Origin: Chiloscyllium plagiosum
Lineage: Eukaryota
Length of the DNA: 62,000 nucleotides
Reading direction: 5' to 3'
NCBI RefSeq assembly: GCF_004010195.1
Contig: NC_057753.1
Span: 7,741,304 to 7,803,303, forward strand
Shown: positions 1-62,000 of the stretch, piece after piece
Numbering within the stretch: position 1 is the stretch's first letter
Layout of the letters: the number at the start of each line of letters is the position of its first letter
Made by a program: the position numbers and the translations under genes
Notes under the pieces: model-generated
Told to the model about the DNA's origin: nothing
Database searches by the model: none
What the model saw: the letters and a program-made list of their open reading frames with translations, nothing else

Positions 1-739
1 GACCCAACCTCTACTCCCGGCACCTTCCCTTGCGCCCGCAGGAGGTGCAACACTTGCGCCCATACCTCCCCCCTCACTTCTCTCCAAGGCCCCAAAGGAA
101 ACTTCCATATCCGCCACAGATTCACCTGCACCTCCACCCACATCATCTACTGCATCCGCTGCAGCCGGTGTGGCCTCCTCTATATTGGGGAGACAGGCCG
201 CCTACTTGCGGAGCGATTCAGAGAGCACCTCTGGGCCACCCGGACGAACCAACCCCACCAACCTGTGGCACAGCATTTCAACTCCCCCTCCCACTCCACC
301 GAGGATATGCAGGTCATTGGACTCATCCACCGCCAAACCACAACAACGCGACGGTCGGAGGAGGAGCGTCTTATCTTCCGACTGGGAGCCCTCCAACCAC
401 AGGGGATGAACTTGGACTTCACCAGTTTCTTCATTCCCCCCTCCCCCCACCTTGTCTCCGCCGGGTCCCTCCCGCCCGGCACCGCCTTCCTGTCCTGCAG
501 TCTTCTTCTTGTCCTCTCCGCCTCCATCCTACTCCGACCTATCACCCTCACCTTGACCTCTTTCCACCTATCACATTTCCAACTCCCCTCCTCCAAGTCC
601 CTCCTCCCTACCTTTTATCTTCTCCTGCTGAACACTCTCTGCTCATTCCTGAAGAAGGGCCTGTGCCCGAAACGTCGAATCTCCTGTTCCCTGGATGCTG
701 CCTGACCTGCTGTGCTGTTCCAGCAATAAAGTTTCAACT
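1..739 (+). mobile_element. Penelope-like element (Neptune-type) 3' end: GIY-YIG endonuclease plus 3' region with hammerhead ribozyme
   Basis: Frame 1 is open from base 1: GTFPCARRRCNTCAH (Cys-rich linker)...FTCTSTHIIYCIRCSRCGLLYIGETGRLLAERFREH...VAQHFNSPSH...RRSEEERLIFRLGALQPQGMN, the PLE GIY-YIG signature. It ends ...AATAAAGTTTCAACT at 739. Confidence 0.92.
645..680 (+). ncRNA. Minimal type I hammerhead ribozyme (PLE-associated)
   Basis: ATTC-CTGAAGA-A-GGGC(CTGT)GCCC-GAAAC-GTC/GAAT has an intact CUGANGA and GAAA core, stem I ATTC/GAAT, stem II GGGC/GCCC and a palindromic ACGT stem III. Predicted cleavage is after GUC (676). Confidence 0.85.
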
Positions 740-898
740 ATTTACGTACTTACCTAGAAGCCGGCGGCCTTTTGAGGGAACAGGCGGGATTTGAGGATGG
801 TTTGTTGCCTACCTGGTGCCAGGATCGAGGATGTTGCCGACAGAGCGCAGGGAATCCTCAAGGGTTAAGGTGAAGAGCCAGAGGTGTTGGTGCACGTC

Positions 899-1078
899 GG
901 TACAAATGACGTCGGGAAGAAGAGGAGGGACATTCTACAGCGGGAGACTCGACCATCTGATCAAACACGGCCTCGGCTCATTCCACATCACCTTTCTTAT
1001 TTATCGTTTTTGTTCTCTACTGTTTGAGACGGGTACAAATGACGTCGGGAAGAAGAGGAGCGACATTCTACAGCGGGA
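899..1078 (+). repeat. 47-bp direct repeat (899-945 and 1032-1078) flanking an 86-bp unrelated insert inside CR1 ORF1
   Basis: GGTACAAATGACGTCGGGAAGAAGAGGAG(G/C)GACATTCTACAGCGGGA occurs twice with 1 mismatch. Confidence 0.9.
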
Positions 1079-2890
1079 CTTCAGAGAACTCAGAAGAAGG
1101 CAGAATAGCAAGACTTTCAAGGTGGTTATCTCCGGTTTGCTTCCAGTTCCTTGGGCTGGAGAGGGCAGGAATACGGAGATAATGGAATTGAATGTGTGGC
1201 TGAGGAACTGATGCAGGAAGCAACGATTTAAATTCTTGGATCACTGGGGTATGTTTTGTGATAAGGATAAATTATACAAGAGGGATGGGTTATAACTTAA
1301 TGAATGGAGGACCAGCAATCTGGCAGGTAGGTTTCTCACAGCAGCACTTCTGCGTTAAAACTAAGTAGGGGGGAAGGGGACAAACTGGAAATTTAAGAAG
1401 CAATTTAAAAGGAAAGTGAGACTATGATAAGTTGAGGAAGACAACAGAACCAATGGAGCAGAAAACTCAAGAAGGGATCATACAGTATGGTCAAGAGAAA
1501 CAGGGATTGATAGGAAAGGTGAGGGGAATAACAAATTAAGAATGTTATATATGAATGCACGAAGCATAAGAAATAATGTAAATGAGCTTGAGGCTTATTT
1601 GGAACTTAACAGTTACGATGCTGTGGGAATAACTGAGACGTGGCTGCAAGTGGACTGGGCCTGAGAAATGAATATTCAAGGCTACACGTGCTATCGATAG
1701 GACAGACTGACGGGCAGAGGGGTGGGGTAGCCCTGTTGGTGAGGAATGATATTCAGTCCCTTACGAGGGGGGACATACAACAGGAGATGTGGAGTCAGTA
1801 TGGATAGAGCTGAGCAATTCCAAGTGTAGAAAGACCCCAATGAGAGTTATCTACAGGCGCCAAAACAGTAGTCTAGATGTATGGTCTAGGCTGAATAGGG
1901 AGTTGAAATTGGACGGTCGCAACGATATTACTACAGTTGTTATGGTGGATTCCAACACGCAGGGAGACTGGGAGAATCAGGATTGTGCTGGAACCCAAGA
2001 CAGGGAATTTGTGGAGTGCCTCCGAGATGGGTTCTTAGAATAGCTTGTACTGGATTCCACCAAGAAGGAAATTCTGGATCTGGAGTTGTGCAACAAACCG
2101 GATTTGATCAGGGACCTCGAAGTAAAGGAGTCATGAGGAGGTAGTGGCCATACTATGCTAAGTTTTAATCTGCAATTTGAGAGGGAGAAGGGAGAATCGG
2201 AAGTGTCGGTATTGCCGTTGGACAAATAGAATTATTTAGCTATGAGGGAGGAGATGACCAAGGTTCAATGGTTAATACCCTAGCAGGGATGGCAGTGGAA
2301 CAACAATGACAGGCATTTCTGGACATAATGCAGAAGGAGCGGAATTGGCTCATTCCAAAGAGGATGAAAAATACTAAGGGGAGGCAGGGGTTGACGAGAG
2401 AATTTCAGGACTGTATGAAGATAAAAGATAAGAAGTATAACATTGCAAAGAGGAGCGGGAAGCCGGAAGACTGAGAAACTTTTAAAGAGCAACAGAGAAC
2501 AACTATTAAGGCAATATGTAGAGACAAAATGAGGTACGAAGGCAAACTGGCCAAAAATATACAGGAGGACAGTAAAAACATTTTTAGGTTTGTGAAAAGA
2601 AAAAAAGAATGGTTAAGACTCAAATTGGACCCTTGAAGACAGAAACGCGTGAATTTATTATGGGGAACAAGGAAATGGCAGAAGAGTTGAATAGGTAATT
2701 TGGATCTGTCTTCACTGGGGGAAGACACTCGCAATCTCCCAGATGTAATAGTGGCTGCAGGACCTAAGATAATGGATGAACTGGAGGGAATTTGTATTAG
2801 ACAGGAAATAGTTTTGGGTGGACTGTTAGGTCTGAAAGCTGTTAAGTCCCCTGGAATTGGTGGTCTCCATCCTAAGGTACTTAAGGAGAT

Positions 2891-3084
2891 GGAGAAAGTG
2901 AGGTCTGCAGATGCTGGAGATCAAAGTTGAAACTTTATTGCTGGAACAGCACAGCAGGTCAGGCAGCATCCAGGGAACAGGAGATATTCATTCCTGAAGA
3001 AGGGCCTGTGCCCGAAACGTCGAATCTCCTGTTCCCTGGATGCTGCCTGACCTGCTGTGCTGTTCCAGCAATAAAGTTTCAACT
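2891..3084. mobile_element. Young PLE-derived fold-back mini-element with hammerhead, inserted in CR1 ORF2
   Basis: An inverted copy (2891-~2985) is followed by a forward copy (~2986-3084) identical to 643-739. The hammerhead is at ~2990-3025. The flanking duplication TAAGGAGAT (2882-2890 and 3085-3093) extends to 14 bp with microhomology. Confidence 0.9.
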
Positions 3085-4584
3085 TAAGGAGATGGCCCTA
3101 GAAATCGTGGACGCATTGGCAATCATTTTCCAATGTTCTATCGATTCAGGATCAGTTCCTGCGGATTGGAGGGCGGCTAATTTTATCCCACTTTTCAAAA
3201 GGAAAGGAGGGAGAAAACAGAGATTATATACCAGTTATCCTGACGTCAGTAGTGGGAAATATGCAGGACTAAATTATAAAATATGAAATTCCGACTCATT
3301 TGGATAACAGTAACAGGATAAGTCAGAGTCAGCATGTGCGCAGGAAGGGGAAATCACGCTTGACTAATCTTCTGTAATTTCTTGAGGATATAAATATGAA
3401 GTTGGACAAGGGAGAGCCAGTGGACATAGTGTACCTGGACCTTCAGAAAGCCTTTGATAAAGGCCCACATAGGAGATTAGTGAGCACAATTAGGGCACAT
3501 GGTATTGGGACCAAGGTTTTGATTTGAATTAAAACTTGGCTGACTGACGGGAAGCAAAGAGTAGTGATAAACGGGTCCCTTTCAGAATGGCAGGCAGTCA
3601 CCAGTGGTGACCATAAAGTTCGATGCTGGGACCGCAGCTGTTTACAATATACATCAGTGATATAGATGAAGGCATTAAAAATAATATTAGCAAATTGAAT
3701 AGTGAGGAGGATGTTATAAGAATACAGGGTGATTCGACTGGCTAGTTGAGTGGACAGATGCATGGCAGATGCAGTTTAATGTGAATAAATGTCTGGTTAT
3801 CCACTTTAGTGGCAAAAACAGGAAGGCAGATGACTATCTAAATGGAGTCAAGTTAGGTAAAGGGGAAGTACAATGAGATCTAGATTTTCTTGTACATCAG
3901 TCAACGAAAGCAAGCTTGCAGGCACAGCAGGCAGTGAAGAAAGTTAATGGCATGCTGTCCTTCATGGCAAGAGGAATTGAGTACAGGAGCAAAGAGGTCC
4001 TTCTGCAGCTGTACAGGGCCCTGGTGAGACCGCACCTGGAGTATTGTGTGCAGTTTTGTTCTCCAAATTTGAGGAAGGTTACTCTGGTTATTGAGGGAGT
4101 GCAGTGTAGGTTCATCAGGTCAATTCCCAGAATGGCAAGGTTATCATATGTTGAAAACAGTGGAGAGACTGGGCTTCTATACACTTGAGTTTAGAAGTAT
4201 AGAAGAGTATCTGATTGAGATGTTTCCAATTATCAATGGATTGGACACTCTAAAGGCAGGAAGCATGTTTCTGCTGATGGGTGAGTCCAGAATCAGAGGA
4301 CACAGTTTAAAGATAAGGGGTAGGCTATTTAGAATAGAGTTGAGGAGAAACGTCTTCACCCAGAGAATACTGGATACATGGAATGCTCTGCCCCAGAAGG
4401 TAGTGGAGGCCAGGTCTCTGGATACTTTCAAGAAAGAGATGGATAGAGCTCTTAGAGATAGGCGAATCAAGGGTAACAAGGATAAGTCAGGAACAGGATA
4501 CTGATTGTAGATGATCAGCATTGATCATAATGAATGCTGGCTTGAAAGGACGAATGGCCTATTTCTGTAACTATTGTCTGTTGC

Positions 4585-7500
4585 CTTTTCCCCATATAAA
4601 GTAACTGAATTACAGCAGAAAAATAAAGAAAACGTAAAGCAGTTTTATCAAAAGGTATACACAGAAAAAGAATCTGAATGGATGCCTGCATGTTATTATA
4701 TTAAGACTGATGTCTTAATTATGAAACGGAGGCTACGGCATATTCAGGAGGATGAGAAACAGGCAGAATTTCATCACATCGTATTGCCAGTGGGTTATAT
4801 AAAGAGGCGCATGAGCTACCTCTAGGAGATCATTAAGGAGTAAGAAAAACTCAAACGAACGAAGTATTTTTACTAGTCTGGACTGCACAAGGATGTAGTT
4901 GAACTTTACCAAACATGTTATACATGTCAGATAACTTCTTAGTGCCACAGGAAAAAATAAATCCCGAACCTTTAAGAACTCTTCATGCATTCCAGGAATC
5001 TTTTACATGAGTCTTAATTGCGTAAGTCACCTAGCTCAAACAAAGAGTGTAGATAAGTATTTGTAACAATAATAGATGTGTCGACCAGATTTCTGGAGGC
5101 AATTCCATTACTAAATATCACATCCGAAACGATTATAGAAGAATTACTCAAATGTTTTGCTGGATACGGGTTATCCACAGAGATACAATCATATCAAAGT
5201 TCAAAGTTCACATCACCATTACCCAAGCACGTTATGCACAGGTTAGGAAGAAAATAATTCAAATCTACTGCGTATCATCTAGAAACGCAGGGAGCGTTAG
5301 AAAGATGGCATCAGACGTTGAAGTCTATGTTGAGGGCTTATGGTCAAGAGTACCCTCATGATTGGGATAAGGGAATTCCATTTGTGCTCCTTGTGATCAG
5401 AGATGCATCAAATGAATCGAACAAATTCAATTCATTTGCATTAGTTATTGGAAATGAAGTGACAGGACTGTTGAATTTGATTAAGGATAATTTGGTTAGT
5501 CAGATGTCAGAGACTACATAGTTGGACCATGTTTCAAATTTTAGGGACTGATTGAATAGAGCTGTCGGGTTTGCTAGGCAACATTTAAAAGTGACAAAGC
5601 ATACAATTAAACAGAAAACAGATGAAAAATTAAAAACAAAATCGCAGTTTTGCTCTCTGGGATAAGGTATGTGTGTTACATCCAGTGATAGGTGAACATT
5701 TACAAACCAGCTTTACTGGATCTTATCAAGTCGGAAGGAAATTAAGTGATGTGAATTCTTGATAAAGACTCCAGCCAAAAAGAAAAACTTACAGAGTGTG
5801 TCATGTGTATATGCTCAAAAGGAATTCTGACAGTGAAGAAAAGCAAGAGGACAATGTCTGATTGATTACAGCACAGAGAAAAGAACTAAGTTCCGAGGAT
5901 TCTGAATTAGGCATTCTTAAAATTAAATTGGACAATGAGGAAGCTGTCAAAAATTGAAATCAATCATTGTATTATCTTCCAGAGAAAAATCGGAATGACC
6001 TGAAAATGCTATTACAATCACCTGGTGATACAAGTGAAAATAAGCTAGGAAGTACTAACCTAATTATACATGATTTAGGTACAGGAGATACTGTTCTGAT
6101 TAAGCAACATCCTAGGTATAACCTTCTGAAGTTGGCACTTATTCAAAAGGAGACTGAACGCATGATTTGAAATTACATAATCGAAATGAGTTACAGTCAC
6201 TGGAACTCACCCATAGTAATGGTGCAAAACCACATAGCACAGAAGGATTATGTGTGGACTATCGCAAAACTCAATGCAGTTACATAGATTGATGCACGCA
6301 CAATTCCACGTTTGGAGGACTGCGTTGAGAATGTTCCAGAAGCAACTAATATTTCTATACTGGCATGTAGCTTTGTCCGAAAAAACGAAAGCAAATTCGG
6401 CTATTGTATTTCGGATGGACAGGATCAGTTTAAAGTCATACCGCCTGGCATGAAAAAAGCGCCAGCCTCATTTCAGAGACTCACCAATAAGGTCATGCCG
6501 GATTACCCAACTGTGTCATATATATCGAGGAGCTGGTGATTTTTCGTCACACACGGGAGCAACGTTGACAGCATTTATCAGACTTTGTAATGCAGTCTTG
6601 CTGCTAAATCTGGCTAAAAGTGAATTCGCCAAGGCCCAAGACACTTTCGTGGGTGATGTTACTGGACACGGACAAATGGACACAAGGGATGCAAAATGAA
6701 AGGTGATTGCATATTTTCCCATACCATCAACAAAGTAAAACATTACTATAGTTCCTTCAATTGCGTTGAATTTATTGAAAATTTGCACCAAATTGTAGCA
6801 ATGTGGCTCCTACAGTCACTGACTTGCTAAAGAAAGGCAATCACTTTCACTGGACAGCGAACTGCCATAACGCATTTGGCAGCCTGAAAGCTGTGTTAAT
6901 CACTGCCCTGGTATTAGCCAAACCTACTTACGCAAATACATTCAAGGTGGCTATCGATGCAACTCATGTGGGTGTCGTTGTTGCGCTACTGCAAGACGAT
7001 GACGAAAAGATAAAAGAGACTGATCAGATATTTCCACAGCAGATTCAACATTCATCAGCAGAAATATACTGCGGATGCGAAGGAGACTTTGAGGTTGGTA
7101 TTGACATTACAATATTTCAGTATTTGTGTTACCAGTAATGTACCTGAGGAATCACATACACTAATCATAACCCACTGAAGTGTATGGAGTCACTTAAGGG
7201 CAAAAATAGCAGGCTGAGAAGTTTGAACTTGTTGTTACAGCCATTCACTTTGAAAATTGTACATGTGGCAGGGCGAGAAAACTTGATTGCCGATGCATTT
7301 TGGCGACTCGAATGAGAAAAGTAGGCATTCGTTGGCAGGCGTTCAACAGACTGAAATGGAATATATTTGTGGGTTATTGTCAATGTAATGTATACGTGGA
7401 TTTTAGAGTACTAACAATTAAGGTTAAAAAAGTTTTCAAATGACTCCATGTTCAGATATTCATAGTTCATTTATTTTTGAGGCGGAGCTGCTTCTTTAAC

Positions 7501-8097
7501 AACATTATGCTGTCGTTGGCTTTTTATATCAGAGAGGTCCTAAGCAACACAGACTCAAAGAAAATCTCTGGTTGAAGCTTTTTAGGAACACTTTGACCTT
7601 GGATGACAGATACTGCCTCAGTTAGAAGGCTTTTACGTTTAACAAAATCATTTGAACAATGAAAAGGGATTGCCCAGTTTTACCAGCTCAGCTTTTCTCT
7701 GGTTTGGATTGGTTTGTATCAGTAGTGTGAAAAACGCTGCTCGACCCAAAGAAGCAAATCCAGGCTGGTGCTCTCTCTCCGACTTCTATTCTGTAAGAGC
7801 CTCTGTTTGATTTCACGTTCGTGTGGAGATTTGTACAACTATTTCGAACAGCATCATTAAACTTGGATGATCTGTTGGTTATCGGAGAGGCTTAGTTATT
7901 TCGCATTCTGTTTTCTGTTGTTCGTGTTTCATTCAATAATCTTGTAAATACATTCTGTATTGTTTAAAACTAAGTGGTGTGACCAGCGGATTCTCTCCTG
8001 GAGTATCCACTTCACACCTGCTTAAGACAACGACCAAGGTTAAGGTCAAGGCTACCTTCTATAAATGTTTTCAGCGATCTGGCCTGGTCCATGGCAC
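4585..8097 (+). mobile_element. Gmr1-like (Gypsy group, INT-RT-RH order) LTR retrotransposon remnant with 3' LTR
   Basis: The integrase core (DVSTRFLEAIPL; QGALERWHQTLKSMLRAY...WDKGIPFVL, ~5070-5480) comes before RT (WNSPIVMV, LCVDYRK, FQRLTNKV, ~6050-6700) and RNase H (FKVAIDATHVGV, HVAGRENLIADA, ~6930-7310). The LTR is at ~7481-8097. Confidence 0.85.
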
Positions 8098-8142
8098 CCA
8101 CCAAGCCTTTGGCTACGATAGACTTGCTCATCCTCACTGAAC

Positions 8143-8590
8143 TATAAGACCATAAGACCATAAGATGAATTCCCCAGGCCCACCACTCTCTGGCTGAAGA
8201 AATGTCTCTGCATTTCTGTTCTGAAATGACCCCCTCTAATTCTAAGGCTGTGTCCACGGGTCCTAGTCTCCTCGTCTAACGGAAACAATTTCCTAGCATC
8301 CACCTTTTCCAAGCCATGTATTATTTTGTACGTCTCTATTAAGTCTCCCCTTAATCTTCTAAACTCCAACGAATACAGTCCCAGTATCCTCAGCCGTTCC
8401 TCATATGTTAGACCTGTCATTCCAGGGATCATCCGTGTGGAATCTCCGCTGGACACGTTCCAGTGCCAGTATGTGGGGACCAAAACTGGACACAGTACTC
8501 AAAATGGGGCCTAACCAGAGATTTATAAAGTCTTAGTAGTACATCTCTGCTTTTATATTCCAACCCTCTTGAGATAAGAGACATCACTGG
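8143..8590 (-). mobile_element. CR1 LINE 3' fragment
   Basis: The minus strand gives LTYEERLRILGLYSLEFRRLRGDLIETYKI...RGHSLRI...FFSQRVV. A (CATAAGAC)n tandem tail lies at 8143-8165. Confidence 0.9.
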
Positions 8591-8685
8591 CTGATGTCTC
8601 TAATTCGATATCATAATTTTTATCCTTTTAAACCAACTTTCCTGACTAATTGCCAATTTCAAACTCTCTCTTTTTCTCCATCATT

Positions 8686-8985
8686 ATCTATTAGATTCTC
8701 TACAGTGTGGAAACATGCCCTTCAGCCGAACAAGTCCACATGGACCCTCCAAAGGGTAACGCAGTCAGACAATTGCACCTAATGCTATGTGCAGTTTAGC
8801 ATAGCCAATTTACCTGACCTGCACATCTTTGGATTGTGGGAGGAAACTGGAGTACCCGGAGGAAACCCATGCAGACACAGGGAAAACATGCAAACTCCAC
8901 ACAGTCGTCCGAGGTTGGAATCAAATGTGGGTCTCCCGTGCTGTGAGGCAGCACTGCTAACCACTGAGCCAACGAACCACGCCGG
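8686..8985 (-). mobile_element. HE1/V-SINE-type tRNA-derived SINE (older copy)
   Basis: Reverse complement of the tRNA-like head (CAGTGGTTAGCAGTGCTGCCTCACAGC), the central TGTGGAGTTTGCATGTTTTCCCTGTGTCTGCATGGGTTTCC domain and a CR1-like tail. Confidence 0.85.
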
Positions 8986-9349
8986 CTATGGACATTCTCT
9001 ACTTTATTTTACGTTCTGATAAAGCGAATAGGTCAGAGAGTCATGGAATCCCAGAGCGTGCAGACAGGCCCTTGACGCAAACTCGTCCATGCTGAAGAAC
9101 ATGTCTGTCCGCGCTAACCCCATTTCCCTGCACTTGAACTATATCCTTCTAATCCTTTTAGTGTCCTTTTCCTTTTGTTCTGCCCAGGCGACGTTTTTCT
9201 ATTTCTTCTTATTTGTTCTCTTTCCTTTACGTTCAGTGGTAATTCTAATTGTTTCATTTCCTTTTCCATTTCTTTTACCTCTATCTCAAGCTGCTGCATT
9301 TTCAATTGTTGGAATCAGAGAAAGACCATGACGTGGAAGCAGTCCATTT

Positions 9350-9595
9350 TCTTTCCAACAAGTCCAAACCCAGACCTATCCCCCGACCCGATTTTGCTGC
9401 ATTTTTTCTGAAAGACATAGCTAATGTACACATCCCAGAAAGCTATGTGTAATTTTGCATGGTCAATTGACCTAGCAATCATATATTTGACTGTGCATGG
9501 AAACCGGACCACCCAGAAGGGACCCACATAGACACGGGGAGTATCTTCAAACTCTACACATTGATTGGAATCAAACCCCCGGCTCTGGTGCTGCT
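9350..9595 (-). mobile_element. Degenerate V-SINE fragment
   Basis: GGAAACCGGACCACCCAGAAGGGACCCACATAGACACGGGGAG resembles the SINE central domain. Confidence 0.55.
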
Positions 9596-9885
9596 GTAAC
9601 TGTTTTTCCTTTTCTTACCAATGGAGATAACTAGAACTTCAGCTTGTCTGCCGCATTACAGCTGCTTTGCGCTGTCCGTTTCTTTTGTAAAGCCCCCCAA
9701 TTCACTTCTTGCACTCCCAGGAAACTCATAGTGAAAGCTATTACTACACCAAGCACTGGTTAAACCAAGTGAATTCAGCACACAGGACAAAACACTCGAA
9801 CACATAGCACTATCTGTCTTTGAGGCCAAATACCCTAGTCCCAAACTGGGACTATTCAATAAATCTCTCCAAGAGCTCCCACTCT

Positions 9886-10480
9886 GTTATGAAACTGGCC
9901 AGACCCCCTCAGAACGTATTCAGAAAGCAGCCCAGACACTAAATGTTTATTAGTTGTTTAAGCAGATGTGAAGTGAACACTCCAGAATTGACGCAGTTGG
10001 TCACAATACTTGGCTTTAAGGAAAACATAATTTATTAAGCACTATACCTGAAACACGAAAAAAAAACGAAACAAAATTTACAATAGCTTAATTTATTTGA
10101 AAACCCAAGCAAATCCGTCGCAACTTAATGAAGATATTATATTTCCCGCCTCATCCCATAATCGCACCCCTTGACAAAAGGTAAATTCAAACACAGCTTC
10201 TTACGAACAGCAGAAAATAACTTCAGAAAGTGTTCAGAGACAAAACCAGTCGGTTGGAATCACTTTTCACTATGAATGCTTCCCTATTACAGTAATATCT
10301 TTTGATTGCCTGCTAAACATAAAAACAACCTAGAAAGAAAAGCTTGAATTAGGAGAACTGGCTACTCACCTGCCATTGTTCAAAGTAAGCATTTCCTGGC
10401 AAATTGGCACCTCCACCATTACGATTCCGAATTAAACAAAAACAAGGACAAAGTGAGCTTGCAAAACAGGACTGCATCAT
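9886..10480 (-). mobile_element. Solo LTR related to the Gmr1-like LTR
   Basis: Begins TGTTATGAAACTGGCCAGACCCCCTC, the reverse complement of the LTR 3' end. Shares blocks with 14411-15030, 38760-39341 and 7481-8097. Confidence 0.65.
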
Positions 10481-11446
10481 CCAGGTGGTTATTAACCATA
10501 AATGTTTTACTTTTAATTTCCATTGTCATTTCGTAAATCCACTCATATCGATTCTCGCCCTTCTGATTGTATTCATAACAGCTCGAAATTGCAAAGCTAA
10601 CACATCATTCTTTCCTTCCGGTTTATTCATTTAAAAAGTGACATATCTTCAGCAGGTTTCTTAAATTTTCCCAGTCTACTTGCTTTATAACAGTTAAGGA
10701 AGAATGTTCAAACTTTGCAAACGTTTTTATGATGCCCGTTCATCTTCCTAATAGGAAGCATGTGTAATGATCATGCATTTTTACTTTTAAACTTTTTTTT
10801 TCTAAACTGTGGGCCGCAATGAGACAGAACTGCCTACTCAACAATTTACAAGTATGGCTTCGTGTATTGGAATGAAAGAATTTGTTATCCTTTGTCAGCT
10901 GTGTTTCTCAATCGATGAGTACCCATAACGTGCGGACAAACAGGCAACAGCGGGACGGTGAAAGCTGATGGGTGTGCACTCGTCAAAAATTATAGAATTG
11001 TTGCCATGAAGCTGAATAATTTGAACTATAAATTAGACAGAGAGACATTCATCGGATGAGGAAAGAAACAAGCGGCCTGAAAAAGAAAAAAAAATCACGT
11101 ACTCAGTTCTCTACAGTCACCTAATTTAAACGTGTAGAAAAGCAGCTTGTCTTTCCGTCAGTTGATTTTGCACATTGTGACCTTGATCCAGTGATAAAAT
11201 TAAGTCTTGCCTATTGAAACCCAGTTGAAGTATTCAAAAAGGTTAGGTCGTGGAGAAACCTTCTGGTCAGAAAAAGCTAACACCGAAGTTCATCCAAATA
11301 AATATAACTGAACTGTATTTCTTTCATTGCGTTTCCCTCACATGTGTGCTTTTATCACTCTGTCCATGTTTGTCTGTCTATAAGAGCAAAGTACAATTTA
11401 TAAATCGTTCAGTATTTTATTTATAAAGATTACTTAATGTAGTATA

Positions 11447-11575
11447 GGAGAAAGTGAGGTCTGCAGATGCTGGAGATCAAAGTTGAAACTTTATTGCTGG
11501 AACAGCACAGCAGGTCAGGCAGCATCCAAGGAACAGGAGATTCGACGTTTCGGGCACAGGCCCTTCTTCAGGAAT
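11447..11575 (-). mobile_element. Young PLE-derived mini-element (hammerhead plus 3' tail) with TSD
   Basis: Near-identical to 645-739 plus a 34-nt tail. The hammerhead is at 11540-11575 on -. Flanked by AATGTAGTATA at 11436-11446 and 11573-11583. Confidence 0.9.
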
Positions 11576-11599
11576 GTAGTATAACCATGTACTTAGTCT

Positions 11600-12830
11600 T
11601 GTACACGTAGCTGTGCCCAAATGCACAAAATCCCAGAATCATATCGTTCCATTCTTTGAACAGGCCTCTCAAAACACCAATGCTACCTAATGTTAATTAT
11701 TTGCTTTTCCGCATACTGTCGCACAATAATTGCGTCAAATATAGATGCAATGATCTCTTAAATGTTCCAATTGAACGCGTCTCCAACAGGCAATGCATTC
11801 TAAACTGTAACTGCATGCTATACTTCTCTCATCAAACTCACTTCTGCTGCACATTAATTTAAATCCATACCCTTTCATTCTTCCTCTTTTAATGTGTAGC
11901 ATAAGCTTCTCTCAATCTACTCCACCAACCCCAAAGGAACACACTGCTGACTTTTTCAACCTATCCACATGAATGATATTTCTTATTGTTGGAAAAAGAC
12001 TTCTTTTGAATTACTTCTGAACTCTGTTGTGCATTCATACCGTTCCTGTAACGTGGCGCATATAGCTATGCACAATGTTCCAGTTGAGCTGCAACAAATG
12101 TTGTGCACAATTTCAACACAACTTCCTTGCTCTTGCACTCTGTTATTAAGTCAGAGAACATCGCATAGTTTATTAACTGCAATCCCCAACTATCCTGCCA
12201 ATTGTAATGTCCTTTTAAAACATATATAAGGCTCGTCTGTTTTTGCAAACCTCTAGAATTGTACGCCTTCTTTATACTGTCATCTACTGTTCTTCCCAAC
12301 ACAGTGCTTCATTTTGTTTTTCTTTAAATTGAAGCTTGTCTGCCTGCTGTCCATCAATTCTACGAATTTTTCAAGGTCATTTTGAAGGGACACATTTTTC
12401 TTCCCTTAGCTTTGATCTCTTCAAATTTTCATCTCAGCCAAAAATGTTGAAATTATCCTCTCAAATCATTAGTGCATAACATATATATTACAGGGCCCAA
12501 ATAAGAATCTTGTGGAATACCACTATACACCTAGCTCTACCCCAAAACATATCCATTTACCACCTCTCAGCCGAATCTGCATCGACACTTTTCATGTTAA
12601 TTTCACATGGTGCCTATAACCTTCCTCTTATGTTGCTCAAGCTAGACCCCATCTGGAAATCGATGTTCACCACATTGACTACATCACGCTCATAATCCTC
12701 TTTAAACACAAAGGGCGTTCCTTCAGAATAAACTTCCAGAACATAAGCGTAACACAGTTATTCCTCCACAACTTGGTGGGTGATTCTTCCTAATTAATCC
12801 TTACTTTTTAAATGTGGCTAATAATTCTTG
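11600..12830 (-). mobile_element. Highly degenerate CR1 LINE fragment
   Basis: The minus-strand remnant ECKSKEVVLKLCTTFVAAQLEHCA resembles the CR1 motif EYKSKEVLLQLYRALVRPHLEYC. Confidence 0.6.
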
Positions 12831-14410
12831 TGAAGATGTTGTCCCTTTGACAATGTTATGTTCTCCTTGTTTTTTTCAAGAGTTGTAAAAGGTAGAGTTT
12901 CTGATTTGCGGGGAATACCCAACAGATGCAGCGTCAATCATCAAACAGGGGAAGCCTTTATGTTTTTTTTTTCTTTGAAGCAGTTGTTAAATGAAAGCGG
13001 AGTCATCACTTTTCCCAGTTCAGGACTTTTTCGAGCTTTCTTTAGTTTTAGCTAGTGACCAAGAGAAACAGGTAAAGTGTAAAGAGGTTCTATGCTTCAG
13101 CAAATGATCCCTGGTTCATTCTCATTGCCATCTCACTCCTGAAAGAACCTCTGTTTGAATTTACCCTTTTTGCCAAGCTGTGTCTTTGTAGCGACTTTGC
13201 CGGAAATTGGCACAGCTCCTTTGTTAATTTGTGGTGAGGTCGTGTTGAGTTTTCAAATGCAGGGCAACCTCGATTATCCAAACATTCAATCATTCAACAA
13301 CAATACTTCTGCTCGTACTATTCAGATAATGTGTAGCTGTTTTTCTAAATTATGTTTTATTTTGCTTGTTCTTCATTCTGTGGTGTTAACTGATCGACCT
13401 TTTTTATTGCTCCTCTTTGTTTCTCATTACCTTTTTCACATCAGTCCAAGAACTTCGGCAAAGCTGATAGTTTTGACCTTCCTGTTATACTATAGTCATA
13501 ATCACACATTTTCTTTTATATTGTTACTTTTTACCTCGACCCGCATCTAGGAATTCTTGATTTGTTTGTATCATCTTTTCCATTGCAGGTAGAATACCTC
13601 CCACGAGCCAAACTAACAGCTGTTTGAGGGATTCATTGTTCAGTTCGCGTTTTACATACCGACCTCTGCTGGTGTTGGAAATGATACTGTTGTTCAAACT
13701 CCTGTCAAATGAGAATATGATCAATTCTACCTCGATCATGTACAACGAATCCAATCAATTTTAGATGGGCTTTTCAACATTGAATGTAACTGAGAAACTG
13801 AAAGAAAGCGCTATAATTTTACATTGAAACAGTGAACGCTTGCAGTTCTCTTTGTAAATGTTTTGGAACCGAGCTCTATTGGAGTTGAAATGTTAACCCC
13901 GTTTTTTGTCTCCAATGCCGGGGAAAGCCAACAGGTTTGACAGCATTTTCTGTGTTTGGAATTTCCAGGAACCGCATTATTCAATTTTGATCATGCTAAG
14001 TATAACTGTGTCAAACAGAAGTGAAATTATCATACTTCCACCTAAAATTAATGAGCTATACTTAATCGCATTAAAATGTATGTGGACAAGCTGAATTTAA
14101 CCAGGACTCTTGACGTTCAGAGGCACTTAATTAAAATTTAAACAGAACCAAGGCAACATATCAGCAAGCACACAGAATCAAACTATGCTGAACGCATGTA
14201 ATTTTCCGACTGCATACAAAGGAAGTCGGCACTCAACGTAAGCATGCCGAAATTTAAGTATTTTGAAATGACCATCCTGGAAATGAAAAGGGCAGCCCAC
14301 TCTAAATGGAATGATGCACACAAAACAACGAAAATAACTGCAATAAAGTGAAACTGCATTTAACTAACACAGACGCAAGTTGGGTTAAATAAAAAGAGAT
14401 TTGAAACCAT

Positions 14411-15030
14411 TGTTATGTACCAGGTCAGACTCCCTCGAAACATTTCAAGAAGATAGCCCCATACGTAACATTTTTTTACCTTAAGTACAGCAGCTGGTAA
14501 AAAAAACTCAGCTTTAAGCAACATTGAATTTATTTAAGTACTACGAATGAAACAAGAACGAAAGAAAACAGAATTTAGAAGAAGATAAATTATTTGATAA
14601 CCCAGCTAACACAATTTTACAGCTCAAGGAAGCAGTTCTAATTCCCGCAACATCACCGAAACAACCCGCTTGTCAAAAGATAAATTCAAGCACAGTTTCC
14701 TATAGGAGAAATTACAGAGAGAAAGTTCAGGCAAGAGTACTGTGGAACATGGAACCTCTTTGCTCTGAAGCTGCTTCCCTGTGTCCCCAGCCGTTTTTGA
14801 CATCTTACTAAAACTCAACCAAGCTGGAAAAAAACACGTGAACTGTGAGAACTGGTCTCTCCCCTTGCACTGCACAGCTGTTTTAAAAAGAAATGAAAGG
14901 GCTCATCTGCTTGTTCACTAAGCCAGCATCTGAGTGCCACTTCGAGACATATAAGCACCTCAGTCGTTAGGGACACTCTGGGGGTAAAAACGCAAGGAAA
15001 CCCTAATCTTGTGAAGGGGGCAGCATCACT
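14411..15030 (-). mobile_element. Solo LTR (Gmr1-like family) just upstream of receptor gene 1
   Basis: TGTTATGTACCAGGTCAGACTCCCTCG...GGGGCAGCATCAC, homologous to 9886-10480 and to the reverse complement of 38760-39341. Confidence 0.65.
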
Positions 15031-15186
15031 ATACTAATGCTATGCTGTGTGGATACTTGCTTTCACAAAAAGATTCAGGTCACAAGGAAGAAGTGCCATT
15101 CCATTGCAACATAAGCAATAGCTGTGTGGTAGCTCCACTAATCTGTTCGTTCCATAGATTTGATTCATGCCACAGATCATAGCATC

Positions 15187-15222
15187 TAATTAACTCCCTG
15201 GAGCCGCTTCACAATGTATAAA
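15187..15222 (+). promoter_or_regulatory. Putative core promoter of receptor gene 1 (TAATTA, CTCCCTGGAG O/E-like site, TATAAA)
   Basis: TAATTA at 15187-15192, CTCCCTGGAG at 15194-15203 and TATAAA at 15217-15222. The arrangement is conserved upstream of gene 2. Confidence 0.55.
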
Positions 15223-15274
15223 TTAGACAACATTTTCAATGAAATGCAGATCGTAGTCAGAATTTCTGATAGAA

Positions 15275-15344
15275 ATGCATGGAATACCAAGTGGACTGGT
15301 GTTTGCGATTTATTATCCCGTCCTTGCAGTGGTCGGAGTTCCAG
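15275..15344 (+). CDS. GPR139-like class A GPCR gene 1, exon 1
   Basis: 70 nt encoding MHGIPSGLVFAIYYPVLAVVGVP(A), ending CCAG|GTAATG (phase 1). Joins in frame to exon 2. Confidence 0.88.
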
Positions 15345-15742
15345 GTAATGTTCCGTCATTACTCAAAGCAGGAAATTTTGGTCAACTCCATTTTCTTTCC
15401 TTACTTCAGTTGCATTTTTTGATGATGCATTTATTGGTCCCATATTTGTTTTGATTGTAATCAATTGCTTAATCTTTAATGTTTGCTCTCGAACAATAAT
15501 CTTCAATTTCTTCATTATTGATCTACCTAATTTCAAATATAGATCCATATTTTACATGCAGAGTCAGTTGTCGTAGCTTAATGCATAATTTCCAACTAAC
15601 AATCACATTGCAATTTTCTAAAATTTACACAAATATAGTAAAACGTTTAATTGTTTTATAAATGGAAACTATGTACAAAAATGTCTGAAGTAGTTATTTA
15701 TTATTATGTCGCTGACTCATTCCATCTCACACATTATTTCAG

Positions 15743-16662
15743 CTAACTTGGCAGTGATTGCAATCCTTTCCCGAAGAAGCTGTGGTCTCTCCAGATGTAT
15801 CACTTGTTACCTTGTCGCTATGGCGGTTACCGATTTTTTAGCCATTGTTATGACTGTGATATTGAACAGAATTGCTGGGATTTATTTCCCAAGCAGTTTC
15901 CTTTTTATTACTCCTATATGCAGTGTACGTTCTGTCTTAAGTTTTGCAGCCATAGACAGCTCTGCCTGGTTAACGGTTGCCTTCACCTTTGATCGATATG
16001 TGGCTATTTGCTGCCAAAAACTGAAAATAAAATATTGTACTGTGAAAACGGCAGCCAGGGTAATCACAATAGTGTCCATACTCTCCTGTATAAAAGATAT
16101 CTTTATGTACTTTATATATGAACCCAAGTACATAATTGGCAATATACCCTGGTACTGCAGCATAAAATTAGAATTTTATACCTTACCTGCATGGGTTGCA
16201 TATGATCTAATTCGTTGTATTTCAACCCCTTATCTTCCATTCATTATGATGTTACTGCTCAATGCTCTGACTGTCAGGCACATTCTAGCAGCCAATCGAT
16301 CCCGCAGGAGACTTCGAGCCCATGGCACTGGAGAGAATCAGAGTGACCCAGAGATGGAGAAGAGAAGAAAGTCAATTGTGTTACTCTTTGCCGTTTCAGG
16401 TAGTTTCATCATGTTATATTTTTTATACTTCATAATGGCTCTGTACGTTCGAATTGCAAAGGGTACTTACTTTTCAGGTACTTTTTCCGAGGAATCAACA
16501 TTTATATTTGAGGAAACCGGGTATATGCTTCAGTTTTTGAGTTCCTGCATAAATCCATTTATTTATGCAGGGACTCAACGTAAAGTGAGAGCTGAATTAA
16601 AGAATGGGGTGAAATATCCACTCAATCTATTGTCTAAATTATTTGAAATTTGCAAAATGTGA
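15743..16662 (+). CDS. GPR139-like class A GPCR gene 1, exon 2 (spliced product 329 aa)
   Basis: Acceptor TTTCAG|CT AAC. Seven-TM motifs: PAN (TM1), YLVAMAVTD (TM2), SAWLTVAFTFDRYVAIC (TM3), LLLNALTV (TM5), RRKSIVLLF (TM6), SSCINPFIY (TM7). The ORF is intact. Confidence 0.93.
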
Positions 16663-19600
16663 GAATGTTCTTTAGAACTTCCTCAGAGAGCAAATTTACC
16701 TCTTTAGCTCTATTTCACATACGATCGCATTCCAAGGAGCACTCACTTTTAGCTATATTCTTAATTTTGCAAACAAGGAATATATAAATACTACTACATC
16801 AGCACAGAATTTACATGCATGAATGACTTTCCGTCATTCTATTGTTCTCCAATCCATGCTCACTCAGACTGATCCAACTTCTCAATGCTTTAGTATGTTG
16901 GAGTCATCAGGTCGTATGTCATTGAGGGAATGGATAATTTATTTGTTCAGGTCATAGAATATATACATTGATGCTTAGCTAAAATCGACTGTTCATTCTT
17001 AACTTACTTTCTCACACTGGAACGGTAGACAGGTTCTGGCATCAAACGAAACATTGTCCATGACTAACTGTCATAGTTTCTTCAAAGTTTGTCAGATTTT
17101 TACATAACTTACTCTGCGGCATCTGCACACATCGCCTTTGTGTGAAGCAAAGAGTAAGGTGATCAGCTGGATGGTAGGGATTTTCCAACACTTCCAGAGT
17201 CTTCATGTAATAATTCACTGAAACCGCCATTGGCTGAACCAGTTCTTCAAGCTCATCTGTCGTGCTCACCATGTTGTGTGTATGTCAGTCGTTCATACTC
17301 ACGATTTATCTGTCATGCCTCTTTTTTCACTCACCTCAGTCTTTTTAGGTTTCATCTCAAACATGCTGTAGCCCTCTAGTGGTTCTCTTTTACTGAGACC
17401 TTGGTATATAACCTAAGTCTTTTTTTTTTAACCTTTCACAAGTCATGTATATCGTTTGCTCGCCACCATTCTCAGGGTTTTTTGGCCAACCCTTTACCTT
17501 AAGTGAATATGTTGGCCCTGTGCACCAGCTATTGACTTCCAGAGGGACTCTGACTGCTCTGAAAAATAGTTGCATAAAAGTAGCTTTGGTCAAGTAATAT
17601 ATGATTTCATTAAATTTTCCCTTCCTTCAGTTTATGATTCTTACGTCATTTTTATACTTGGACATTGCCGAAACAACCTTGAAACTAACGAAATTATGAT
17701 CACTATCGATAAAATGGCGCCTTCCCCAACCGATATTTCAACAAATTCCTCCACTCATTGCGCAAAATTCAATGCAGGACCATACATTTTTTCCTTGCAT
17801 TGCCTTCTCGGTAGTTGCTTTAAAAATCTCCTGGAAAAATTTCGTCCTCTAAAACTTTTACAGTGTGACAACCCCTTTTAATGTTGGGCAATTGAAAACC
17901 CAACTTCCAACAGACTATTACTATCGCTGTTCAGTGACATTTTCCCACATAACTGAACTTCTATTTCTTTCAGACTGTAAAGAGGTTCACAGTGCACTAT
18001 TGCCAGTCTGATTTCCCCTGTTTGATTGTTATCTTTTTACCAATATAGCTTAATTTTGAGGAAGTTGTGATTATGCCATACCGTTTTAATTCTGCACTTG
18101 ATTATCAGATCTGTATTGCAACACCATGTCCATTTTCCCTTGTTCCCTGTCTGGCTAAATACCCTACATCGTGGATAATTAAGCTGCACATTCTGCCAAT
18201 ATATCAACAATGCCTCAGTGATGGCAGCTACCTCACGCCTCGGTGTTCTAATTTCTATCATCAATGCATACTTTGTTTACTTTGTGACCTCAATGTCCAT
18301 CAATGTTTTAACTTATATTCTCAATTCAACGCCCTACTGCAGCAGAGGCCTATGCTACAGGTGCTCTGTTCTGTTCATGTGGAAATTATTGGAAATTTGC
18401 TTTAAAAGTATGTTTTCTTCCTCAAGATTCGGGTTTTAAACCAACATTTCTGTTTACTAAAATACAAAAAATAAAAGAAACGGCCTATTGCTACCTTTCC
18501 ACGCTTTATAAGTCTTTTGCTTTTGAACGATGGGGAGTCTACTGGCTTCTTTTGTTATCCATAGGCAACTTAACATTCTAATTCATTCCTTAATTTTGAA
18601 CGGAATTAAGCTTCACTGGACATTTTGAAACTTTTACTTAAATGTCTGGATTGCTCATTAACGATTTTCTACTCTTAACTGATACCTGTCAACTGCAAGA
18701 CCAGTCCCTCCACAGGCATGGTGGTTTCTGTGCCTAACATGCCTTTCCCCTTGTGTTTTAGCGCTCTTCTTCTGCAAGTAAATATATTTTAAAAATTGAA
18801 CGCCCATCCGTAATGTAACTTATACCCTTTATTTTGACGTCAGAATATGTTTCTGCTGTTTTGGAAGCATTGTCTGCCTTTGGTTAACTGTATAATACTC
18901 CCTAATGTACTCCATAATGACGCATTGAGGAGCGACCATGCATTTTGCCGAGCAATGTTGACATCCTGGCAACACCTGACTTGACAGCCACTTCATCTGC
19001 GACAGAATTTAAGGTTGAATTTTCAAACTAATGTCTCCCCTGGCCAACAGTTAAGGGTGATTGATCATCCTTCCAAACTGCAGCCGTGTTTACATGTGAG
19101 ACTTGCTCTAATTTCTCATCTCTTCTGTTAATGGTCATTTCTGCTGAGTTTCAAAACCAAAAGTTCCCTTGATTCTTCCAGTGAAAGCAACTATCCTGCA
19201 ATCTGGAATTTATCCAGGCAGGTGTTTCTGGGACTAGGCAGAATCCCGTTCCTGCCTTATGTCATGGTACAAAAATTGTTTGCATCTTCCAGCACACTAA
19301 TTTGCAAGCAATGGTGTAACTCTGCAATGTTAGTTGCAGCCATGCCTTCATTGTTACTGTTACAACCTGGCGACCTCTAGTGGACCAGATCCCCAATCCT
19401 TCCGTCTAATTAAATGGGCTTGTGTTGATAATATTTCCAAAATCTGGATGATGGAGGTCCCAACAGGAACGTAAAGGGTGGAGAGGTCCCCACTGGTAAA
19501 CGTCGACAATTAGTTCTCAGCATGGAAAGGCAATGCTGACTTGTGTGCACACTGCATTTGATTGTCAGTGATGCAGAACAAAAAATCTTCTGAAGGTATT

Positions 19601-20538
19601 CACAAAACACCTGTACTGCTGATCAAAATTTTTTTGAAAAGAGCATCCAGTCATTCATGTGATATGTATAATCAATTCACCCAGCCTTTGATTCCGACTT
19701 TGGGAATGAGCAATCCACAAAGAAAAGTAGCTAATGGGAAATATATCTGACCACATTTGGGCAATTCATTGAAGGCTGATCTTTCCCACTAAATCAGTCA
19801 CAAAAGAGTTTCCATCTCTAAACCTGCATACAGGTCAAATCACATAGTTTGGCAGCCATCCGCCTTTTCTTCATGCAGAACTGTCTTGAGATGTTCCTAT
19901 AGTAAGTTATACCATGAACGCTGCTGCATCATGGAAGAAATTTTCAGAAGACAGGCCCTTGCAGAAAGGGAGAATTAACATTCCAATTCATTCTTGCCTT
20001 ATACGGGCCAATCAGATAAGCTTTGATACTCATGACTCGAGTCTGTGCACGGTTCAACGAGCAGTCATGAATGATCGAGCTTGTTTGCACATGGCTTTGA
20101 GACAGGTGGAATTCATGCTCTCCTAATTAATGAGAACCACGTCTAGGGTCAAGTCAAAAAATTGTATGGGAATGAAAACAAAATACTGCAGATACTGAAA
20201 ACCGAAACAAATTGAATACACATGAAACTGAATTGATATGACAACAGACCATAGACAATAGGTGCAGGACTAGGCCATTTTGAAGTTATATTTCAGTTCA
20301 GTATGATGCTTCCGCAGTTAAATTTTGGTCTTCAACGCCCCTTATCCATTTATGCAGATTCCAGGGTAACGTGTGGAGCATGAGGTTCAATTCAGTTAGT
20401 GTTATAATTTTCTTGACTTTGCACATGTGAGAGAGAACTATATCCATATCAGAAATATCACGCTTGACGTGTGTCTGTCAGAAGTGTTTCACAGTCATAA
20501 AGATATACAGCATGAAAACAGATCCTTTAGTTTAAACG

Positions 20539-20767
20539 AGGAGAAAGTGAGGACTGCAGATGCTGGATATCAGATTCGAGATTCTGTTGCTGGGCACGTA
20601 CAGCAGGTCAGGTAGCATCAGAGGAGCAGAAGAATCGATGATTCATGCATGAGCCCTTCATCAGAAATGAGCCATTCCTGATGAAGGTTTATGCCCGAAA
20701 CGTTGATTCGTCTGGTCCTTGAATGCTGCCTGACTTACGGTGCTTTCCCAGCAACACACTCTCGACT
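20539..20767. mobile_element. Older PLE-derived fold-back mini-element with two degenerate hammerheads
   Basis: GGAGAAAGTGAGGACTGCAGATGCTGG tail, a reverse hammerhead (...GAGCCCTTCATCAGAAAT ~20632-20668), a forward hammerhead (ATTCCTGATGAAGGTTTATGCCCGAAACGTTGATTC ~20674-20709) and a mirrored arm. Confidence 0.8.
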
Positions 20768-20774
20768 TAACTTC

Positions 20775-21660
20775 AAACTTTCCACATAGACCAAATACCC
20801 TATTCTAATCTTGTTCGATTTGCCAAATATCACCCAACCCCATATGAACCCTTCATAATCCTATCCCTATGGCCATCTCAATGCCTTTTATATATTACAA
20901 TTGTACTACCTCCACAACTTGCAATGGCAGTTAGTTCCATAAACGCACGACCCTCAAGTCAATTTGTAATATTTCCCGTCATTTTCAAACTATGCATTTT
21001 AGTTTTTGACTCTGCTACCATGAGGAAAAGACTGTGCCTGTTCGCATTATCCAGGACCCTCATCAATTTATAAACATTTAAATGTGCCACCCTCAGCCTC
21101 CGAAACTCCAGGTGAAATGTATGAACCTACTCAGTCTCTCTCTGCAGCTCAAAACCTCCAATCGCAGCAACGAATTTGTAAAACCTTTACCTGCAGCCTC
21201 TCAATTTTAATAAAGTCTTCTTATAGACCGGCGACTAGAATTTTATGCTTTATTCCAAAATATGGCCAAAACATTCTTGAACGGCTGCAACATGATGCCC
21301 CACATATTTTCTTTTCAATTCACTGACCAATGAAAGAAATTATGATAAACTCATTTTCCACCAGGCTGTTTAAATGCGATGCTTTTTTGAAAGAACTGTC
21401 CATTTCTGCACCTGTAGTTTTCTTTGCTTGGAAACACTTCTCAGCGTCCTGCCATTGACTGTATAAGTTGTGTTCTGATTGGCCTTACCAAATGAAACAC
21501 TTCACATTAATCAAAAATAAACTCCACCCTTTGGCCCATAATGTCCTATTTGGCACAGAGATAAATTTCATCAGTCGTCCATTAATACTCAGATTTTAGC
21601 ATGTCATCTGGAAACTTACAAAGCACGCTTCCTATATTCACATCTAAAGTTATGTATATA
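20775..21660 (-). mobile_element. Old degenerate CR1 LINE 3' region (interrupted by a younger CR1 and continuing at ~23175-23370)
   Basis: Diffuse similarity to the reverse-complemented CR1 C-terminal region. Confidence 0.55.
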
Positions 21661-21661
21661 G

Positions 21662-23173
21662 AGCATAGAATATTACAGCGCAGTACAGGCCCTTCGGCCC
21701 TCGATGTTCCACCGACCTGTTATACCAATCTGAAGCCCATCTAGCCTACACTATTCTATATATGTCCAAATGCTTGTCCAATGACGACTGAAATGTACTT
21801 AAAGTTGGCGAATCTACTACTGTTGCAGACAAAGCATTCCATGCCCTTACTATTCTCTGAGTAAAGAAACTACCTCTGACATCTGTCCTATAGCTATCAC
21901 ACCTCAATTTAAAGCTATGCCCCAACATGCTCGCCGTCACCATTCTTGGAAAAAGGCTCTCCCTGTCCACCCTATCCTCTGATTATCTTATGTGTCTCTA
22001 ATAAGTCATCTATCAACCTTCTTCTCTCTAACAAAAACAGCCTCAAGTCCCTCAGCCTTTCATCGTAAGACCTTCCCTCTATACCAGGCAACATCCTAGT
22101 AAATCTCCTCTGTACCCTTTCCAAAGCTTCCACATCCTTCTTATAATGTGGTGACCAGAACTGTACACAATACTCCAAGTGCGGTCGCACCAGAGATTTG
22201 TACAGCTGTAGTATAACCTCATGGTTCCGGAACTCGATCCCTCTATTAATAAAAGCTAAAACACTATATGCCTTCTTAACAACCATGGCAACCTGGGTGG
22301 CAACTTTCAGGGATCTGTGTACATGGACACCGAGTTCTCTCTGCTCATCGACACTGCCAAGTCCAGTATATCGCATTCCGGTTACTCCGACCAAAGTGTA
22401 TCACCTCAGACTTGTCCGCAGTAAACTCTAGTTGCCACCTTTCAGCCCAGCTCTGCAGCTTATATATGTCTCTCTGTAACCTTCAACATCCTTCGTCACT
22501 ATCCACAATTCCACCGACCTTAGTGTCGTCTGCAAATTTATTAACCCACCCCTCTACGTCCTCATCCAAATCGTTTATAAAAATGATGAACCGCAGTGGA
22601 CCTAACACCCACACTTACGGTATACCACTGGTAACTGGACTCCAGGATGATCATTTCCCATCAATCACTACTCTTTGTCTTCTTTCAACAAGCCAAATAC
22701 TGATCCGAACTGCTATATCTCCTACAATCCCATTCCTCCGCATTTTGTACAAGAGCCTACTATGGGGAACCTTATCGAACGCCTTGCTGAAATCCATATA
22801 CAAAACATCAACCGGTTTACTCTCATCTATCTGTTTGGTCACCTTCTCAAAGAACTCAATAAGGTTTTTGAGGCGTGACCTATCCTTCATAAAACCGTGC
22901 TGACTATCCCTAATCCAATTATTATTTTCTGGAAGATTATAAATCCTATCTCTGATAACCATTTCCAACACTTTACCAACAACTGAAGTAAGGTTCACTG
23001 GTCTATAATTACTACGGTTGTCTCTACTCCCCTTCTTGAAGAGGGGAACCACATTTGCTATCCTCCAGTCTTCTGGCACTCTTCCTGTAGACAATGACGA
23101 TTTAAACATCAATTCCAAAGGATCGGGAATCTCCTCCCTGGTTTCTCAGAGGATCCTCGGATAAATCCCATCC
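21662..23173 (-). mobile_element. CR1 LINE (RT plus 3' end), relatively young
   Basis: ORFs VPEDWRIANVVPLFKKG...QHGF...YMDFSKAFDKVPH, LYKSLVRPHLEYCVQFWSP and FFTQRIVRAWNAL. Same subfamily as 34820-35827. Confidence 0.93.
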
Positions 23174-23639
23174 GTATGTAAATGACAACATTTAGTGGAC
23201 CCTGCAAAGATCCTTATGGCACACCACCGATTACAATCTTCCAGCCTGAAAGAGAACCCTTTGCCAACAATCTCTGTCTCCTACCCTGAAGTCACTCTTT
23301 ATCCAATCGGATCGCTCCCCCGCAGATAATGTGAGTACATCTTGCTGGCCACTCTACCACTCTAACACTTTTCATCAACCAGTCTTTATCACATCTTCAA
23401 CAAAGCTCTATCTTCAAAATAGCATGAAAGAATATGGTGAAGGGAGCTGCTATGCTTCGGGAATTTCCGTACCAGACGGGAAGGACAATATTCAGAGACA
23501 CTCAGTATTTTGCTACTCACCATTTGCCCGCTATCCGTTGGGTAATGCCAGTTCCTTACTTTAGAATGTGCATGACAGTGAGAACTGTCAGCAAAGATTA
23601 TTCAGTACTATCCCACGAGAGATGATAACGATCAGAATT

Positions 23640-25085
23640 ATTCAGACACTTAACATTGGTAAAGACCACCTCCCCATGCTTAATTCAAATCAGCAATACA
23701 GAAAAGTTTTATCGTATGCAGTAACCTGTGAACATTCGAGAGGCCCAGAAATATTTAAACTAAAAAATTAGAATCTTTATTCGTTAAAATATAACAGAGA
23801 ATAAGTAAGTAATAGATAATTTTTAACTCCTTTCTAGAAACTATGTTTTATCTTCCCCTTCTGCAATACTAGCCCAAGAGAAAAAAACGCCAATTAAGAT
23901 TTACCAACAAATTCAATTTTCAAAACCAAACAGGTGTGGAATCTTCTCTTAGTATCTTTTTCTTGAAATTTTATTCTTCTGAGGGATTTCTGTTTCACAG
24001 GTCACTGATCGATGAAGGTACCTTTAAGAGAGCTATTTTCGAGCAGTCTCTACGCGCTGGAGGGGAGGCAGTTCATCTCCGAACTGTTCAATTTCCCCTG
24101 GTCTTCTACGCTCAAAGTGATGGGTTGTATCATTGACCTTTAAGACTCTCAATATGCTAAAGTCAAATGTATAATGTAAACTAATTGGCCGAATTGAAGC
24201 TATTTTTTTGTCTCCAAGCAACCAGCTAACCTAGTTTTCGACCTTATTAAGAACAGTTCGTGCTGTCAGGTAGTTCTTCAAAACTTTAACTTTCTTAAAG
24301 GTACAGTGTATCCACATCTTCATTACACCTCCACCCTTAAGAAAAAAAGAATCATCATAATAAAAAGATGGCTACATGTCTTTTCTATTTTAAACACATC
24401 AAAGGAACACGCAGATAACTTAAATATATGTTCAACTTAACCTCTACCCATGTATACCTGTATGTACATAACGCTAAATACAAACAAATCTCATCTGAAC
24501 TTTGTTAGTTAAATCCGTAACTACATTCCCACGGCCCGCAACACTTATGATTTTTAAACTAAAAACGTAAGACTCTATCAAAATAGTCCCATATTCTTGT
24601 CTGTAAAGCTTTCTAAGAATGCAAGTGGATTGTGATACGTGCACACAACTGCCTCAAAAACACTGTTCATGACATTAACATTAAAATGCTGTCAGAATGG
24701 TACCAAACTCAATAGTTCTTTTTCGATCGTGAAGTAGCTTATTTGGTGGATGCTGACCATCCAAAACTAACCAATTGGCAGTTCCATTCCACAATTATCT
24801 TCCTGTAGGTGTATAGCTCCAACCCCAAAGCCAATAGCATCGATGACGACTTTGAAAGATTTTGGAAATTTGCTGAAGCCAAAACTGGTTTGATGGTTAA
24901 TCTTGATTTCATATGGTCGAATTCCTCCTGGCACAGTTCTGCTCACCGAAACTTTGTGTTCTTCGGAAAATCATTCAACGGTGTCACACCACTTCCGAAG
25001 TATGGAAGCACCTTTTGCTTCAAGGTTGATCGTGAAAGACTTTCGATAGGCTTCATCTTTGCATTTCGTGGGATAACCTTCATGT
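23640..25085 (-). mobile_element. Gypsy-type LTR retrotransposon remnant (RNase H region, PPT, 3' LTR)
   Basis: The minus strand gives FKVVIDA..FGVGA and TIEKELLSLV at ~24700-24860. A PPT-like TAAGGGTGGAGG is followed by TGTAATG (LTR start ~24327). Confidence 0.6.
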
Positions 25086-26210
25086 AAGGATCCTTTGTTG
25101 CCTTGGACGGAGGTTGGGGGCGTGGCTTGAAACAGGCTTTGCATTTCATGTGGTGGCAGGAGAAGGTGCTAGGATTGGATAGTGTGTTAGTAGGGTGCAA
25201 GGAAATGACAAGGGTGTCAAAGAGGGAATGGTTTCTCTGGAATACAGATGGGGTGGGGAGGGAAATATATTTCGGGTGATGGGGTCTGTTTGGAGATGGA
25301 GGAAATGTTGGAAATGATACACAGTATCCGGAGGTTAGTGGGATGGAAGGTGAGGACCGATGGCTTCTATCCTGGTTGGAGGGGTGGGGTTCAAGGACTG
25401 ACCTGCAGGAAGTGGAGGATATATGCTAGGGGGCATTGCGACCACGTGGGAGGGGCAATCGTAGTATTTTAAGTAGGAGGCTGCCAGAGTTGTTCAAAGG
25501 TGGAATTAGTCATCGTGGGATCAGATGCGGTGGAGGCGGGGAAGTTCGGAGCAAGTGAGAGCGTTTCCACAGGAGGCAATGTCGGAGGTTTTGTCGTACA
25601 TGTAGTTGTGAGAGTCAGTAGGTTTGTAGTACATTTCTGTGTTTAGTCGATCACCAGATGTGGAGATGAAGAGGTCCAAGAAGGAAGGGAGGTGTCTGAG
25701 ATGTTCCAGGTGTACCTCCAGGAGTGGAAGATGTTTGTGAAGTTGATGAACTATTTAACCTCTTCGTGAGGCGCGAGGTAGCATTGATACAGTCATCAAT
25801 GTACGATGGAAAAGATGGGGAATGGTGCCAATGTAGCTGTGGCATATAGACTGTACCATGTAGACGAAGATGCAGCCATTGCCGTGACCCATGCGGGTGG
25901 CCAAGGCTACCCCTTTTGTCTGGATGAAGTGATTTGACTGGAAGGCAAAATTGTTGAGGGTGAGGCCCAGTTCAGCCAATCAAATGAGATGGTTAGTGGA
26001 AGGGTATCGGTTGGGTCGGCGTGACAGGAAGAAACGGAGGTCTTGGAGGCATTCGTCATGGCCAATAGATGCGTACAGGTACTGGTTGTCCATGGTGAAG
26101 GTAAGGAATTGGGGAATGACAGAAGAACCTTGGCGGCAAATTGGCGGGGTCTGGATTCTGAAGTCTTGGTTCGCCTTAACCGTTGGACAGCGCTGCTCTG
26201 AGTGATTTCG
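25086..26210 (-). mobile_element. Penelope-like element (Neptune-type) RT region, degenerate
   Basis: The minus strand gives LTLNNFAFQSNHFIQTKGVALATRMG, YIDDCI and FTMDNQYLYASIGH. 25086-25210 is homologous to bases 1-110. Confidence 0.85.
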
Positions 26211-26469
26211 TTCAGTAGTCGAGTTCTGATCATGTACCAGTTGGTGGCCGCCATGCTGTCGTACTGACGGGCCTCTTTGGTCCATCCTCCTGGTTTTGAC
26301 ACTGACATCCAGATCTGATTGGTTATCTACTTTTGGAACAAGTAGTTGTAAAGGTAACGGGACAGGTTCTGAATCTTCCAATTCAGGCCTTGTAGCAATA
26401 CCTTCACATCGAGCCGTCTCCTACGTGGTGAGGGCTAGCAATATCCTTTTGCTGCCTGGTGCGTAATAT

Positions 26470-27760
26470 TAGCTATGACATGCAGCTCCTATGTATTGAC
26501 CGTGAGGCTGTGCAATCGCCCTCTGTGTGCTGCCTGTCTTTTACAAATACCTCACCACAGTCTGCGACATGGACGACTCGCACCAGGCCTATACTCTGTG
26601 AAGCCTGGCGCTGATCGCCAGACAGCCATTGCTCAGGAATCCACACATCCTCAATCACATCTTCAAGATGATGACAGAGTAGAGGGCTGTGACGATGGGG
26701 GTGACCACGTTTGGGTACATGCTGATTGGGTGGTAGCCTAGGCTCAAGACTGACACATGAATTTGCAAGCAGATCTATGGTAGATTTCTAGCTCCTAAGT
26801 GTGCCATCCAACGCCTGAGATGAGTGGTGCTCGGACAAGATTTCGTGCACCATTTACAGTATGCTGCGTTGTGGTGGAACACCAAATTTGCACCTCCCTG
26901 CTTTGAAATTTCACATTGGGCCCAGGGTCACGTACCTTTTCCTGAAAGCTGTGCCCCACAACCTGAGCTGCCTCGAGAACTTTACATTTATCTCATTTAA
27001 AGTTGTGAAATGGCAGTCCTGTATCGAATGCTGCTCCACAACATCCCCCTCTTTTCTTTCATGTACCGACTAGAGGTGTCTTGGCATGCCCATTTACTGA
27101 CAGGCCGTAAAGATCCCCAGTACACGTCTTTTTGCACCGAAGTTCTCTTCTTTCCCTCGGGGATCTGGGTTGGAGTTTGCTGCACACAGCAGTCCATGTA
27201 ATTGCAGGTTGCGCTGACTCATAGACGCCCAGCCAAACTATTGACTCTGTTTTGCTGAGGATTCCATGACGCAGAAGGCGTGTGGGTATTTGCACTCTGT
27301 CTATAACTTTCTTAAAGATCTTCTTTTGTGTTTTTTTTGCATTTCTACTCCACACTCATGGTTTTCGGGCACATGGTGCAGAGGGGAGAGGGCAGATCAG
27401 AGGATTTCCTCAGGGTCTGCTCCTGTACCTGGACTTGATCAAGAAGGCCATTAAAAGATCCAGGCAGCGGGCCATGGAGGGGGTCATTATGGCCGACTGC
27501 TTGCTACCCTTCCACGGTTATGTTCAGGCCCATCTGTCCCTGCAGAAGAAACACTCTAAGTCCACCAATATTCTCGAAGTCTTCAGGACCAAGTTGGCAC
27601 TATGGGGCGTAGTCATCTTTATTTCACCCTCCAATTCTACTTTGATTTAATCCATATCCTCTCCTTCATTTATGTCGTCCATGTAATTAGTACGCTTTAG
27701 AAAACGGCTCTGCTTGCCACGAGGTGTTATTCTTCCTCATGGTGGAAAAATAATGACTTC
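26470..27760 (+). mobile_element. Tx1/L1-clade non-LTR retrotransposon 3' fragment
   Basis: LPVFYKYL...QPLLRNPH and a C-terminus ...KKAIKRSRQRAMEGVIMADCLLPFHGYVQAHLSLQK...ISPSNSTLI*, similar to fish and shark Tx1 ORF2 ends as I recall them. Confidence 0.65.
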
Positions 27761-30700
27761 TTCGAATCCTGATTTTTTTTCCCAGCTACCTACCCCGACA
27801 CCGGCACCACATGATGATTTGATGAAAATAAGCGCTCATGCTGCACGGCAGTGGTGTAGGGGCATTTAAAAATGTAGATTGAAATTTCATCAGTAAAATG
27901 AAAAAAACGAGATTAGAATGTCCTCATATTAATACAACTGGAGAAAAATATAGAATCAGTAGATTTAATTCTCCTCAGTTCAGAGGATTGACTCCAAGCT
28001 GACTGGCCACAGCCACAGTACTGCACACACGTAAATACAGTTTGTCTTCGTCAGGCGAAAATAAAATGCAACTGAGGATAATGGATATAAACAGGTCCAG
28101 GCAGTAGACCGTGGAGCAGTTCATCTCAGCCACTGCCTGCTTCTCATCAAACAGGTATGTTGCAGTCTGGTTGCCATGTGAGAGAGAGAGCATGTGGTGT
28201 CCACTAACTCTCTATGTGCACGGAGGGCAGTGAACTCTTTATTTACCCCTCTAATTCTATTTTAATTTTATCCTTATCCTCCACCTTCATTTTTCTCAAG
28301 TAAGCATAGCCCCTCCCAGGCTTTACTTGTTTCTGGTTACCTGGACACATGTGGGGTTTTACTGGTGATGGAATAGTAAGCAAAGATGTTTTGTGACAAG
28401 AACGTTTTTATTGAGTCATTGCACAACACTGCTGTGTGGCAGTCGTGCGGAGCTTTTAAAGAAAGACAAATAAAGTGAAAGAAAATATAACCAGAGCACT
28501 TAGAATCTCCGTATTTCAGGGGTAATGACTCCGTGCTGGCTGGCCACAGCCAACCTATTGTGTACAGGTCATTAGAGAGTGATGGGTGACGGTTCTCTGT
28601 GCACTTTTTTCAAACCTTCTCATTCTTATACTTAAATATCTGCCAGTCTCCCAAGTGAACAGTATTTGTAACAGGGAAAGATGTGGAGGAAACAATGACT
28701 TTTGGACCATGAAAGGGTGTGGGAAAGAAGAAACGTTTCATGGTAAAGTCCCAGTGGACATGTTGTAAAGTGAAATGGTTTATCCTCTCCTTTTGGTGAT
28801 CATGTCACAGAATCATTGCATCAGAGAATAATGTACAGAAGAAACTTAAATCCAAGGAATCTCTATCCCAGAAAATGTACTACTGCATGCAATATCTGTA
28901 CGCCCCCTAATCCCACCCACACCCCCACTGCGATCACCGGAAATGGAATCCAGGTTCCCTCCAAAATCTCGAGTGATAAAAGCATTTTATGTAAAATCTT
29001 CTCTGACCCGACAGACTTTCACTTTAAAATTGTCAGACCCAACTTTTCATTGATGTTTCAAAACAAGGTAACATATATCTTGTGTTCATCCATGCCCTCA
29101 AAATCGGATTTCAGTTTAATTGAATCATAGAGTGCACAAGACCATGTTCATTTGATTGCGTCTGTTCCGCCAAAATATAAGAAGACCTGCACCAGTCCCA
29201 TGTTTAACATAACACCCATAGCCTTGAACCCACACTCACAGCACATAAAGTGCTCTTCACATTTCCCCTACATCAAAACCCTGAGTTTATCCAGCCTCAT
29301 TCGTAGCTGAAAATGCCACGCAACCAATGCTGGATAATTCACTTCGCACACCCTCAAGTCCAATCCCATTCTTCCCTTTGTGTAATCACCGGACTGCAGA
29401 CAGCATTCAAACTTTGATCTAACGAAAGCTGTGTTCAGTTCCACTATTACCTCTGTAGTGTTAAACTCAAAACTAAGGTTCTGAAATCCGAAAATTAAGG
29501 TCGAGTTCTCAAGTTAGTTGGACATGACACAGAGCAACTGACATGAAGTGAAACAATATACATAAATAGCATGAGGGATCGTCTGATTTGCCTGGGAGAT
29601 AACTGCCTAACCTTGATCGTCTGTGGGAATCACGTTTTTTGAGGTTAAAACTGAGCCACTTAGATGGCGTTTTCAAATGGATTATTTGGACAACTACTGA
29701 ACGTACTAGGAAATGTTGAAACAGCACGTAAGCAACTCAACATTCATACTCTCGACCCTATCTCACTCGTATTTTCCCTATCGATCTGATTTTCGAGAGA
29801 ATGGAGCTCCAGTACCATAGAAACTGCGACAGATCTGAAAGTGGCATCCACCACCCAGCTGTCCTCAAAACGGAAATTCATTGACAGTCGCTTGGTGAAT
29901 ATAGCTAACGTAGTTTAGATTATTGACTCATATATTAGTTCGCACGTATCTAAAATAGATTAATATAATAATCTTTCTTACCCCAAAGCATGTGTGTCTT
30001 TTTTTTTGTAAACACATTGATCATACCTTTTAAATCCTGTTAGGTATATTCAGACTATCAATATACTTCGCACAGCAAGCTGGCTCATAGCAAAATACGA
30101 ATGATGGAAAATGGAGAAAAAAATATTGTTGCCATACAGCGTATGAAAGAAAGCTAACGGTCTAAAAAAATGAGACAAAGCATTAAATGGAGGCGTCAGT
30201 GACTCATTAGGTGGATTTCCATAGGTCTTCGTTTTCTCCTGCAGATATGTGATGTTCTGTCCATTTTAAACAAAATAATTAAACTCGTTTCCAATACTTA
30301 ACAAAGCAAAATCCCGAAAAAATGGCTTCAGGCGATTCGAATACATCAGCACGCTCTGCAAAACTTAAATATTTTGTAATGATCACCTGAGAGTCAGGAT
30401 GAGTGGCATGATCTTCGGGTGTCGATTGTTAGGTAACAGAGTTGGTTGCTACATCTAACATAACTTATATTCATGAATGAATGAAGAAAAGGCACCAAAG
30501 AATGTGCGTAAGACATGTGCCTCCAAATTTAAAACTGAACAGCAGTAAAACAATCTTCAAATGATAAGGTGCTGGCAGATGATCCATAATTACAATTGGA
30601 GATGAGGGGGTGAAATGAATGAAATTTCTGCAAGATTATTGAAAGTGAAGAAAGAGCTGGAGAATATTTTAAGACCATGAACAACCTATCGCCTCTTTAT

Positions 30701-32463
30701 CAATAGCCAGTCTTAAAGTTTATTACATGCATAATCAACTTGTGATCATAGAACAAGATATGCGTATATATTTAAGGTTTTGGTCACCTGTTCTGAAAAT
30801 ATCAAGGGCTGGGGTGTAGTGTGAGGCTCATAATTGCTCCATTGATATAACTAGTTTAGCCTGTTCAAATTGGATTTCATTCTGAACACCAGATCTGCCA
30901 ACACTGATTATAATCCTAACATTTTTCACAGCCCTGAAAGTAAATGTCTGGACGCAAACCCAACCTATCCAGTCAAAACATTACTGTACTTAAATGCATT
31001 TGACCGGAATATATTTAACAATTCTGACGTCGACAAGCCCCTGAAATTTCGGAAGGATGTTTAAATCAGCTTGTAACATTATGATTGGCGACTTGCAAAT
31101 GCAACATTGTGCACACAATATATTTGTTTGATTAAATAGGCCAATTTTCGCGAATGTAGACGGTGACAGGATATGTGTACAATTTTTGATATTCTGTTGA
31201 ATTGCACATGCACTGCTTGGCTTTTTGATTTGTTACTGTGTTTTTCATCTCTATGAAGACTCTTCAGCTCTTTATTTTCTTACGCACTCCACGTCTGAAA
31301 ATAATCCTAAATCGTTTTGTTGCTTTATGCGTCATGCATATTTCTTCATGCCAGTGAAAAGCTTATTTTACCTGGGAACTGTGTGTTGATATCCAATAGT
31401 TTGTACCTCCCTCACTTCCAGGAGCATATATAACTTTTTTTTCTGTCACGTAAGAGAAATATTTCAATTGGAACAGGCATCAGCAATAATTTATTATTTA
31501 AATCTTTCTTAACATTATTCCTTGTAGTTTGTTTTATGAAAATGTATGTTTTTTATGGAATTTGTTTTTGTTTTTAAACTAAATGTGTTCTACTTTGATG
31601 ACTATTTGGAGCAATTATGCATTCATTGCGCACATGCTGTGTGAGTAATATGACTCAAGCAATTCATTGAATAGGTTTCTATTCCAAATGAGTACTTTCG
31701 CAGCAGCAATTTATAACAATGCCTTGTATCGTTGTGATCAGTAATTAGACTAACAACCCACACTTTCTAGAAACAATGGGGAAAAAAATAACAACCAAGA
31801 AATTGAAAATGTAAAACAATTGGTTTTACATTCTGTATTCGCCCTAAGTGATATTGCCTAGCAGTACTGATGGTTGCATGGGGATTCCGCACTGTTGCCT
31901 TCCAAAAGGTGTATCCACGAAAGCATTTAAACTCAACGTACATTATTCTTTTCTAGGAATTCAACACAGTATTTTGTCCAAACGACTTGAAATTAACGTG
32001 GTGCAATGTTTTCTAAGAACTGCGTTATCAATCATTTATGGAAGGAGACCGCCGTTATTGTTTGACGTTTGTGAAATGAATGAATTGAAGATTGGTGGAT
32101 ATTGTGGCACAGAAAGCAGAACCACACGCTATAAGGTGTTATTTCACTATCGCATTATTGGGAATGATATATGAGGAAAAAAGAATAAGGGTGCGTGAAT
32201 GCATTTCACCTTCCGGAACTATTGGTGGTCATTGAATCTTTACTGTTAAAGTAAAAATTTTGAACATATATCATCATTGTAATGCTGGAAACTATGATAG
32301 TCAGTTTGCAAAACGCAAGACAACCACCAGGTTAATGAATGGATAATATTATTTCATGGTGTTTTTTGAGTCATCAGTATCAAGACTGTAACAAGCGGAC
32401 TTTTCCTTGGAGCTGAATTTGAATTTAACTTGGATGCAAATCTGCGGATGCACATCTCTAATT

Positions 32464-32569
32464 CATCTGATTGCATTTAGAAATGAATAGGCAAAACACA
32501 AATGCATTTCTTTCCCAGAAAGACAACAGTGAACCAGATTGTAGTGTGTGTGTGTAGATATGTGTGTGT

Positions 32570-32636
<67 letters not shown>

Positions 32637-32747
32637 TTTATATCTACACACACACACACACACACACTACAATCTGGTTCACTGTTGTCTTTCTGGGAAA
32701 GAAATGCATTTGTGTTTTGCCTGTTCATTTCTAAATGCAATCAGATG
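32464..32747. repeat. Near-perfect palindrome: ~80-bp unique arms around a (TG)n-(TA)n-(CA)n core
   Basis: CATCTGATTGCATTTAGAAATGAATAGGC...CAGATTGTAG (32464-32544) is the reverse complement of CTACAATCTG...CAATCAGATG (~32667-32747) with 1 mismatch. Confidence 0.95.
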
Positions 32748-33231
32748 TAATAGGTGTGCAAGCTTGTCATAGGTGAAATTGAAAACTTGCAAACAGAGCA
32801 TGAAGCTACTATTTTGGGTTACTTGCCCAGTGACATCACAGATTCTAAACAGCTGAGCATTGTCATTTGTGTGTGTCGTCATCGAAATTTAAGGTCACAT
32901 GGGGGAATAGTGCTGTGTTTATGTGCATTCCTGCATGAGTATGCATGCAGATCTTTGGACATCAATGAATACAGCCTTTCATTGAAGAACCAAATGTCTA
33001 GTTTCAGTTCTGCATTATGCTCAAAACAATTAACCCAACAGTATGTGCTTATCTTATAATTCTTTCGTGAAGAAATGCCACTTGTCCCAATGGCAATACT
33101 TCCTTTCCTTCCTGAGAACAGATGTGCGATGGGCATCCTATGAAAATGCTTCTGCGACTTTTTAAAAGCTAAATGCACTTTCATAAAACAAAAACATGTG
33201 ATTGTCAACAACTTTTTAAATATGTTTGTTT

Positions 33232-33296
33232 CAATTAGACGCATTCATGTTGAAAAATAATATCTCCCTGGTGGTTGACATTCACGATATATAAAA
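33232..33296 (+). promoter_or_regulatory. Putative core promoter of receptor gene 2 (CAATTA, TAAT-CTCCCTGG, TATATAAAA)
   Basis: CAATTA at 33232-33237, TAATAT at 33258-33263, CTCCCTGGTG at 33264-33273 and TATATAAAA at 33288-33296. Colinear with the gene 1 promoter. Confidence 0.55.
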
Positions 33297-33336
33297 CAAT
33301 ATTCCCATGAATTGCAGAGTTCATATTTCTGACGAA

Positions 33337-33406
33337 ATGCATGGAATACAAAAGTACCTTGTGTCTGCCATTTACTATCCGATCCTGGCAACAATAGGAG
33401 TTCCAG
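33337..33406 (+). CDS. GPR139-like class A GPCR gene 2, exon 1
   Basis: 70 nt encoding MHGIQKYLVSAIYYPILATIGVP(A), ending CCAG|GTAAAG (phase 1). Same length as gene 1 exon 1. Confidence 0.88.
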
Positions 33407-33638
33407 GTAAAGTACTGCAGATCATTATTGTTTTCGGTCATAATGGTTTTGCTGACTCAGTGCCCCATTCATCAATTATGCTTCTTTCATACTAAACGAG
33501 AACTTAATTTTAAAGAAAAGCTATCAAGTACTCATCTTTGAGTTGAATTATTTCCCACTTCTACTGTTACGCCTTTAAATTTATAAGTTTCCAATTGCAA
33601 ACTTATTTAGTGCTATATGTTCCCCCCTTTCACAGTAT

Positions 33639-33960
33639 GGGCAGCACGGTAGCACAGTGGTTAGCACTGCTGCTTCACAGCACCAGAGACCCGGGTTCAA
33701 TTCCCGCCTCAGGCGACTCTCTGTGTGGAGTTTGCACATTCTCCCCGTGTCTGCGTGGGTTTCCTCCGGGTGCTCTGGTTTCCTCCCACAATCCAAAAAT
33801 GTGCAGGTTAGGTGGATTGGCCATGCTAAATTGCCCGTAGTGTTAGGTGAAGGGGTAAATGTAGGAGAATGGGTCTGTGTGGGTTACGCTTCGGCGGGTC
33901 GGTGTGGACTGGTTGGGCCGAAGGGCCTGTTTCCACACTGTAAGTAATCTAATCTAATCT
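33639..33960 (+). mobile_element. HE1/V-SINE (in the intron of gene 2)
   Basis: tRNA-like head with A box (GGTAGCACAGTGG) and B box (GGTTCAATTCC), a conserved central domain and a (TAATC)n tail. Confidence 0.93.
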
Positions 33961-34819
33961 TCTGAACACGGTTTCTTCATATGTGGGTACAACCAATTTT
34001 TTCGCATTAATTCCATTCTCTTCCCTTGTCAACGCCAGTTAATCCAACAAATTGCACATTTTCTTTTGAATTGCCAGCGTACTGGTGATATAGTTTTATT
34101 GCTGGTTTGCCTGGCAAATGTTTGGAATTTGTCACACGGTATCAAAGTAAAAGTGAAGATTAACTGTTATTTAAATGCCACAGGCTGTTCTGAAAATATG
34201 TTCCGATTTATAGTTATTCTACCCATATATGTTGCTCCTTTGAATTTAAAATATCTCTCTTTTTAAATGGCACTATCATTCTCAAGAATAATGTTTCTGT
34301 TACTAGTCACTGGATGATGAAATTTCCTTCCCCGACTCAGACCTCAAATTCTGCCACATCCTATGATTTCGCTCTGCACATAGTAGAGTACATGGCTTCC
34401 CAACAATGCTCCCGGATTAATGATGGAGTCTTGTCAGTCTTGACCGCCAAATTTTAGAAGAAGCTAACGACCCTTTCACTTTGTCTCTTAGAATACATTT
34501 TCGAACAGGTTCATTGCCATATGCTCATAAGTTTATATTTTTTCTTAATGATTCGGAGCAGCGTGATTGAGCTTATTTGCAGAATTCAATCGTAACTAAA
34601 TTAAGCACTTTTTTGTTTGATTTCAACAAAAATACAGTATATGTGTCATTCATGTTAAGTTCCATGTTATTAAATAACAATGGGTATGTTGATGGTGAAA
34701 TAAATGAATACTGTAAGCACATAAATTGCACGTGTCAGGAAAGTGATAGTTTTTAAGTCAATATCGCAGACGGATCTAATTAAATCTATGTAAAATATTG
34801 AAAAAGTGATTGCCTTTTC

Positions 34820-35827
34820 AATAGGCGGGATTCCAATCGTTGTCCAGTTACGAGTGGTGTGCTGCAAGGGTCGGTGTTGGGTCAATTGCTGTTCTTCATT
34901 TTTATAAATGATCTGGATAAGGGCGTAGAAGGGTGGGTTAGTAAATTCGCAGACGACACTAAGGTCGGTGGAGTTGTGGATAGTGACAAAGGATTTTATA
35001 CGTTACAGAGAGACATAGATAAGTTGCAGAGCTGGGCTGAGAGGTGGCAAATGGAGTTTAATGCGGACAAGTCTGAGATAATTCACTTTGGTCGGAGTAA
35101 CCAGAATGCAAATTCTGGGCTAATGGTAAGATTCTTGGTAGTGTAGATAAGCAGAACAGATCCCTGAAAGTTGCCACCCAGGTTGCCATAGATGTTAAGA
35201 AGGCATACAGTGTTTTAGCTTTTATTAATAGAGGGATCGAGTTCCGGAACCATGAGGTTATGCTGCAGCTGTACAAAGGCCGGGAGCGGCTGCACTTGGA
35301 GTATTGTGTACAGTTCTGGTCTCCGCATAATAAGAAGGACGCAGAAGCTTTGGAAAGGGTGCAGAGTAGATTTACTAGGATGTTGCCTCGTATGGAGGGA
35401 AGGTCTTACGATGAAAGGCTGAGAGACTTGAGGCTGCTTTCATTAGAGAGATAAGGTTGAGATGTGACTTAATAGAGACATATAAGTTAATCAGGGGGTT
35501 GGAGAGGGTGGAGAGGGAGAGCATTTTACCAAGTATGGTGACGGCGAGCATGAGGGGGCATAGCTTTAAATTGAGGGGTGGTAGATATAGGATAGATGTC
35601 ATAGGTAGTTTCTTTACTCAGAGAGTAGTAAGGGTATGGAATGCTTTGCCTGCAAAGGTAGTAGATTCGCTAATTTTAACCACATTTAAGTCGTCATTGG
35701 ACAAGCCTATGGACGCACATGGAATAGTTTAGGTTAGATGGGCTTCAGATTGGTATGACAGGTCGGCGAAACATCGAGGGCCAAAGGGCGTGTATGCGCT
35801 GTAATGTTCTATGTTCTATGTTCTATG
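34820..35827 (+). mobile_element. CR1 LINE 3' fragment in the intron of gene 2
   Basis: QGSVLGQLLFFIFINDLD...SKFADDTK, LEYCVQFWSP, RGHSFKL and a (TTCTATG)n tail. Confidence 0.93.
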
Positions 35828-35949
35828 TCACAACAACTATTTCTCTTCGCCTCCCATCTCCACCATCTGTGCCTCAAAAACACACGCAGAGTACACTTTA
35901 CCTCTTTATTGTAAGCTCACCAGTTTCATGCTATGTGTGTATGTTACAG

Positions 35950-36869
35950 CGAACATAGTCGCCATTGCGGTTCTGTCCAAAGGAAAATGCGGTCTGTCCA
36001 GATGTGTCACTCGCTACCTGAAATCAATGGCCGTATCGGACCTTCTTGTCATTTTTGTTGCTGTAATCCTAAACAGGATATTTGCTATTTACTTCCCAGT
36101 CAGTTTTCTTTCTATTACACCGTTATGTAGTCTCCGTGCTGTCTTAAATATTGCAGCATTAGCCAGTTCTGCATGGCTAACAGTGGCTTTTACAGTTGAT
36201 CGATTCATAGCTATTTCTTGCCAGAAGATGAAAACACATTATTGCACCGAGAAGACAGCGGTGTATGTAACTGGAGTGATTTTTATAGTGTGCTGTTTTA
36301 AATGTTCGTTCCTGTATTTCATATATGAACCTTTGTACATAACTAACAATACACGCTGGTTTTGTAGGGTTAAGTTAATATTTTATACATCATCAACATG
36401 GTTTGCATATGACCTAATTCTTCGTATTTTACTGCCTTGTCTCGTGTTCACGCTGATTTTGCTGCTCAATGCTCAGACTGTCAGACACATTCTAACAGCC
36501 AGTAAAGCTCGCAGGAGACTACGGGCCCAGAGCAATGTCGAGAATAAAAGTGACTCAGAGATGGAAAACCGCAGGAAGTCTATTGTTTTACTCTTTGCCA
36601 TCTCAGGGAGCTTCATACTCTTATGGGTCTGGATTCTAGTAACCTTTCTCTACGTCCGGATTGCGAGAGTCAGTTATTATTCCAGAACCAATTCCAATGT
36701 GATTCTGGAAGAATTCGGAATCATGCTTCAGCTTTTGAGTTCTTGCATCAACCCATTCATTTATGCTGGGACTCAGAGAAAATTTAGGGAGGAGTTAAAG
36801 AATGCCCTAAAATATCCAAGGAGCCTGACTGAAAACTGCAAGAAACAACGGAAAGAACTCCCTTCTTAA
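35950..36869 (+). CDS. GPR139-like class A GPCR gene 2, exon 2 (spliced product 329 aa)
   Basis: Acceptor GTTACAG|CG AAC. Motifs YLKSMAVSD, SAWLTVAFTVDRFIAI, LLLNAQTV, RRKSIVLLF and SSCINPFIY. The ORF is intact; AATAAA at 37105-37110. Confidence 0.93.
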
Positions 36870-38759
36870 TATAACATGCCCATGCATCATCTCACTGTTC
36901 CAGTCCACTACTTTCCGTGCTGTGTGGGGTCCTGTGACGTTATGAACATACTTGTTTTAATATTCTTTGAAATGTAGTGTCAGATGACAAATATCAGTGT
37001 GAATAAGCCCAACCACTCTGTTTAATGTTTCATGTCTATTGTGCTTGAATTATTTATGAAAATACTCAGTCATTGAAATTCAATTTCGCTTCATACTCAT
37101 AATCAATAAAAAGTCAAACTTAGACTTCGAAATTCACTCTGATGTTCACAGATATTTTATCATTGGTTTTCATTCGATGAAGTCATGTTCGGGTCCGTAC
37201 TATGTCCTATCTCATTCCCGTTCTCTGCTTTTCACTCTTTGTTTAACCCTTTCCCTCCCTCACTATCTGTATCTCTCTCACAGACTCTCTCTCTCACACA
37301 CGTACAATTACACACAGACATATCTTCTCCCCACTTTCTCGAAATGACTATTGAAAAGTCCACTTCTACTTCAACTTGTGTCAGTTTCTCTCAGGTAGTT
37401 GTTTTAAATATCCAGTTACTGATTTGCCATTTCAAACAGGGTGTATTTGCTACTCCATTGTCAACACAGTACAGGCTACGATGGGACTCGAAGGATACAG
37501 GCCACAGGCAGGAGGCTGGCGCAAGCGTGGATGGACACTGTGGTTGGCGTGAACCAGGTTGGTTCAAAGGTTTGTCTCCATGCAGTTGGACTCAATGACT
37601 ATATGGGTGTCTGACAACAACCAAGTTTAGTTTATAACTGCGATCTAATACAGTAGTAAATTACCGTTATGTTTTCAACTACTTCCGTTTGGGTTGGTGA
37701 AACTGACAATGGGAGAAAAACCATTAATTGAATGGAAGAAAATGTGACATGCAGTTGTGAATCCGGTAATGCCGGAAAATCTCAGTGCCTGCCATCTCTA
37801 CGATCTCATATGTTCCTTCAAATGCGTTTAGAAACGCTTTTTGTACAATAAAAAGTTACCAAAATTTCACTGGAGAAAACATTTCAGTGAATATAATTAG
37901 GAAATTAAAATTTAAACATGGAGAAATTTATGTTTACACATTGCTGACAGATGTACTTCTGCTTTGTAGTTTGGACCATCCCGTGAGATTGCTGTTTACA
38001 AGACCACCTGATAACTGGGGATGCTACTACAGAGGACACAGAATGTCTATATTGTTCACAATGGCACATCTGAGTCATACAGGGAAGATAGGGAGGCTCT
38101 ATGTATGGCTTAAGTATTGCTGAGAACTGCATGTTTATAATGTTGTGGCATTGCTGCCCACTGGCGGTCAGGACTAACATTTTCAAAGGAATAAATTGCA
38201 TCTTTGGAGAACTTGTGGGAATACTCACTGCTGTACCTGGAAAAAGTTTACTGGATTGCAGAAGTGGGATGGACCAAACGTATGTAATTGAGAAAAAGAA
38301 TAGAGAGCAATGAAATAATGCTGAATAGAAAAGATAAGAACCTAACTTAGGAATAGAGGTAATCAAGAACTTTGAAAAACATAAGAATTATTTTGTAGTC
38401 AGGCATGGAAGATGACAGAAATAACGATTAATCCAGCTGAACAGAATGGACAGGAAGGCATGAAGAATATAATCGAGTCACAATAAGGTAACGATAAATT
38501 GTGAGTTGTGTGAACTGGCCAATTAGTGCTCAAAGTAACATGGGCCCTCAATGTTAGGGCACTTGCGGTAAAAAAAAAAGCGTCAGATTACTGTACTGAT
38601 CTGAGAAAATCTTTCAGTACAGAGAAAATATATTTGAATGTTGAGGGAAAGCAATAATTTTAGGTAATATGCAGAAAGGAGTATGTAAAGATCACGTTAC
38701 AATTGCGCATTTTATCGCTTTGATATGTGTGTGTTTGTCTGAGTGGAAGTGAGTGACTT

Positions 38760-39341
38760 CGATGATGCTGCACTTTTAGCAATGTCATGTTGTCCTTGGC
38801 TTTTATCGGAAAGACAGAGGTGCAGTCCTACCTGAAAATGGTTACTTTGAACAACAGCATGGGAGTGACTCGGTCTCCAAGTTCAGGTTTTGTTTTCTGA
38901 TTTGATTTGTTTTAGCAAGTAGGCAGGAAACCACCGGGGACCCAGACAATCAGATACAGTGAAAAGAGCTGCCTTGCTTCAACAGAGGCCTTTCTGATCT
39001 TCCTCTCTGAAAACTGTCCTGCCTGTAATAAGCTCTGTTTGAATTTAAATTTTCCAGTGGTGTGTTTATAGGATGGTGCAGAGATTGGAAAAGCTTCATG
39101 AAGTTGTGATAGAATCAGTTGGGTTATCAAATATGCAAAGTTAATTGAAATTCAGTTTTCTTTTGTTCGTGGTTTATCAGTAATGCTTAAAGAAATTATG
39201 TTATGTTTAAAGCTGAGTGGTTTGACCAGCTGCATCAGTTCTGCAACTTCTATTTTAAATGAACCATTTACAAAGAAAAACGTTCGGGGCTTTGCTACTT
39301 TCTTAAAATATTTTGAGGAGGTTTGGGTGTGGTCCATAACA
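38760..39341 (+). mobile_element. Solo LTR (Gmr1-like family)
   Basis: The start GATGCTGCACTTTTAGCAATGTCATG aligns with ~7481-7520. It ends GGTCCATAACA, like the 3' LTR at ~8097. Confidence 0.65.
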
Positions 39342-39959
39342 CTGACAGAAAGTGAAGAGACAGAGAGGGAAAGGGATGGCATGTGTATGGGTTTGGGGAA
39401 AATCGGGAAATAACTCTGAAATGAAATCACAGTCATATATGATATGGTATACGGAGATATGGCATTGAGGGTGAATTGGAGGTTTGGATTAGGAATTGGC
39501 TGGATGGAAGAAGACAGAGGGTAGTAGTTGATATTCTTCTATGTTCTATATGTTCTATGATAGATATCATGTCGACACTCTAAAAAACTTCAAACAGTCA
39601 ATTTCTGTTTTGTAAAGAATTATCTTGAAAAGTAAAGCTTCGTGGGCAATTGTAAAATGTTGTCAATCTGACATCCTTGACCGTTAGGTTGTGCCAATTA
39701 AAACTGATATAGTGCTGAAAATGTTCTTGGTTAATGCCGTGCACACGTAATACAGAGAGAGAGAGAGTGTGCGCGCGTGCGTGCGTGCTTCTGTGTGCAC
39801 GAATCAATTCCAGTTGTGGTGGTCCGATTGTTTCTCCCATTGCCTCCAGATATTTGAATTTTGGCAGGACGTGATTACTCTGTGTACGCAGTTGAATTTT
39901 GTCAGTGCTGAGTGGAGGCGTGTCCCTAAGGTTTAAAAACAGAATGGACTTTTCGTGGA

Positions 39960-40480
39960 AGGCGGTACTGATGAAGTATGGGTGGCGGCTCAAGACCACT
40001 TGCCTGCTGGACTGTTGTGCAACTTGTAATTCACGGCACTGAGAATGAGGGACCACCGCTGAATTCGGCCAGAATCTGTGGGTGACACAGCTTTGTCTTC
40101 TTTAAGTCCATAACCGTGTTCGTGAAAATTTCTTACACCAACCTGAAAGATGAAATCCAGAGTGAATACTGTTAAAAACTGGTCCCTCAACCATTGTTGC
40201 ATCTGCTGCTGTATCGACCTTCATTACAACCAGGTGACCATGTAAGGTGACATTTATGCTAACGGCTTCTAATTTTAATGTTACTAAGCAATTTAACGGT
40301 TCCACTGCACATGCAGGTGGACTTGTTAGAGTGTGAACTTTCCTGGATATCTTATCTATGGGGTTTCTTAATGGTCAAGCCTTGCAGGATATCTTTGTTG
40401 TCTCGAATCCGAAGAAACACATCCCTTACAATCATCTGTCTTCATCTATTGTCAGGTCGGTGACAGGCCATCTTGGAAAG
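39960..40480 (-). mobile_element. Internally deleted Gypsy remnant (protease joined to the RNase H C-terminus)
   Basis: VVMKVDTAAD (DTGA-like) and RIQRWSLILSAVNYK (RNase H end) lie only ~130 bp apart. Confidence 0.65.
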
Positions 40481-41047
40481 ACCTTAAAAATGAATTTCGA
40501 AGGGTTCTGAAAGTGAATGCTGTACCACCTCTCACGAAATATGGCACATCCCGAAATCTGGTGGAATCGGAGCTGTTCAAGCCAAATCTTGTGCAAATGC
40601 TATTCTCGGAGGATTGAAAATTTCTTACAGTACCAGTCAATCTTCAAAGCAAATGAGAATGTACTTGATTTTCCGCCAAAATTCAAACTGAACCACATTC
40701 CGATATGACTGTGTCTTGAAACTTAAAGTGCAAATGTTATTAGGAGCCCTTCATCAAGTTTCATGACTTAGTTAGAACATTGTTAAATTGTTCATCACAA
40801 ATTTATTCATCACAAATGTTCAAAGAATAATGCATGGGAAATGTAATTGTTTGCCATCTTAATGAATTCAGAGCTTTAATTTTACTGAATGTACAAGATT
40901 GCAGAAAGTATTAAGCTGTGAAGGATTGATAGTTGAATAACCATTATCTTTGAATTTTGAACTTAAAATGCAAACTGTTGTTTCAATTAATGATATCCAG
41001 TTCGAAATAAATTGCATTTTATTGGAAATTAAAAAAAATTAAAAAGT

Positions 41048-41361
41048 GGGCGGCACGGTGGCACAGTGTTTAGCACTGCTGCCTCACAGCACCAGAGAAC
41101 CTGGTTCAATTCCCGCCTCAGGCAACAGTCTGTGTGGAGTTTGCACATTCTCCCCGTGTCTGCGTGTGTATCCTCCGGGTTCTCCGGTTTCCTCCCACAG
41201 TCCAACAATGTGTAGGTTAGGTAAATTGGCCATGCTAAATTGCTCGTAGTGTTAGGTGAAGGAGTAAATGTAATGGGTCTGGGTGCGTTGCTCTTCGGAG
41301 GGTCGGTGTGGACTTGTTGGGTCGAAGGGCCTGTTACTACACTGTAAGTAAGCTAATCTAA
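41048..41361 (+). mobile_element. HE1/V-SINE
   Basis: GGGCGGCACGGTGGCACAGTG...GGTTCAATTCCCGCC head, central domain and tail ACACTGTAAGTAA. Confidence 0.93.
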
Positions 41362-42625
41362 AAAGATTTCTGATGAAATTTTTAACGATTTGGCGGAGGC
41401 ATGCTTTGTTGTGGGGATTTCCTGCGGTCTGGTGTGGGATAATGCTGCACAGTATATGCATTGCATGAGGCTCAGCGATTGTCGATTCTCAGTGGTCTTC
41501 CCACATCTCTGTCAGACAAGTCAACTAAATTTAAACGTCCATTTGGACCCTGCCTCATTTGCAGCATTTTCTAATTTTAGTGCCATTGATTGCACCTGTT
41601 TGAAGTCCAATTGGGTTTCAGGTAGCAAGCGTCCTTGCGTAGTTAAATCATTAATCCCAAATAGCAAACAATCTCTCAGCATTTCATTAAGAATTAAGAC
41701 AATATCTCAAGCCTCTGACTGTCGTCTTAACCTGGTGAGAAAACCCGATACAGATTCACGTGGTTCTCAAGAAGGTTAATTAAGCTGTACATCTCTATGA
41801 CTCTAAAGCCAAAGTGTCTCATAATTAGAAGAGATTTGGGTTCATAATATTCCTTAAGAAAATCCATCAACTATTTCAAAGGTTTCAGTGTCGCGCGCAT
41901 CAGAGGAAAGTCAAACTCGTAATAAATGATTAGTTACAAGGACTACACATTGTTTTTCATTCGTCCCAATACCATTTGCCTGGGGAGAAAAGCGTATTTT
42001 TCAACATACTGGTCCCACTCTTCGACAGCAAGCTCAAACTATTCAAACTTCCCAATAAAAGCATAGTGGCATAAGTAATTACTCCTAGTGAAAGACAACT
42101 ATTGTAGGCAACTTTTCTTCAGGCACGTACAGTTTTGTGTCATCGCCACTGAAACAGCTGCATTGAGATTATTACCCCTTCACCCTTTATGAACAGATGC
42201 ACAGTGTATGGGTTCTGACCGGCCAGCTAAATGCCGGTCCCTGGACTGAAGAGAGAATCATTTCTTTTGATCACCTATTATTTATTTATTTACTTACTTA
42301 TTTAGTTATTGCTACATCAATTACCATTGGAATAAAACAGGCCAAAAATTTCCATCTCTGGTTTGCATTATATTTTGAATATGAAGACGGTTCTCAACAG
42401 TGTGAAATATCTGACAGCTTTTATACCACAGAGAGAAACTGGAAAGTGATGCAGAGCATCCTGTTGGTGAAATGGTCATCATCATAAGAGAGGGAGGTCG
42501 CTGCACACATCAAATTAATGTTTACAAATTACCTAACTCCCACTTCTGGGTTGTGTCCCAGTTTCTTTTAAGTGAGGTTTTACATGCAAAGAATCTGTTA
42601 GTCAATAATCAAAGGCATTTAAATG

Positions 42626-42898
42626 GGTAGGCCATTTAGGACAGAGATGAGGAGAAACTTCTTCACCCAGAGAGTGATGGGTGTGTGAAATGCTCTGCCC
42701 CAGAAGGCAGTGGAGGCCCAGTCTCTGGATTCGTTTAACAAAGAGTTGGATAGAGCTCTCAATAAAAGTGGAATCAAGGGTTATGGAGATAAGGCAGGAG
42801 CAGGATACTGACTGAGGATGATCAGCCATGATTATAATGAATGGTGGTCAGGCTCGAATGGCAGAATGGCCTACTCCTGCACCTATTGTCTATTATGT
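42626..42898 (+). mobile_element. CR1 LINE 3' end
   Basis: GAGATGAGGAGAAACTTCTTCACCCAGAGAGTG...ATGGCCTACTCCTGCACCTATTGTCTAT. Same family as 4320-4577 and 50361-50628. Confidence 0.9.
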
Positions 42899-43289
42899 AT
42901 TGAATTTGCCATACTATTCACTTACAGTGAAATAACTGCACGGAGGCTGATATCATGTCACCAGCCATCCTTTATTTATCTCTTTACTGTACACGGGCTG
43001 TGAGGCGCCAGCTTAATGCCAATCTCGACACTGCGGAAACCTTCCACCTCTGCTATTCATTCATTTATTTTCCTCTACACTGACACGTCACAACCGTAGA
43101 TCTTTATTTAATACACATCACAAACATCGTGTTTGAATGTGTGTGGGGGGACTCAGTTAAAAACACACCAATGTGAAAACAAAATTATGGCATACGTTCC
43201 GCCAACAAGAAAACATCCATAAGGCCAGTGAAGCATTAACACACAAAGCTGGATAAGGTCAATGCTTAGAGGAAGACAGTGAAGTGGGA

Positions 43290-43560
43290 TGTCTGGTATT
43301 AAATCAAATTAGAATTGCAGTGATAAGTAATGTACTCGTCACCCTGCTGCGCCAATCTCTCTGTAAAGATATCTAGAGGATTGATGGTCATCGCATGTTC
43401 CCCCTCCAAGGAGTCCCAGGTTCGAATATCATCTTGGAAGAAGGGCAGGAAGGCTGGAGAGATGACACCCTCCACGGTTCTGTAGCAAGTCTGGCCAGGA
43501 CCAGCATCAGACTTTGCCTGCACGCTTGCACAGTGGGTTCGCACAGATCTGGAGGGTGGG
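43290..43560 (-). mobile_element. Tx1-type 3' fragment
   Basis: YRTVEGVISPAFLPFFQ...LEGEHAMTINPLDIFTERLAQQG...CNSNLI* aligns with the C-terminus of the 27282-27650 ORF. Confidence 0.6.
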
Positions 43561-44829
43561 GTTAAGCTGCAAACAAAAACATAATCAACCGATCTTAACG
43601 TAACTTAATGGAGAGTGCAAGCGCCGACAATCAATGTACACATGTCCATGGAATGAACAGCGGCAGAAAATAAGCTATTGTGATGAACGTCCTTGAATCA
43701 ACACAATCTGCGCTGAGACTGAACTGCTGTATACAACGCCCTTGAGCCCAGCTGCCAAAGGGAAGGGAGGAGAATTCTGTCCCTTAGAGCATCCAATGGA
43801 CACCTCCATTGCCCGGCAGTAAACATGCACATAAAGCATGCATGTCTCATAGAGTGATAGTTTACTTTAGCAGGGAGACAGACCATTTTTCCCAAACTGG
43901 TTGATGTCAACCAAAATGTCCATTCACGCTCAGCATACCTCCCAGCATTTGGCTCATACCCATCTAAATATTTCCTATCCATCTATTTGTTCAAATGCCT
44001 TTAACATGTTGTTACACTACTCGCCCCAATGACTGCTCTGGCAGCTCATCCCATATGTGTAACATCCTCTATGTTAAAACGTTTCCCTTCAAGTTTATTT
44101 GCATTGATTACTCTCGAACCTTAAGCTGACGCTGTCTAGTCCTCTTCCCAAAACCTGGGAAAAAGACTGAGTACGTTCACATTATCTCAGCTTTTCATGG
44201 TTTTACACATTTCGGTAAGATCCCCCATCAGTCACATGCCCTCTCAAGGTTAAACTCCTAGCTTGTCCAACGTCAGCCTATAAATCAGATCCTTGCATTC
44301 CCGAAACATCCTTGAAAATTTCGCCTGCACTCTTTCCAGTTTAGTAACATCCTCCTTATCACAAGGTGACGATAACTGAACACAGTATTTTCAGTGTGCC
44401 GTCAACGATGCCATGTACTTCTGCAATGTAATATTCCAAATTCTATGCTCAATACCCAGACTGTTGAAAGCCAGTGTCCAAAAAACTTCTTCGCTGACAT
44501 GTTTACTTGTGACTTCACTTCCAGAAAATCTGAACTCCTGAAAGACTGTGGACATGAACTCCCAATCCCTCTGTTCCACTATAATTCTGACATCCCTGTA
44601 ATTCACAATGAAGCTACTACTCTTGATTTGACTTCCCATAATACAGAACCTCACACTTATCTATGATAAACGCTATTTGCCATTTACGACCAACTTTTGC
44701 AGCTGATGATAGACCTGCTGCAATTTCTAATAAACTTCCTCACTGTCCATGATACTACCTAATTTTATGTCATCTGCAAACTTTCTTATCATGTCCTGTA
44801 CATTATCATCCAAATCATTCAAATGAAGC

Positions 44830-45615
44830 TTAATCAGAACAGTACTACAACGAGCCAACACACACTGCAACACAGAGAAACTATGCTGAGCAGAGGAAAA
44901 TCGTCCATACGGTGTATTTAAAAAGAATGGTTACTCAATGTACAGAGTCCGCCGATTTCTCAGCAACAAAATCAAACAAGCAGACAAATCACGTCCAGAA
45001 ACCTGAACCACTCTCCACTACATCAAAGACATCTCGAAATGACTGCCAGACTACTCAGACCCCTTGGCATCGTGGCAGCCCAGAAACCCAACAACACAGG
45101 AGAACAGCAGTTAATGAACTTGAAAGACACTAGTCAGACAACAAGCAAAACTAATTTAATTTACAAAATACCGTGCAAGCAATGTAAGAAACACTACATT
45201 GGAAAAATAGGCAGAAAACTCGCCACCAGGATACATGAACATCAACTAGACACAAAATGACATGACCCTTTCTCACTAGTATCCTTACATACCAGTAAGG
45301 AAGGATACCACTGCGACTGGGACAACACATCCATCCTTGGACAAGCCAAACAGAGACATGCGGGAGAATTCGTGGAAATATGGCATTCCAACTTAAACTC
45401 AACAAACACATCGAGTTAGACCCCACCTACCACCCCTTTGGAAAAAGAATCGGAAATGACATCAGAACAGAAAATGACACCACGAACCAAAAGAAAATAG
45501 AAAGCAGGAATCACCAGCAGTGCTTCGCCCGGATGCCCACTGAAAATGCCACCTAATAAGGTGACGAAACGTCTAGAAATTAACCTTGCAGCTCGGCGAA
45601 CAAACCTACATTCAC
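44830..45615 (+). mobile_element. Penelope-like element (Poseidon-type) 3' fragment with GIY-YIG and a degenerate hammerhead
   Basis: NLIYKIPCKQCKKHYIGKIGRKLATRIHEHQL. CCACTGAAAATGCCACCTAATAAGGTGACGAAACGTCTAG at 45537-45576 has core G8 mutated. Confidence 0.85.
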
Positions 45616-47562
45616 ACGCCCATCATTCATATACACAACAAACAATAGTTGTCCAGTAACGAAACCTGAGGCATTCCATTTGTCGCAGATCGTCTGTCCA
45701 TCAAAAAGCCTTCCAATGATACACTCGGCTTGCTATGACCAAAGCAAATGCGTATCCATTTTGCCAGCTCCCTCTGGATTCCAAGCGATCAAACCTTCCA
45801 GAGCGGCTTATCACATGGAACCTTATCAACACGTTCCTGAGATCCATGTAGGCAACATCTACCAGCTGCCCTCGTTAACATTTCTGGTCACTTCATCAAA
45901 GAACTCTAACACAATTTTGAGGCATGTTCTACCATGCACAAAGCTGTGTTGACTACTAACCAAACCTTGTATTTCCAAATGCATGTATAACTTATTTTTC
46001 AGAATCTTATCAAGTAGTGTATCTACCACAGAGGTTACATTTACTAAACTATATTTCTGATTTTTTGTAGCTCTTTTTGAATAAGGGCACAACGTTCGCA
46101 ATTCTCCAGTCCTTCAGGACCTAAATGGTTAATAATGATGCAAAAATATCATCCAAGCCACCCGTAATTTCGTCTCTAGCCTCTCCGAGTGTTCTTGGAC
46201 TTAGCAGGTCTGAAACTGAAGATTAATTCAACTTCATAAATCTCCTCTATTCTTACATGGACTCTCTGCAAGATGTCACCTCTAACTTCCCGAAGTTTTC
46301 AAGTCATCATTTCATTCTCACGGTAAACACCGAGGAAAAATATTCATTGAACACCTTGCCCATCTGTTGCGATTCTACACAGACATGACCAATTTGGCCA
46401 CTGAGGGGTACTATCCTCTCTCTATTTTTGAAGTTTTCCTTTAACATACTTAATTAACCTGTCAGGATTCACCCACATCTTCTCAGCCAACACCATAGTA
46501 TGCCTCCTTTTCACCCTCCTGAATTGCTTCTTCAGTGAACTTCTGTATTGCCCATATACTTTCAGGGATTCCATTGATTCTGGGTCTCTGTACTTGCGCG
46601 ATTCCTCCTTCTCCTTTTGGTCAAAACCTCAAAATCTCTTGTCGTTCAGGTTTCCCTATTCCTATCAACCTTGACCTTCGGCCTCAGAGATACATATAAA
46701 TGATGAACTCTAGCTATCACACTATTAAAGGCCTTCTATTTGCCAGGCGTCCCATTGCATTCAATCAAGCTTCTGCAATCAACACCTGCAAGCACCTATC
46801 TAATTCCATCAATATTCGCTGTGCCCAAATGTAGAACTTGAATATTTGTCCAGTTTTAGCCACATCCAAAACTATTTTTAAATTAATAGTCCTATGGTCA
46901 GATGTGCCAAAGTATTATCCCACTCACACCTCAGTCAAGTGTCCTGCCCTTGAAACAAAACGGAAGTCGATGTTTGTCCTCTCCTGAATAGGATCCTCTA
47001 TGCACTGCTTGAGGAAACTATCCTGAATACACTTAACAAATTCCAACTATCTAAGCACTTGACTCCATTTGAGTCCCATTTTAGGTTAGATAAATGAAAA
47101 TCACTTTACAATGAAATCTGTATTACGCCTGCAAGTCTTCCCTATCTCCCTGGATATATGTTCCTCGAGTTCCCATTGACCATTACGGGTATATAGTACA
47201 ATCCCAATAACGTCACTGTCCATTTCGAGTTACTTAACTCCACTCACAAAGCCTCACTGAATAATCTATCAATTATTTCATTTCCAATTAATACTGGGAT
47301 ACTCCCTTAATCAAAAATGAAACACTCTCTCGCCTCTTTCCTCCAATTTGGTCCCACCTAAAGACCACACATTTGACTCTCTGTTGTTTAGGATCTCTCC
47401 GTCCGCCACTTTATTTTATATTCTCCCTTGCACCATGAGCAAAGTTGGCCGCCAAGGTATTGGTTTCCCTGCAGCTCATGTGCAACCCGTTCTGCGATTC
47501 CAGAACGTGGAAACCAGCAGACAATACACAATCGGGATTCTCTTTTGCGTGTACGGAATGTA

Positions 47563-47881
47563 TTAGGTTAGATTACTTACAGTGTGGAAACAGGCCCTTC
47601 GGGCCGACAAGTCTGCACGGATCCACCGAAGCGCAACCCACCCAGAAGCATTCCCCTACATTTAACCCTTGAACTAACCCTATGGGCAATTTAGCGTGGC
47701 CAATCCACCTAACCTGCACATTTTTGGATTGTGGGAGGAAACCGGAGCATTCGGAGGAAACCCACGTAGTCACGGGGAGAATATGCAAACTCCAGACAGC
47801 GAGTCACCTGAGGTGGGAATTGAACACGGGTTTCTGGCGCTGTAATGCAGCAGTGCTAACCACTGGTCCACCGTGCCGCCC
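47563..47881 (-). mobile_element. HE1/V-SINE
   Basis: Reverse complement of the SINE seen at 33639-33960. Confidence 0.93.
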
Positions 47882-49390
47882 AACTGCACATGGATCTATG
47901 GAATCGCCTATCACTAAGGTCCTGTTTAACTTTGTCGTTTCGCACTGCGCCCCAGAGGCAGTTGTTGTGCCTTCTGGAGTTTTCCCCGAATGGTGACTCC
48001 CTCTACCCCTCCAATACTAAACAAAACGGTTCCCTTGTTTTCGAGGGCAATGGTAACAAGGTATTCCACCATTCCCTGCCTACTCCCTTTGCCTTTCCTG
48101 TCGGTAAGCCAGCAATTCTCTGCCTGCACCTTGAGTGTGACCACTTCAGTAAAACTTTAGCATCTCAAATGATGCTGAGTGCAACCAGATCCCTAACACG
48201 GTCTTCCCGTGAACTGAAGCTGGTTTCCCGAAGATGTCGTCATCCGGGACAATGGAAGTTTCCAGCGCTTCCCCATTGCAAGATGAGAATAAATTTTGGA
48301 ATACGGTAAGCAATACGTGTAATGTGTATTACAGAGAACGTTTTGTTAAGCTTTGATTGAGAAATTATGACATGCACGGCTTTTCTGGAATTTAGATTTT
48401 CGATTTGCATAATGCTATGGCCCATGATTTGAAACCCAATAGCAGTCGCAAATAAAGTTAATATGATAAGCACAGTGAAAATATACAACGCCCTGAAAGT
48501 CGTGATTTCATATAAACCTGTTGGACTACATCTAGAGTGACGTAGTTTATGATTTTGGCCAACTCTGACCAACACAGACACGTCCACAGCATGGCTTATT
48601 TGCAGATGTATAAAGGCAATTTCCAAACATATTGAAAATACGTGAAACACAATCAGAGGTGTAAATAAGAGACTAACTGTACGCGATTGATCTTTGGTCT
48701 CCCTCTGAAATGTATTGTCGCCTGAGTCGCTTGCCTGTTGGTGTTTGCTAATGAAATGGGAAATAAAGTTTTGCACCAGAGCTGCACGTGCTTCTTTCCC
48801 CTCTACCTCTGTCTTTAGGTATTCCTCCGTGATACACAGGTCAGACTGATACAATTAAACTTTTAGCCTGTCTGTCATCTCCTCAGTTTCAAATGGAGTA
48901 TTGCTCAGTATGTCCTTTGGAGTACACGTTAATGATCGTTCATCTCGGAGAAATTCTTTGTCACTAGACTGCTATTTTTGGCGAGTACATTCAAAGCGAG
49001 ATTTGGTGACAAGGACATCAAGAAAAATGACAAGTTCAATTCACTTGCAGCAACAAGCAGAGACACCCCTGTTTGCTCGGGGTTGAGGGAGCACAGTTAT
49101 TTCAACTCTTTTGTAACCTGGGGTATTTTGATTGTTAGATAAACGTGTAACCATTGCACAAGAGAAGTACGACGCCCGACGTTTACCCATCGAACTTCCC
49201 ACATCATTCAAAACTGAGACTGCTATTGCTTCATATTTTTTATTCATTCAATAGATCAACATTGGCCTAGATATTGGCAGTATTGTTTATTTGCATGTAT
49301 TATTGGCCAATCCCAACAAGATTGTTCGAATGGTGACTTGCACTACTGCAATCTTTATTCAATTCCACTTGAGCAGCATTAACAGGCTAT

Positions 49391-49471
49391 GTGGTCGTGT
49401 CCGAGTGGTTAAGGTAATGGATTTGAAATCTACTGGGGTCTTCAGCGCAGGCTAAAACTCTACCAACTACG
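49391..49471 (+). pseudogene. tRNA-Ser(TGA) pseudogene
   Basis: GTGGTCGTGTCCGAGTGGTTAAGGTAATGGATTTGAAATCTACTGGGGTC...GCGCAGGCTAAAACTCTACCAACTACG aligns end to end with vertebrate tRNA-Ser (anticodon TGA at 49424-49426). The T-loop/B box is destroyed and stems are mismatched. Confidence 0.85.
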
Positions 49472-50360
49472 TTTCCTATCTTGTTGTCTCTTTTAGTTGT
49501 GCAAAAGTTCCCATACAAGTATTCCTGTTTTACAACGGACTTTCTGACATCAATGTGAGGAGAAATTGTTGCTCACTGGCCATGTGACTTTTTTGCCCGC
49601 AGTCTCAAAATAAATCCTTCTAAAAAACAAGTAGAGATAATATTTACTATCGCACGAAATCGGGGAGGACCTTAATAATTTCGTTGTTATTCAGAAGCGA
49701 GATTAACAATTCATTCTTTCATTAAGAATAGTTAGTGAATAGATAACAGATAACGATAGCAAGGTGAGAAACAGAGAGCAGCATCGGGAAAAATCATCAT
49801 TAGGGAGAGAATGCCATCATAGCAGGTAAGACATAAAATCGCAGCAGTGGAGCATGAAGTCGTGCTGAGGGAGCGATATCAGACAAACGTGGGAAAGCAT
49901 TACAACGTGTCAGAATAACAACGGCATTCAGTGAGTTACTCATTTGAACAGATGGTTGAGGCATGAAAGGTTGAGTGGTCAGTGGTGTACCTATTCGGTA
50001 TTTTGGCGAATTTACTCAGCACCTTAAATATGGAGATGTAAAGGTCACGAAGACTATTTATTTTCATTAGAGAGGCATGGAAAATGACAGATTCACTGTG
50101 AAACAGGGAACAGTGGTGTCATCGAACAGAAAACATCATAATGGAACAGCACACAAAATATTCTTTCAGCCTGGCATGGTGTTTGAGTCCGCAGTTGTGG
50201 TTGATTGGGAGTTATGTTTGCACCAGTCCAAACACTCAACACTGAGAAATGAAAATAACTAAAATTGATAGTTTTATCTGTGGCATGGCAGCAATGCAGC
50301 ACACCAGAATGACACCAGGATAAGTGGCTTCGGTTCTATGAATTATGATTTCATAATCAA

Positions 50361-50628
50361 TTAGACAATAGACAATAGACAATAGGTGCAGGAGTAGGCC
50401 ATTCAGCCCTTCGAGCCTGCACCGCCATTCAATATAATCATGGCTGATCATTCCTAATCAGTATCCTGTTCCTGCCTTATCTCCATAACCCCTGATTCCA
50501 CTATCTTTGAGAGCTCTATCCAACTCCTTCTTAAATGAATCCAGAGAGTGGGCTTCCACTGCCCTCTGGGGCAGAGCATTCCACACAGCCACCACTCTCT
50601 GGGTGAAGAAGTTTCTCCTGAGCTCTGT
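50361..50628 (-). mobile_element. CR1 LINE 3' end
   Basis: (TAGACAA)3 tail plus the reverse complement of a 42626-42898-like sequence. Confidence 0.9.
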
Positions 50629-51688
50629 GGATTTAGATGGTATGTGCTACTCACCTAAGTTATCAGCAATATATAAAATATTCCATAGGCAAGATTGCAA
50701 ACAAATGGTTAAAATCCGAGGGAGGGTGAGCATACAAATTGACTTTAAAACATAAATGTTATTTTATGAGGACGTATTCTGGAAAAAGGACAATGGAAAC
50801 TGAGCGTACACCCCACACAATCCTCTGACGATGCGGTGTCAGGTAAAAATGGTAAAACAGAAACAGCTTTTTGAGGTGAGAGTTTGAAGGTTTTTAGAAG
50901 CAATAAAGGCAAATGTAAAGGAGTGTACAATGTATACACAAATGTGCTTGGATCGACCTCATGTTCTGGATTTCCCTGTCTATCTCCGTCCACACCTATT
51001 TTCAGACCATCCTTAAAACACAAAGATTTGGACACTTGGTTGGCCTCCATTTTCAAGATTTCATTCAATTTTAAAATATTCTTACCAATTATTTCTCTAC
51101 ATTTTAAGTAAAACACATAGGCTCTGGATGGACTTGCGACACTATGGCATGGTGTCTGACACCAGAGGTGTGTGTTATGGTTTCAGTCACGTTTGTCTCA
51201 ATAAACTTTACCTCCCATCAAGTACTTTCACTTACCATCGTGAGATCGCTATCGATCTTCCAATGTTAGTCGATGATTTTTCTCATTACTGATACGTTGC
51301 TTTTACAGGGAAAGTTTTAATGAGACTTTTAAATCAGCATAGCGTTTCAAAGATGTGGCGTGCTCGCTGATTATATATTTGCAATGGTGCCGGTGAGAGC
51401 AATCATCATTAAAACAACTACATAGTTTCATAAGTTTAAGCTTGGTCTTAACATTATGTTCATCTTTCAATGCTTAAATTATAATCGTTGTGTTTTTTTA
51501 ATACATGTGGAAATTCTATCTTGCGCTATTTCAGCAGAATAACCATGAGTAGGATATCAGTACATGAATGTTTCCAGAAATAACTGTCGTCAATGAGTTT
51601 CACTCTTCAAATTTAAATGCCCTGACTTGTCATTGTGGACACATGAAGACAGTCGGCATAAAAAGCAATATTTTCCTTGCTGCCATTA

Positions 51689-51817
51689 GTTCTGAAAAAG
51701 GGTCATAAGTGTAAAATATGAATTCTGATTTCTCTTCAAAAATGCTGCCAGACTAGTTGAACTATTCCCCGTAAATTTTGGGTTTTGATTTCCAGTATCC
51801 TCAGTTCTTGCATTTTT
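51689..51817 (+). mobile_element. Ancient, degenerate PLE-derived hammerhead-type mini-element
   Basis: GTTCTGAAAAAGGGTCA...TAAAATATGAATTC...ATGCTGCCAGAC...TTTCCAGTATCCTCAG follows the same layout as the young elements. Confidence 0.5.
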
Positions 51818-52649
51818 CTCTTCAGATTTCTAGTAGGTACATGGTGAGTCTAATTGTTTTATGGTTACCTTACAAATGACTGCTGATCCATATCTGAGTG
51901 GTCTCGACCTACGAAACTTTGTATAATGTCAAACGCTAACCATACAAAACCCTCTAAAGCAAGCTGACAGCATTTGAAGAGACATTGTGTAGCTGGAGCT
52001 CTCATTGTTTTCAACACATATCGCCGATCACTGATTGTGTCAGGGCGCTAAGGAGCGACAAAAAGTCATAAGAAAGTAAATGTCATATTGAAAGAATTTT
52101 CAAAATGCAGGGGGTGTATCCAGTTCACATTTCAGAATTAAAACTTAAGGTGCAATCTTCATGTTTTAAAAGGAATATGGTCATCAAAAGTGGTCTGTCT
52201 CTGGAAGACTCCAGGTTTCGATACATTTGTAGCGTTATTCTTCGATGTTCTGCGAAAGGAAGAGTTCCAGTCTTCGATTCTTCTACAGTACTGTATTTTA
52301 GTTGTTTGTGGTATGACATTATTCATGATTCCACGGAATCGTTCATCCCCAACACTGATCACTCTCTTGCAGACCATCTCTTACTGCCTTCAAAGTTAAC
52401 CAGTAACATATCTACTGACAGGAAGAGTGCATACAAAATTCGAGAAGAAAAAGAGTAACTGTGCTCGGGTTGGTCTTTTATATATTGACTCTGGGAAATG
52501 GACACTGAAAAATAGTGAAATGTTGGAAGATTTGAATTTTTTTTCAAGCAAAAAGAACACAGATGATTTGGTATGCATAACTAATCATCAGAACATGTAA
52601 GCAATAATGCACTTAAAACGATGTCTAACATCTTGGAAAAAGAAAGAAA

Positions 52650-53095
52650 AAGAACACACCTTGGGGAAGTGTTGGCCCTCAGGTTTCCTGGATCAAAAGC
52701 CTACACGTTATGCTCTCAAAAGAAATGGCACCTGGAATTGTCAAAGCATTGATTATAATCTACAAGTTTCCTTTATTTCAGAAGGGTTTCAGCGGATTTG
52801 AATATAACAATTGTATTCGAGTTTTTTTTCAAAAAGGAAATGAGGCAGAATGGAAACAAGTATGCCAATGAAAGTAAAATTGGTCAAAGGGACAATCACC
52901 ATCATAACTTTGAAGGACATTGTAGCAGAATAGATGAAAACTCAAATGAGAAGAAATGTGCTAAGGTGACTTTGTCAAAGGGGAAATCATGTTTAGCAAG
53001 TCTGTTGACTTACATTTGTTTATGCAACATTCGTGGTGATTAAATAGTGCCAATTGATGTAGTATACTTCCATTTCCAAAACACACTATCTCCAG
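52650..53095 (+). mobile_element. Degenerate CR1 RT fragment
   Basis: KGKSCLASL and IDVVYFHFQ resemble the CR1 motifs KGKSCLTNL and VDVVYLDFQ. Confidence 0.55.
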
Positions 53096-53637
53096 TATGC
53101 ATTGCTATTGACCACCTGTCCCAATGTGACGTGTATGTTTGCATGGGTTGCTGTATGTCATTCTGTGCATTCCAAAACCTGAGAGATTCAGATAATGTCG
53201 ACAAGTCCCGTGATGTGCAACCGTTGACAAACAATCATGACGTGAAGTTGATGAAAATCAAAGGCATTCTAATTCAGAGATGCAGGATTGACGTCAACTT
53301 CTGTCCAATCCGAGTGAGGGACAAGGATGATGGACAGGCTGAGGTTTTTATGCGAGTGTCTCTGAGAGACTATGGTTAGTATTGGACTGGAGTTCGAAGT
53401 AGATGCTAACTGAGGCAGGCTTTTTGAAACAACACAGATTAGGGCAACATGCATATATGTGTCTATTAAACATGTTATCATTACAGTGTCAGGATTCATC
53501 TTAGTCCTGTTCCTTGGAGACAAATCACGCCACAAATATTGCCAAACAACAGTATCAAGCACATAGCAATTTCATTGTAAAAGGCTTCCGCCTCAGTCTG
53601 TTAATGCAGCAGGCAAGCCACTGGAGTACTGAAATTT

Positions 53638-53657
53638 CTGCAGACCTCACTTTCTCC
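53638..53657 (+). mobile_element. 20-nt micro-insertion of the PLE 3' tail with a 9-bp TSD
   Basis: CTGCAGACCTCACTTTCTCC is the exact reverse complement of 2891-2910 and 11447-11466. It is flanked by CTGAAATTT at 53629-53637 and 53658-53666. Confidence 0.8.
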
Positions 53658-53699
53658 CTGAAATTTTAAAACTAAAGTTGTAAAATTCTGATCAATTGA

Positions 53700-54608
53700 T
53701 CAATGAATGAAGTTGATCGCTTTACTAATTTGAGCAAAGGGATATTTCAGCACGTTCTTCAGCTGATGTCTGAATTTCGTTTGCGTCACAGCATAAATTG
53801 CGGTGTTTGTACAGCAACTGAGGAGCTGCAGCATGAACCCTAATTCCTGAATAAAACCAATGTAGATATATAAATTCATATCCACAATTATACATCCTAT
53901 TCCAGATGGAATAAATCATCAACATTGACCATAACACAATGAAATTTGACGAGATAACGAACAATAAAATTATAGATTTCTTTCGATTGTCCATCTCTGG
54001 GTCTCTGGGTCTCACTCCATTTGAATGATGCCGGAGTCTTCTGCGAACTCGGCTGGTCACAAAAATGTGTCTGACTGTGAAAATATTAAGCAACAGAATG
54101 AGTAGAAAAGGGAGGCCGGGGGTTGCAATGTGGTGGAGGAACTCGAAAGTGATCCAGACCCGAGAGTCAAAAACACCACTTGATATATAACAAAACCAGG
54201 GGTTGTTCACCAGCCAATACCGTGGAGTGAGCATAAAATACCAGAAAATGTTATTTAAACAGCCCAGCACAGTCACTGTTCCCAAAATCATAGCCGCCAT
54301 TTTCTCAGTACAATATTTATTTTTCAGTTTCTGGCAACAAATGGCTACAAATCGATCAAAGGTGAAAGTGACCGTGAACCAGACAGAACAGTCAGTAGCT
54401 GCATAAAGAAGGATAGCGTGGATGTTACATACGGGCATGGATCTCAAGAAATAAAACTGTTCCTGATAAACAATCGGAATGTGTCTTAAGATCAAATCGA
54501 GGATAATGACGAGAAGATCTGCCACTGCCATGGCCACCAGGTAACGACTCACACATGGAGACAATCCACAATTTGTATTAAGCAGGATGAAGATCGCTAT
54601 TGCATTAA
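53700..54608 (-). pseudogene. GPR139-like class A GPCR gene 3, exon 2, with a 1-nt frameshift (pseudogene or sequencing error)
   Basis: Acceptor CTCACAG|TT AAT GCA gives (V)NAIAIFILLNTNCGLSPCVSRYLVAMAVAD...SVWFTVTFTFDRFVAIC...RKKSIILLF. TM7 (QELGFMLQLLSCCTNTAIY) is in another frame. Removing one base of the A4 run at 53853-53856 restores ...YLHWFIQELG. Exon 1 was not found in the window. Confidence 0.85.
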
Positions 54609-55132
54609 CTGTGAGAAAGATAAACGAATATATTTTTTACAACATCCTGTAGTCAAAGATATCAGTTTGATTAAGGATCAATATTTTCAAGCGTATCCGT
54701 GTGTTCGGTGATTAATTGGAACACTTCGAGCTGAAATAACGAATGTGAAGAACTTAATTACTTCAACATAATAGAAAACCAAAAGGTCTCTCCCTCTTGA
54801 AACACACAGGCAAGTATTCATACGAAGGCATCATTTCAAAAACAAGTTTTTACCGTCCTAAATGATTCAGGCGTAATTCACTGAAGACGTTGTAAATTTA
54901 TGTCGTTCAGACTAAATAGTAATCGATATTCAACAGAGAAGGAAATAAACATAAGTACGCGACGGGGTGATGGAATACCTTTGAATTGTCTGTTCAGATG
55001 ATGAAGGAATGTTTGCTTGTCACTGGACGGGATCTCTTCACAGTGGAGCTTACTTAACTGACTTATGGGTATTCGAATCTAATTACAATTGTGGAGTGTC
55101 CTAGATAATGTCGGTTACCCGGTTTCATGACA

Positions 55133-55461
55133 TAAGATTAGATTACTTACAGTGTGGAAACATGGCCTTCGGCCCAACAATCCACACGGACCCTCCGAAG
55201 AGCAACCCACCCAGACCCATTCCCCTACATTTATACCTTCAACTAACACTACGGGCAATTTTAGGACTACAGCCAAATCACTTACCTGCACATTTTTGGA
55301 CTGTGGGAGGAAACCGGAGCACCCGAAAGAACCCCGCGATGACATGGGGAGAATGTGCAAACTCCACCCAGACTGTTGCCGGAGGCGGGAATTGACCCGG
55401 GATCTCTTGTGCTGTGAGGCAGCAGTACTAACCACTGTGCCACCGTGCCACCGTGCCGCCC
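55133..55461 (-). mobile_element. HE1/V-SINE (in the presumed intron of gene 3)
   Basis: Reverse-complemented SINE head, central domain and tail. Confidence 0.92.
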
Positions 55462-55574
55462 AACAGAAGTTTAGATAAAAATCATTTAAATGTGGCACTA
55501 TCTGCTTTTCCAATCTTCCGATTCTCAACAGAAGATTTTTTTTCACTATTGTGTGCGATTTTTTACCCAGGTAG

Positions 55575-56102
55575 TCTGTGTGTGTGTTTCCTATATGTAG
55601 GTATGTATGCATAAATGGTAGTCTACTTGTGTCTGTAAGTCGGCGTCAGTATGTGTGTGCGAGTGTGTGTCAGTTTGTTGATGTGAGTATCTATGCGTGA
55701 ATCCATGTGCGTGCGAAAGTGTGTATTTGAGTGTTTACATGGGTGTTTATGTGACTGTTTGTCATTTTCTAAATGTGTGCCTGTGTTTTTATGTGTTAAT
55801 GCATGTGAATGTTCAACCATTTGTGTGTGTCATTGTCCATTGTATTTATTTTCTTTTTGTGTGTGTGTCTGTGTATGTGAGTTGGTGTGCGTGTTGATAT
55901 CTAAGTGTGAATGCATGTGCGTGTCCCTCTTTTGTTTGTGTGCGTGCGAACGTGTCCATGTGAATGTTTGGCCAAGTGTCTTTATCAAGGTGAGGGTGCA
56001 TCTGCGTGTGAGTGCCTCTGTGTGAGTATTAATGTGAGTCTCAGTGTGCGTCTGTGCGAGTATGAGAGTGTGTGTGTGCGCGTGTGTATGTCTGTGCGTC
56101 TT

Positions 56103-56134
<32 letters not shown>

Positions 56135-56200
56135 TGTAAGTGTAAGAGTGCCTGTGTCTGTGTGTGTGGGTGTGTGCGTGTGCATGCACGTGCATGTTTT
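55575..56200. repeat. Degenerate (TG)n-rich low-complexity tract
   Basis: Imperfect TG/GA microsatellite. Confidence 0.9.
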
Positions 56201-57139
56201 TGCAAAAGGAAAAACATAAATGAACATGTCATAAATCGAACTTGTTCGCTCCTTATCTTTGCTTTTGTGTTTCTGTATTTTCTTTTGGTTATAAAACAAC
56301 TTATTTCCGCTTGGTTAAAAAAATGCTGACTCATTTGTTCTGAAATCGGAATCTAACATACTATAATACCTGTTTATTTGGCCACATACCTAACATTACA
56401 ATTTGTTCAGACCACAGATGAAGTATCACACAGTTGAAGAGAAATAGATAAACGAACTCTGGAAAGTGGAATTTACAAGTAAAAGTCAAACAACTGATGC
56501 GAAAATATTGACAAAACTTAAGTTGGCTCTTAAATCTTTAATCGGTTAGAATGCAGGTGCAGGTTTTGATTAATTATTATTCAAATACGAGAAATTCTTT
56601 CAAGTCACTGTCGCGAGATAACTTAAGGTTTTATCAGTATAAAAGAGGTGACATCTCAAATCAGCCAATGCATTTCAGGTGGGAGGCCGGGTGTAGAGTC
56701 AGTCAGTGTCTTAACCTGGTTAGAAATGTGTTTTATTTCCAATGGATGGATTTGTAAAATGCCACATTGACTGGCGAGTAGATCATAAGTCCATTCAGTC
56801 CCTCTGGGTCGTTTTTTGAGGCAGTAGGGGTGGTTCACTAACTCGTTATTCCTACATGGAATATAATTACCACTTCTGGACGATTGTATTGAAAGAAGTG
56901 AAAAACATATTTCAGTTTCAAGCATCTTTCCCATAAACAACAGGATATTTGCAGCAGAAATCAAGAATTGCTGGACAAACACAGAGGGTTAGGAATATTT
57001 CTGGTGAAACATCAGTTAATCCTTCTTCAGGATAAGAACGTTGCAGTGTTGATTTTTTTATTGTCAGGGAAATATTTCATAAAGGGAATGAGGTGCTGTA
57101 CAAGGGCGTGGTGAGAACACATTGCATACTCTGAGACGT

Positions 57140-57905
57140 TTATGACAGCTGGCCCCATTCATCTCTATTCCAATGTGCAATCTCCACGTTTACTCAGTGC
57201 CTCCCCATATGCCGACACCATCAATTCTTGAAACAATCTGGTGAACATCCTCTGCACCTCTTCCAGTTCCAAGACATCCTTTCACAAATAAGGAGCCGAA
57301 GACTATCCACAGTTCCCGGGGTGTGCCCTCAGTAGCATCCTATACAGCTATTATAAAAGCTCCTTATTTTTAAATCCGTCCTTTAGCATTGAACGACCGT
57401 ATTCTACTTATCTTCTTAATTAAGTGCTGCACCAGCAAACCAAACTTTTTGTGATTCATGCACATGGACGCCCAGGCACCTCTGCGCATCAGCATGTTGC
57501 AGTTATTTACAGTAATAATAACAGTACATTTTTTCTGCTATTTCCACGAGAATGGATTACCTCGCATTTACTGATTGTTTTTCTTCTGCCAGACCCTTGC
57601 CCGCTGACTTAACCTATTTAAATCCTTCGCACGCTTTCAGTCTACTCTGCACACATTGCTCTACTATTCTTTTTAGTTTCGTGTGCGAACTTTGAGACAA
57701 CTGCAGTTGGATCTCAACGCAAAATTATCGATGTGAATTGTAGTCAATTGTGGTACCAATACTTACCACTGAGACACATCATGAGCCAAGGATTGCAAAC
57801 CAGAAGATTACACATTTAACCCATTTATTTCTGTGAGATAACCAATCTTCTGTCCAAGTTAATGCATTACACGTAATGCCGTGTAACTTTATCTTAAGCA
57901 GCAGA
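57140..57905 (-). mobile_element. Degenerate CR1 fragment
   Basis: AATCTGGTGAACATCCTCTGCACC and similar blocks match the reverse-complemented CR1 C-terminal region. Confidence 0.6.
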
Positions 57906-58002
57906 CAATGATCAAACTTTATTCAAGCAGCTCAGCCGAATGCTGTTGCAAATGCTGACGGACAATTAAGTCAATAATTGAATTCAGCAGCGACTCAAAG
58001 AA

Positions 58003-58206
58003 GATTAGAGTAGTGCTAGAAACGCACAGCATCCGAGGATCAAGAAAACTGACGTTTCGGGCAAGGGCCATTCATCAGGATTCCTGATCAATGTTTTGCC
58101 CATATAGTCAATTGTCGTGCTCCTCAGATGCTGCCTGACCTGCTGTGCGTTTCCACACCATTCTATTATTGACTCCAATCTCCAGCATCTGCAGTACCGA
58201 CTTCCA
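58003..58206. mobile_element. Old PLE-derived fold-back mini-element
   Basis: A reverse hammerhead GACGTTTCGGGCAAGGGCCATTCATCAGGA (58051-58080) abuts TTCCTGATC. The mirrored arm ends ...CTCCAGCATCTGCAGTACCGACTTCC. Confidence 0.75.
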
Positions 58207-58282
58207 CCTAACTATTCAAAGAAGAAATGACTGAGAATATTTTAACCCAAGATATCAATAAAAGCAACGAGTATATCTATGG

Positions 58283-58528
58283 AGTCAGGTTTGTTCGCTG
58301 AGCTGGAAGGTTAGTTTCCAGACGTTTTGTCACCCGACGAGGTAATATCGTCAGTGGGCCTCAAGGCAAATGACTGTTCATGATTCCTGCTTTCTATTTA
58401 TACGTTCTATTTTCTGCTTTCTATTACCGAGGAGCGTGACGAAACATCTGCAAATGAACCTTCCAGCTCAGTGAGCAAACCTACATCCAGAGCCTCAACC
58501 TGAGCTGCAGATCTTCGCAAAACTCGCT
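58283..58528. mobile_element. Poseidon-type PLE 3'-end fold-back with hammerhead remnants
   Basis: Arms GGTTTGTTCGCTGAGCTGGAAGG and CCTTCCAGCTCAGTGAGCAAACC. Reverse hammerhead at 58318-58358. Homologous to 45480-45615. Confidence 0.75.
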
Positions 58529-59408
58529 CAGTATATATCTTTATGTACATTTCCACATGAGATGTTGCGTGGGCTCTCCATGATTCACCTTACTAAATTC
58601 CCGAATTTCATAAATAGCCTCCATCTAACATGAAACAATCCTAATGATATTTATCAGTGACTCAAGGCATTGAACACAGACCCTGACAACATCTGAACAA
58701 AAGCACAGAATAATTGTGATCATTAAAATCCGCGCCCTAACTAAGCCTTTTCATGATAGCTACACTCTGATATTTACATAATATCGTAGGAGATCCACTG
58801 GTTGTGTCTTATTTGCAACAAGTACAATAATCCAAACCCATTCAATGTTTTACTGTTGCTGAGTTAATGTTTCCAACAGGTGGAAAGTTTTGGGAGAGCA
58901 GTGACGTTTAAATCATTCCACAAATTTCCAAAACTTCTCTCCAATCAGCAATTATAAATAGTGAATGTAATGGATAATTCCCAACTGACGTCAGCCACAA
59001 AAACTCTTGAGAATTTCTAGAACATCTATGATAGATTCGCCCAACCGATTAGCACCCCACCCAGCACCTTCAACTTCAATTGTCTTTCCTATCTGCAAGT
59101 TGCATTATCCTTTTAGGGCTCACCAAGTCCCAATGTCAGGACATCAAATTATCCTTGTAAGGAAAAACATTGTGATTGTTATTGTCAAAAATCAAAGACC
59201 CGGCATATCAGAGTAGGAGTTTCTCAAGTCGAGAAAAACAGGATGACTTGGAAACGTGAAAACAGACTGCATAACAGGTGGCTTTGGATCTATTGGAATA
59301 TGGAAGTTTTATAAATGTCTTCGTCCTAATGTATAAATTCCTAACAAGAGGAAAAGAAGACACAGGAAGTTCCGAAACCACGAACCAAAACCTGCCTGTA
59401 TTTGAAAT

Positions 59409-59863
59409 AAAGTTAAAAATCACACAACACCAGGTGAGAGTCCAGCAGGTTTAAGTGGAAGCACACTAGCTTTCGGAGCGTCGCTCCTTCATCAGGTGGT
59501 AGTGGAGGGCTCTATCCTAACGCACAGAATTTATAGGAAAAATTTATAGTGTGATGTAACTGAAATTATATATTGAAAAATTGATTGTCTGTTGAGTCTT
59601 TTATCTGTTTGTTATCATGGTATTCAAACAGATAAAAGACTCATCAGACAATCAATTTTTCAATGTATAATTTCAGTTACATCACACTGTAAATCTTTGC
59701 TATAAATTCTGTGTGTTAGGATTGAGACCTCCACTATCACCTGATGAAGGAGCGACTCTCCGAAAGCTAGTGTGCTTCCAATTTAACCTATTGGACTACA
59801 ACTTGCTGTTATGTTAATTTTAACTTTGTACACCCCAGTCCAACACCGGCATCTCCAAATCAT
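59409..59863. mobile_element. Large PLE 3'-end fold-back (~200-bp arms) with one hammerhead in each arm
   Basis: 59409-59611 is the inverse of 59625-59827. Hammerheads CAC-CTGATGA-A-GGAG..CTCC-GAAAGCTA-GTG at 59738-59772 (+) and 59464-59498 (-). An unpaired ~36-nt tail runs to 59863. Confidence 0.88.
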
Positions 59864-60129
59864 GTTTTTGAGATTAAAAAAAATGTTGTTTGTGAATCTT
59901 AATTGGGAGTTTTATCGGACTAGTTTTATAGAATGGATGGTAAAATAAGTTAGAGAAATAAATTGTAATTAGTGGCTAGTTTACTATTGTCTGTTATACT
60001 TGAAGAAATAAAATTGTTAATTTTTACTTCACATACTTCTTCGCCGCTCGAATGCTTAAAGATCATTGCACGGGATAAATACATTCTGTGTTGCAGGTTT
60101 CAAGTTAAGCAGGATAGTTTAACCCGTGT

Positions 60130-61335
60130 TGTAACAGGGCAGGGCGGTAGAAGGAGCCTATATGGAATTCAGGAAGTCCTTTGATAAGATTGCATATAGC
60201 AGGCTTCTATGGAAAGTTCAATGGCATGCAATTCAGGAGGAGCTAGTAACTTGGTCACACAATTGTCTTGACCGTAGGAAACAGAGTGAAATAGTGGAAA
60301 GATGCCTGTCAGAATGGAGGCGTGTTACTGTTGGAGTGCCCCAGGGATTGGTGCTTCACCAATGCTGTTTGATACTGATATCAATAAATTGGATGAGAAT
60401 GTTCAAGGCATAATTACTAAATTTGAAGATGAAACTAAAATAGGCGGCATCGTGAACAGTGCAGGTTATCAGAAAGTTTTTCAGAAAGTACATCGGCTGG
60501 GCTGAGAAATGGCAAATGCAGTTTAATATGCGTAGGTATGAGGTCTTGCATTTTGGAAAGTCAAATAAATACAGGAGTTCATGGTAAATGGTAGTGCCTT
60601 AAGGTCTGTAATTCAGCAGAAGGAACCTGGAGTTCAGGTGCACGGTTCTCTGTAATTGGAGTCTCAGATAGATAGGGCAGTTGAGAAGGCTGTTGGCATA
60701 CTTGACTTCATCAGTCAGGATATTCAGTATAGAGGTTCTGACATTGTATTGCAGTTGTACATGACATTATTCAATCCAAACTTGGAGCATTGTGTTCCGT
60801 TTTGGTGGCCTTGCTGTAGGAAGGATGTTATTAAACTGAAAAAAAAAGTGCAGAAGAAGTATACAAGGACATTATCCAGACTCAGGTTTGAGTTATAGGG
60901 ACAGTTTGGGCAAGCCAGGAGATTTCTTTCATTTCATGTACAGGAGACTGAGGGAATATATGATTGAAGTTTATATGACTATGAGAGGCATGAATAGGGT
61001 GAATGCACTCAGTCGTTTTGCCAGGGTTGGGGAATGGAGGACGAGAGGGCATCAGTTTAAGTTTACAAGGGAAAGAATAAAAGGGAACCTGAGGGACAAC
61101 TTTTTACACAGAGTTTGGTATGCAAATGGAATGAGCTCCCAGTCAATTTTTTTTGACTCGGGTACATGAACAGCTTTTAAATTCATTTGCACAAATACAT
61201 GTATAGGAAAAAATGAGAAGTATGTAGGTCAAGTGTGTAAAAATGTGGTCAGCGTGAGTGGCCATGTCAATCAGCATGGACCACTTTACGCAAAAGGACT
61301 TGTCTCTGTGCTATCGGACTCGATGATTCTATAAG
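60130..61335 (+). mobile_element. Degenerate CR1 LINE RT plus 3' end
   Basis: EFRKSFDKI, VTVGVPQGLVL, KFEDETKIGG, LEHCVPFW and RTRGHQFK. Confidence 0.85.
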
Positions 61336-62000
61336 GTTATCCTGTAGACTCAAACACGTGAGTTTTATTATGACTTTATGTCGAGCATAGCATCAGAGAG
61401 GGAATACATCTTGTGATGTTACAAACGTCAAAACGTCCATAACTGCTCATGAATTGAAAGACTGAACCAAAGATAAATTAACACACGCAGAATGCGTCAG
61501 CAATGCATCAATACGAAATAAGCTGTTAACGGAGAAATGCAAGCTCTTACATAGTATTAGAAAGTAATTAGTCATGTCTTGGAAAGGAAGAAGTCGAAAT
61601 TGCATAAATTAAGTTGACTTGCCAACTGCTTCATGACTGGCTGCTTTCTGCAAGAAGAACACCTGAATGCCCTTCAGCAGAATTTAAGGAGTTAAGTAGT
61701 TTAAAACCGTATCTTCAAACATATAGTGGAGGACAAATGCAACAAGGAACGAATAAGTTACTTCTGACTGGAGTTTCAAGGGCTCCAAAAGCATAATAAA
61801 TATTTGGAACGGAAGGACTCCACAGAATCATCAATATATCTAAAAATAAACACTGTATAAGAATTGAACTTTAGATCTCTACTTCAGCAGAACTCTGCAG
61901 AACAACGTTTCATGAAGATTGAACCAGAACAATATACTGAGATGGTCACTGGAAAAATCGTGGCCAAGTTCCATCGTGAATCTGATAATATGGTGCAGAG

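Follow-up and report, generated by a model that had tools for sequence, protein, structure and literature searches.

A candidate EBF and homeodomain promoter module in one subfamily of the GPR139-like receptors expanded in sharks

A module of about 90 bp, composed of a homeodomain site, an EBF-type site, a TATA box and an initiator-like motif, precedes a short predicted 5′ untranslated region in two receptor genes of the shark Chiloscyllium plagiosum, and it has been kept while the flanking DNA diverged. This core promoter belongs to one subfamily of the GPR139-like receptors that expanded in sharks, and a third paralogue, from another shark species (gene model P0100), probably carries the module as well. 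The explanation that we favour, with moderate confidence, is that of a TATA promoter kept by selection together with its EBF and homeodomain module, which may drive these receptors in olfactory neurons. The components of this proposal deserve separate judgement. Read from the DNA, a conserved and functional promoter is very probable, and binding of EBF and homeodomain proteins at the module is likely, while olfactory neurons as the main site of expression are a matter on which our belief is evenly balanced.

We may picture the module at work in the following way. A homeodomain protein of the LIM/Emx type and a dimer of EBF would bind side by side, as they do on mouse olfactory enhancers, the bound pair would recruit TBP to a TATA box placed 13 nt away, and the module would then drive sparse expression in olfactory (microvillous) sensory neurons. 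If expression is indeed of this kind, it follows that the family would work as a chemoreceptor repertoire. In its widest form the proposal is more tentative still: sharks would possess an undescribed family of olfactory receptors with hundreds of members, derived from the branch of GPR139 and the peptide receptors, each gene having an enhancer-type Lhx2/EBF composite beside its TATA box. Were this true, it would overturn the view of a shark nose running on some 35 V2Rs, and the composite motif would date back to the ancestor of jawed vertebrates. An olfactory-type promoter signal on a very large orphan family leads one to ask whether a whole class of receptors was missed, and also whether the composite of the mouse enhancers began as a promoter element.

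The genes and their proximal module

The window, which is the whole stretch of 62,000 nucleotides that was analysed, holds three class A GPCR genes, all of them matched by Pfam 7tm_1. Genes 1 and 2, on the + strand, are intact two-exon genes specifying 329 residues each, with a coding first exon of 70 nt. The exons of gene 1 lie at 15275..15344 (MHGIP...VGVP, with which the N-termini of named relatives agree) and 15743..16662, those of gene 2 at 33337..33406 and 35950..36869. With 201 of 322 aligned residues identical, and 39 of 81 fourfold degenerate sites, the two are, on these counts, old paralogues. Gene 3 belongs to another subfamily and is represented by its second exon (53700..54608, − strand), where a frameshift near 53855-53880 indicates either a pseudogene or an assembly error; fifteen N-terminal queries found neither a first exon nor a promoter for it in the window. 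Its relatives in the databases have longer N-termini, with repeated units in some of them.

In gene 1 the module opens with a palindromic homeodomain site of the Lhx2/Emx2 type, TAATTA (15187..15192, + strand like all that follows), at a place where P0100 reads H-L-I-I and gene 1 H-L-I-N. The predicted EBF (O/E)-like site TCCC-TG-GAGC comes next (15195..15204), conserved in gene 2 and represented by S-L-E in P0100; CTCCCTGGAG stands at 15194, and positions 15194-15203 also form the perfect palindrome CTCC-CT-GGAG. After a gap of 13 nt one finds the TATA box, TATAAA (15217..15222), matched by Tyr-Lys at the corresponding codon place in P0100 and in a second model, P0122. A predicted initiator, TGCAGA (15245..15250), was placed by geometry, and P0100, P0057 and P0065 each show a Cys codon in the corresponding position; the predicted start, A15248, lies 31 nt after the start of the TATA box and leaves a 5′ UTR of 27 nt.

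Gene 2 presents a degenerate homeodomain-like motif, TAATAT (33258..33263, +), its TAAT shifted by 1 nt toward the O/E site, followed by the predicted EBF-like site TCCC-TG-GTGG (33265..33274, +), whose 3′ half, GTG, is that of the rebuilt mouse J-element composite considered below. Here CTCCCTGGTG stands at 33264, a gap of 14 nt leads to the TATA box TATATAAAA (33288..33296, +), and a predicted initiator at 33313..33318 (+) would set the start at A33316, 28 nt after the start of the TATA box, with A33323 as an alternative and an implied 5′ UTR of about 21 nt. In calling TGCAGA an initiator we assume its consensus and the rule for its spacing from the TATA box.

Counted from these predicted starts, the O/E-like site lies about 45-55 nt upstream in both genes. 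The composite of gene 1, 13 nt from its TATA box and some 80 nt upstream of the ATG, does not have the position of an intergenic enhancer within a cluster of olfactory receptor genes. Apart from genes 1 and 2, no place in the window, on either strand, has an O/E-like site followed by a TATA box at 8-18 nt, the pattern having been defined once these two were known. Two DNA runs covering the promoter of gene 1 show three differences each, and the two that are listed fall outside the motifs. Gene 2 also has an in-frame upstream ATG (MNCRVHISDE, 33308-33336) that overlaps the predicted initiator and would be usable only with a transcription start further upstream.

To what extent the two promoters resemble each other was measured by local alignment scores of gene 1 against gene 2, with 500 dinucleotide shuffles as the null. 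The region −100..−1 before the ATG scores 50 (null mean 19.2, maximum 36), a value reached by 0 of the 500 shuffles, and the part of it upstream of the initiator scores 30 by itself, the null maximum being 29 (again 0/500). Chance level prevails at −200..−101, where 78/500 shuffles reach the score, and at −300..−101 (298/500), where the best match is GAAGAARTGCCA; alignment of −400..−301 is not above chance. The intron ends (448/500 and 334/500) and the 3′ flanks (88/500 and 399/500) also stay at chance, in agreement with the sequence-only reading from which this work started, which had seen no obvious similarity in introns and flanks. It is because the last 100 bp align far above chance, and the neighbouring regions do not, that we consider the proximal module as real.

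Every string quoted in that reading is found in genes 1 and 2 where it was said to be, and its claim that gene 2 keeps the whole grammar of homeodomain, O/E and TATA elements holds for the O/E-like site and the TATA box, but not for the homeodomain half, which is degenerate. Its block ATGAAWTGCAGA, said to be shared after the TATA box, is real, but the TGCAGA that it contains fits an initiator, at +31 and +28 from the TATA start. The ATG of this block was rejected as a conserved start: in gene 1 its reading frame, though in phase with the gene, runs into a stop, in gene 2 the frame stays open, P0100 has Val-Gln there, and the predicted transcription start lies downstream of it. Two distal blocks that had been proposed as shared, GAAGAARTGCCA and ATTCATG, had to be abandoned as well, for neither rises above chance in the shuffles and their offsets differ: the former stands at −188 in gene 1 and −268 in gene 2, the latter, inside chance-level regions, 31 nt before the O/E site in gene 1 vs 21 nt in gene 2. 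The block GAAGAAGTGCCA (15087..15098, +; partner 33069-33080) is present at chance level and is not part of the element.

A third promoter was sought in database gene models whose N-terminus runs into the upstream DNA. Seven models have at least 10 residues before the usual start, and Tyr-Lys occupies the TATA position in two of the seven. In the horn-shark model P0100 (XP_067870107.1) the peptide HLIISLE-SDIR-YK, to be set beside HLINSLE in gene 1 and ISLVVDI in gene 2, implies the layout TAATT/TCCCTGGAG/TATAAA, as in gene 1. Its motif codons match those of gene 1 and its spacer codons differ, and such a peptide pattern would arise by chance at a rate of about 3e-5 over 5 positions, it being understood that this promoter is known as a peptide only, which mainly fixes the first two bases of each codon. 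With P0100 the readable promoters are three. The zebra-shark model P0122 has Tyr-Lys at the TATA position and no S-L-E; either it is devoid of an O/E-like site, or the model is spliced at the final AG of the site. An O/E-like site is accordingly counted in 2/2 window promoters and in 1/2 of the gene models that reach the TATA position (of the 7 long models), and a TAATTR hexamer adjoins it in gene 1, in P0100 by peptide, and partly in gene 2. No further read-through model emerged from a homology search with the N-terminus of P0100 (4 matches of 12 candidates) or from 39 additional cluster members. A metagenome scan with the exon-1 pattern gave 0 matches, and of the 46 loci that a second scan retrieved with the family alignment not one was shark-like, all being distant (best-segment identity 21-57%).

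The receptor family and its possible site of expression

A search with gene 1 yielded 2614 candidates, and 1481 protein clusters passed the limit of E≤1e-10; some of the 1481 may lie outside the family. Among the best 120 of these 1481 clusters, 119 are named shark proteins, mostly annotated as 'probable G-protein coupled receptor 139', and 78 come from the horn shark. The receptors do not belong to the OR, TAAR, V1R or V2R families: their only Pfam domain is 7tm_1, and those relatives that are named or have a solved structure are either GPR139-like or receptors for peptides. Among solved structures human GPR139 matches best (PDB 7VUG, 9M42; E 4.6e-15), the TRH receptor being next (4.1e-14), and it is after GPR139 that the databases name the shark family. 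The kinship is nevertheless distant, and GPR139 is a single-copy gene whereas the shark family is massively expanded.

A quick IQ-TREE tree was built from 41 rows, none of them a bona fide GPR139. It unites genes 1 and 2 with P0100 and P0122 in one subfamily (support 100) and assigns gene 3 to a different one (100). A group of 27 rows (support 86) contains the three window genes and leaves out the relatives from bony fish and amphibians; the members of this group whose names were checked all come from sharks. Where class A receptors have a proline in TM6, the shark family mostly has Leu (61/77, with Pro in 7/77), which may reflect an unusual mechanism of activation. At 27 outer positions that we take to line the pocket the mean entropy is 1.25, vs 0.86 at 45 other outer-helix positions (p=0.017), and 73 inner positions have a mean of 0.42, the count being made on 75 of the best 120 matches together with genes 1 and 2, which are sequences related by descent. 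Human GPR139 contacts its agonist by E108, R244 and N271 (PMC12775434). With numbering set by our own anchors, the contacts E3.32, R6.51 and N7.38 are not kept in the shark family, where N/I/S, F/Y/L and Y/F appear among the top five residues of the respective columns.

The bony-vertebrate protein P0222 was considered as an orthologue of the expansion and rejected, sharks having their own copy of it at 66% identity. Together with P0276 and P0279 it represents a separate GPR139-like gene, present about once per species in sharks, coelacanth, bony fish, amphibians and reptiles, with no mammal among the 120 matches listed; two of the models are named TMEM183A isoforms, which suggests that the two genes are neighbours.

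We found no published account of the shark family or of its promoter among titles and abstract openings of the open-access literature; the main text of a catshark sensory paper contains no word starting with '139' (PMC11979771), and a whale-shark study describes cartilaginous fishes as poor in GPCRs (PMC8455134). Several traits of the family fit a sensory repertoire, namely its numerous tandem paralogues, the presence of a frameshifted copy and the marked shortness of the N-terminus. Sharks possess large olfactory organs. In the catshark the known repertoire comprises 34 V2Rs and, for every other family, 4-9 genes; the olfactory neurons are all microvillous and lie in a nearly unbroken monolayer, whereas probes for known receptors label 0.45-5.94 cells/mm, the highest value being that of v2r1, a putative co-receptor (PMC10116579). 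We infer, as the catshark authors did not, that the known receptors leave many neurons unexplained, and hence room for others.

The main rival to this proposal keeps the EBF and homeodomain promoter as it is, but places expression chiefly in another EBF-positive cell, whether a brain neuron, another sensory or solitary chemosensory cell, or a B cell. It holds this rank because EBF works in B cells too (PMC2394523) and GPR139 is a brain receptor, CNS-restricted and habenula-rich (PMC12775434). We judge it unlikely, while keeping in mind that the best-matching natural site, that of mb-1, sits in a B-cell promoter and that shark OR genes are expressed mostly outside the nose (PMC10116579). What weighs against it is the report that olfactory enhancers are richer in the side-by-side homeodomain-EBF composite than other co-bound sites are (PMC5608512), together with the size of the family and its variable pockets, which are more in keeping with a set of sensory receptors than with a receptor for a neuromodulator. 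The top-50 list for catshark 'brain and olfactory epithelium' has no GPCR (PMC11979771), which is weak counter-evidence to olfactory expression because the list does not name any V2R either.

Two single-cell RNA runs from one sample of unstated tissue were also searched. Among the roughly 13.0 million reads of run X5, 21 matched in part; their identity never exceeded 95%, and their loose ends resembled gene 3-type paralogues. Run X6 had no match in 8.3 million reads, and neither run contains a read of gene 1. The X5 reads that fall on window positions 15945-16016 correspond to a gene 3-type paralogue, and 8 of them run into unrelated sequence, which suggests a truncated or chimeric transcript.

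Likeness to known EBF sites and olfactory composites

The O/E site of OMP is identical to the site of gene 1 in its first eight bases (PMC5608512), and the natural EBF site of mb-1 shows, on its other strand, the same imperfect half, TCCC-nn-GAG (PMC2394523), which is the core found in gene 1. Sites of this type lie near the starts of OR genes in 246 of 314 promoters, with TATA calls in 39% (PMC3247239), and O/E-like sites are found in 39/39 mouse V1R promoters (PMC3247230), a relevant comparison because shark olfactory neurons are microvillous. A caution applies to homeodomain motifs, which, being AT-rich, carry little weight where the DNA is itself AT-rich (PMC3247239). The shark promoters share with those of mammalian ORs and V1Rs an O/E site near the start (predicted, in the shark), a homeodomain site and an AT-rich setting. 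They differ in that the receptors are unrelated to ORs and V1Rs, that the spacing is fixed among the shark paralogues, and that the 5′ UTR is very short and the first exon, it seems, a coding one.

Adjacent sites are another matter. The sequence-only reading had described an adjacent homeodomain and O/E pair as the hallmark of OR promoters, and this has to be amended: separate O/E and homeodomain sites are indeed enriched in mouse OR promoters, but the side-by-side composite of Lhx2 and EBF sites, with its rigid spacing, is reported to be enriched in the mouse olfactory enhancers and not in OR promoters (PMC5608512, PMC12547500). Mouse TAAR enhancers carry it too, and they drive reporters in the zebrafish nose (PMC8213717). 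Gene 1 has in common with this composite (Greek Islands, J element) a TAATTR hexamer and a nearby imperfect O/E 10-mer, which in gene 1 begins 2 nt further on, but the shark copy lies in the core promoter, one per gene, and the mouse copies in intergenic enhancers. The motif grammar is known from mammals, and what appears to be new is the side-by-side composite in the core promoter of a shark family that is not one of ORs.

The J composite was rebuilt from a mutagenesis primer and the text of its description (PMC7804114), so that the motif used here is itself inferred. Gene 1 agrees with this rebuilt J at 12/18 positions, with CCC in the same register, and with Sfaktiria at 9/18, the two mouse composites agreeing with each other, with J as rebuilt, at 11/18. 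Taken by itself, its O/E site matches rebuilt J at 7/10 with shift 0, the homeodomain-to-EBF spacing being the same; with Sfaktiria it matches at 7/10 with shift −1 and 3/10 with shift 0, and the spacing there agrees by dyad and is 1 nt off by letters. Gene 2 reaches 5/18 with Sfaktiria and 9/18 with rebuilt J, low values because its TAAT is displaced out of register. Within the window 2 of 175 TAATKR sites show a composite-type pattern, that of gene 1 and one at 56869 (−), which has no TATA box at the gene 1 spacing; by a crude summed score of the two motifs gene 1 is among the top 37 of 123,966 sites, and not the first.

Such figures bear on a second rival, in which the promoter is conserved but CTCCCTGG is read by some other factor, TAATTA being incidental in AT-rich DNA and the olfactory likeness a coincidence. 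The imperfection of the 3′ half-site in both genes would suit this explanation, as would the want of an in-register homeodomain site in gene 2 and the ambiguous register of Sfaktiria; yet the imperfect half agrees with natural EBF sites, and the TAATT-type residues are kept in P0100. We regard it as rather improbable.

Further O/E-like 10-mers (CTCCAAGGAA, minus strand) are present at 32404-32420 and 53510-53527, the first some 930 bp before gene 2 and the second a short way beyond the end of gene 3, with no adjacent TAAT; they may be due to chance.

Shared ancestry and splicing as improbable alternatives

There remain two explanations to which we give very little credit. The common ancestry of genes 1, 2 and P0100 follows from their belonging to one subfamily (support 100), and one could see in the module a mere leftover of duplication, in which selection keeps nothing but an ordinary TATA box, but neutral sites are near saturation (0.88 changes per fourfold site), the adjacent non-coding DNA is unalignable, and in P0100 it is the motif codons, not the spacer codons, that match. 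It is just as hard to believe that the block is the branch point and 3′ splice acceptor of an upstream non-coding exon rather than a promoter: CTAAT resembles a branch site, the site of gene 1 ends in AG and the sequence of P0122 changes exactly there, but gene 2 has TG, not AG, at the same place, GAG is a rare splice acceptor, the spacing from TATA box to initiator is that of textbooks, and the AG of TGCAG in gene 1 is not kept, since P0100 and P0057 have Cys-Lys there.

The window also contains an unnamed dispersed repeat of at most about 380 bp, with 69-77% identity, at 14490-14863 (+), 38861-39243 (−), 9953-10204 and 7870-8031. One of its copies stands 400-800 bp upstream of gene 1, and the repeat is probably an old mobile element.
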